Source of the DNA: Dimorphilus gyrociliatus
Taxonomy: Eukaryota; Animalia; Annelida
Assembly: GCA_904063045.1 (NCBI GenBank)
Contig: CAJFCJ010000011.1
Span: forward strand, 434,001-498,000
DNA length: 64,000 bases
Direction of reading: 5' to 3'
Shown here: in pieces, positions 1 through 64,000 of the stretch
How the letters are laid out: every line of letters begins with the position of its first letter
How positions within the stretch are numbered: the stretch's first letter is position 1
Position numbers and translations under genes: made by a program
Notes under the pieces: model-generated
The model's input: the letters and a program-made list of their open reading frames with translations, nothing else
Database searches by the model: none
Told to the model about the DNA's origin: nothing

Positions 1-246
1 AATTGTATTTTTTTGGTTTTTCTCAGTTTTTCAATTTAAAAAAATAACGTATTTTTATGACATAATAAAAAAATCATAATTTGTATCTCTAAAAAGCGGC
101 TACAGTCGTATTTTTGTACAAGTTCAAAAAAACAATTAATGAGCTCACCATTAAACCCAATCAAGACGTATAAAAGATTATAGAAAAAAATATGAAAAAA
201 GCAGAAGAACATTTTTTGAGTCTTTTTTTTATGTTTCTTCTATTCA

Positions 247-1518
247 TCAGCTTTTCGAATTTTCCGCATCGGAGAGATGATCTACTTTATCGTCGGAAAT
301 AGAAACATTTGTTGTATCTGTCTTTTTTGGTTGATAATCGATAAACATAACCGTTACGCCATTTACAGTTATCTTCGTTCTGACAGCAGTTGATCTTATT
401 ACATTCTTATGCTTAGGCGGTCTCCTATGAAAAGAAGAAAGGAATTGTTAGAGAATGTCTTTTTAAGAGGCTTGGGATAGTTTATTTGGGCTATAGAAAC
501 AAACTTCAACCTTAAATGTGTTTCTCATTTATCACATGGAAATGGGGGCAATTTAAGTTCTATTGCAATAGGCAAGAGCAATACAAAAATATGAAAGGGA
601 ATGCACCTAGGGGTATATATCGTTTAAATGCTAACATAAAAAGAGTAATGTACCGTCAAATTTGTTCTGAGCACTGACAAACTGTCATAAAAGTGGGCAA
701 TAAAAAAAATACTATAAATTTTACTCGTGGAAGAATATTTTATATATTCTGTCCAAACTTTTGTGCCTTTTTTGCTTCTATTTTTTAATATTCTATCTAC
801 AAATAATATCAAACAGTTACTCACTTGCTTTTTGTTCTGGGATTTTTCTGAAAAGAAAAATTTCGTTTGAAGAGACAAGATTGTGTGGTAGGTTCAGGAG
901 GTTCCTGTTCCTGTTCCGGTTCCGGTTCTGGTGCGTTTTCCTCGACTTCATATGAACGATCCGTGTTTGGTACTTCCGCACTCGGTGAGGGACTAATACT
1001 ATTATATCCTGCTGGACTAGTAGTAATTTGAGGTTTTTCCACTGATTTAGGTCTTCTTCTCTTGGCTTTGGTGGACGCTACCGAGAATTCCTGAGATATG
1101 CCGACACTTGCGGGTTTTCTGAAAGTTTTTTTATATACATTTACTTATTACTCATGTTTGTTTAGTAATTTACCACGATATAACCTTTTAAAGAAGATTG
1201 TAACACTTGTATAAAAAGTAAGAAAAGGAATTTTTGTCACCTATAGTTATAATATTGTCTCTATTGCTATAACTTTTAAAAAACTTACCTTGTGCTGGTG
1301 CCCTTTTTCGTTTCACACATTTGGCAGGCGAAGGATTCACTAGGATTTTCAAATGTACACATTGTACATTCCCAAGTTTCCTCAGCTGTCTGTTTAGCTC
1401 GTTTTCGACTAGAAAACAATTATATACATAGTTAAACAATCACAAATCACAATATACTGCTGTCAACATTGTTATTGTTAGTTATTTTAACAATTACCAA
1501 CCCTTTTTTCGTTTCCAT
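247..1518 (-). CDS. RYBP: RYBP/YAF2-family Polycomb (non-canonical PRC1) subunit, 4 exons
   Basis: Spliced N-terminus METKKGRKRAKQTAEETWECTMCTFENPSESFACQMCETKKGTSTRK is a RanBP2-type zinc finger; it lies in a different frame from the 1188..1439 ORF-track entry. Last exon RPPKHKNVIRSTAVRTKITVNGVTVMFIDYQPK matches the YAF2/RYBP C-terminal motif. GT-AG phases are consistent and the stop TGA is at 247-249. Confidence 0.88.
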
Positions 1519-1770
1519 AACGATCTTAGGGCGAAAAACAGCAAGAATATATAAAAACTATGAGAAGACAATGAAAGAAACCTCTGGTCACGTGATAACT
1601 GATATCCAATAGACTTCCAGAAGTTCAGCTTAGAATATTCTATTTCCGCTTCCGCAGTGCGGTCTAACTCGAATGAAACGAGATTTTAATTCGGTAACTA
1701 ATTAAATTCTTGTTGATTCTTAATGTTTTTATTTGAACTAATAATTTTTTTGTAATTATTAAAAGAAAAA

Positions 1771-4980
<3,210 letters not shown>

Positions 4981-5247
4981 ATGAATATAAATAAAGTTAT
5001 ATATACTTTGAAAGTTTAATGATCTTGAAAGTAATATTTCTGTCTTCTGTCTTCTTTGGGAATGAGATATTTTTTATTCCTTAAAAGACAACAAACTTAA
5101 AAATAGGCTGATCTCGATGAAGAATGTAATGGTAGGATAAACAATTTGCAGCTGAAGAACAAATGGATAGAGTGTAGAGAAGCCTTCTCCCCAACAATTT
5201 CAAATCCTTTTATCTTTTTAGAATGTAGCGTAGTTGAAGAAGTCGAA

Positions 5248-5350
5248 GAGAAAATGAGAGAGCCAGTAAGAGTGAGGGAGAGAGAGAACAAGAGAGTGAG
5301 GGAGAGCGGAAGAGAGAGAGAGAGAGAAAATGAGAGAGCCAGGGGTGGGG
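5248..5350 (+). repeat. GA-rich low-complexity tract with internal direct repeats, upstream of SGK
   Basis: gagaaaatgagagagcca occurs at 5248-5265 and 5324-5341, agagtgagggagag occurs twice, and there is a (GA)n run. Confidence 0.85.
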
Positions 5351-5707
5351 GATAGAGAAAAGTCGATTAACGCAGGTTTCAGCGCCGCTGACGATAAGGA
5401 CACTGCTACTCGTTTTTCAACTGGTCGCTTATCGGTTTTGACCGATTGTGATACAAAGTTTATACGAAGACGATCAAAAAAATAGGATTACATCAAATAG
5501 GTCTCAATCTCATGACATCTTATGTCCTCTTTCCAGCATTTACAAGAAAGTTAATGGATCATAATAGTTTTTTTTTATATAAATCACGTAGATATCGTGG
5601 AAATCTATTGATATTCCATTTAATTAAACTTCATTAATTATAATTTATGAAGAGTTCGATACTATAAAAGTCTCTCTATATATACCTATGCATGTACACA
5701 GACACAC

Positions 5708-5711
<4 letters not shown>

Positions 5712-5741
<30 letters not shown>
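5712..5741. repeat. (TA)n microsatellite
   Basis: Uninterrupted TA dinucleotide run. Similar shorter runs lie near 3617, 4192, 48967 and 60697. Confidence 0.9.
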
Positions 5742-5744
<3 letters not shown>

Positions 5745-7643
5745 TATTAGTATATCAAGATAATTATATATGTTATACTATAAAAAGTGGAAGGTGGAAT
5801 ATTATTTGTATGTTATCTATGATAGTTCTTCAATAATTTGTATAATTTATAGGAAGAAACCTTTTTTTTTCTTATCTAGGCGGAGTAATCCGATCAATAT
5901 ATGCAATTCTGTTTATTGTTTCTATCAGTTTTAAAATGTGAGCGAATATAACACAATTGGCCTATTAAAATTGTTAATAAACTTAAAAACAAAAAGTTTT
6001 TGTTTTTTTTTTAAAAAACAACTTGAAACAAGCAGTCAAAGATAATTAATTTTTTTATTACTTCTGATAATCTGTTGAAAAAAAATCTTAGGCCTACGAG
6101 ATAAATACATAAAATAGATAATACAAAAAAAAATTATCTTTATTATGTGAAAAAAGGAATATATTCGGTTGAAATTCGTCTGATATCACGAAGTGGGTGT
6201 TGTTTTAAGTTTAAATTCTGTTTGTAAATCTTGAATTGTGAGTTCAGCAGCGTGTAAAATGAATTGTTAAAAGAACGGAAAATGCACACTGAGCTAAAAT
6301 AAGACTAGACGATCTTTCAGGCAGAGAAACAGCCCAGTCATTTCCTTACTTAGGTTTAATAATGAGTCAATGGTGAATGGGAATTTTTCTTATGCCATTA
6401 TATTAAAAACTTAAGGAAGCAAAAATGAATTGACATTGGACGTAGTCTAGAAGAACGTCTAATGCTCTATGAATGAGAGGTGGTTAAACGAAAGCGTCTA
6501 ACATGTAGAGTTAATTGATGATTTTTAGCAAACACCATAGCGTTGCTTTTTAGTTTATAAAAAACGAATTAAGCCCGACCTTTTTAGTGAAACCTTCTCG
6601 GTATAATGATTCACAAGTTAAAATAGTTTCATTAACCATTCTAGGTCAACTAGAAAGTATTGAAACATAAGTCAAACCTAAACTTTTATTATTTTTTATA
6701 TAATAGTAATTTGTTTGTGAAATGTCCAAGTGGTATTCTGAAGATATGAAAATGGCTATCATAAGACGCGATTTGATATCAAAAGCAGTACTACTGTCTT
6801 TTATATAGTATTTAAGTCTAATGGATTCTGGTTTCTTTTCCTTCCTTTCCTGTTCTTTTCTTCTAACTTTGTAGAGCTCTTTCAAAAGATGGCCAAATCA
6901 GACATCTTTAGAAAAAATATGATCTTTTCTATCGTTATTATTTTTTATTATAATTCTAAGACTTTATTCATTTTTTAATTTCTTAATACTCTACATCATG
7001 TTCTTGACCTAATTAGTTTAGTTAATTTTACAAAATTTGCCTTCTTTTCTTGAAGGACGCTTGAGAAACTCTTCGAGTGGAAGATTCTTATTGTCTTTAT
7101 ATAAAGAAAGTTTAAGTTTGAAAATACTATCTGCTAACAATTTATTTATTAAAAAGTAGCACACTTTCTAATAGTAAAATTTAAGGTTATTGCAAAACAT
7201 AGAATGAATATAAGACATTTAAATTGTATAAAGACACATTTTAACTTTATTTTATATTTTACCAGATAAAATAAATATTTTTTTAAGAGAATGATTGATT
7301 GATTTAGCCGGAAAATGTTAACCTATTGAACTACGACCTCATCTAATCGGGCCTCCATGAGAATGTCTTTGAAAATACGATCGTTAACTCTCAGATATCT
7401 TTACCCGGTAGGTGGAGTTTCGCAATCTATATAAGAACTAATGCAATGTTATTGTAAAGTTTTTATATCTATCTACTTAAAAATGAAAACCCTATCATTT
7501 ATTCGAATTAACAGAAGAGGGAATATTTATTTTTATAACTTCTTTTAAATATTCTAATTTCAATAGATTAAAGCATTAAAAATTTAAAATTAAATAATTG
7601 AAACCAGTTTTCGCTTGACAACTTTTCCGTTTTGGTTAAATGT

Positions 7644-7653
7644 AAAATGGCGG
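7644..7653 (+). promoter_or_regulatory. YY1-like promoter motif upstream of the AlkD-like gene
   Basis: AAAATGGCGG about 60 nt before the predicted ATG at 7715; matches the known YY1 consensus AANATGGCG. Confidence 0.45.
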
Positions 7654-7714
7654 TTGGAGGAAAATCATATAATTGAAATTAAATTTACTATCAATTTAAT
7701 CAATGCTTCTAAGA

Positions 7715-8858
7715 ATGGCAAGCGTTAGCCCAAAAATATTAAGAAAAGTTCCCACTTCCAGGAACGTGTCTAAATCTTCTAAGGTGATAAAATTAGTAAA
7801 AAAAACAAGTTTAGTACGTTTATTGTTTACTACAGGTTAGAGCCACTAGAAAGAGTAAAAGAACAAGTTCAGAACACGAAGTGTATGAAAAAGCTATTAA
7901 GCAGAAAAAAAATGTATATAGAAAAGAGTAAATTCAATCTTGTATTTCAATAGAAAGAATTAAGAATCTTTTTTGTAGGATAAATCTTGTCCAGAAGATT
8001 TTATCAAAGTTTTAAAAGGAGTTTTTAAACAAAATGGAGAAGCCAAAAAAAAAGATTTTATGCAAAAGTATATGAAAGAAAAATTTCCCGTATACGGATT
8101 ATACGCACCAGAAAGACGTCAATTGCAAAAAGAAGTATACTTTTATAAGCATGAATTAATAAGATGCAATTTTAAATTGGTACTTGTATTTGCATTCAGT
8201 TCATGATCGAGCCCGATGACAGAAATGAAATGTACGAAGTTCTTAAACTCTGTTGGAATGACGACTACAGAGAAATACAATATTTCGGTATCGATTATGC
8301 AGTTAAATTTCTAAAAATATTTAGTGGAGTAAATGCCTCAGAGGGTGAGGAATCTCTGAAGTTGTGCTATTTTTTAATTTCAACCAAATCCTGGTGGGAT
8401 ACTGTTGATTTACTTTCATCCAAAGGTAGATAGGGTAGTAGCTATATATTGCCAAAATATATGTCATCTTTTGTTTCATTATATAGTTGTCGGCCATTTA
8501 GTTAAGACTTATCCCAATCTTCAACCAACGATGGATGAATGGTGTGAAGACGAAAATATGTGGATAAGAAGAGCGTCTATATTGTATCAACTTAATTATA
8601 ATAAAAATACTGACTCGGAAATTCTATTCAGGTATATAACACAATTCTATGACAAAAGAACGAAAGGATATTCCAATATATTATAGGTACTGCAAAACGC
8701 TTGCTAATGAGAAAGATTTCTTTATAAGAAAAGCCTTAGGCTGGGCATTAAGGAACTATGGACGATTTCAAGGGAAAATTGTTAAGAACTTTGTAACAGA
8801 AAATCAAGATATTCTATCTAATTTAACGATAAAAGAAGCCCTTAAGAATATCAAATGA
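7715..8858 (+). CDS. alkD: AlkD-family (HEAT-like repeat) DNA alkylation repair glycosylase, 6 exons
   Basis: Five phase-consistent GT-AG introns (7784-7835, 7914-7978, 8135-8199, 8426-8486, 8632-8686). The spliced protein contains QKYMKEKFPVYGLYAPERRQL, YREIQY, TKSWWDTVD, NMWIRRASILYQLNY and EKDFFIRKALGWALRNY, the signature motifs of bacterial AlkD. Confidence 0.9.
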
Positions 8859-10222
8859 AATATTTTATTGGCACTTATTAAATCATTCAGTTTTTAATAC
8901 TTTATCAATTTTACGTAAAAATAAACAAGTTACTTAACAACGCAGTAGATTAACTTTTTATGTATACAGTATTAGTGTGTATTGCAGTTATATAAAAGCA
9001 ACGATAAATAAACAAGGAATAAAAACTTAATGGAAGATGAGTTAAATATATTAAGGCAGAGTTAATTGTGACTGTACCGGCCCATAGTTTGCAATTAACA
9101 ATTAATTCCGGCTTTTAACTGACTAATGTAACTTAAAAGGTGAAACTAATAGAAAAACCTGTTTAAAAACTCTGTTCTAACCTTTCAATAAGCACTTTGT
9201 ATAATATAGCTTATTAACTGACTTTTTTTGAGATATTGATAGCTTGTTTAGAGTCTAATAGGAGGGTCGATTCATACAGAATTATTGACGCTTTAAAAAA
9301 AATAGACTGGGAAAGAAAGCTCTTATGAGAAATTGATAGGCCTTAGCAGACCTATTCTTTAACTGACACTAATCAGTATTATTAATCTAGATTAACCAAC
9401 GGTACAAAAGACTTTATCACTCGCAAGTAATTCGAAATGAAAAATTTATCAAATATACACAGTTTATGTTGTGTTTATACATAAAACATGCATATTTTAT
9501 ATATTGAATATAATAATATATAATAAATTAATTTTATATAGTATAGTAAAATTTCATTAACAATCACAAAGAATAACATAGGCATTGTTTATTTTCTGCA
9601 TGAGTATGTATAAAAGTAAAACGAAAAACATGGACGGAAATATAAACATAGCATCATGGAAAAAAAGTAAAATAAATACAAAATATATATAAATATATAT
9701 GATAAAAAGTGGACAACAAATTAAAGTAGAAAGATTTTGGAATTATCACGGTAAGTTTATGAGTCTTTTTTTTTTAAATTGTCTCTTTTATCTATTACAT
9801 TACAAAAATAACATAAAAACAAGATATTTTAGGGCGAGATTTACGGAAGGAATGAGGAGAGTAGGAAGAAGTATAATTAAAGGTAGAGTGTTAGAAGATT
9901 TAGAGAAAAAACTATTATTACAGTCATTGTTGGCTTTTTTTTGTTTTTTGTAGAGTTCAGTAAGTGTTGAGAATTTTACTAGAAATATATTTAAAGTTGA
10001 ATTTAATTCTAATAAATTAACGATTCTCCAATGTCGGCATATTTCGTAAGTTTTCCAGTTTTTTCTCTCTTTCTCATTATTTCCACTTTCTACCCTATTG
10101 ATCTTCGAACCCCTGCTTGTAAACATTTCCTCACATTTTTACTTCTCATAATTTGAGAGCCGAATTTAAAAAAAATAGTCTTAGGGGGGCTTAAGGAAAG
10201 ATAGTAATTTTTCCAGCACCGT

Positions 10223-13200
10223 CTATTTACCCGATGGTATGGATTTTTTGCGGCCACTTGTTGTCGCACCAATATTTCCATGCATACTTCCGGTACTAAC
10301 TCGCCTGTCTCGATCTTTAACGTTGCTGATGCCAGTTTCTAGACTTGATCCTGTACCGGAACCTCTTCTTGAACTAGTTGACGAATTAGTACTTTGAAAT
10401 GATACTCTTGAACCAGTAGCTGCTGGACGAATTCCGCCAGTAACTCTTGATCCTCCTTTTCCTGCACTACGTTTGTCCTGTTTATTTGTATTTTGCTTAT
10501 TCTTGGCATTAGCCGATTCTTTGCGAGATGCTTTTTCTTCCTGCTGCCTTTCCAATGCTTCCGCCTCTGCCTGAGAAATACGAATAATGCTTATTTAAAA
10601 GACACTAATTTAAAGCCTATTATATATGTGCGAACATACATTTATTTTCCTTTATATCTAACGTGTGACGATTGCATTTTATTGAAGAATAAAAAGTGAG
10701 AATAACGAAGAAAATTGAAAAATTTATTAATATTTGTGAAAGATTCTCCCGCTTTATAATGGGCGAATCATAGAAAAATCTTATCATTTTAGTGTTAGTT
10801 CACTTGTAGGAGGGCTATTTGCTGAAGGTTTTTTGCTTAGTAGAATTACGAAGTAAATAGGATAATAGAGATTTAATTTTAAATATCGTATAAACCCATA
10901 GAAAAGATATAAAATAGTTTTCACTTACCACTTCCAATATTTTCCTCTCCTCCTCTTCTTTCTTAGAATCAGCAGCTTCTAGAGATCCTTTAGGTGTTCT
11001 TTTTGTTAAACTTTCCATTACTGGTTTAGTTCTATCTAATATAATCACAATATTATTTATGGAAGCCACGACATCTTCATCAGAGTCCGACTGTAATTTT
11101 CGAACAACGCTTTCCAGTTGAGATAAAAGAGGCCTATCAGCTGGCAGACTTAATTGTGATTTAACAGCTGGCAATAATTGACAAACTTTCATACGTATAT
11201 TAGGTACCGAATCGCTACATTTAAGTAAAATTTCATCTATCAAGGAATGTTGACGGAAGAACAATCTGCTATACAATTGAAGAACATGATGGCAAACGTC
11301 GAGGAATAGAGCTCTTTTACGATAATTGTCACTTTTGGCCAAGTCGGTTTTTATTTTTCTATAATATTCTTCTTTCATTTCCAATTTTCGACTATACCTA
11401 AATGATAGAATAGAGATATAAATATCCTGTTTATAGTGATTATAATATTATTAATGTAAACAACAATCCAAATTCTCCGTAGCTTAATAATAAATATAAT
11501 TCTGGTGAAATTTACCTGTTGTTTATAGGGAATAGACCTATATAAATAGGATTACAGGCCTACGCTTTTATATTAAACTTAATAAATGTTCTGTTTAGTA
11601 GTAGTTCGATAAAAAGTACTTTCGATAGCTCAGCAACATGCTTGAACAAATAAATAGCACTATATTACTATCGATTATATCCTACAATATGTTTGTTTGT
11701 ATCTTTCGTTTTTTTCCAGGATTTAAGAAAAGGCATATTACAAACTAACAGCGTAGATTAAAGAAATATTTTTACCTTAAGAATATTAATAATGTTCGTG
11801 CAGTTTCAACCATAACTGGTAGAGCTCTATGAGAGAGAAGTTCCTTATATACAGCAGGGATTAACTTCGCACCGATTTGATCAGATGAGAATATTTTATG
11901 ACTGACTTCGCCCAATATTTTCATGTAATTCTGTTGACTCCTCCAATCGTGGCCGTTCATTAACGTTGTTAACGAATGAAAGGAAGCTGTCAGGACTTCC
12001 TGAGAATGGTCCCATTTTCCTCCTTCGCATCCCAGAGTGAGATAAATTTTAGGGCAATCTTTCATCAAACATTGTAAAACAGTTATATCGCTGTCCTGTT
12101 TATAAAAGTAAAGAAAAACTGCTATGCTTAATATTTTAAAAAGTGAAACTTTCGAATTACCTTCAGTAAATTTATAAAATCCAAGGTTAAAAGACTCTGA
12201 TAATTTGAAGGAAGTGCAGCCAGTATAGATCCTATACATTTTGCTGCTGCTTGTTTAACATATGGACTTGGATCATTGCATAAACTTCTATAGCAACTCA
12301 TCAATTCAGATTTATAAATTTGTCCTCCTAGTGCTTTTACCATCAGCGGCAAACTTTCCACACAGAAACGTCTACAGCATTCGCTAGGCGTTTCTAAACA
12401 TAGGCCCTCCAATCCGCCAAAGAGCTGTGGCTTCGGTGAATGCTTTGCATTGCATGGTAATTTTGAAAGACGTTTAAAAGCATCAATAAATAAGCGTTTT
12501 TCATCATCACATAGTTGAGAAGATAAGTAAAAAAGAAAGACTCCCAAATTTTTAGCCAAACCACCCACAATATTTACATCATCAGATTCTAACATTTTAG
12601 AACTGATTTGAAAAATTAAAGGATAAGCAGATATCTTTAAAGTTTCACTGTCTAGAAAAGGGAGTAATTTTCCAAAAGAATCTAGGGCAGCATTTCTGAC
12701 ATGACTCCTTTCATCCTTAGCCAACTCTAATAGCTCGGGGAAGATCATAATCTTTTTTAAAGATAATTATTTATTAATTTCATTTGATAAAATGTGCTTT
12801 GGTATTGTTTTATCAGTTGTTATGATATGATTATATAATATTAAAAAGGCTTTTTCAGCTATGTTATTTTACGTGGGTGTTCATCTAACATTCAATTTTA
12901 CTTATATTTTATTTACCTTTATATTTTCGGGACTTAGACGCTCGCCTATAACCGGAAGTTCCAAACACATTGTTTGCCTAACATCATGCTCGATATCTTG
13001 ACACAAAGATTGAATTAAGCGCCCCAATTGGGTTTTAATAGTATTTTGATCCAATTTCTTCGAAATTTTTCCAATAACTTTACAACAAGTGATCCGACTC
13101 GATACAGGTTTTGAGATGTCAGACTTCTTCTTAATAGGAGGTAAAACATCTTTTAAAAGAACGTCTATATTCAATACATCGATTGCAATTAGCAGAGTTT

Positions 13201-15776
13201 CGAGCCATATTTCAGTAATCTAAAAAAGTGTAATTTATTGTCTATTAAAAATCAAATAAATTTTCAAATTATATGCAAAAGCACGAAAAAATCATTTAAT
13301 CTATTTTTATAAAAACATTCTTAATGGAGAATTATATTCTATATTGGTTGACATACTGTTCGAAAAAAATGAGAAAGAAAACTAGAAGCGCTAAAAGTAA
13401 AATAAAAAAATATTTGATAAAACTTAAGTTTATATAAGAGAGAAAATAAGGGACAATGTGTATTTAGCATTGAAAAAAGTTTGATCCTTTAAAATACTTT
13501 TTTTTTTTGTAGTTGTAGTAGAAAGCAAGGGCAGAATATAGTTTTAACATATACACCTTTCAACTTGTCTAGTTCATTAGCCATAAATGTATTAATATTT
13601 TTTTAAGGTATAAATATTACAAGTAGATTGCATAAGGAGAAAAAAAATGCTTAGAAAAGCTATTAATGGTTTATATTCTAGATTTCTTTTAATATATTCC
13701 AACTAGCCTATTTATTTTACTATTTAATAAATAATCTATATTTCCCAAGAAAAAGTCTTTGCCTTAAGGGTGTAATGTTCACAATAATCTGTCACTTGAT
13801 CAAAATTTGATCACATCGATAGAAATTTGTATAGACTGAACTATGCAGTCTACTCTTTCGCTATTGAATGAAAAACAATTTATTTTGGCTGTAAAAAAAG
13901 GAATTTTGGACAATAATTCATTAATTACTCTCATCCTTCCCAAGATAATTAACTAATACGTAAATTTAAAATAAGGAAAAGTCAAAGAGTAATAACGAAA
14001 GAGAAACAAAGGGTATCTATACGGTAATAATAGACAAGAGGGAAGGGCAAAGCTAGGCGGGGACAAGAATAACTTTTAAAAGCCTTTAGTTTACATTTAC
14101 ACGGGTATATGTGATAGAACAGAAAAGAAAAAGAACTTCCATATATAACTTTTTTTCTTTTTTTAAAGTAAAAAAATGTTAACAAAAGGTCATTCTGAAG
14201 GTTGGACATTTTTAGTCGAATTATAAATATCTAAAATATTTTGTTTAAAATAACATTTTATAAAGAAATTAACATTAAAAAAAAGAATAGCTTTGCTTAT
14301 TCAGCTAAAAGATAAGAATTAAAAAAATATAAAATTTGATGATAACAATGTTTAAGTCTCATAAAATTGTCATAAAGATATCGTTTTAAAAAAAGGGAAA
14401 ATTACTATTAACAACGAAAATGGCAAAATTATTTTTTGTTTGACAAAAACGTATACTTACTTCTATTGTCTTGTTATCAAGTCCAATAAATACACAAGGT
14501 AAAATAGATTGAACCCATTGGCCATGACTTAAAATTTGTTTGGTAAGTAAAGTTTTAAAACAATTGGATGCAGTCATTTGTAATTCTTCATCACCGACAT
14601 GTAGCAACTCCTTAACTTTTGGAAAGACTCTTCTTTTACACTCTTCCGGTCGTTCTTGGAAAAGTGTTGGGAGAGATGATACAACACTAACCCTTTGTAA
14701 ATCATGGCCACTGCTCAGTAGATGAACTGCCCTTTCGATAGGAGATAAATTTTCATCAACTCCATATAATTTGTCTAATTCTTCCACAGACTGTTTCAAG
14801 AAAAAAAAAAGAGAGTTTCAAGATAAGATTTATACAATGGACTCTATAAAATCGATAAATTCGTTTGAAATAAATGGATAATATTTCTAAAATAGATATG
14901 TATGAAGTAATTTTCATTGTATGTTTATCTTATTACCGAATAATAAGCACTTAAGCTATTCCAGTAGTGATATATTAGTATTGAAATATCAATAATAATC
15001 ATAAAAGCAAAAAATTAACGATTAAAGCAGAACCTTTAATGGATTAATAAACTAATTTTTGTAAATCACATTAAAACAAATAGTTTTTATATCTGAAAAG
15101 TTTCTTAAATTTAAAAGTCATAATCTAGTTCTAAATGTTAATCACTCATAGATTTTACAATGTTCGATAAAGTGGCACCTAAAATAGTTTAAGTTGAATA
15201 GAAGGTAGATGCCTGACTGCTTTTCATTCAACTTATAGAGGCAATCATTATAATTATAAAAATTAATAAATTAAATAAACAGTCTTGTCTTACAAATTAG
15301 AAGGTCTGTACTTTGAAATAGTATAATCCACTTTAAATTATAAAATAATAGATTCTATTTAATTACACCGAGAATTTTTCTCCAACCCTTCTCTAATTTT
15401 AATACTAAAAAATGTATTTTTTTGTGAAAAAGATGTCAATTTATAAATCTTATGCTAACATAGATTTTTCTGGTATTTCTTTAATTCTATCAGGCACTAA
15501 GGGAAAACGTGCTCAGTATTTAAGTTGATCTGTACAAACTTGAAATTTCTTGCTCTACATAAAATCAACTGTTGCAAGTTTTATAACTCGACATTTAAAA
15601 TGTAACACATATATATCAATCTTCTTTGCATATATATATACAAAGATCTAAAGTTTTCCTAGTTCACCACTACCTTTTATGAAAAATAATTTACTTACTC
15701 GAACGGTGACTGCTGGTGTCTTTTCGTAAGCTAAATCACGGATATCAGGCAATTCATCTAACTCTCTAAACGACAT
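10223..15776 (-). CDS. PPP4R4: Serine/threonine protein phosphatase 4 regulatory subunit 4 (HEAT repeat), multi-exon
   Basis: DENLSPIERAVHLLSSGHDLQRVSVV, SRITCCKVIGKISKKLD..IQSLCQDIEHDVRQTMC and RALFLDVCHHVLQLYSRLFF..CSDSVPNIRMKVCQLLP match PPP4R4. First exon MSFRELDELPDIRDLAYEKTPAVTVR starts at 15776. The 3' end is approximate because a further small exon is possible. Confidence 0.9.
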
Positions 15777-16537
15777 GTCGCATTGTTTTTCATAAAAATT
15801 TACATTAAATCATTAATTTATATCGATCTTTCAAGTTCAACTCGATTAGCAAGTCATAAAACGGATTAGTAAACAAATAAAAACAGGCGGCTAACACTAA
15901 GCCGCCATATTTTTTTATGCGAGATCTCGTGAGAATTTCAAGTTCTGACATGACCTCAATTAGTAAACATGAGTTATTTCGGTGAAAATGGACTAGTTAT
16001 TCGCTTTAAGGACGATATAAGAGATTATCAAAACAAATTCGTCAGACGCATAACATTTATATTAGGTCATAATCAATTAATGGTATTACGCAACAAATTC
16101 CATTGATATTTCTTAGAAATTTCAACTATGAAAACCCCCGTATAAGATGTATAATGAAAGTAAAGATATTTTAGTTTAAGATCTTGAAAAACTAAATTGA
16201 GCATTATGTTGACGTTGTCTTGGGTGAAAGAGAGCAAAGCTTTTATTATCTCTCCCGTTATGATTGGTTTCCTGTTTTAGTCTTAAAAAAACACAAGTTT
16301 CTAAAGTATATTTATTATTAATTTAAATTTTTTTGTTAAGGAAATTCCGACTAATTATTTGTTTGTTTTTAAATTAAAAGAATACTTTTTTTCGTTTACA
16401 AAGAACGCAAAAGACTGAACTGAAAAAAGAAATGAAATTTTTTATTTATACATAAACGACTGACATTAAATTTATTCGCTCCCACCTAAATGAAAAATAA
16501 TTAAACATCTGTTAAAACATTTATTAAATGACAAAAT

Positions 16538-17521
16538 TTATTCTATCAGTTTTTTAGATTTGAAGAATCTCCTCAAGTATAAAACTTGCCAGGTTGCTAA
16601 TCCAAGAAGGCAAAACATGGAGAAAATAGAGAAGTACAAAACTCTTGAATGTGTGGACTCGTTTGTTCCACGCATTTCTTCTTCTCTTGCCCTCATATAA
16701 GCAAAGTCGTTGACAATGGACTCAGCAAGATCTTCTAAGCGTTTTAATTCTACTTCTAGAGGTTTTAACTTTTCTGCCCGAGCAATCTGTTGAAGAAGAT
16801 TATCAAAATTAAATTCTTTAGTAGGCAGATATTTTACGGAGGTAAGAAAAATAAATTCACATGCTCTTAAAGCTATTCTATAAGTATTATTCCATTTATA
16901 TTTGTTGGTTTATTTCATTGATTTCTTAAATGGAAATTCACACGTTCACCCTAAGACTTTTAGTAAACGATATAATAGACTTACATCTCCATAATTCTTA
17001 GCTTCTACTCCGTGTTTCATACTCAGGTATACCTCTCTGTCTTGACCATGGCCACCTTGTTAAAAAATTTAAATTCAGATCTATAAGAGAAAATTAAAAG
17101 AGGCCATATGTCATACCTCCGATCATTTTAGTTTCAAAACAAACTTCAAATAGATCATAATCATCAGTTGTAAAAGCAAACTTTCCTTTTTCTGCTTCTT
17201 CTTTAGAGTACAATGTATGTCCCTTGGAATCTGTTACCTATTAAAAAGAAAGATATTATAATTTTTTAATAAATCATTGATCACTTTCAAAAGCATGTAT
17301 TTAGCAAATTATTTACAATTTTTTATACATCTATGACTTACATGAAGATTTGTTTTTTGTCCAGGTGCATGAGAAAGTTCGTATTCACCAATTACTGTAA
17401 CATTTTTATGAATTTCTTCTCTTAGGCATTTTTTCACATTCGGCGAAAGATGGAATTGAATAGCAGTTATTTGCGTAAGTACTAGTGATAATAGCACAAA
17501 TAACTTTCGTAATAAATCCAT
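16538..17521 (-). CDS. TMED10: p24 family cargo receptor TMED10 (p24 delta), multi-exon
   Basis: Signal peptide followed by [26 protein letters not shown], a GOLD domain, and the C-terminal [12 protein letters not shown] motif. Stop at 16538-16540. Confidence 0.95.
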
Positions 17522-20500
17522 TTTATATCTACAAAATTAGTTTCCCTAAATCAATCAACAAAAACGAGTAACTAAGACGAAAATATGACTTTTTTCTTAT
17601 GATTTCTTGGGTTAACGTGGCATCAACGACTTTCGACTGGTTGTCACTTCCGACGGAAGTTGAAGAATTGCAGGATCGCATATATTTAAAATTATTTAAA
17701 CTAGAAATTCGATTGTTTCTTTGATGAAGATACTTTAGAGATTAATCTGATTTACGTTTTACCTCTTTCTAAATCTTAAAAATTGCATTCTTTGTGAATC
17801 CACTTTTAACGTTGAACGGAAATACGTCAAAAGTTGATTATCCGTTCAAGAACTATTACTTTTTCATATAGCTGATATTAATTCTCCGACATGATCTCGT
17901 ACTAATAAAATTGTCATAAAAAACATAAAACTCGACAATTCGCAATTGTTTAACAAATTATAATCTAGATTTCTTATCACACCATTCACCTATTTATATA
18001 CTACCAGTAGCATAAATGTCGTCAATAGTAAAAGCAAGATAATTATGACATAAGAGAAACCCATTAAGAAGGAAATAAACTTTGAATACAAATTTTTAGG
18101 TTATTTCCTACTTTATAAAGGCATGAAAGATTTGTGATTAATTACAACAACTCAACAACTTTTCTTCAAATCTAGAAAGCACTTCTGAAACATTCAGCTC
18201 TATGAAATTTAAATAGTCTTGTATTAAAATAGAAGATAGGCTGAAAGTATATAATTTGAAAAGTATTAAGAAGTCCCCTTAAGGATATTAATTTGAAGTC
18301 TATAAGTTTTAAGACTTATATATATACAGTATATTCTTATAGCAATATCATTTTGAAATCATACATACATAGATTATCTCTGCTTATTGCGACCCATAAA
18401 TAAGACTGTCTTTCTTCCCGTAAAAATTATTAAATATGTTTTAACAGTTTTTATTTCTATTATAAAAGTAAACTAGAATATAAGAGGAAATTGCCTTATT
18501 TCTTGGTATGTATAAAAGGCATAGAAACAGCCCTTTTCCTTAAGAAGAGTTATTTACATTGTTATCTGATATATGATGAATGTTTTATATAAAAGTTCGG
18601 CAGTTCAAAGAGCTCTAATCAATATTTATTTCTCTTTACCTTTTAGCAACTAATCTATTAATATGATATATGCCGTATTACAAAAATAATTTACTTATTG
18701 TCGATCTTTGAAAAAACTCTTTAAACTTATCAATACACAAATATGACTGATCAATGCCTTTTATTTTTCTTAGCGTATTTGATATTTGATATCTAAATTG
18801 GCCTTGAATGCTAATATTTTAAGATAATATCAACGGGAAAATACTAAAATCTCCTACAGTTTCAGAGTTTTGGAGATTCACGTCACCTCAGATAGGATTA
18901 AGGATTATAATTCTATACGTAAAAATATAAGATATCTTAACTACTAGTGTAAATATATGTTAGAAAGTTACATATAACAAATAAAAGAAATAATAATACA
19001 AAAAAAAACATATTATATACATATTTATATTTATGATTTACAAGTGTATTTCTCTTTTATTCCAACAAGTTATATTCTAATTGTTTTGCATACACACTCG
19101 TTTAAAGTCAAATATAGATTTTTTATACAAAACTTTCTAACATTCTTGTTTAATAGTGACGTAGATTATTGGATTAGTTGTTGAGCTAGGTTTTAGACAA
19201 TGAGGATTTATTTTAAAGTATATACAGTATATATGGTACATTGTATATTTTTATTAAACTTGTTAGTAAAATAGATCTTATAATATCTAATTTGTCCAAA
19301 TATCACATAAAATTTTTCGTAAGCTTTAATATACTACTACTTCTAATAATAGATAAGATATAGATAAGATAAGCAACCCAAATAGTAAAAAATGGCTTTA
19401 CATGATTATTTGCAAATTTTTCCTTTGATTACGTGATTTTTATAAGAATCAATTTATCATTAATGTTATTTATGAGTATTATTCTATTGAGAATACATAA
19501 TATATAGACAAGTATTTACAGCAATTGAGTCGTAATAACGTCGTGAGTCAAAAACAATTTGCATATTATTTTCTAACTTATCTTTTTGATTCCACGCCTG
19601 AGAAAATTATTATTATTATTTAAAATATTTAACTAACCTTGATAAAATAAAACTTTTATGAACTATTGCGTAATCTCTCAAAATTTACAAATACTTTGAC
19701 CTTCGTTAAAGTCTAATTAAAGATTCTTAGTATCTGGTATATAAGAACGCCCACAATTTATCCTCATATAGCTAGGCAAGAGTTTTTAATAAAAAAGATA
19801 ATAAATAAATTAATTAAAATATTGTCATAGGTAATAAAACAGCATATTTAATTTCACCAATCAATTAGAAGAGAAACATCACTCCTTAAATTTCTAATTG
19901 TTGTTTTTTAATAATATGTTAAAAGATATTAAAGCAAATTTTATGGAAAAAAGAGGAATGCATGATTTCATAATAACAAACTCTTCTTTTCTTTTTATCA
20001 TACATAAAACAAACTTTGTAGACTTTATTAAATAAAGAAAATCTATTGTTTCATCACAATTGAGCATTTTACTCTTGATGTTTATTTGGATATTGGTGTA
20101 CTGTGTGTATTATTCCAGTATATTTCTGGTAAACTACTATGTTAGATAACGATATAAATGTATTATTCATGCGTACAATTGGAAACCAATTCAAGGTCAA
20201 CGGGAAAGAACATGCTTCAATTTATCTGGCTAATCATTTTTTCAATAAATAAAAAAGATATCCAAATAAACAAAGGAAAACACCTGGTAAATATAAATAT
20301 CTAAGCCTCTTCTTTTACCTTCTTAGCGAAGCTCAATTCCCATCTCTTGGGAATATTTCAAGAAATTTTAGATAATGTTGAAATCTTTATTAGGCAACTG
20401 TTGATAAATATCCAAGAATTCTGGCATAGATTCCTGCCATAAATTCATAAAAATCATACAAGGAGCAAATTACTTAATCTCATTTTATTTAATTTCTGAA

Positions 20501-20964
20501 GTTAAGGATATATTATAAAGACTAATTCTCTCCTTGCAATGTTCTTATTTAGCTATAATATCAAATAAACCAATACATTAAACAATAAAATACTAATGTG
20601 TATATACGATAACTTTGCTACTTGTATTGTCAATTTCTGAAGCATCCATTAAGCGTGAAAAAAATACATCTTGTAAAAAGAAATTTCGATCAAATTCAAC
20701 CTAAATTAGTTCCTAATTATTCTTGAAGTTGTTTTTTTGTCCTTCAAACTTTTATAAACTAGTTTACTTGATCTTGGATAGGACAGATCAAGTAGGTTAT
20801 TAATGATTTAAAATTGACGTCTAATAATATAGGACAAAGGGTTATAATAGTATGAAAACTCATATGGCTATTGCACTAAAAAAACTGATAAATATAAAAT
20901 ATATACTTAAAAGAAATATTTAGAAATCAATAGTCCTTTCCGGAAAATGTTCAGATCTAGGAAC

Positions 20965-21372
20965 GATTGGTGTTTTATCATTTTTACTGCAATTTTACCT
21001 TCAAAATTCAATTAGAAAAAATGAGTGCTTTTTAATTGAAAATATGTTTCAATTTTGCTATTTATTGATTTGTTTACCGAATATTCACAAACGCTTAGAT
21101 GCTTAAAGCAGCTTTTTAAAGGCCCTGGAGTGAATACTTTGCGAAAATTATACCTCACGAAAAAAGGTGTTCTTCCTTATAGTAAAAATAGCGCCTTCTA
21201 TTTGATTAACTAGCCATATATTAATACCGTCATGAATAAAATCACTTAGAGAGCTTCATAGATATATATTTCTTGAAAGATTCAGAGATTTCTTAGCTAT
21301 ATTTATTGCAAAATGAAAGACCTACTATTCATAAGTTAAGGACTAAGTTTAAGGAATGGTTTACTTCGATAA
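20965..21372 (+). mobile_element. Possible highly degenerate Polinton/Maverick-type family B DNA polymerase fragment
   Basis: Broken frames give, in order, LVFYH / VLFN*KYVSILLFIDLFTEYSQTLRCL..LYLTKKGVLPYSKNSAFY / IKSLRELH..ERFRDF / IS*GLS. This resembles the motif order of Polinton pPolB (VFFHN, EKYISF, LRFIDS, LTRKGVFPY, ESFYS, TLGEY..FENFRD, PGLSW). Stops and frameshifts are present; judged by eye only. Confidence 0.35.
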
Positions 21373-21887
21373 GAAAAACTTAATGGAAAGCTTGCGCATC
21401 TAATATTCCTTGGTTTTTATTTTTTCCATGAAGATACCATTTATCCTGTTGTTGCTCTAACATATTACTATATATAAAAGAAATGATAATAATTAGGTAC
21501 GTTCTTAGAATCTCTGTCTGTGAAAACTGAGAGTTTATTATGTGAAAATGAGGAAATTTTACAAAGGCAAGTATTCATCTAATTATCGAGAAGAAAATCA
21601 TACTTCATTTAATCAGCTTATTAATAATGGTGGTAATAACCTTTGTAAATGCGTTCTTGTGTTAAAGTTATTGTTATACCTGATATAACTTTTATATTTC
21701 ACGAGTTTAATTACAAATGCAGTTAGAAAATAATAAGATCAAGTATAAGTCATTTCTTTAAACTTCAATTCTCTATTTAGAAATATTAATTAAACTTCTT
21801 TAGCATACTAAACTGACATAATGGCATATGGTGTATAAATAGAGTAACCATAGAAAATTCCATGCACTTACATAGAAACTGCAAGTA

Positions 21888-22964
21888 ATGATGAATTCAA
21901 CTATGACGGAAACTTTTCCGTCATATACAGAGATATTAGCAACTTTTTATGGTATTGTAGTTTTATTCGTTTTAGGAAGTTTTGGAAATTTTTTGACAAT
22001 AACAATACTTATTCAAAGTGGAAAATTTGTAAAATCAACAAATATCTTTGTTTTCAACTTAGCAGTTGCAGATCTTGTCGTTTGTTTTACAACTGTTTTT
22101 GATACTGTTTCTTACTATGCTCATGATATAAGTCATTCCGTATGCAAATACGTTATGCCCTTTTATTTTGTCGCTGCTCTTACTTCTCAACTGAATTTGG
22201 CTGTAATTGCTCTAAATAGATATGTGTTTATACTGAAGGCAAGAGACACTTATGAAAAATATTTCTCAGATAAATTATCAATCATTATATGCTTTTGCTT
22301 GTGGATTTTCAATATTCTCTATACTTCTTGGGCCTTCGTATTCACTGAATTTTATTTCGTCAGAGAAAGTTATGCATGTCAACTTAAACATCATGAAAAT
22401 ACTAAACATTTTATGGCTATAACTGGGTCGTTATATTTGCTGTTAGATGTTGTTGTAATTGCTGTTATATACTTTTTAATATTTAGAGGAATAGTAAAAT
22501 CTAAAAAGAGGACACAAGTAGATCCTTCAACTGCATCATCTAATATAAACTCAACGAATGGTATGTTTCAGGTTTAGATTTTGTAAATTACTTTTATTAA
22601 TGTAAATTTCTAAGCTGTTCACAGTACATCAAGTCCTGCGAAAATTAAAAGTAAGCCAAAAAGAAAATCTGGTAATCTTAAGCAGATGTTTGCGATATGG
22701 TTCGTTTATGTTATTCTTAGCACCCCCATAGCGATTGAATTCGGAATAAGATCTCAACTTAACGTTCCCTTGCTATATGACAGGTAAACTGTTTGGAAAA
22801 TAAGTAAAAATGCGTGTAATTGTTTGAAAATCAACAGGTTCAGCAATAGCATGCTAAGAACGAATTCAGCTGTTAATGTACTAATCTATGCTTGGACAAA
22901 CACGTTATATAGAAACTTATATAAAGATTTACTTAAGAAGGCTTTCAGCAATCCTTGTGCCTAA
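21888..22964 (+). CDS. Orphan class A (rhodopsin-like) GPCR, 3 exons
   Basis: GN in TM1, NLAVAD in TM2, NRY in place of DRY, and TM7 NSAVNVLIY. Intron 22561-22614 (phase 1, in ICL3) and a phase-2 intron before TM7. Stop at 22962-22964. Confidence 0.9.
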
Positions 22965-23382
22965 GACAATGATAGTTCAATATTAAATTTATTGTAGAAT
23001 ACAAGTACCCTGGTTCAATTACCTTTCCTTTATATTGTTTGTACATAAATATAATATACTTAAGTATTTCTAATTCGATAGAGAAGTTGAAGAAACAAGA
23101 ATAGTGATGATGTTTATTTTTCTAATAATTTAACATAAACAGCATTTTTTAATTTTGAACACAATTCTTTAGCACTATCCCATAACATTTACACTTTTCA
23201 ATCTACTAATTCGATTAGCACTTTAACAAATACTGAAATAGATAAGATTTTGTGAACATAACCAAAAAATAGCTCAAACAATAAATTTTTCAATCTTTAA
23301 ATATCAAACTTCTGAAGTTGCGTCTTAATTTCATAATTTTCAGTGAACAAGGCTACTTTCTTATTCAAAAAGAGGCCTAACT

Positions 23383-26330
23383 TCAATTTGTTGAATTATT
23401 TTTAAGGTCGCTGAAAAGTCCTCCGCTACTTTCGTACATATCAAATCTATTAATGGATAGAAATATTCGCATAAATAGAAAAATAATAAAATAACACATA
23501 CAAGTTGAGTAAACCATCCACCAATTCGTCACTATTTTGGCAATTAAATTTTTCAAGCGTTCTTAACCATCTGGAACTACTCGATCCGTATATTTTTAAA
23601 TTTTCGGTAGTTGATATTGATTCATTCTATGAAGAAAGTTATATTTTATAAATAAGAACATGTAATTAAATCGAATCGTTACTTTCTGTGTTTGAGCATC
23701 TATTGATCGAACATTTTGGGGTGGATCAATTAACTGCAAAATTTATTATGCAAATAAACAATTTATGGTATTACAAATATAAATAATCTATACCGTTCTC
23801 ATTATTCTTTGAAAGTGAGATGTTAGTATTTCAACGCTTGGCAAGCGAAACAAACTGCATAAAGCCTTATATCCAGACGGACTTTTAAAATAGAAATCTA
23901 ATAATATCTATTAAAAGATACAGTTATTGTATTACTGTAATAATATTATATATTTTTAAATATATACTTTTATTGTATCTTCATCCCAATATATATTTTT
24001 GCCTTCTTTGGCATTATAGTTTGCTTCATATTGAGACTGGAAAAATTTCTTCTGAGCAGAGGTAAGATTATGAGATGAATATATTTTATCAAAGCTTTCG
24101 CTCTTTTTATTATCGATTTCTTCTTTTAGTGCATCTATGACAAATTAATAATTTAATCAGTTAACTTTCGTATTATCTTCCATATGAAATACTTACAATA
24201 CTTTTGTTTAAAGTTTAATGAGCTAATTTTATGTTTAGATATCATATTGGAGAATGTACAAGATTGTTTCCTATGGTTTTCAATAAGAGTTTTACACATT
24301 TCCCTTAATTCTTGCTGTTGCCGAAAGGAATTACTCTTAAAAGTTTCTTTTCGAATAAATGAAATAAACTTACAGCCGATAAATCATCTATCTGTTTTAC
24401 TTTATCCATGTCACTTGAGTTTGCACTGGCACTGTTTAAAGATGAGGTTGTCGTTGTGGAATTCAATTGATCTGTGTTACGAACTGATCCACTGATACTA
24501 CCACTAGATATTATTCTCCTTAACATTTTTTCCTGCTCCGGTGTTGCCTTGACATTTACAGTTACAGGTGTTCCAGTCTTATCCGCTGATGTTTTCATAA
24601 TATTTAACAAGGATTTGATATCATCCTCTTTACTTAAATCAAGTACTTTAGAGTTATCATTTTTGGAGGATGGCTTAATTTGCTGCATCTGAATCGGATT
24701 AACAACAGCTCCATTAGATGGAGCAATCGTGGCATTCTGTTGTGGGCGGTTTTCTAAGACTATTGCTGAAGTAACTCGAGCCATATTACCTCGACTAACG
24801 ACTATTTTAGGTTTATTGATAATATTTTCATTTAGATGGCTCTGAGATATTTTGGAACTTTTTATAGCAATTGGTCTCTGGCCCACAGAGATATTTTGCA
24901 CGTCGCCATCACTCACAGGAATAAGTATTTGTTCTACTTTTCCACTATCATCCCTTCCCACAAAGAAGGTATGACCCGGTTGAACGCTTTCTGGTACTGG
25001 TAACTTAAGGATTGTGTTACTTCCAGGCAAAATACACTCCACTATTTTTTGTTTCTCTTTCTCTCTGATACTGGAAGTTTGAGCTATATTGGGAGCAATA
25101 GAGGTATTTGATAATGCCTTTAGATTCGAAGATTCGTTAGGAGTTTCGTTTGAGACATCAAGTTTTATTCTTTTTGTAGGCAAGTAACTGTTCTCATCCT
25201 TATCAAAAACAAATTATTAATAGTTTATACGAATTTAAAATCAAATTTTACACCAACTTCATTATTTTCTTCTATAATACTTTCACTTTGGATTTGTAAA
25301 ACATTTGATGTTTTTGGTACAGCCGTTTTTTTTAAGGCACTTGTCTGAAAATGACTAGGATTTTGAAAATCGTCGCGTCCAAAGTGATCGCTGCATACTT
25401 GTAATTTTCTCAAAGAAACCGTTAATTTGGAGTATCCCAATGCTTGTGCCCACTGCTCAAACCTATTGCAAATATAAAGATAAACTCAAGGAAAACAGTC
25501 GTTTTCACAAACCTTTTTTGTTCAAATGGAAAACTAAACCAGCGCAAAACATTTCCAAAGTTATCTGATACGTTTTGAGTACGTCGGTTCTTACAACTCT
25601 TTACTGCACATTTTGCCCCTGTTCTTTTTGTTTTCTCTTGAGTAGGAACAACTGCTTCTCGACTATTCAAAACAGTTTCCACTGTGATTTCTGCCTCTGG
25701 TGTACAATCCCCAGTTTCTTGATGAATATGGTTTTCGTTCACATTTTTAAACTTAACAACAACCTGATTTTTAAAGAGAATATAACATTAATGCTACAAT
25801 ATGTTTCATTTACTAACTTTATCATCTTTTTCAATATTTCCTTCAACTGAAATTGGCTCTTTTCTCTTTAAAAAAAAAATTGTTAACAAAATATAGTCTA
25901 TTTTTTATCTTATAATAACGTACTATATTAACTTTCAAGTCAGGAATTGCACCATCTTTGAGAGTTTGATTTTCGGTATCTTCGTAACAAGTATTTCCAA
26001 AGTGTCTACTACACAAATAGCTTTCTTGATTAGGCTTAAAGCCTATAGGGCATATCTTAAGCCACTCTGTCAATTGCTCTATTGTATTGGCATCTTGACC
26101 TTGAGGAAAACTAGATAAAGATTGTTAATGCATAAAATTTACAAAAATTTTACTCCAGCTCACCAGAAAAATTGAATTCTCTCGTCACCTCCCTCGTTTT
26201 CTATGGCTTGGCATGCTACACACTCTTTAACAATCTATTCACGAAAAAATATTAATAGTAAGCTTAATAAAGCTATGTAAACGAAAATTATGAGTACTTG
26301 AGAAATATCCTTATTTTGCCCGACATCCAT
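23383..26330 (-). CDS. Double THAP-domain protein with a C-terminal P-element/THAP9 transposase N-terminal remnant, intron-rich
   Basis: THAP1: CVAC..CFP..EWLK..LCSRHF..LKDGAIP. THAP2: CAVKSC..FSFP..W..VCSDHF..LKKTAVP. A later exon pair gives WDEDTIKILLDFYFKSPSGYKALCSLFRLPSVEIL, similar to the P-transposase YxxSPxxYxxLxxxFxLPS motif. About 11 exons with GT-AG boundaries; the terminal exon and stop are less certain. Confidence 0.75.
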
Positions 26331-27930
26331 TCGTTCTTCATTAACAAAATTTCTTCAATTATAACTTAACCATTTCAACTTTACGATGATGCCACATGCT
26401 TGATATATTAAGTAAACAGAAATATACTGCAAAATGAAATGAAAAAAGTAGTATAGTTAAAATTATTTAACAATTTTATTTCGAAAAATTGTTTCGTCTG
26501 AGCGATAATGAATGAAAATTAACTGCAAGTCGATGCAATATTTATTTTGAGCTGGTTTTATTTAGTTTTATTCTTATAAATGAATGATAACTTAATTCTT
26601 TTACTTTACAATTGAGGTTAAATTTACTTATGGTACCTCTAAAGTCGATCTTTTAAAAATATTTTTCCTGCTAAATACTCAAAATCACAACTAAATCAAA
26701 AATGGCTGCCAGATTTTGGTGGCCCATAATCAACTTAAAATTGTTGAATGAATTGTTATAAGATTTCCTACAACATTTGAAACTTTATTAACTTTTGTAG
26801 TTTAGTGCTTATTATATCCGTAATTTGTATATTGAATGCGAGAACAGTTAATTTCGAATTAAAGTATTCCAAAAAGTCAATGTTTAACAATGGCTTTAAT
26901 AGAGATAGATAGTCGTTATTGTAAAATGAAAAATAAATGTGTATACAAAAGTTTCCAATTATTTTTCACAGGCACTTAAGATAAGCGAAATAGAGAAAAT
27001 AACCTGCACTTCACTTCGAAAATATAACTACAATAGGCCTACAAAAAAATGTTTTTTCTTAAGTTTTCTCAAAAATCTCCTTAAATCAAGATAGAAAAAG
27101 ATCCTCAGAGGAGAAAAGATTAAACTATACATCTGGTTGACCACCATCGGTTAGTTAGATGTGAGGGTTACAAACTCTTTTTGATAGCTTCACTCATAAG
27201 AATTTTTATTCTCTTACGACAACAAAGAACACGTGGTAATGCAGCCTGTAAAAAGATTTTTTTCTTTACTTTACAACAACTAATTTACTAGTACACAACT
27301 GCCAAGATGAAACAGTTTTAGGACTAATTTTCGGGAAAAATTCTTTCATTTACAATCTTTCACCCACAAGAAAAAAGAATGTTTTAGCAGTCTTCAAATT
27401 AATCAAGTTGTTAATAATAAGTAGAATTCCAGTAAATTTTTCCAAATCTATAGTCTTATGAGTGGTAGAATTTATAGAAAAGTGTAGCATGTATTAAATT
27501 ACAGGCGTTTAGACATAATAAACTTGTAATAAACGATTCTTTCGAATCTTATATTCCATAACCAGAGATTAATTAAGGGTAAAAAGGGTATTAGGCCATG
27601 TAAATTGTTCGCACAACGCTAACATTTAACAGCTGGCCGTAAAAAAATCGTAATTGCGAAGGCCAATCTAGAAAAGTATAATATATAGCTAAAATATTTT
27701 TGCACTTGGTACTCTTGGTACTGTTGCTAGGTTCTAGGCCTAAGAATTCTGGGGGTTCATCTCGCATGTGGGTGGTAATATATATAATAAGGATCAAGAT
27801 ATTGTAAAAAAAGAGGTTGAAGTATATAGAAATATGATTCATTATCAAGAATACAGTAATTTTTTTATAGATATTCCAAGTAAAAACATGCTACTAAACG
27901 ATTTAATAAAAAAAATCTGTGGGAAATTTC

Positions 27931-29348
27931 CCTAGGTTATAGATAGCTGGCTCCGCCGGTTTGTACGTATCTAACAGTCTAGACGGCAGTTCTTTTGCAG
28001 TTTACCCATCTTCAAGAGGTAATGTTAGACGTTCGATTCGTCGACGGCCTCTTCAACCTCTTTTTAGCCTGCCCAATAATTATCCTTTTCACATGGTCAT
28101 TAATCTCCTTCCTCGACAGCCTACCAACATTCCTATTCCCCTTCCTTACAACCTTCTCCCTAACAATTGAATTCGCCATCCTCTACTACCAAGAACTCCT
28201 AGTTGACCTAGCTGATCATATAGGGTTGGAGTACAATTATTTTGCTCTTTGCGTTTACAATTATATTATACTTTCTTCTAACGTCATTCGTTATAATGGA
28301 TTGGAAAATTTAATCGGTTGGCTGGGATTATCAAATGGCAAGTGCTTAGTTACCTGCGTAGTTATCCTCTGCGGAATAAGAGGGATGAAGAACATAGTTG
28401 GATCACCGTTTCGACTAGAATGCGACATAGATATGAATTTAAAGGATTATATTCGCTGTGAGGATACTTTATTCCAAATCCAGGTAAAAACAAAAGAAAG
28501 AACTTTCATGAATACAGTTTTTTTTAGCTATTATCGTCTCTGTTTCTATGATATATTTTCTCTATCTCAAGTCCTATGTATTAATTTATGTCTTCCCTTT
28601 CCTCTTTTTCGTTTGTGATCTTTAAAACATCATAAATTTATTTTAGCATTCTTATCTATGCTACATATACAAATAGCCTAAAGAAAAAAGTTCGGAGAAC
28701 GCCATAGACATCATAGCCACTATACTCTTCGTCTACATCCCTGTCGATCTCTGCTGGATATCGATATGGAACTTGATGGATAACTTCTGCTTGAATCTAA
28801 CAGCTTACCTCCACCCGACAATCGTTTGGTTCGTTTGCTATGTAATCTCATCTAGCATTTGCCTATCAATGCTAACCTTTCAAGACTTGGTATTGGAGTT
28901 TTTAAGAAACATCAACTTCCGGCATGCTTTCATCAAGATAATCGTTCAAGATATTTACTTGCTGGTTGTTTGCTCCATAACAGTTTTATATTGGAGAAGT
29001 GTTTTTAGCGTTTACACCTTCCTAGCTAAACATTTCCCTATTTTACATAAGGGAAAATTTGACACAAGCGTTGTGCATAGCCATATTACATCTTACTTAA
29101 TGCTGTGCTTATTATATATTACAAGTTCAATGATTACTCGAGGATGTTCTATTACACGGATAGATGATGAGGCCTATGACAGTCAATTCCAATCCATTTT
29201 CTTCCGTTTTAAATACTTTGAGACTCTATTCGATGGTAATGGCAGAGACAAGATGATCTTTCAAGAAAGTGTTGAAAAAGAATGCTCAATCCCCAAAGGA
29301 ACGAACGGCCTGAGTTTGATTATGAATGATAAAACACAAGATTCATAA
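27931..29348 (+). CDS. Fuseless-like multi-pass membrane protein (start codon not identified)
   Basis: Internally duplicated hydrophobic halves with RGMKNIVGSPFRLECD, ISIWNLMD and ITVLYWRSVF, resembling the Fuseless family. ORFs 27995..28618 and 28773..29348 join through a phase-0 intron (QIQ|PKEKS). Confidence 0.6.
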
Positions 29349-29465
29349 CAATTGTTTTTTTGTTCTCAATTTCCTTATCTATACTTATTATAAAAGATTG
29401 CTATTATATTTAAAGGAAGAAGAAACTAGTTTCTTATTTATTAAGATCACATCTAAACAATGTTA

Positions 29466-30983
29466 TCAGTCCCATAATTGTAGCGAAAAATTTTCGTCGT
29501 AATTACAATTTCGTAGTTCATCTGCAGACGCAAAAAGACAGTTTTTACAGTTAGATTTAGTTAACGAATTGTCTCACCGGAAATCTGTGAAAAATTTAAC
29601 GAATCAGTTAAAACTATAAACTGCTCTTTATCATAATCCTTTCTTTTTACAACCCACAAATCTGAATGTGAGTGTTGAACTATTAACTCGCTATAATCAC
29701 TTTCATTGCTGAAAAAGTAGCATATTAGATATTAGACAAAATAATACATTCTTTAAGAAAAACTACTAACAATTTCCATGTATAATGCATATCTGCTATC
29801 AAGGAGCATGCTGGTTCAACGATTGATTTATTGCTACGTTTTGATGAGAAGTCAGCTCCGTTAATATATATGTAGGTAGGAGAAGAGGAGTTTCTGTATA
29901 TAAGGTAATGAAGTTTTCTGTAAATATCAAAAGCAATCTCTACTTACTCTTGCTTTCTTGAAATCCATTCTTCATATATATCCGTGGCTAGAGCACTTTG
30001 TTGTACGTCTAAGTAGTCGTGAATGTTTCGAAACCATTGTTCATTGGGAGGCGTCTTCCCATTAACCAGCATACATAATGTACTGGACAAAGCTGCATAA
30101 ACAACTAAGTGGTAGGATTTAACAACTTCATTACCATTACAAATATGGACTAGGGGAAGTGTAGGTTTATTATCCTTGCTTAAATCGGACGGTCCATGTA
30201 AAAATTTACCATACTGGTTAATCTTTGGTGTCCCAGCTTCATTTGTAGTTTCCCTGCTTCTGGGTAATAGGCACTTAGTGACGTAGTAATACAAAATACG
30301 CATATCTGAGTGGTGCAGTCCACTCCAAACTATTTCGTCATTAAAGAATAAGGCTGTACATGCTATATCAGAAAAAGAGGATGACAATCTATTCATGGAG
30401 CAATAGACTCTCATAAAATTATTCTTCTCAAGACAGAAGAACTTCATATAGCCCTCTGCATTCAGCAGATTAAAAGAGCTAGCAGATAAGGTTGACAAGT
30501 ATGAATCAAAAAAACATTCTAAATACTTGGACAAGCAACTGTAGTCAGAATTATTATTTTTCAAAATATAGCTGCAGTTTCCATGAAAAAAGCAAAATGT
30601 CCTATATGCTATATTCAATATCGTTTGATAAAGACCGACACAGCATTTACTCTTCTTATTGTCGTTGATAACTGTCATAACAAAGCAAATGTTATCCTCC
30701 ACCACTTGGAAAACTTGACAAGTTGTGGTTGTGTATAGGTATTGACATGGTTCGTCTGTAAAGTCTTCTGTAAAGTTGATTACTGCTTCGGACAATCCTA
30801 CTATTCTGCTTTTGATCATAACATCTTCAGACTTCGGGTGGAAGTATAGAATTTTGTCATCGGTCTAAATGGTAAAATTTTAAATATTTCATTACTATAT
30901 TTATAGGGTTAAAATCAAACCTTATCCTCGTCCAGAATTAGTTTTCCTCTAAAAATAAAAAAGTTTCCGAGCTTCGGCTCCAT
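29466..30983 (-). CDS. CCZ1: CCZ1, Mon1-Ccz1 Rab7 GEF subunit (longin domains), multi-exon
   Basis: MEPKLGNFFIF..DDKILYFHP..RIVGLSEAVINFT, KNNFMRVYCSMNRL, VWSGLHHSDMRILYYY, YHLVVYAALSSTLCML and C-terminal LWVVKRKDYDKEQFIVL match CCZ1. Stop at 29466-29468. Confidence 0.88.
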
Positions 30984-31788
30984 TTGTCTTTTTTGTTCAG
31001 AGTGATATAGTGGCGAACTTGCCAATTGCAAGCTTCTCCTTTCAATCGAACATAAAGATCCTCCCAAAAATAAAAATCCATCAGATGTCGCTAAAGTATT
31101 TGATGACACATTTGATGAGAAACCAACTGAAAATCAACAAATTGTTGTCTATAGTAATTTAAATTTGATTGGTAGAAAATCTAATCCAATATTATCCAGC
31201 ACATAAGTCTTTTTTACTCTTCGTTTACGAATTTTTACGACACATATAAAATAATAGGAAAAGACTTCTTTATAGGATTCGAAATTTCAAACTTTATTTC
31301 AGTTTAGAATTGATAAACGTTGCGCTTAGACTTAAAATTAATGATCTTCCTTTACTTTTAGTATGACGTATTATCATATGTAGGTTTCAACAAAATTTAT
31401 TTTTTGCTAAAATAAGTTATGAAATACGCTTTATATTTAATTTATAACTTCATAAATAACAAACAATGCATGTTTGTAGCCATTTTGAAAACAATTTTTA
31501 TAGGTCTATTCCCTTATACATCTAATCACAAAAACATTGAGCAATGTCAAAAGTACCTACATGCGCATGCTCATTAAACGTGCAACTTTAAGAGCAGCCA
31601 TTGCGTTACAAAAGTTTCACAAACACCTTTCAATTGCTTTATCAAAATTGGTAAAGATTTGTATCTATTTCAACTATTTCCGATAATTGCGAGAGGCGAT
31701 AATTTCAAAAAAAAAAACAGAAATAGATTATTTTCAGGAAGTATCTACTTTTAAGTGAAATTACTTTTCAAACTATCTGGCACAAACA

Positions 31789-33632
31789 ATGAATTCTCTC
31801 ACTGTCAGCCAGCCAAAAGTAAACATTAGAGGATTGTTGTGTAACCAAATATTTAATCCCACAAAATTCGTCGCAGTCGTCGAATCAGATCAGGAGATAA
31901 AGGTAGTCGACGACAATTGTGTATTAATAAAGGGGCAACGCTTAATGATACACTATCGGCACACGAAAGAAAACGGAGTCTTCATGGAAGAAGAGCCAAA
32001 CGGAACTGTACATGTATATGAGAATGAAAGAAATAGATATTCTGCTATTAATCGATCAAAACTTCAATTTGTAAATGAATTTGGAAACTGTGTCTTAAGG
32101 GTTAGTCGAAAATCAAGAAGATACATTTGTTTGGATCTTCGAAAGAGAATAAATTCCGTTTGGCCTTCTTCTATAGCTGAGTATTTCAAGACTTTTCGTG
32201 CCGTTAGTGTTCAGTATCAAGACGTGGAGGGAGTTCTCCATGTAACTCCAGAAGTCACCCCTGAGTGGACCAAAGTTCTAAATGAAATTGAAGTGGAAGA
32301 CAATTTCTACAAGAGAACTAAAAGTTTACGAACGATTAGCCCATCATATACTTCATCTCCTGATTCTGACTGGTCAGATGTCATTCTTCAGTTGAATTCT
32401 ACTGAAATCTTACCGACTGTCGACGAATTGAAACGTTCAGTGGAATCGTATCGAAACCAGAGCAAAACTTGTGGTACAAAGAAATCTCTGGACAGTGATA
32501 CAACTCATGATTACGATCAGACGATTAAAATGACTGTTATTGAAAGAACACGAAAAACCTTTAAAGCTGTTATGGAAACATGTATACAGGAAAGTGATAA
32601 AGCTATTTTGCAGAAACAAGTTATTCAAGATCTAAATGAAAATCCTGATGTAATTATGACTGAATTAGAGAGATTAAAAAGAGAAAATGTAGTAAAATTT
32701 GAGATTTGCACTTTACTAAACTTTTATATCAATGCCAGCGTCACTGTTTCTGATTCTTGTCATCCTGTAATTACTGAATTGTGCGAATGGGTTATTTTCA
32801 GGGTTGTTAAAAAGAGTTTAGGTTGCTTTGAAGCTATAGACTGCTTATCAGAATTAATTGCAAATGAAGGTGCATCTGTATTAAAAAAATATTGTCCAAA
32901 GGCTGTGAAAAAATTATTAGCTTTCCTTGAGCAACAAAAGTCAACTTCCTTTAATAGTAAAGCTTGGAATCAAATAATCGACTGTTTTGATTACAATTGC
33001 AGCGAGGAATTACCTTTTGCTTCAAACTTGGACGGCAAAAGCGAAACTTTCGGCAGGTAAGCAACTAGCCTAGCAGATATAAGGATTAAAAACTCTCGAT
33101 TTTCAGTCAAAGAAAGCGAAGGTCCAAAGAACACAAGGTTCTAAAGATTTTAGATCTATTTTTATTTTTAAATTTCATAGTTTCATAGCAAGTAGTGATA
33201 AATTATTGTTTTAAAGAGCTCTGAGAAGCAGCTAGGAGAAAAGAATGAAATAGAAATAGTTAAGGCAGAACCGATGAACAGTAAGTCAGACTCTTTGATG
33301 AATCAAGTTTAATGTTTATTTGATTGGATTATAGAATGTATAACAGTAATCCAAGCTGATTTTCTTCAGATAATAAGAAAAATGAGATATATTTTGAAAA
33401 TCAAATTCCCAAACGAATTACTCATTCCGGTAGAATGAGCGTAGCATCTAGAATTGAAAAATCTGCAGAGGTACTTAACATCCAGCGTGGAAGTAATTCT
33501 AAACATGAATCAGACGATGAAACGAAAGATTACTGGAAACCAAACCATAGAAAACGTGCTTGTGGTATATGTTACTCAAGAGAACATAAAACCATTGATT
33601 GCGAAGATAGGAAGGCTTTTCTTGCTTCATAA
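31789..33632 (+). CDS. Uncharacterised protein with a helical (MIF4G/HEAT-like?) middle region and a C-terminal CCHC zinc knuckle
   Basis: 423-codon first exon ending at an AG|GTAAGC donor, then small exons. The last exon encodes CGICYSREHKTIDC (C-x2-C-x4-H-x4-C) at 33561-33602. Confidence 0.6.
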
Positions 33633-34428
33633 TTAGTATATTAGTTCTAGTGATCCACAAGATTTTGTTATTATTTAATTTAGATATGTGTAAGTATTAG
33701 TATAAGTATGGCATTATTCCAATTTCACCATAAGCTTAAGTGATCTCATAATCTCTTGCTTCCTTTGACTTTTAAAAAATAATAAGGATGTCTTTTCACC
33801 TTATTTGCCGTGTTCAAATTTTGATACTTTTATATTGCTAATAACCTGCAGAATATATAATGCTCTATTACTATTAAGTAATCGAATTGTAAGTTACTTT
33901 TTTTGAATCTTTTACAAATGTTACTCACATGACCTCTCTTGTGTCAATAAGTAATTGACTGGATGAATTATAATCTAATGATGTGTAATTTCCGAGCCAG
34001 AAATTATATTTTGAAAGTTTAGACCTGTTTGATATATGTATTTTACATATATTAAGATTGTATTCATCTTCATTTAGAGTTTATTTGAGATCTGATTTTT
34101 TGTTGGCAATATTATTGCGTAACGAATCGTAATTTATTGATGACATATATCATACTGTGTGTCCGAACTGAAATTTAATTTAAAAGACACCTAATGAATT
34201 TCCTTCAAAAATTTATTAAAGTATTATTTTTCTTGATACAAGTTTTTGTTATCATGTATTACATAAATATTTCGATTTTAAATAATGTAGAAAGAATTTC
34301 TCAAAGTTCAGAATTGATAGTTGTCGACAGTAAACGATTATTTATAAATTTAGCATATTTGTTTATGTTTTTATATGCTATTGGCATCTTTTTGTTAAAA
34401 CGTTTATTTTTGGTAATAATAAAACATT

Positions 34429-35844
34429 TTATAGCAACAACGCTTTTTTAACCAAGTCTTTTCTTTCCGTATTCAAAGTTTTAGGAAATTCAATATCGAA
34501 TTCTAAAATAAGATCTCCTTTCTGCTCTGGATTAGAACTAATAGGCATACCTTCCCTTGGTACAGTTTTGATGTATCCAGGCTTAATGATATCATTTATT
34601 GGAATATATAAGGTTCTTTCGTCTAGCGTTAAAATCTCAACAACATGACCTGTCAATGCTCGTCCAAGTGGTACATTTGCTTTATGGATCAGGTTTGAAC
34701 CCTCCCTTCTAAATCTGTTCAGAATCAAAAATATTAACCATAGCTCTCTAATAAAGCTAAGATTAATTTTTTTTTACCTTGGGTGCGACTTATCTTTCAA
34801 AATGAATACAATATCGGCGGGAATCTTGTTTGGTCCCTGGTCGCCTTCTTGAGGAAAAGTTACTCGAGTATTTGGTAACCATCCCTTTTTAACAGTTATC
34901 GTCAAAATCTTATCTCTTATTGATGATGTATGTCCATCATCGTTCATGACTTTCCTAGAAATTTTCATTTTCTTTGTGCAGCCATGGAAGACTTCTTCTA
35001 GGGACAGTGCTAGATCTCTCTCGATTGGATTATCCTGTTTCTTAGCTCCACGTCCATGAAGCCCTCCAAAACTCCAGTGAAGATCTCCATCTAATCTATC
35101 ATAGTACTCTAAGAAAACAACAAGCCATTATTTTTGAGAAAATTTGGAATACTAATAGGAACTTAAATCATTGGCAGGAGGTTTTGATAAGGGACACTTT
35201 TTTAATTCAAACTATATAATGAATACATATAGCTAATAGAAATTACTATATTAGCAAAGGAATACAAATTTGGAGAAGGGGCGACGGAAAATATTATTTT
35301 ATTTTTCTTGTAGGACAAACACTCACTATATTCTGCGTTTTAGTGTTTTGCATAAAGTTAAATAATTATAAGACTTGATTGAAAAAGATTTTCAGTGGCT
35401 CATGTTTCATTTGAAATTTTTGGTAAACTATTTGAAGTACTACCTTGAAATGGATTATCTCCTCCAAAAAATTCTCGAAATACTTTGTGACCATCACCAT
35501 GGAAAGAATAGCCACATGTCCAAGCACCTCCTTCACCTTGGTTATCTGGAACCCCGCTTTTCAAACCTTCTTCACCAAACTGATCGTATACTGCCTTTTT
35601 TCTTGCTTTATTTGTTAATTAATTCTTTTAAATGTTTCTTATTTTTATTAAATAAAATTCTTAACTCACGATCACTTAAAACATCATATGCTTCTGCTAT
35701 CAATCGAAATTTTTCTACCGCTTCTTGACTGTCAGCGTTCTTTAGTGGATGATATCTCTGGGCTTCTTTCTTATAAGCTTTTTTAATATCGGCGTCTGAT
35801 GCACTTCTTGTCAGCTTAAGAATGCTATAATAATCCTGACCCAT
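34429..35844 (-). CDS. DNAJB13: DnaJ homolog subfamily B member 13 (axonemal radial-spoke HSP40), multi-exon
   Basis: [36 protein letters not shown] (HPL in place of HPD, typical of DNAJB13), [44 protein letters not shown]. Confidence 0.93.
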
Positions 35845-36125
35845 CTTGATTAACAAAGTGTTTTGCCTAGCTGTTATGGTTTGATGTAACCTTGACGACA
35901 ATCACTAGAACAACGCAGCTGATTGGTTGAAAAATACTGCCACACATTTAGTCTTTCAAATTTACTCGTTCGATGACTTTACCTAAAAAGTTTCATAATA
36001 AAATTAATTTTAGTCTAGGATTTATTTGTTTAAACTATTAGCTAAAATCAAATATAGGCTTATGGAATGACAAACTGAAACTAGTGCCATCTGAATATGA
36101 AATTCAAAAAAGCTCAACAACTAAG

Positions 36126-39100
36126 ATGGCGATTAGAGAGGGGCCGCTGAGTAAATGGACTAATGTAATGAAAGGATGGCAATACAGGTGGTTTGTATTG
36201 GAAAATGAAACTGGATTGCTTAGCTATTACACTGTGAGTTGAAGTGGGGTTTTCCTAATTTTTTTTCTTCTCGGTAACGTAGATTTCTCTCATTAAATGC
36301 TCGCTGACGTGTTAGTCATCAGTATTCTTCGGTTGATTCTTTATTTTCGTAATTAAATTTACTAGTAAAATTACTCAAACAAATGACTGAAATTCATGCA
36401 TAATTGAAAATAATTAATGTACCACATCACTGTAACCAAGGAATTATGTGTCAACTTTCTACAGACAAAGGAAAAACGAATAAAAGGGACCAAGCGTGGA
36501 AGTATTCGCCTCAAGGTAAAACTATATTACTTGTATAGCTGTAAACAATTTACACAGACTTTGATTAGTGCGTAATTAAATTTCAAAATAAATTATTATT
36601 TTTCTAGTCTGCGCTAATAGGCGTTGATGATGAAGATGATTGCACTTTTACGATAACAGTTGAAAGCAAAACATATCACTTTCAGAGTAGGTTTAAATTA
36701 TTGATTAAGATAATAATTAAGTTTAAAGTAAAATCTTAACAGCAAGGGATTCGAAAGAGAAAGATAATTGGATAGCAGATCTCCAAATTTGTATCGATAG
36801 TCAAACATTACTAACAATGAAAGTAAGTTGAAAATATCTGATTGAGAGTTTACTTGTGCAGAATATTTATTTCTATCATTCTTTCCGTATTTTTTCATGT
36901 TTTTCATTTGTCCTATATTTATAGTTAAGTAAAAACATGAATGAAATTTCATAATATTTGTTCTTTATGGCATTTATTGATGTTTTATTTTTGATATATA
37001 AAGTAATTTGAGGTAAATTGAAAAGATATTTTGTTATATTATTCTTATTTTTATTTTATTTTCTACAAAAAAAAAGAACAGCTTGCGAATGTTTTTTCTT
37101 TTTTTATTTTTATTTTTTCATCGTACCTCCATAATTGTAATTCGATATTCTGTATTATTTAAAGTGGAATTGTTGGCCAGTTCGTAGAGAATTTTTCAAA
37201 AGAAATGCACTGTTGTTTATTCAGTAATAATAGTAATAATATTAGTAATATATTTTTTCCTTTAGAATAGGGAAAACTATTCAAAATCATTGGAAAATTT
37301 CGACAAAAAACTATTAGAAAGTGATGGATATTTACAATTATTGATCTCGGGTGTTCAGGTGTGTCTACTTTACGTTTCATTAAGTAGGCAGGTCTAACTA
37401 ACGCTTTATCAAAAAAAAAAAAATCAGGGATTAGAAGAACGCATAGAACTGTGCGCTGATGACGAGAGCGCAAATAAATTGAGAGAAATTCGAGATGCAA
37501 GCCAAAACTTGATTGAAACAGTAAAACATAGTATTGTTTTATTACAAATGGCAAAGGTATGTACAATATATCAACAATATACTATTTTTAATAAACATGT
37601 TGAAGGTTATTAAATCCATATATAATATTTTTATTTTAATGTCTTCATAAAAAAATAGCAAAACATTATTGGTCTGCAAGAAGCAGGAGTATTAGAGTTC
37701 AGCCAACAGTGTCAAGTAACTGCTAATGTTAATGGTAATAACGGTAAGTTAATTAAAATTATCATATAAAGACATAGCTCAAAATATGTAATAATTGCAA
37801 TTGGACGATATTAAAATTAAAACGAAATAATATACTCTTATCCTATTTAATGGTGATTTATCGGGGGAAATCGAATGAATTAGTTCATAAAAATGCTGAA
37901 AAGAAATCTAAGTCAAAGAAGAAAGGTATTTTATGAAGTCAGAAATCACTTATTGTAATTAATATCTATTTTATCCTATAATCTAGGGTACTTATTGAAA
38001 AGTTTTTTACCTTTTTGTAAGCTTTTAGTAATGCTTTTTAGAATCTTTTTAGAAAATTTTTAAATCCATTATCATCGTGGACTGCCCTAATTATAGTATA
38101 TTTTATGTTTTTTCATAAAATACAGGTAGTAAAAATAGTCCAACTATGCCTAAACGTGTAGCGAATAAAACTCCTGAATTTAGTTCGGAAAGTGAGGATG
38201 ACTTTTTTGATGCTGATGATGGAATTGCAAATGCTAATGTAAAAGAAGATAAAAAAACTGCGAAAACAGAAGCTGAAATCAATGGGTTAGTGTATTTCTT
38301 GCTAAAAAACTGTTTAATAAAATTGCCTAATTATTATATAATTTATCTCTTATAGTGTGGATCACACTGTCACTGATCTGACGAGATTTGATGGTAAATA
38401 TTTTGAAAATAAAAATATCTATTAAATATAATTTCATGTTGATTATATGTTTGTATAATTTTCAGATTACTATGATATTAATAATGAAGAAGACTGTGAG
38501 TTGTATAATACAATTGTATTTTATATATTTGTATACTATGGAAAATAAATATAATTAATTGCAGTGGGGAGTGTTGAGCAGCAGCATGGAAGTCTAATCC
38601 GGCATCTTCTTTCTCAAGTACGGATAGGGATGGATCTGACAAAAATAACTCTTCCAACGTTTATTTTAGAAAGACGGTCACTCTTAGAAATGTTTGCTGA
38701 TTTTCTGGCTCATCCTGATTTATGGTGTGCTATCGCTGATGGGGAGACTCCCGAGGACAGAATGGTTGCATGTCTTCGATGGTACTTGTCAGCATTTCAT
38801 GCTGGAAGAAATGCATCAATTGCTAAAAAGCCATACAATCCAATACTAGGTGAAATTTTTCAATGCCACTATGATATGGAAAGGTTTTTTCCAAATAGCG
38901 GTGAAAAGGAAGTTAAAGATGGTCCGGTAGCCTGGGCTAAAGAGAGAGATGTTTCCATCGTAGCTGAACAAGTCTCTCATCACCCGCCCATCTCAGCCTT
39001 CTATGCAGAGAATGTATCCAAGAGACTTTCATTAAATGCCCATATCTGGACGAAATCCAAATTTTTAGGTTTATCTATAGGAGTATCTATGGTTGGAAAA

Positions 39101-39703
39101 GCCGTTTTATCAGTTTTAGATCATAACGAGGAATATACTATTTCTTTTCCTTCTTGCTACGGACGAGCAATCTTAACTACGCCTTGGATGGAATTAGGTG
39201 GAAAAACTCAAATAACTTGTAATACAGGTTATACTGCAAACATAGATTTTCACTCTAAACCGTTCTATGGAGGCAAGAAGCATACTATTACGGCTGATAT
39301 CATGCCACCTGGAGGTCAACCGAAAAGTAAGCCGCTTCTAAGTGTTCAAGGGGAATGGAATGGTGTTATGCAAGCAACTTGGTTGGCCACTAATAAAACT
39401 GAATTATTTCTTGATACACAAAAAATGAATGTTCATCCTAAAAGTATTAGACCAATTGCAGATCAAGATGTTCACGAATCAAGACAAATGTGGAAATACG
39501 TAACATATTATCTGGCAAAAAAGGATGTTTTACATGCTACCGAGCATAAATCGAAATTGGAGCAAAAACAAAGAGAAGAAGCTAAAGCTAGAAAAGAAAC
39601 AGGTGCAGAATGGAAGCAGAGAGTCTTTGACTGTATTGGCGATGATTATTTTTATAAAACTCCTTTGAAGGATAGAATTGAAATTCATCATTCCAATAAT
39701 TAG
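36126..39703 (+). CDS. OSBPL9: Oxysterol-binding protein-related protein 9 (PH, FFAT-like and ORD domains), multi-exon
   Basis: [27 protein letters not shown] domain, acidic EDDFFDA FFAT-like motif, and an ORD with EQVSHHPP and [22 protein letters not shown]. Confidence 0.93.
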
Positions 39704-40344
39704 AAAATATTGACAATAACACTTGCTATTATAATGCTAAAATAATATAAAGAACTATAATACGTCGTTATAGTTATGTTAATGATAATTAAAGCAATGT
39801 TTATACAATTTCTGTTTTTGCATTTATACATATATTAAAGAAAATGGAAGCAAGAAAACGGGAAAAGGTGCTTGAAAGTAAATATCAAAAAAAATTAACT
39901 TTTTTCGAAATAGTTGAAAATGTCTAAAATATAAATTTTTTCAAAAGTCGCTTCTCAATCACAATCCTTATCGTTATCTTAAAATATATTCAATTGGGTA
40001 TTTTTTAAACGGTTTCCTCCCTCATGTTTTAAAAACAAAAGTAAATTTTTTTCATAACAAAATCAAGATAAATCAAATTTATGAAGTATAAAATCATGAG
40101 ACTCGTGTCATATTTTTAGTAAAAAGCAGTATAAAATCGAAATAAAAATTTATAAAAATTAAGTAATTGTAAACCAATTGTTTCCTTAAGTATTGGTGGT
40201 CTTTTTTAACTTTAGCTATAAAAATTTTGTGTCCTGAGAAGAGTTCCTTAAACTTTGATATTGAAAGATATTAGAAAATGTCTTAAAACATTTAGAAGGC
40301 TAGTTTCTTCTAGTACTAAAAAAACTACTTCTTGTTTTTCCTTT

Positions 40345-41551
40345 TCAATCGTCTCTTAGTCCCCATTCAGAAACCTTACGATGAGCTGCTACCATGACAA
40401 CCATTGAGGAACCGTTTGATATGAATGATCGCATGACCCCTGGAAGCAAACCTCTATAAAGTCCAAAAAATCCTCCTCTTGAAGAAAATGTTTCTTTTAA
40501 CCGTTTCCAGCTCGATTGACGCTTGCCATAATCTCCTTGGACTTGAGCTTTCATGTATTCTATTGGCCATACCAAAAGCCATGCCATACTAGCTGCTATG
40601 CCAGAGGTCAAAAACGGCCCTAGCATTGGTCGGCTGAAGTGCTCTGGAAAGTGTCGTCGACCCGAATCGACGAGAATAAAGTAAGTTGTCATAAGACCGA
40701 GAGTTCGGGTCCACGTGACCGAAAAACCCTACATAAAAAATTGTTTTTTAGAAAATTATATGATTTCATTTATAAATTATATAATTTCTCTTGAAAACTA
40801 CTTACGGTATAAATATTTCGCAATTTCCAACCTTGCTGTGTTTGTCCCCTTATCTAAATAATAGATTCATTTTAATGATAATAAAATAATGAAGCCCATG
40901 GTTCTCACCTTTACGTACTCCAAAGGCGTTTCAATTATTGCACGCGCTGTAGATCCCAGTAAACCAGCCAAGACTACTCTTCTGTCAAAATATTACATCC
41001 TTAGGTTAATAATAGCTTGAATTAAATTATGATTTTCTTACGTTTGCAATCCAAAAGAACCTGGAATTTCTTTTCTAAACACTGGGTTATCCATATAAGT
41101 ATACCTGTAGTGACCCAATATTTTTTAATTTTAGACTAAATTTTACATTTATACTAACGCAGCTTCAAAAACGGCAAACTGGGAAGATCTGTATAAGCCT
41201 GATCCCCAAAGCGGAGGTATACATCCTCTAAAATAAGATAGAATTGTTTAAAGGGATTTATAATTATTATGACTACCTGTATAAACCTCGAATGCCTTGA
41301 TTTTTTAGGGTTTTGAGTAAAGTTTCGAACATTCCTCGTTTTTCGAACCCTTTTTGAGCTTGCATTTTGGTTTTTATTGTATCTAATGGATGACCAACGG
41401 CAACGCTAGTTGTTCCGTATAATATTCCGACTGATGGAAAAGGAAAATTCTTGATAGTTATAAAATCAAATTAAAGTTTGTTCATATTTTTACCTCCTAA
41501 TCCGATTGCCCCTTCTTTGAGCCAATGTCCTCTCTTTTCATTATGAGTCAT
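40345..41551 (-). CDS. Mitochondrial carrier (SLC25) protein, carnitine/ornithine-carrier-like, multi-exon
   Basis: Three carrier signature repeats (GHPLDTIKTKMQ, ETPLEYVKI, VWPIEYMKAQVQ) with GLYRG motifs. Confidence 0.9.
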
Positions 41552-41825
41552 TTTAATGCAGTTTTAAAGAAAATAGCAAATATATAAGTTAATTTGTTTG
41601 CGAAGTGTCAAAAATTTCGAAAGTGTATATTATCGCTCCGATTAAAGTGGAAAAGGAATATATTTTTAAATATGTACAAAACAAACTGGGTTTTGTAATA
41701 GTTTAAAGATTCTTTTTAGTTTTATAGTTTTATTTCTTTTCGTTGAAAAAAATATCTCTGCTTCAGTTTTATGGTGATCACTGAATCTGATAAGCTCCAA
41801 GATCTTAATAGAATAACAACTCTAA

Positions 41826-41864
41826 TGCCATCTGGCGGATAAGTTAGTCAACAAAATGGCCGCC
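41826..41864. promoter_or_regulatory. CTCF-like and YY1-like motifs in the divergent SLC25/DBF4 promoter
   Basis: tgccatctggcgg (reverse complement CCGCCAGATGGCA) at 41826-41838 and acaaaatggccgcc at 41851-41864. Confidence 0.4.
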
Positions 41865-42177
41865 ATCATAAACAATAATAGACAGTAAAACTTGGATTAA
41901 CGTCATGATTACTGCTTCTATAGAAGTAGTAGAACAATGATCACAATATCATAGTTTTAACGTATCGAGAAAACATATTTTTATTGGCGGAAAAAGGCCA
42001 CATTCGAACATAGTCGAAATCTTAATATCAGTCTGTCTTCTGTTCTGTTCGATGAGAAGCCTTATAAATTAGAATACTTTTTAACCCTTCCAGGTAAAGC
42101 ATTTATTTTTAAGCCAATTTTTAAGATAACACTTTAAAAATAATATGCACTTCTTCAAAGGATTGTAGTTATGAAAA

Positions 42178-45100
42178 ATGAGCGAAAAAACTCCTGGACA
42201 TAGTAAAGCAACTCCGATTAAACCTTCGGACTTAAAAAGGCACGTCATTTTCCTCGACGTGCAAGGATATTCGAATTCTTCCAATTTAGAAAAGTATCTA
42301 ACGCAACTTGGTGCCAAAATCGACAAATTTTTGTCAAAAGATGTCACATGCGTCGTTACAAATCGCAAGGAAACGAAATCTGATACTAGCCTCGCCGGCG
42401 AAGATGGAATTTACATGTCAAGATCGCAAATTATGCTCAACAAATCGAAAGAAGTGAATAAAAACGCTAAATCAATGAATCCTGTCGAACGAGCTAAAAA
42501 ACTAGGAATTCGAATATGTAAATTATCAGAAATTTTGAAGTTGATAAATTCTACTGGTTTAAACAAACGTTCGTCGTCTTCGGAATCTGTTCGCTTTCAA
42601 CACCTAACCGATTGCTTCATAAAAATCGATGATAGCAACAGCGGATTAAAGCCTGTGTACCAAAAATTGTCTAGTATGCCGACGGTAGAGTTAACACGTT
42701 CCGGATCTCCATTCTTAACAACGGAAGATGAAAAGGAGGAGAAAGGAAGTGATAAAAAATCGGAAGTATCGAAAGAAACTAAGACGTTATCAAAAGATAG
42801 TATTTCGGCCGCTTCTACTAAATCTAAACCAACAAAAAAAGAGAGAAAAGCCTCTAAGAAGAAGGAGAACACTTATTGCGAATGTTGTAACACTGTATTT
42901 ACTAATTTAGAGGAGCATTTAAAATCCAATGTTCACAAGGCCTACTTAAATTCGAAATCAAATTTCACTAATTTGGAAGAGACGCTCCGGGAGATACCGA
43001 CTGTGGATAGACTTGTTGAAGAATCTCAGAATAAGCGCGTCAAAACAAAAGGTGCTATGAAATTTATGCAAAATCCTCAAATTCTAGCCGAGCTAAACGA
43101 CGTCAGTGAGAAACCGGAGGAGAAACAGTCGAAAAGAAATAGTATTGTCGTGACGGAAAAGAATGGAGAATTATTTAGCTCTGAGATACGTGCTACCGTT
43201 ATAAAATGCTCACCCGCTAAAGAGGGGAAATCTCCGACTCGTGCATTTAAGGAGCATGATAAGCGTTCATCGTCTTGTGAATCCAGAAAGCAGAAGGAAA
43301 GGAAACATCAAAAATCTGATTTGAACTCATCTAGGCAAAAAGAGAAAAGAGAAGATAATAAGGTTAAAGAACGAAAGAAATCCGAGAGATCACAAGGTGG
43401 AAAGGAAAAATCTAGTCAGGAAAGTGAAACTGATAGAAAAAGTAATCAAAAGGCTCAAAACGTTCTTCGTCGGGTAATAGATGACGACTCACTAATTTCT
43501 GCCATTTTAAACGAGAAGGCTTCTGAAAATTGTTCTATATGGCGTAGACCAACTACCAAGGTCAATTACAAATCGCCTGATAATTTTGATTGGCCGGATA
43601 AGGCAGAGAAGAAGCCTAAGAAAAGTCCTGCGAATGATTCCAAATCTAAGAAGAGGAGTAAGAGCTCAAAGGATACTGATAAGAAAGACAAAATTCAGCG
43701 TTCAACTCCACCTTTCGACAAAACTGCAGATAATTCAAAGTCTTCATCAAAGTCTGGCGGATCTAAGAAAGGCAAAATAGGCACCGATAATGATGATGAA
43801 GTAATTAGTTTTAAAAAGAAATCGAAATCAAAATTGGATACGTCGTCAGAGGTCGAAAAAAGTCCGAAAAAGAAGCCCAAGCCAAAAAGAATTCGAATAA
43901 CTTCTAGTAGCAGTAGTTCCGAGGCAGAAAATAATGAAGAAGAAAAAGTTCCGGAGAAAACTGCTGAAATAAAAATCCCTTTCTGTTGGGATGATTTCAA
44001 CTCCAGTGAAAGCGATGATTCAGACTCAGATTGGTCAGAAGCTGAGAAAAAGAAATCTAAAGCTAAGAAAAAATCAAAACGTCATCCCCCAGCATCAAAG
44101 AAAGATAAAACTGCTCTTATTTCATCACCGCGGAGTAAAAGAGATAATAGTGAGGCTGATGCTTTCCTTCGCCGTAAGGAACTAATGGCTAATCAACCAA
44201 AAAAGAAGTCCAAGGGGAAAAATTTAGCTAATTATGAAAAGTATGTTAAGAAAGTAGAAGAAGAGGAAAAGAATTCAAAGAAGAAAAAAGAACCTGCAAA
44301 AACGGAAGTTTCTCTTCCAACTCCCATGAAAAATTGTAGCTTACAGTTTGACTCTTCTGACGATGAAACACCAAAAATCGACATGAATACTCTATTAAAC
44401 TTCGATAAAGATTCATCTCCATCAAATTCACCTGACTTTTTAGATCAATCTCCCCTTATACCTGATGATGCCTATTTAAATGATGTCTTGAATCATCTGG
44501 GTTCAATTGAAGATAATAATGAAACACCTTCAGAGACACCTATAAGCAGTGTTCCTCCAGCAACGCCATCGTCACAAAGGGTTCCCCAGCAGACTCCAAA
44601 TTACGTACCGTCTACTCCAGCCGAGTGCGATCAGCCTATGTCTGTCGAGACCTTTTGTGCTCCATCTGTCTACGCATCCCAGACTCCTGATTATGCGGCA
44701 ACACCTTATTCCGTGCCACCTGGCTCAGTCGCCCAGCCTCCATCGATCCCAATGCAAGATCCAATGACTCCTTGCCCTATTGTCACCAAAAGTCATGTGA
44801 CAAATGCCGACTTTGAGGAGACACTAGAAATGATTGATGACTTTCAGAGAAAGGAAAATGTCACTGCTTTAACAGTTGAACAGCAAGAGATTTTGAATTC
44901 ATCTTTGAATTTTTTGAATGAGCCTTTAGATGGGGCAGGTCAAATAGCTAACAATGAACAAGAGTTTCATGATCTGGAATTGGTTCTTGAGGGCCTATCT
45001 CATAGTAACGCTCCCCCAACAACTTCTTTAAGGGAAGAGTCTATCGAAAAAATACTATGTTTAAATGAACAGAAAAAAGAAGTTGTTGAAGAACCAAAAC

Positions 45101-47841
45101 AAACATCTGAAACTTTACATTCTGAATCAACTGATATTTCTGACGACGAGCACGAGTTCAATTTGGCTAGCGAACATAATCGTCGCTCGTCGCAACTTGC
45201 TAGTCCATCTTCATCTTCCATTGACGAACTGAAACAAGATGTAGAGGTAACAGAGAAAACAGAAGTAAATGAATTAAAAGAAGTATCTGAATTAAAGGAA
45301 GTAAATGAGTTAAAGGAATTAAATGAAATTAGGAAAGATAGGGAATTCAAGGACGTTAGTGATATAAAAGAGACAGAGAAAGCGGAAGAAACACCTGTGA
45401 AATTTGAACAAAGTGAAAAAGAACAATCAAATGCACCCGTTATTGATTTGGCAAAAGTTGCTGAGGAAGTCGGAATCAGTGAATCAATTGATGAAGGACA
45501 TGCTGAAGCTCAAAGGCCCATTGAAACGCCATCATCTGCCTTTCCCATGCAAGAAGTTTTGAACATGGCTCCAATTCATCAACAATCTGCTTTTGAACCT
45601 CCACCACCTCATCCTCCAGTTCAGTTTTTTCCAATGCAACCTGGATCTAACTTACATCCATTACCTCAGAACTTTTTGGCAAATCAATCACTTATACAGC
45701 CGAATTTTAATTACAAGCTGAATTTAATATCAAAACCAACTGATTTGGTTAATCAGATTCAGCGACCTCCGCCGACAGTTACTACTGCTTCAATTCCTAC
45801 TTCTGCTGTAACGCCCCTTAGTGAACAATTACCTGTTGCCCATTCATTATCTCATCATAGTCATCCCCTACCGCACTACGATCTTCGACCCACTTTGCCT
45901 TTAAAGCAAGCACCCTTCGACTCAATGAAGATGGATTTAAACGCTCATATGATGCAGCAATCTACAGTCGTCCAGAATCTTATGAGACAACAAAGTGTTA
46001 CGCCACAGCCACCAAAAAAGGCCGCTGCAGCTGTAGAGAAGAAGCGATTAGCGGCCGAGAAACTGAAAAACGCAGAAGATAACTCTGGGGACAGCAGCAA
46101 GTATTCAACTATAGACGAAGGAATTTGTCAGCAGTTAGACTTAGGTGTTTTTGGCAACGAAAGTATAAACATCCAAAAAGAACCAGAGAGACCCATAAGT
46201 CCTATGAAATTACCTATGGAATCTCCAAAATCAAGAACTCCCCTTGCAGGTCCCATCTACTCGCCAGTCACTCCTGCCGAACCTTCCCCGAAACCTCTCC
46301 CTAAATCCTCCACTGATTCTCCTGCAAACAAATCAGACGAAAAGTTAGAAACACAAATCGAAACACAGAAGAATATTATACAAGAAACAACCAAAGAAAG
46401 GGAAATATCCTCTCCACCTCCCCGTCCACCCTCCCCTCCCCCTCCCGAGCCCTCTATCCCCAAGACCCTCTCAGTCCCCATTGCAGTTCCTAAAACCATA
46501 CCCTCAGTAGATCCATCACCTTCACAGAATGTTCCTTCAGTAGCTACCTCGACAGTTGTTGCTGAAATTGAGCATAAATTAGACGTAACAAACCCTTCGA
46601 AGAAAGGTGGTTTAGATAGCATTATATCTAAAATTGAAGCCACAAATGTGAAACGTAAAGAAACACCATCAACTCCAAAAGCTGAGTCAAAAATTATCGC
46701 CGATAATAACCTACCGTCTAGTCACAAGCGAAAGGCATCCACACCTCAACGCCGAAAGAGCTGTCACGAAACGCTCTCAGGAAGCCAATTTACATTTCCT
46801 AAATACTTTATTCCTCCTTCGCCAGAGCCACCGCCCAAGCCATCCGCTTCAAGCGAAATATGTAAGCCCTTAAAGAAACGGCATTTACAATTGGCTGAAT
46901 ATTTTGAACAAACGGAAACGAAGGAAGATACAGTTGAAAAAGAAAAACCACAAGTGAAAATTGAAAGGCGTCAAACGCGATCATCTACGAGATTGCAAAC
47001 GGAAGCCGTTAAAGAAAAAGAGAAGTCGAAGCCGAAAGTTTCTGAAAAGCCTACATGTAGTAAAAAGAAGGAAAAAGAAGAGAGGCCAAAGCCTCAGTCT
47101 GTTAAAAAAATTCCTCCCAACCTCACTGAATCGTCAAACGATGATGTTCTAGTCAAGGTTACGGTAGCGTCAGCAAATAAACTTAAGATAAAGCGGTTTG
47201 TGAAGAAACCGAAAAACTCTCTTTCAACCAATGAATCCTCCTCACCGACCAAGCCTAATAAGGCGGAACAAAAGGAGGATATTTACGATTTTGATAAGCA
47301 ATCCGACGTTATCGAAACAATTGCTGTAAAAGGTCAGCAGACTCCGCAGCCGAATCCGCTACCAATTCCACAATTGAATCCCCAGACGCTTGTCATGCCT
47401 AAACTTAAAATAAAACGTATTAACTCTGATACGCCTGAAGGTAGTACGGATGATTATGAAATTGAGAAAAATGATGGTGAAGTTTCAGAAAAAGTAGAAA
47501 AGATGGCTGGTAAAAGAAAACGCCATAAAGAACATAAAAAGAAGAAAAAACGTCGAAAGTCAGCGGAATCACAGTCTATTTTAGAAACAACTGAGGGTAT
47601 TAAATTGACTATTAAAACTGTAAAGCCGCCAAATGACTTAAAAGAACCTACGGTGGAAAATAACGCCGGAAGTGGTATAAAATTAAAAATTAAGCTGCCA
47701 AAAAACGGGGAACATTCGGGGAGTGAGGGGGTAGAACGAAGATCGAAAAAACATCGTAAACGAAGGCCCTTCGAAGATGACGACGACCAAACGTCCATCG
47801 AGAAGAAGCATAAATTAGATTATATCCGCTCTATACTTTGA
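42178..47841 (+). CDS. DBF4: DBF4/ASK/Chiffon (Cdc7 kinase regulatory subunit) with a very long disordered C-terminal extension; single coding exon
   Basis: Motif N (BRCT-like LTQLGAKIDKFLSKDVTCVVT), motif M (FIKIDDSNSGLKPVYQKL..PF) and motif C zinc finger (YCECCNTVFTNLEEHLKSNVHKAY) lie within the first ~280 aa of a 1887-aa uninterrupted ORF. Confidence 0.88.
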   Translation: MSEKTPGHSKATPIKPSDLKRHVIFLDVQGYSNSSNLEKYLTQLGAKIDKFLSKDVTCVVTNRKETKSDTSLAGEDGIYMSRSQIMLNKSKEVNKNAKSMNPVERAKKLGIRICKLSEILKLINSTGLNKRSSSSESVRFQHLTDCFIKIDDSNSGLKPVYQKLSSMPTVELTRSGSPFLTTEDEKEEKGSDKKSEVSKETKTLSKDSISAASTKSKPTKKERKASKKKENTYCECCNTVFTNLEEHLKSNVHKAYLNSKSNFTNLEETLREIPTVDRLVEESQNKRVKTKGAMKFMQNPQILAELNDVSEKPEEKQSKRNSIVVTEKNGELFSSEIRATVIKCSPAKEGKSPTRAFKEHDKRSSSCESRKQKERKHQKSDLNSSRQKEKREDNKVKERKKSERSQGGKEKSSQESETDRKSNQKAQNVLRRVIDDDSLISAILNEKASENCSIWRRPTTKVNYKSPDNFDWPDKAEKKPKKSPANDSKSKKRSKSSKDTDKKDKIQRSTPPFDKTADNSKSSSKSGGSKKGKIGTDNDDEVISFKKKSKSKLDTSSEVEKSPKKKPKPKRIRITSSSSSSEAENNEEEKVPEKTAEIKIPFCWDDFNSSESDDSDSDWSEAEKKKSKAKKKSKRHPPASKKDKTALISSPRSKRDNSEADAFLRRKELMANQPKKKSKGKNLANYEKYVKKVEEEEKNSKKKKEPAKTEVSLPTPMKNCSLQFDSSDDETPKIDMNTLLNFDKDSSPSNSPDFLDQSPLIPDDAYLNDVLNHLGSIEDNNETPSETPISSVPPATPSSQRVPQQTPNYVPSTPAECDQPMSVETFCAPSVYASQTPDYAATPYSVPPGSVAQPPSIPMQDPMTPCPIVTKSHVTNADFEETLEMIDDFQRKENVTALTVEQQEILNSSLNFLNEPLDGAGQIANNEQEFHDLELVLEGLSHSNAPPTTSLREESIEKILCLNEQKKEVVEEPKQTSETLHSESTDISDDEHEFNLASEHNRRSSQLASPSSSSIDELKQDVEVTEKTEVNELKEVSELKEVNELKELNEIRKDREFKDVSDIKETEKAEETPVKFEQSEKEQSNAPVIDLAKVAEEVGISESIDEGHAEAQRPIETPSSAFPMQEVLNMAPIHQQSAFEPPPPHPPVQFFPMQPGSNLHPLPQNFLANQSLIQPNFNYKLNLISKPTDLVNQIQRPPPTVTTASIPTSAVTPLSEQLPVAHSLSHHSHPLPHYDLRPTLPLKQAPFDSMKMDLNAHMMQQSTVVQNLMRQQSVTPQPPKKAAAAVEKKRLAAEKLKNAEDNSGDSSKYSTIDEGICQQLDLGVFGNESINIQKEPERPISPMKLPMESPKSRTPLAGPIYSPVTPAEPSPKPLPKSSTDSPANKSDEKLETQIETQKNIIQETTKEREISSPPPRPPSPPPPEPSIPKTLSVPIAVPKTIPSVDPSPSQNVPSVATSTVVAEIEHKLDVTNPSKKGGLDSIISKIEATNVKRKETPSTPKAESKIIADNNLPSSHKRKASTPQRRKSCHETLSGSQFTFPKYFIPPSPEPPPKPSASSEICKPLKKRHLQLAEYFEQTETKEDTVEKEKPQVKIERRQTRSSTRLQTEAVKEKEKSKPKVSEKPTCSKKKEKEERPKPQSVKKIPPNLTESSNDDVLVKVTVASANKLKIKRFVKKPKNSLSTNESSSPTKPNKAEQKEDIYDFDKQSDVIETIAVKGQQTPQPNPLPIPQLNPQTLVMPKLKIKRINSDTPEGSTDDYEIEKNDGEVSEKVEKMAGKRKRHKEHKKKKKRRKSAESQSILETTEGIKLTIKTVKPPNDLKEPTVENNAGSGIKLKIKLPKNGEHSGSEGVERRSKKHRKRRPFEDDDDQTSIEKKHKLDYIRSIL
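45262..45330 (+). repeat. In-frame 18-bp tandem repeat inside DBF4
   Basis: gaagtaaatgaattaaaa-like unit repeated about 4 times, encoding EVNELK EVSELK EVNELK ELNEI. Confidence 0.85.
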
Positions 47842-49538
47842 CAAGAAAAATAGGAAAAAAGACGCCGACAGAGTACTAACACAGTATTTTTTTAGAAGAT
47901 GGGAAAAGAAGAATAGTTTTGTATTCGAGATCCTGGTGAGGAATAAGGGGAAAATAGTCGCTCCTTTTTCCTTTTATTTTATTTTTCTTCTGTGTGTACG
48001 TCTGACCGTTTACAGTCGCTTTAGCTGCTATTTTCGTTCATTAGTTATTGTTATTCTAAAAAGAGGAATAAATTCTTCGTATAGAGATGTAAATAAACGT
48101 AAAAAGTTCCATATGCTGAAAACAAACAAATACATCAATATTTAATAAATACAAATTTTATGAAAGAAACTTTCTCATTCTGACTATTAGTCGAAAATTA
48201 TCGATCTGTCTAAAGCCTCTGAAATTGTTAATTTACAGATAAATATCGGGTTACAGGGAAAAAGGAAAAGAATTTACCTTGTTTCCCAGTCTAGTGTTTC
48301 ATTTCTACAAAGCTAAGTATGTTTAAGAACATTTAAAGAATTAATACTAGTGTATAAACACCATGCGCATGTTAGCTTTCTCCCTTTGGTTTAGTCATAT
48401 TAAAGAAGCCCGAAGAAAATTTCTCTGATCTTGCAGTACAAAGAATATTGCGATTGAAGAAGAAAGAGAGAAAGAATACAATTACTTAAAAAATGACCGC
48501 AATAGAGAGAGCATCGAATAAGACAACTAATAGTTTGCCTGTTAAGCCTATAAATATAAATTGAGTTTTATTCTTTACAAACTTAGGCATATATTCGTTA
48601 ATGAAATAAAAAAAATAACTCAATTCATGTTATACCTTCGTTAAAGGAAAGCTCAAGATCATGAATAAAATAGATCATTGTTTGTTTTATAATTATCTTA
48701 AAGAGTTATTCGATCATGTAAAAACAGCATCTAATTCTCTCGCTATAGCTTCTTTGGGTTGACTTTGATTACTACAGCAAAATCCGAATGATCCGCTTCA
48801 ATTTCAATACAAAAAAAAATTTTTTTTCTCTCTTTCGAAGAGAGAATGATAAAGGAATAAAATGGGTTAAATTTAGTATTACGCTTTTAAATAAATCCAT
48901 TTTGATGATTTGGTTATGTCAACAACAACACATATTTAATTTCCATGTTCAGTTTCCATTCATCTAATATATATATATATATATATACTGTATATAAAGT
49001 GTATATATACAGTATATGTTTTTATAAATTTATTAGTAAAGATAAAAGAAATGGAGAGAAAGACTGTAAATAATTTCTTAAAGATTTCTTATATTGCTTA
49101 TAATGGTTTTAAGAAATTAAATTCTTCAGTTTCCTTTTACTAAAATGGATATTAAATCTCTCTGGAACTAGTTGGACAGATATTTAATTCGGTATATTTG
49201 AAATTGTTTTCGTGGGAGAGACGTTGCTTAATTTTTCTTGTGTCCCTAGAAAGATTCAAGGTGGATTAAGGGTCATTTTGTGTTGCCAGTCGCTATGCTG
49301 TTCGAATTTTTTGCCAGCTAATTATAGGCTGTCTTGCGATGTTATTTTTTTTATAAGCGCAAAATCTAGGAGGCGCTTTATAATTAAAAAAAATGAATCA
49401 ATAGCATATTCTATTTTTACATGTTTTTAACCAACTTATTTATCTTATGTGAAACATAAAAAAAATTAAAGTATATCATAAAATGTATATGTTATTTAAA
49501 AATAGTTAGTTAGTTGTACAGAACAAGAAAGGCTAAAA

Positions 49539-49552
49539 GAGATAGATAGATG

Positions 49553-49585
<33 letters not shown>
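49539..49585 (+). repeat. (GATA)n tetranucleotide microsatellite
   Basis: Directly visible gatagata... run. Confidence 0.92.
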
Positions 49586-49586
<1 letters not shown>

Positions 49587-50506
49587 GAGGGAGAGAACAT
49601 CAGTAAAGCGAGGATTTGGAATATAATGAGGCTCATTATAGCTATTTTAATCGTCATTGCTTTCTCAAAAAGTTTGTCTCATTTATCTCATTTGTCATGT
49701 AATTAAGTCCTTAAATATTACAAATAATAGTCCTGATGATCATAACAGTGAGAATAATTGTGTATTTTTTGAAAACCTTCGGGATCCCACAGTGATTCGT
49801 TAGCGATTTCTATTTATATACGTATTTATCGTGTAGTATACTAGTAGATTAAAAACTGTATTCATCACAAACGCAGCATGCACGCTAACTTCAAAATTTT
49901 ATTAAATTTTCTAGATAATGACATGACTAGTCTGCTCGTCCTATAAAAAAAACACTGAAGGTCAAAGCTCTAAAAACCTCTAATTTCCTAACATAACAAA
50001 TATTATTAGAGTATGCCTATAGTATAGATCTATTATTTTTTATATATTAAAAAAGATTCATATAATTTGTCGGTTCCAGCGATGTAGCCTCGTATTGAGA
50101 CGAACTTAATTAATAATTCATTGTGATCTTAAAAGTTGGAAAAAAGGGCAACGGATAATAATATATCAGTAGTGCCATCTATTTTTTAATAGAATAATTA
50201 TAAATGCGCATTAATCCTTATAATAAGTCATACGTTTGTTTACCAACTATACTACTGTTCGAGAAGATTTAAAATGAATAAAATATAAATGATTGAACAA
50301 TATCTATAAAAGATGTACGCAAATTTGAAAAAGTATTAAAGGGAAAATTGATTTGTCTATATCTTTTTCGAATTTAAAAACAATAGCCCAAAAAAAGGAT
50401 TAAAAAAAATAGAGAGAGAGAAAACGAGAGCGATTTTAAGTGGATAACGATATTTCTATTTATATTTGGCTTATAGTTCTAAAATACAGTTAAAAGATTA
50501 TATATT

Positions 50507-51669
50507 ATGGAAAATCAACAAGTGTTAGTTTTAAAGGAAGGGCATTTAGAAAATGTAGATAATTATTTTATGAGATTATGTATAATTAGAAATAAAATAG
50601 CATTTGAGATGCTAAACGCAAGAAAGAACTTTAAATTAGCAACCTCTTCAAAATTATCTATTGAAATTTATGAAATGGATAGCTATATTAGTCATTTAAG
50701 GTGGCTACTGCTAATAGATTATATACAACCTAGTCTTGATTTCTATGTTCTTAATGGTTCGAATAGAGAGTTTGTAAAGATATTACAATCTTATAAAGTA
50801 AAGTTAGAAGATAGAAAGAATTTATGGGGTACATTTAATTCTCCATTTACTGAGGTTTCGCTAAAATTTTTCAACACTTTAGGCTATGTGTTTCTTTTTT
50901 TCTATTATAATAAATCTTTTCTTCACCTTACATAGACATTTGAAGCTGAGCGTACTCTTATTGATTATGGCCTATTAAATAATCATATAAATCATTGTAA
51001 GAAAAACAATTATTTATCTAAAGTCGATAAACCATCAAATGATTCTATTAAAATGGACATTAATAAAATACTATTAGATCAAGTTTATAATTCAGAGGAA
51101 AACGGGCGATTTGATCAATTTATCAATCTTCAAGATGTTATAACTGGTAATCCAATGCTTGTTGATATATTTGATGAAAATATCTTACAAAATATTTATA
51201 TATGGAAATGGGTTATTACTATTTTATGAAATTAATTAATAAGATTTTTCTAATTAATATTCATAACATTTTTATAGAAAATTTTCTTTCCTAAAAATGC
51301 TAAGATAATGGATAGAAATGACCCAGCTAATCTTATTGATGCTTCTGATTATATACCTTTAGAATTTTCACAAAATATTAACTCTAAAGGATTGTTTAGC
51401 CATTTTAGAGGAAAAGTAATGTTTATAAATATATTATTTATTAGATAAGGAAATATTACTTTCGAAATATTTCGCTTCTTATTGAAAAAAAGCCTTTTAT
51501 AATTTTATCAGTATAATTCTTTTCTTATCAAACCAGACCTTAGAAAGGAAAATGAATTTATCTTTATTTTCTTTGTGATCAAAACATTTCTTTTTTTTTT
51601 CTTTTTCGATTTTTACAGTATAAATATCCGAGGCGATTCGAGAAGAATCAATACGAATTTGGAGAATGA
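50507..51669 (+). CDS. Uncharacterised orphan multi-exon gene
   Basis: ATG ORF with a donor after SPFTE, then exon-like open frames (TFEAERTLIDYGLL..NIYIWKW; KIFFPKNAKIMDRNDP..HFRGK) bounded by GT/AG. No family recognised and the 3' exons are uncertain. Confidence 0.5.
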
Positions 51670-52101
51670 TTCATGATCGATGGATTCTACTAGTTTTCTT
51701 CCTGATTACAAAGGGAACTATTAATTGTAAACCAGTTTTTTATTATACACTTTTTTCTACTATATTATACAAGAAAACTTTATGATTGCTTTATTAACTA
51801 CTTCCCCGTCTTCTCATTGTCATCATTATCATTATCATTTTATGCTTACTCCTTTTTTTAATCTCTATTGGAGACTAGAGCAATTTTTTGTTTATTTATA
51901 AAATATAAGCTTAAAAGTAGAATTAAAGACAATGGAAAACTAATTAAGAGCCAATGTTCAATACTGTTGTAATTGTCATTCACTTGGTTTGATAATCAAA
52001 TTTTACTGAATTCAACTAATTTTTAGGTTTTATTGTCAATGAATAAATGATCGTAAATTTTCTCCCTAGAGAAATATGTTAGCTGATTGACTGTATTCAT
52101 A

Positions 52102-52947
52102 CTATTTATTCATACTTTCGTAAGAGAGGCTGTCACTTCGACTTCGAGCTATTTTTTGTCTAATTACTCTTTTAACAGTAGTAAGAGTAGCTATAGATGG
52201 TAATCGCCTTTCTTGAGTCACGTTCATTAATGGCTTCCTTATCATTCGAACTATTATCTCTGTTGCTTCTTTGACTGACGAATAACTCTCCGATACAGAA
52301 AGCTCTCTAAAGAGGCAATTTATACTTTCCGAAAGTTTTTTGCCGTCCAACATTGAAACTTTTCTCAAATGATTCAAATCTAGTTTGTTTCCAATTAGTA
52401 GGATATTATCAGTGGGCTTTGTCCCCTTTATTCTCGTAATTATCTCTTGTGCCTCTTTTATACTACCGTCATCAGTTATACAATAGATGATTATAAATCC
52501 ATCTATTTCTTCCAGATTGATATTATCCCATTGAATCTGAAAAATAAATCATGGGACTAAAGTAAATGCAATCATGTATTTATAAATATTTATTGTAGGA
52601 AGTGTGTACTTACATCGCTACAAGTATCAATCAATTCAAGGTTAACTTCATCTTTATCAATATTCATTTTACAATTATGAACTTTGTCTTTTGGGATAAA
52701 TTGAAAAAGTCATTAATCTTATCGTGTACGGTATTGTTCTAAGAATCCTCACTGACCTGGATTTGATACTATGTATTCTCCTATAAATCGTTTTGTTAAA
52801 AATCTTACTGTAAACGCTAAAATAAGTGCATTTTCAATTAATAATATTCATATTAGCTGAAAATATACTTGCCAGATTTTCCCACTTTTTTATCTCCAAA
52901 TATTCCAATCTTTATCTTGGAAAGTTTATTCTTTTGAATTAGAGACA
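52102..52947 (-). CDS. RERGL: RERG/RERGL-like Ras-family small GTPase, 4 exons, first intron GC-AG
   Basis: G1 GDKKVGKS, then AFTVRFLTKRFIGEY, a divergent G3 IDTCS (RERGL has DPCS), DGFIIIYCITD, G4 GNKLD, and CLFRELSV. Confidence 0.8.
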
Positions 52948-53172
52948 TTAAGCAAACGAATTTTTAGGAAATACAGAAGAGATTCTGCTCTCTCAGTCGT
53001 TTAAATACTTGTAGTTATATCTTTCAGATAAAATTTATAGTACTCTACCAAGTAATAAGACTTTTTTTATCGTAAAAAAAACAGAGAAGACTTAGGATTC
53101 TCTTTTTTATTTTTATAAAGTAAAATGAAGGAAATCTTTAAATATCTCTTTTTTCTTTTATTATTCAAGCTT

Positions 53173-55072
53173 TCAATAATAGAAAAGTAGAAAAATAATA
53201 AAAACTATGGCTTTGATAAAAAAAGTAAAACAGATTTTGGACGTTTTGTTACATAATGTTTCCGGGCAATAACAAACTTCGGTGTTATTAGTCTGAGTGC
53301 AATGTCCTTTGAGCAATGTATAATTGGTTGGTAGGCAGTCTCTCTTAATAAATATTCCTGAAAAATTAAAGAAAGTGATAATAAATTACTGGAAAGAAAA
53401 GGGAATTCAAATTGCTGTAAGAGTATTGTTATCTTTAAGAATTATCGTAATGTAAACCTCTGTGAGTTTGACCCACTTAAAGAAATAACTTGTAAACCGA
53501 TCGCTAAAATGAATAATGACCTTTCGGTGTCTTTGTTTTTTCCTTTGAACATAGTCCAAATGATTCATGTTGGCAAATATGTTTATCTTTTGAAAAAGTT
53601 TCTGAATTATCTTTGAAAGGTTCCGTGCACCATTCGTCTATTGTAGAATCGCACTTCCAACATCTTCCAGCAGCTGAAAAAGAATTTTGCATCTCAACGA
53701 ACTTTTTAGTTTATAACGTAAATTAAGACTTTTTATTTCAGGTTTCCCAAGTCGTAAAAACCGCAATCCATCACAGTATGGTGTTGAGCAACGACACAAC
53801 GTGTAATTATGTCTGAACAGGCAGTTGTCATTCGGAACTACGTCTCCCTCCCGTCTACACCTTCTAGCCAGATAGTAAGTTCCTGTAAATAAAATTGCAA
53901 TTAAATTGACAATATGAAATAATTTCCTTACCACTTTCTTTCAATTCCTCAACAATACATGAAGAATCTGTTTCGCCTTTGCAAATACTCACACCAGCGG
54001 ATAGTGAATATTGACTACTATATTTTGAGTGTCTATTAAGGTATTTACACCAGTTTCCTTCACTCGTCGTTTTACACGACAAACACTTTAAATCTGATGA
54101 GATAAGAGAGATAATAAAAAGAGACTGAATTAAAATTTTATACTTTAAATTTGACTGTTTTCTTACTTTTACTCTTAAGTTTTGCATCGGATGCCAACTC
54201 AAGACACTTCTCATATAAGCACGAACATTGAATTCCTAAATTACTTATTTCGCAATGATAATTTAGGTAAATACGAGATCTTAAGCAATTCCATCGAGTG
54301 TAAAAGCGTTCTTTATAAAGAAAAAAATAATGAAATAGGAAAAATAGAATGATTTTCTTATAAAACCAATACGCTGAATAATACTTATGCATACTATGTA
54401 CAGAATTCCACATTTGAATTATGCTGCAGGATCCAAACCTTCCCACATCACATATTTGTTGCCTCAGCCTTAGATTTCTTACACCGCATTCTGAATTATT
54501 TCTTTCAGAGCACTTTGGACATGCTACAATTAAAGAAAGCTTACAATAAAGGACCTATTCAATTAATTATTTACTTTCTGCTTTGTTGGTCCTTAATCGA
54601 TTCTTCATATCTGGTAGTAAATTACAATAGTTATAGTCACAAAAGCAGGTGATGACTCCTATTCGACGTACACAATTATTGTTTAAATGATAAAAGTTAC
54701 GACCGCATCCTCTCTCAATCACAATGGCATCTTATTTAGAAACAAAAAATATTTCAAAATTATATTAAAATGTATGCTAATTAAATAAAATTAATTAATT
54801 ACCTCCTTCCATTTTTTCAATAGTGTAACAGCCTTCTTCATATGCTGCTTCACAGGTGAAATTACTTCGCGCTTCAGCCTTTACGTGTTTATTAATGTTT
54901 CTACAAATTTCAGGAAATCCATTACAAAGCCAGCATTTTAGTCCTGAAATTTATTAACATAATGCAACTTTAAACAGTTTTGAAAAACTTTTCTCTCTTT
55001 TTTTTTACCTAAATTAAAAATAAAAAGGGAAAAGTAAACAGTCATAAATAAGTATTCCTCTCTTCTAGCCAT
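53173..55072 (-). CDS. Four-domain Ly6/uPAR (three-finger, Quiver/Sleepless-like) GPI-anchored protein
   Basis: Signal-peptide exon (MARREEYLFMTVYFSLFIFNL|G), then four 10-Cys LU domains, each encoded by two exons (LKCWLC..CFCDYNYCN; CPKC..CSCLYEKC; LKCLSC..CRCSTPYCD; RCWKCDS..CYCPETLCN), and a hydrophobic C-terminal tail. Stop at 53173-53175. Confidence 0.82.
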
Positions 55073-56201
55073 TGTTTTCTTGTTAACTTTTAAAGTCCGA
55101 GCAGTACCGAATGTGAAAACATGAAAAACATGGAGAAGCCTATTGCTATAGGCCAAAATATTACAGTTTTATATCAAATTACACAATCGGAAATTATATA
55201 TACAATAGGGAAACCAAAAGAAGAGAAAGAAGACAAAATTCAAGAGAAACGTTCTTTACGAAAGAGTTTTTAATTCTGGAAATATTTTTAAATGATAAGG
55301 TACAAACAGATGCAATTGTTAAGTGAAATGTATGAATGCTGCTTCCAGAGATGATTAAATTTAAAAAAAATGTAGAAATTATAGACAAATAGTTTCTTTT
55401 CAACAAAGTAAATTATCACAGCGCTAAAAAAGATAATTAAAAAACTAGGATATAAATCATAATAATTGAATTCAAGGAAATAAGATATAAAGATATCTAT
55501 ATTTCTAAAAGTAAGAAACATAGAAAAGTAAATAGAAAACCAAACAATTAACAAGAAAATAACCATACACTATCGGTTTTTTTATATTAAAACAATATTT
55601 AAAAAAAAATTTTCCTTTTTAATTATAAGAAAAAACTAGCTTTAAACTATTTTTACACATTGTATTAAATAGAAATACAATTGTAATTATATCTTGTTTG
55701 AGAATTGAAAATTTCATAAATAATAGAATACTTCATACTGACAAGCACTCTTGTAAATTTAAAATAATTGATCATTGATACATAAAACTATAGATTTTAT
55801 TTATTTAGCTGTACATACGAATTTTATACTTTCTTTAGTAATACATACCATTTATGTACACAGTATATAGATTGTATATTTTTGTTATTCAATTCTCCTT
55901 AAGAGAAAATAGACACTTTTAATAATTTTATATAAGATGATTATTTAATAGAATGGTTTTGTTTCCCTCCTTTTCATATCATTACGGTAATTTGATCCTA
56001 AACTCCAGATTCCTTTCGCTTTTTATATACATTGAAATATATTATCACGCTAATTTTAATAAAGTATGACGCAGATTGAAAATTTAGTAATGAACAAAGC
56101 TTTTTCTATAAAGTATATAATCATTTCATTTCGTCATATGAAACAATCCGATTGTAAGTATAAATATTTTTCTCCAGCTTTAATGAACTTTATACATACC
56201 T

Positions 56202-57324
56202 ATGTATACTTTGAACAGAGATAAAATAATAATGGAGAAAGTTTCCAATAGTAGTGAAACTATCTTTCCCCTATATAGTAACATTATAGCTGATGTTTAT
56301 GGTATAGCCGTCATTTTTTGCTTGGGTTCTTTGGGAAATTTCCTTACAATTATAATTCTCCTTCACAAAAGAATATTTCATTTGTCAACAAATATTTTCA
56401 TCTTTAATTTGGCTCTAGCTGATGGTTTTATATGCTTAATTAATGTTTTTCATACTATAGCTTACTATTATTCTGCCATTCATATTCAAATTTGCACCGT
56501 TTATACTGTTGTATTTATATCTTGTGCAAATATTTCACAGTATAGTTTAGCTTTAATTGCAATAAATAGATATTTTTTTGTATTAAAAACCCAAGAAAAG
56601 TATGAAAGTTTATTTTCCTGTAAGCTTTGCTGGGTGTGGTGTATTTCTTTATGGTTTCTGTCTTGGTGCATTGGTCTTTCAACTCTATTTCTCGCATATT
56701 TTAATTTTGATCGTAAGTCTCATTCTTGTAAAGTGAAAAATTATTCCGAAATGAAAACATTTCTTCTTATTAATTCTGTCTGTTGTTTCGTAGTAAATGT
56801 TCTATTAATAGGTATTTTCTATTTAAAAATATATAATGGGATAAGAAAATCTAGAACCAGAGTTATGTCTCTTGCAAATACACTACAAATCGTATCCTCA
56901 TTAACTTCTCAGAAAGGTAAATTAGTAAATAGATTTTTATAAATGATCTATATTTAATAAGGAAGTATACTGCAGCTATAAATCAGATGAAAAGTAATGA
57001 CAGTATAACTATGAAGAAGAGAAGATCAGCGATAAAAGAGATTAATCAATTTTTTTTAATATGGTTTTTATATGTATTGTTTATATTACCAATTATAATT
57101 GATGTTATACTGAGACGGACTAGTACTGTACCCTACATTTACGATCGGTTTGATCTTTTTCATTAAACTATTGACTGCTGTTCAAGTTATTATTTTGCAG
57201 TGTAAGCTATAACTTACTTCGAACGAACTCTACCGTGAATATAATGATATATGTCTGGAATAATAAACAGCTTAGAAAAATCATGAAAGAGCTTTTTTTT
57301 AATAAGGTATGCAAAGCTATTTAA
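56202..57324 (+). CDS. Orphan class A GPCR, paralog of the 21888..22964 gene, 3 exons
   Basis: LGSLGNFLTI, STNIFIFNLALAD, ALIAINRY and RTNSTVNIMIY; the two intron positions and phases match the first GPCR. The start may be the second ATG (MEKVSNSS). Stop at 57322-57324. Confidence 0.88.
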
Positions 57325-57376
57325 AATCTATACTGTTTGTTTATTCAAATATATAATTTGTTTTCATATAAATAAA

Positions 57377-58300
57377 TCAAATAAGAAATTTATTTAATAA
57401 TAAATAGATTAAGCTTGAATTCAAAATCCAAAATAGATCTAACTTTCCCTGACACTTTGCTCCGGCACCGTTGCCAGGTATTGAATCGTGATCCAGTCTA
57501 TATTCCTCTTTTATTCTTGTATAATTTGCCACCCTTTCAAGAAATCCCTCTTTTCCATTACAAAAATTACCAAGACAATAACAATGGTGAGAAGAGCCAT
57601 CATTGAAACAGTTCTCCGTAACAAAAGTGGTGTCAGTATAACAAAGTCTATTAATTACCGCTGTTCCTAAGGAATATTTATAAATAAGCAAATTTTTCAT
57701 CCATTATGTACTTAAAAAATTAATTACCATTTCTAGTATTATTCTGATTAACAGTAGTAAGACAGGATCCTGAGGATATATCCACTTGGCACGTGTAATT
57801 GGCCATCAAAACATCACTCGGTTCAATTTGCAAGTCTTTACACCAGCTTTGATCCTTAGAATTGCATTTTAAGCATTGTATTGCTGAAATTATGCCTTCT
57901 GTAAAAAAATAATGTTAAATATATTTCATATATATACTGTTTAATTGTCTTTTTCGATGTCTAGCCAGCGGAAGTAGATCACAATAATTGGAAGAGCAAA
58001 TACATGATTTGAAAGAATTTTGAATTACACAATTGTCTTTTAAATCTAAGATTTGTAAAGATTCGCAAGTTCTTCTAACATGATAGTAACCTGGTAGAAC
58101 GATAAAATATATCATAAAGTTTAATGAGAAATCTTTCTAGGTAATATACTTACTGTAAGTCGCAATTTCATACGAAACGCATTGTTCATAAGTATCAGCT
58201 TCACAAGTACTCTCTGCCAGTTCCGTTTCATTTAATTTTCTATCTAAATTACTACACCAACTGTTCCTGGAGTGAGATTGACAACTCCAACATTTTAGAG
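57377..58300 (-). CDS. Two-domain Ly6/uPAR (three-finger) GPI-anchored protein; signal exon probably at 59486-59540
   Basis: Four exons give LKCWSC..CICSSNYCD and IQCLKC..CYCLGNFCN (10 Cys each) plus a hydrophobic GPI-like tail. Begins at a phase-1 acceptor (TTCAG|CT CTA AAA TGT). Confidence 0.75.
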
Positions 58301-59330
58301 CTGAATTAGCACAAAAGATTTCATATTTTAAGATGATTATATATCAAACTAATAATATTTGCATTCGAAAGGGTAAGGAAACAAAGTACCTAAATATTAA
58401 TGAGGTTGTCTGTTATATAAATAATAACAAATATATATATATATAATATACTGCATACATATTACAGTATATACATGTAAAAAAATCCTACATTAAACGA
58501 TAATTATATCCTACCTGATGTAACACTACAAGTAATTGAGAAAATGTATAACGTGAGAATCTTCATGATTAACAAACTAGATTTAAACTAAAGTTTAGTA
58601 ATTCATCTCTGGTGGAAGAAAAATGATCTGGAAGAATGCAACCAACCTGCGAACTTTTTATGGATAGGCTAAAATCAAAGGAAGAGCTTGATATACCAAA
58701 AAAAATCTACATTTTTCAGTATTCACATATGCGGTATAACAAGCTAAAGAAAACAAAATTGTTATGCAAAAAAAAATATTAGAAAGCTAGCTCCCTCTCT
58801 TTCTCTTTATTCCTTCCTAACAGAGAGATAAAAATCGGTTTTCGTCTTTGTTTCCTTAATATTTAGAAAACAAATAGAACACCACTTTATAAAATATTGG
58901 CCTAAGTTTTTACCATATGATCAACCATTCTCTTCCAGATTTAACATCGTCTCTCAATAGAATCATACAGAAAAATGAACTTTGGAAAGAAAAATTGAAT
59001 GTCTTCATTCTGTGTGTTAATAGAGACAATAACACGGCTATTATGCTTTATTACGTGTTTTAATTATTTCAGTATTATAGGCAAAAATTAATAGGCTCAT
59101 AAGAATAAATATAGCTATCAATACTTTTCAGATACCTGAAGAAGTAATCATAAAAAAGGAATTTGCGCTTTTTATTTATCGATTCTAGAAAGAAATGACT
59201 AAAAAATTGAGGTAAAGAAAGGTAGAGAAATTATTTTGCAGGTGAAATTCAATCTTAATAATAAAGGTGTTTAATTGATACTGATAAGTTTGTTTATTGT
59301 GTCTCTTTCTATGGTTTTTCCCTACTTTAC

Positions 59331-59540
59331 TATAAGATAAAAATACATTTCTTTCGTTTTCCTCATCTAATCTATTACAAGTGTTAGATGAACAGTAACA
59401 AGTAGCAGTATTCTTTTCAGTTTCATAGAATTTTTTGGCAGTAGGTGAAGGATCCTTGATTGAGGTCATATGAACAATTACTTACCATTTCCCGAGCACA
59501 TGTAGACGAATAAAGATAAGGGCAATAAAATTGCTTACAT
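59331..59540 (-). pseudogene. Damaged 5' part of the Ly6 gene: signal exon with a stop at codon 2 plus half an LU domain
   Basis: 59540-59486 reads M*AILLPLSLFVYMCSGN|G with a phase-1 GTAAGT donor. Only 31 nt later comes ..TATCYCSSNTCN.., the second half of an LU domain, ending at a phase-1 donor. The first-half exon is missing. Confidence 0.55.
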
Positions 59541-60603
59541 CTTTATATTTTAAAGCAACAAAGGAAAATAAGTACTTTATATAGAGCAATTACAATATAT
59601 TTTAAGCAATATTTCATCGTAAAACAAAAGGGTATACTTCTTTCTAGATCGACACAAATAAGTTGATACAAACTTTCTTATATATTATTTATTGAAGTTT
59701 GAAAACAACGAAACAACCAATTAGAATGTGTTTTAACTCAATTAAAAAATACTTTATTAAAAAATTTATTCTACTTTTAAAAGAATTCATAAAGCAATTA
59801 GGAAAATATTTCCAAGCCCTGCAAAGTGAATGGTTTTTTTTTTAAAAAAAAATAAAGTTGAAGATATATAGTATATTATAAATATGTTACTCTTAAGTTC
59901 ATATCTTAGATGTCTATTCAGCATTACATTTATAAACATTATATTTTTATTTTTCTAAAAATGAGTTTCCATGTAAAAAATACATTACTGATTAATAGAA
60001 GAATATTATTATACATATAGCTTACAATATCTTTATAAAAAGTTTTGAACTTGTTTTTCAGACTAATTAGCACGTAAGGCGTTTCCATTTCATGCTTATA
60101 ACATTTCTTTCTATTACAATAAAACTTTGCCGCACTTCAATAAATATATGCTAGCTATATCTTTTCTTAATCTTAGATTTGTAGACTGAACCAGTTTCTA
60201 TCCGTATAATTTGCGTTAAGCGTATCAAGATATTGATTAATGACAATAGAAAGTACTTTCCTATTGTTTTTCTCTTACCTTCGACATATATTGCTAATTT
60301 TTAAATGAACAATCATAATCTCATTGAAGATATCAAACTATCCTTGGAATATTTACTAATTATATAACGCCATCTATTGCAATATATACTAATAGATATA
60401 TTAGTATATAAATTTATACAATATACTGTAAATTAGTATATTTAATCAGAGTATGCTTTAATTTGGAACAAATTCAGTATATTTTTTAATGTTTTGACAA
60501 AACTAAAGACAAAGCATTTAAACTTTATTACTGATAGTGAAAGCTTGTTAAAACTAACATACACTTGATGAAAAGAGAAGAATTTCATAGTACAGTAAAT
60601 ACA

Positions 60604-61871
60604 CTAAGTGAATCCTAACTCTTCAAGAAGACTTTGGGGTTCTTCGCCTTCCTGTTATCAATAAAAAACAAAGCAATAGTAAAAGGAAATTAACAATATA
60701 TATATATATATATAATACATTAAGTTTGTTTATTTGTACAGAGTAATATACATTATACATTCAATGTATATTAGTATCATTTGCTGTTATACTATAATTT
60801 CTGTGCGTATGAATCTTGAGGACAAACATGCTTTATATTACAAAACGATTGTAAATCTTTTCTTATCGTGGTAGCAGTTAGTTACATAGTAATGAATATG
60901 TTAAAAGGGAATTAGTTTACATAACCAAAGATTAAAGAGATTAGTTTTCTTTCCCTTTTTTTTTAAACCTGAATTATAAATCCCAAAATATCCGGTTGAT
61001 ACTTCTCTCTGTTGACATAGTTTTAATAAAATACTGTAAATATTTAGATACTCTTTTTCCCTAGATTTTGCAATGCCGAGTGATTTCCTATATATTTCCT
61101 ACTCAATAAATAAAGATCAACAAACTTCTTGCAAAGCATCTCCGGACGCAACGGCTCTAAGAACGTTCCGTTTAGAACTCTCCTGCACTTCACCTCCTAA
61201 GAGGAATTCATCCAAAATATAATAGGCTTTCTCGAAATTAAAGATAATATCTAGTTCACAAACCTGAAATAAGATACAATAAATAGCTTAATCCTGATTA
61301 ATATAAATATATACAGTATACATATATTAGTATATAATGCATATACTGTATATCATAAGTAAAAGTAAAAGGTACAGTGATTATGAATAAAGTACAACTA
61401 AGTATATAGTAGATCACACAAAGATATTACTTACGTTCCCGAAATACTTATCTAAAAGTTCAACGTATCGATGAATTAATTCAAGTATCATTAACTCATT
61501 ATCATTCTTTTCGACACAACAGCAGAAATACAAGCTGGCGTACCTGTAAAATTTATTCATTAATTTCTTCATGGTTCACTCAACAAATAAATGGCAAACC
61601 TTTTATAAATAACTTTCATGTCCTTCCATTCGATGAAATTACACATTTTTGGCTTTCTTGCAACGACGCTTGTTATTAATTCTCTTATAAATTTCTTCTT
61701 AGTCTTCTCCGGATGAGCAACAAACCATTTTTGTAATCTCAGTTTACCTTGACGGCTGAATAATAGCATGAAATGAATCTGTTGGGACAAATTATAACCT
61801 ATTGACTTGGACGAAACTTTCTTTCTACAAACATTAGCTAAATGACAATAGAAAATTATATAACAAACCAT
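60604..61871 (-). CDS. AP1S: AP-1 adaptor complex sigma subunit, multi-exon
   Basis: M|[61 protein letters not shown], and terminal exon [15 protein letters not shown] with the stop at 60604-60606. Confidence 0.93.
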
Positions 61872-63220
61872 TTTTGTTGTTCAGATTTTCTTATTCTTCG
61901 AGTTATGATCTGCTGTTTAAATTTAGTCCAATTTCTAATACGAAGTCAACCAGTTCAGATAAAAAAGCAGTGAAAACTGGGAGAAGTTTATATTATCTAG
62001 TTACGTTTTAATAGTTAAGGTAGATAAAGCAAAACGTCGAATAGTCACATGATTGTTTATTATTCTCCTATTGGCTAGGTAGGTCGTAATATATGTTTAT
62101 AGCTTGAATAGCGATAAAGCGGATAAGATTTATTAGAATCTTATTAAATATATTATGAGCTATTTAGAAATCAATAAGAATCAAGAGAAGACTTATAGGT
62201 GGTTTTATATTAAGTATTACTAACTTAATGACCACATTGTAACAAAATATAGGTTCTAAGCTAATTGAATAATAACTTTTTATTAAATAACACTCCTTCT
62301 ATCAAAAAGCTTTTATATATTTCTATAAAGTAAATACACTTTTCTACATTCTACTATTTTCTCATGAAAAAAATGTTGTCTGACAGTTTCACTCCATCAA
62401 TAGTCAAACTGAAGCTATTCAATGTCAAAACTATATCTAAATTATTATTTAGTATATTTCTATATATTTTAATGTAATTAATAATTTATAAACAAATAAT
62501 ACAGCTGACATTGATTACTGTTAAAGATTAATTGTTATAATAACTTAACTATTTATACTACTCTCATTCAATATTAACCATATCCTTTAAAAGAAAAATA
62601 CAATATAGAATAATAGAATGTTTAGCTAAGCGTCATATATTATCTCTTCATTTTTAATATCCCCATTATGAGATTATATTAAATTTTCCCTCATCATCCT
62701 CTTCGCGGACTCATATTATATTGAAATAGCGATTAAATGGAAAAGTTAATTTATACATATTTAATTTTATATTTCTATTACAATTATTTTTAATTATTTT
62801 ATATAATCTAATTTACCTTTACTTCATTTATTACTATATTTAGAAAACATAAAAATGTATTAGACTCCTCCAGATTGCTCTATTTGAAATAAATTAAGTC
62901 TAGAATGTTTGTAAAAAGTACAATCATTGTAAATTGCCATTTTAGATTATGTTTAAAAATATGAATTACTCTTTTAGAAGCTTTACTTGATGTCTTTTCA
63001 AGGAAAATAGGTCATGTAAACAGATATGTAAATAGAGTTAGTGCATCCAGTCTCTTAACCGACTTCTTGAAGTTAATAATATTCATTAGGTTCGTGTCGT
63101 TTCCCACATTTTACGCATCAGAACATGGTATTACATGTCACGGAGAGCATTTAATTAACCTCATTTATCTCCATCTTATGCGTCACCTGGTGCTCAGTTC
63201 TCATATTTTCTTAAAACGCA

Positions 63221-63940
63221 ATGGGAGGCTGTTCATCTATTTCCTGTATAGATAGTCTTCTATTTCAGAATAACAATTCACTGACACCTATGTCGCCAAA
63301 TAGACTGGCTAGAGCAAGAAGAAGAGCATCTCAAGCTCCTCCTTCGTTTTCATCTCTGCCTCTCAATGAGAGAGAGGTTATAAAGATGGCTCGGACGTGG
63401 AGAACAATTCAGAGGCAAATGACTAGAGCAGGAAAGCTCATGTTCATACGAATGTTTGAATCGAGTGATGCTGTTCGTTCAACTTTCGAGCAGTTTCGAT
63501 CTGTGGATCAAGTTTCTGATTTGTGGACTAGCAAATCATTAGAGAATCATGCCATGATTGTTATGAATGCCTTAGATGAGGCATTTAGTAATTTGGAGGA
63601 CGAAGAATATGTTGTCGATTTATTACTTATTAATGGTCTATCTCATAGAAGATTCGTTAGTATGACGGCAGCTGTATTTTGGGTAAGTAAAAAGATAATC
63701 CCATTCAACGTTCTTTCAAGTCTCTCTAATTAGAATTACTCTTTTCTCGTAAAAAAAAAGTCAGTTGAAGAACCTTTTCTATTAGCGATAAAAGAGATTC
63801 TCGAAGATAAGTATACCGCATCTACCGAAGCCTTATTTCGCAAGACAATAAAGTGGGTGCTTGAGATATTAATATTTGGTTTTGAAAGTTCAAATGCTGA
63901 AAGATTTGTCAATAAAAAGGATGAAATTAACTTCATGTAA
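63221..63940 (+). CDS. N-terminally acylated globin (globin X-like), 2 coding exons
   Basis: MGGCSS myristoylation/palmitoylation-type N-terminus, CD1 Phe, distal His (LENHA), proximal His (GLSHR), an intron after VFW, and second exon SVEEPFLLAIKEIL..*. Stop at 63938-63940. Confidence 0.85.
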
Positions 63941-64000
63941 GTTTTTACTACTCTGTATCACAAGTAAGTGAAAAATAATAATTAAATAGGGTTGTTGAAG

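Follow-up and report, generated by a model that had tools for sequence, protein, structure and literature searches.

The AlkD family of DNA glycosylases has already been said to occur in all domains of life (PMC4433238). In AlkD itself the mutants W109A, D113N and R148A were described as having their activity abolished entirely, with Arg148 found to be essential by mutagenesis (PMC1874660), and the B-helix residues Lys29 (studied as K29A) and Tyr27 were shown to mediate damage recognition, an inactive paralogue AlkD2 being known which is devoid of the B-helix (PMC4433238). In 2018 Hecox-Lea and Mark Welch described a metazoan AlkD lineage that vertebrates and ecdysozoans lack (PMC6264785), and their tree contains Capitella, Lottia, Aplysia, Biomphalaria, Lingula, Branchiostoma, Saccoglossus, Nematostella, Trichoplax and Amphimedon, with Capsaspora, the choanoflagellate Salpingoeca, amoebozoans, Naegleria, ciliates and green algae also listed by the authors. 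In the literature searched, no biochemical study of any animal AlkD was found.

The locus described here belongs to the annelid Dimorphilus gyrociliatus and is very probably the sole representative of this metazoan AlkD lineage in the species, namely a vertically inherited, spliced and expressed orthologue coding for a HEAT-like-repeat DNA glycosylase, which most likely enters the nucleus by means of its N-terminal extension. It occupies positions 7715-8858 on the plus strand of the window, that is, of the whole 64,000-nt stretch of DNA that was analysed, and all the features given below lie on the same strand. The gene consists of six exons separated by five GT..AG introns and contains 846 coding nucleotides, making 281 codons followed by a TGA stop, with the coordinates being exact from the start codon ATG (7715-7717) to the stop codon TGA (8856-8858). 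Exon 1 (7715..7783, 23 codons) provides the start codon and the first half of a basic N-terminal extension, and exon 2 (7836..7913, 26 codons) the second half of the extension with a bipartite pattern resembling a nuclear localization signal (NLS). The first AlkD helices including the B-helix are encoded by exon 3 (7979..8134, 52 codons), where the YMK motif is located at 8069-8077. Exon 4 (8200..8425, 75 codons and 1 nt) carries a 7-residue insertion of the animal type and the SWWDTVD motif (8389-8409), exon 5 (8487..8631, consisting of 2 nt, 47 codons and 2 nt) the WIRRA motif (8561-8575) with its second Arg codon at 8570-8572, and exon 6 (8687..8858, consisting of 1 nt, 56 codons and the stop codon) the FFIRKALGW motif (8718-8744) with its Trp codon at 8742-8744. 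Introns 1 to 5 (7784..7835, 7914..7978, 8135..8199, 8426..8486 and 8632..8686) measure 52, 65, 65, 61 and 55 nt and are in phases 0, 0, 0, 1 and 2, respectively, the median intron length in the D. gyrociliatus genome being 66 bp (PMC7854359). The searches, tree rows and translations used the single exons of the 281-aa protein.

There is also an alternative in-frame ATG at 7703, 12 nt upstream of 7715, which could add four residues to the protein. The same arrangement with an upstream in-frame ATG is found in a close relative, hereafter L098.

Transcription of the gene was followed by comparing public sequencing runs with the region 7200-9400. A 1889-nt contig from the X2 run matches the region with zero mismatches and omits exactly the five predicted introns, and a 162-nt contig from the X1 run, an unrelated 2024 coral metatranscriptome, omits intron 1, so that all five joints are present in one contig and joint 1 is independently present in another. 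The six exons and five short GT-AG introns proposed in the preliminary description, which was made from the sequence of the window, are therefore borne out both by the coordinates and by the transcript contigs. The library type of the X2 run is not recorded, but its contig is read as RNA, the intron-containing locus being the only one in the genome; it is formally possible that the contig comes from a processed DNA copy lying outside the assembly. The contigs carry no information on strand, level or transcript ends. Coverage begins at 7308 in the X2 contig and at 7659 in that of X1, and the transcribed region upstream of the start codon (7308..7714) is to be regarded as 5′ UTR at most, since the X2 contig may merge neighbouring transcripts. 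Past the stop codon, the transcribed region that would represent the 3′ UTR (8859..9400) is covered by the X2 contig, which continues beyond 9400 and is possibly merged there with the transcript of the convergent neighbour. Two AATAAA-type signals are located downstream of the stop codon, near 8920 and 9008.

Exons 3–6 cover the PF08713 (DNA_alkylation) profile colinearly from position 4 to position 213 of 213: exon 3 matches positions 4-41 with 31.5 bits, exon 4 positions 50-108 with 33.4 bits, exon 5 positions 111-157 with 38.2 bits and exon 6 positions 160-213 with 53.4 bits, and a six-frame search of the genome with the same profile agrees with these exon-level matches. Since each of the four exons alone, scoring singly about 29-54 bits, exceeds the gathering cut-off of the profile (21 bits), a chance match is excluded. 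The NCBIfam search gave no model matching any exon, and the protein atlas search with exon 4 returned PF08713 fragment clusters only. Among solved structures, the top match for exons 3, 4 and 6 is Bacillus cereus AlkD, which for exon 5 comes after three fucose-binding lectin chains. The lectin matches were rejected as chance ones, being sums of three weak 9-bit repeats of a Trp-rich stretch. Judging from the full-length profile match, the protein is likely to be folded as an alpha-alpha superhelix of six HEAT-like repeats.

All four motifs listed in the preliminary description, YMK, SWWDTVD, WIRRA and FFIRKALGW, are present and align with the AlkD residues to which they had been assigned. The YMK motif aligns with Tyr27-Met28-Lys29 of B. 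cereus AlkD (KYMKEKF in the worm and RYMKNHF in the bacterium), SWWDTVD aligns with SWWDSVD containing Trp109 and Asp113, WIRRA aligns with WLQRA containing Trp145 and Arg148, and FFIRKALGW aligns with the region of Phe179, Phe180 and Trp187 (ALGW in the worm and AIGW in the bacterium). The equivalent of Arg148, the residue that pairs with Asp113, is thus present in the worm protein and encoded at 8570-8572, and the equivalent of Trp187 is encoded at 8742-8744. The catalytic triad Trp109-Asp113-Trp187 and Arg148 are invariant throughout alignment A1, which consists of 18 sequences of animals and of the bacterial type. The earlier reading of the locus as an intron-containing animal gene for an AlkD-family protein with its active-site residues intact is hereby upheld, and the gene is expressed as well.

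The window is a part of contig C11 (434001-498000) in a 77.9-Mb assembly of 349 contigs, and the six-frame search returned this locus as the only PF08713 gene of the assembly, so the gene is single-copy. The neighbouring open frames code for a protein kinase, a HEAT-repeat protein and a rhodopsin-type GPCR, and the GC content is uniform at about 28-30%, with the AlkD gene, at about 28%, being like its surroundings. Contamination, a pseudogene and a retrocopy were considered as explanations of the locus and ruled out by the animal neighbours, the contig reaching at least 498 kb, the host-like composition, the open frame, the spliced RNA and the single locus. The same genome contains a three-exon MPG/AAG gene on contig C2, an intronless Tag gene on contig C26 and two HhH-GPD genes. 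Whether the genome also has MPG had been put forward as a point to check in the preliminary description, which contrasted AlkD with the AAG/MPG enzymes; this contrast does not apply here because the genome carries MPG, and also Tag, and AlkD is consequently an addition to MPG and not its replacement. In Capitella and Branchiostoma the AlkD gene lies tail-to-tail with MTHFD1, whereas in Dimorphilus MTHFD1 is located on contig C9 and the adjacency is not kept. The association of AlkD with MTHFD1 is an old linkage which was lost in Dimorphilus.

A search of 1.84 billion representative proteins with exon 4 found 77 proteins, with the top match (70% identity over 83 aa) coming from the genomic contigs of L098 (Logan SRR23372229). 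L098 carries the same six-exon gene, and the protein identity of exons 3–6 amounts to 44, 71, 68 and 82%, respectively. Between the two genes dN is 0.10-0.46 per exon, the lowest value being that of exon 6, which codes for the Trp187 equivalent, and dS is either saturated or above 1.3; low dN with synonymous sites saturated means that the gene is under purifying selection. Further orthologues were listed by a word search with the full-length abalone match as the query. They include the molluscs Haliotis, Liolophura, Gigantopelta, Solemya, Patella, Lottia and pectinids, the annelids Owenia, Paralvinella and Capitella, Branchiostoma, two starfish and one hemichordate on the deuterostome side, and, among non-bilaterians, Trichoplax, the sponges Sycon and Corticium and the cnidarians Montipora, Oculina and Nematostella, thus spanning at least eight animal phyla. 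The label ‘DNA alkylation repair protein’ is already attached to many orthologues in their annotation.

The exons of the Dimorphilus gene show identities of 34-62% to molluscs and annelids, and their summed scores are the highest for lophotrochozoans (chiton, abalone, Solemya and Owenia). With exons 4, 5 and 6, animal sequences give higher scores than bacterial ones do (Mann-Whitney p = 2e-6, 1e-3 and 2e-5, respectively). The animal proteins are nearly as similar to bacterial AlkDs from Actinomycetota, Bacillota, Bacteroidota and other groups, with identities of 38-48%.

The positions of introns, the comparison of which had been suggested in the preliminary description, were obtained for five animal orthologues by exact spliced alignment to the respective loci and mapped onto the protein alignment. 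Owenia, Capitella, Haliotis and Branchiostoma have three introns each, in phases 0, 1 and 2, and introns 3, 4 and 5 of Dimorphilus fall in the same columns and the same phases as those of all four animals; intron 4 (phase 1) is shared with Trichoplax, too. Introns 1 and 2 are common only to L098 and were not found in the other phyla compared, and the AlkD genes of Nematostella and Sycon are intronless. The insertion in exon 4 is another feature in which the worm protein goes with animals: the spacer from RE to SWWD is 38 aa long in Dimorphilus and in 13 of the 24 animals where it was measurable, ranging from 36 to 39 aa in 20 of them, in comparison with 31 aa in 23 of the 26 measurable bacterial sequences. 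In a maximum-likelihood tree with 25 sequences from animals and 30 from bacteria, all the animals form one clade with 83/83 support, recovered in 86% of bootstrap trees; this tree is unrooted and is confined to bacteria and to animals other than Dimorphilus, and it is reasonable to regard animal monophyly as moderately, not strongly, supported. When the Dimorphilus exons are included as one short row each, those of exons 3 and 4 are placed among the animals, while those of exons 5 and 6, both being short and strongly conserved, float near the base. The phylogeny that had been called for gives a single animal clade, and the exon rows are counted neither for nor against the place of the Dimorphilus gene in it.

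Since three introns are common to bilaterians and one to a placozoan, and the animals form one clade, no horizontal transfer is needed to account for AlkD within animals. Of the two origins left open by the preliminary description, an old horizontal gain or retention with loss in the model animals, it is retention that fits these data. Its picture of an imported gene that had been ‘eukaryotised’ is spoken against, as far as a recent import is concerned, by the shared introns, the animal insertion and the lophotrochozoan best matches, and a broad distribution among invertebrates, a part of what was named there beforehand as counting against recent transfer, was found. That Dimorphilus or the dinophilid worms received the gene from bacteria, recently or in their lineage alone, and gained the introns afterwards is extremely improbable: the family is indeed best known from bacteria, and the intronless bacterial-type Tag gene in the same genome tells us that transfers occur in this lineage, but such a transfer is contradicted by introns shared with other animals, three of them being identical in position and phase in four animals of two further phyla and one in a placozoan, as well as by the presence of the animal-specific insertion and the N-terminal extension, by best matches among molluscs and annelids, and by a base composition equal to that of the host. 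A quite different proposal, which concerns the deep origin only and not the identity or role of the gene, is that the whole animal AlkD clade goes back to one transfer from a bacterium to a eukaryote in the animal or holozoan stem and was inherited vertically afterwards. This is possible but not the course of events that we would favour. The 38-48% identity of the animal proteins to bacterial AlkDs and the intronless genes of Nematostella and Sycon are in keeping with it, and so is the position of the animal clade, which adjoins a clade dominated by Actinomycetota, apart from the Bacillota/Bacteroidota clade with the B. cereus-group sequence; however, the animals are joined to the actinobacterial clade with weak support (84/48) in an unrooted tree, and descent from older eukaryotes is equally possible because PMC6264785 lists homologues across protists, holozoans and green algae. 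The actinobacterial affinity decides neither for descent from earlier eukaryotes nor for one very old transfer.

As for the role of the protein, its activity, substrate range and localization are those that would be expected by analogy with the bacterial enzyme. Like B. cereus AlkD, it is predicted to bind duplex DNA with the basic, concave side of the HEAT-like-repeat solenoid and to leave the damaged base stacked in the helix without flipping it. The deoxyribose of the lesion would be cradled between the equivalents of Trp109 and Trp187, and the equivalent of Asp113, tuned by pairing with that of Arg148, would hydrolyse the glycosidic bond. The putative substrates are cationic N3- and N7-alkylpurines and probably bulky minor-groove adducts, with the resulting abasic site presumably passed on to base-excision repair. 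Inactive relatives of AlkD exist in bacteria (PMC4433238), catalysis in animal AlkDs is predicted by homology, and the 7-residue insertion and the N-terminal extension of the animal proteins might bear on function, so it could be suggested that the worm protein is a non-catalytic HEAT-like-repeat DNA binder similar to AlkD2 or AlkF/AlkG, or that its substrates differ from those of bacterial AlkD. We consider this quite unlikely. The B-helix with Tyr27 and Lys29, which is missing from AlkD2, is present, the four invariant residues of A1 are all conserved, and dN is the lowest in the exon with Trp187. Because the B-helix and the mutationally defined residues are all there, with every residue known to matter being kept, the protein appears by its sequence to be AlkD-like rather than AlkD2-like.

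Localization is bound up with the extension encoded by exons 1 and 2, which is 49 aa long and basic, with 15 Lys/Arg residues versus 3 Glu. The part encoded by exon 1 abounds in Lys, Arg, Ser and Thr and is free of acidic residues, and in exon 2 there is the bipartite NLS-like pattern, consisting of KR, 11-12 residues and KQKK; the L098 extension has KRR, a 10-residue spacer and KKQK. The preliminary description was right in noting a basic extension of about 50 aa but took it for an addition of this gene, whereas Lys/Arg-rich N-terminal extensions of 26-120 aa, often beginning with MPK, are found in 24 of the 25 animal orthologues, with bipartite or KRKK-type patterns in 10 of the 25. The bacterial AlkD proteins compared are without a basic N-terminal extension. 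The extension of the worm protein most likely serves for nuclear import and perhaps confers extra non-specific affinity for DNA. Alternative N-termini serve dual targeting in other glycosylases. The extension could likewise be imagined to send the enzyme to mitochondria, instead of or besides the nucleus, as the composition of exon 1 is also typical of presequences and there are two in-frame ATGs, at 7703 and 7715; the bipartite pattern of exon 2, kept in L098, and the similar or KRKK-type motifs in 10 of the 25 animal orthologues are against this, and mitochondrial targeting is regarded as unlikely.

The proposed nuclear AlkD orthologue is a modest discovery as such, since the presence of AlkD in animals has been reported before (PMC6264785), and the novelty ascribed to it earlier as an uncharacterised animal system is much lower because the animal lineage, including that of Capitella, is already published there. 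What is corrected is the reading of the locus as a bacterial gene in an animal: it is an old animal gene which is missing from the usual model organisms. The shared introns together with the adjacency of AlkD and MTHFD1 in an annelid and amphioxus provide simple structural evidence for this antiquity, going beyond the protein tree of 2018. AlkD, MPG and Tag can be argued to be non-redundant, because all three 3-methyladenine-type glycosylases have been kept in a strongly compacted genome. It is tempting to speculate, with considerable reserve, that animal AlkD may be a nuclear non-base-flipping glycosylase kept beside MPG by mainly marine soft-bodied invertebrates against those bulky minor-groove adducts of microbial genotoxins (of the duocarmycin/yatakemycin class) that are beyond the base-flipping enzymes. 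If true, the loss of AlkD in ecdysozoans and vertebrates would mark a changed exposure or repair strategy. An assay of the worm protein would tell whether animals have non-base-flipping excision of bulky adducts, and the short gene of a miniature worm makes a convenient first test case for animal AlkD.

Among the known systems, B. cereus AlkD (PDB 3BVS, 3JX7, 5CL3 and others) shares PF08713 over the full length with the worm protein, in which Tyr27, Lys29, Trp109, Asp113, Trp145, Arg148, Phe179/180 and Trp187 are all kept. The worm gene differs in having five introns, its aligned exons show moderate identity and its activity is predicted only; compared to bacterial AlkD in general, the worm protein adds the 7-residue insertion before the SWWD helix and the 49-aa basic extension. 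Another known system is the metazoan AlkD lineage (PMC6264785), represented by, e.g., Capitella teleta (ELU03766), Lottia, Branchiostoma, Nematostella, Trichoplax and Amphimedon, with which the worm gene has introns, the insertion and the extension in common. It is distinguished from this lineage by two extra introns in the extension, common only to L098, from Capitella and Branchiostoma by not adjoining MTHFD1, and by its location in a very compact genome beside MPG and Tag genes. The pair of AlkD genes in the bdelloid rotifer Adineta vaga likewise represents AlkD-family genes in an animal genome, but is set apart from the metazoan lineage and considered to have been acquired separately from bacteria (PMC6264785), whereas the worm gene bears the metazoan hallmarks. 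YtkR2 and C10R5, self-resistance proteins of Streptomyces (PMC8626424), are related to AlkD and excise bulky adducts without base flipping; chains of the YtkR2 type are absent from the solved-structure matches of all exons, where only AlkD and EF3068 are found, and the worm AlkD gene has no biosynthetic cluster context. Finally, human AAG/MPG and E. coli Tag and AlkA overlap with AlkD in the expected substrates (3mA and 7mG) and in the base-excision pathway, but are unrelated to it in fold and in mechanism, which in their case involves base flipping.

The AlkD gene lies among open frames with domain matches to a protein kinase (window 3154-3489, minus strand), to canonical HEAT repeats (12128-12748, minus strand) and to a rhodopsin-family GPCR (21888-22577, plus strand), which is an ordinary animal gene context; the open frames at 10223-11384 on the minus strand have no match in Pfam. 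A contig from a 2024 coral metatranscriptome covers window positions 7659-7872 with one mismatch to the worm transcript and with intron 1 spliced out, and D. gyrociliatus or a near-identical worm probably lived in the coral sample or aquarium.

The same six-exon gene is present in a close relative, at positions 2481-3702 of contig L098 (Logan SRR23372229, 28% GC) and also at loci L099 and L100, with a protein identity of about 70-80% to the window gene over exons 4-6. The source of L098 is probably another dinophilid-like worm. A further in-frame ATG in the window region 7703-7717, which precedes the annotated start by 12 nt and would add the residues MLLR, is also kept in this relative. The A(-3)/G(+4) context is better at the downstream ATG.

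Two other types of alkylpurine glycosylase are encoded in the D. gyrociliatus assembly (G000). Contig C26 harbors an intronless Tag-type open frame of 190 aa (577920-578432, minus strand; locus L008:1501-2070, also minus strand), which is matched by Pfam Adenine_glyco (Tag, 3-methyladenine glycosylase I) with 269 bits, has a GC content of about 38% and is surrounded by AT-rich worm DNA. On contig C2 there is an MPG/AAG-type gene with three exons (3851174-3851899, minus strand; loci L005-L007) covering positions 2-181 of Pfam Pur_DNA_glyco, and Dimorphilus therefore possesses MPG, AlkD and Tag.

Among the AlkD orthologues of other animals, those of the sponge Sycon ciliatum (L017:2001-2855) and the sea anemone Nematostella vectensis (L015:2001-2684) have no introns. 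The N. vectensis model, 227 aa long, has no basic N-terminal extension and may have been annotated too short; the S. ciliatum gene falls within the bounds of a phospholipase C gene encoded on the other strand. Trichoplax sp. H2 carries two AlkD paralogues side by side (L016:1-186 and 2001-3741) and Lottia gigantea has two AlkD proteins, P0089 and P0090, encoded on one scaffold, both pairs being local duplicates of this animal gene.

The Dimorphilus MTHFD1 gene (C9:1196044-1198436) is located on a contig other than that of AlkD. In Capitella teleta (L012:3001-6954) and Branchiostoma belcheri (L014:2001-5884) the AlkD orthologue adjoins, tail-to-tail, an MTHFD1 gene with THF_DHG_CYH and FTHFS domains, a microsynteny that an annelid and a cephalochordate thus far apart in the animal tree need not be assumed for others to share.
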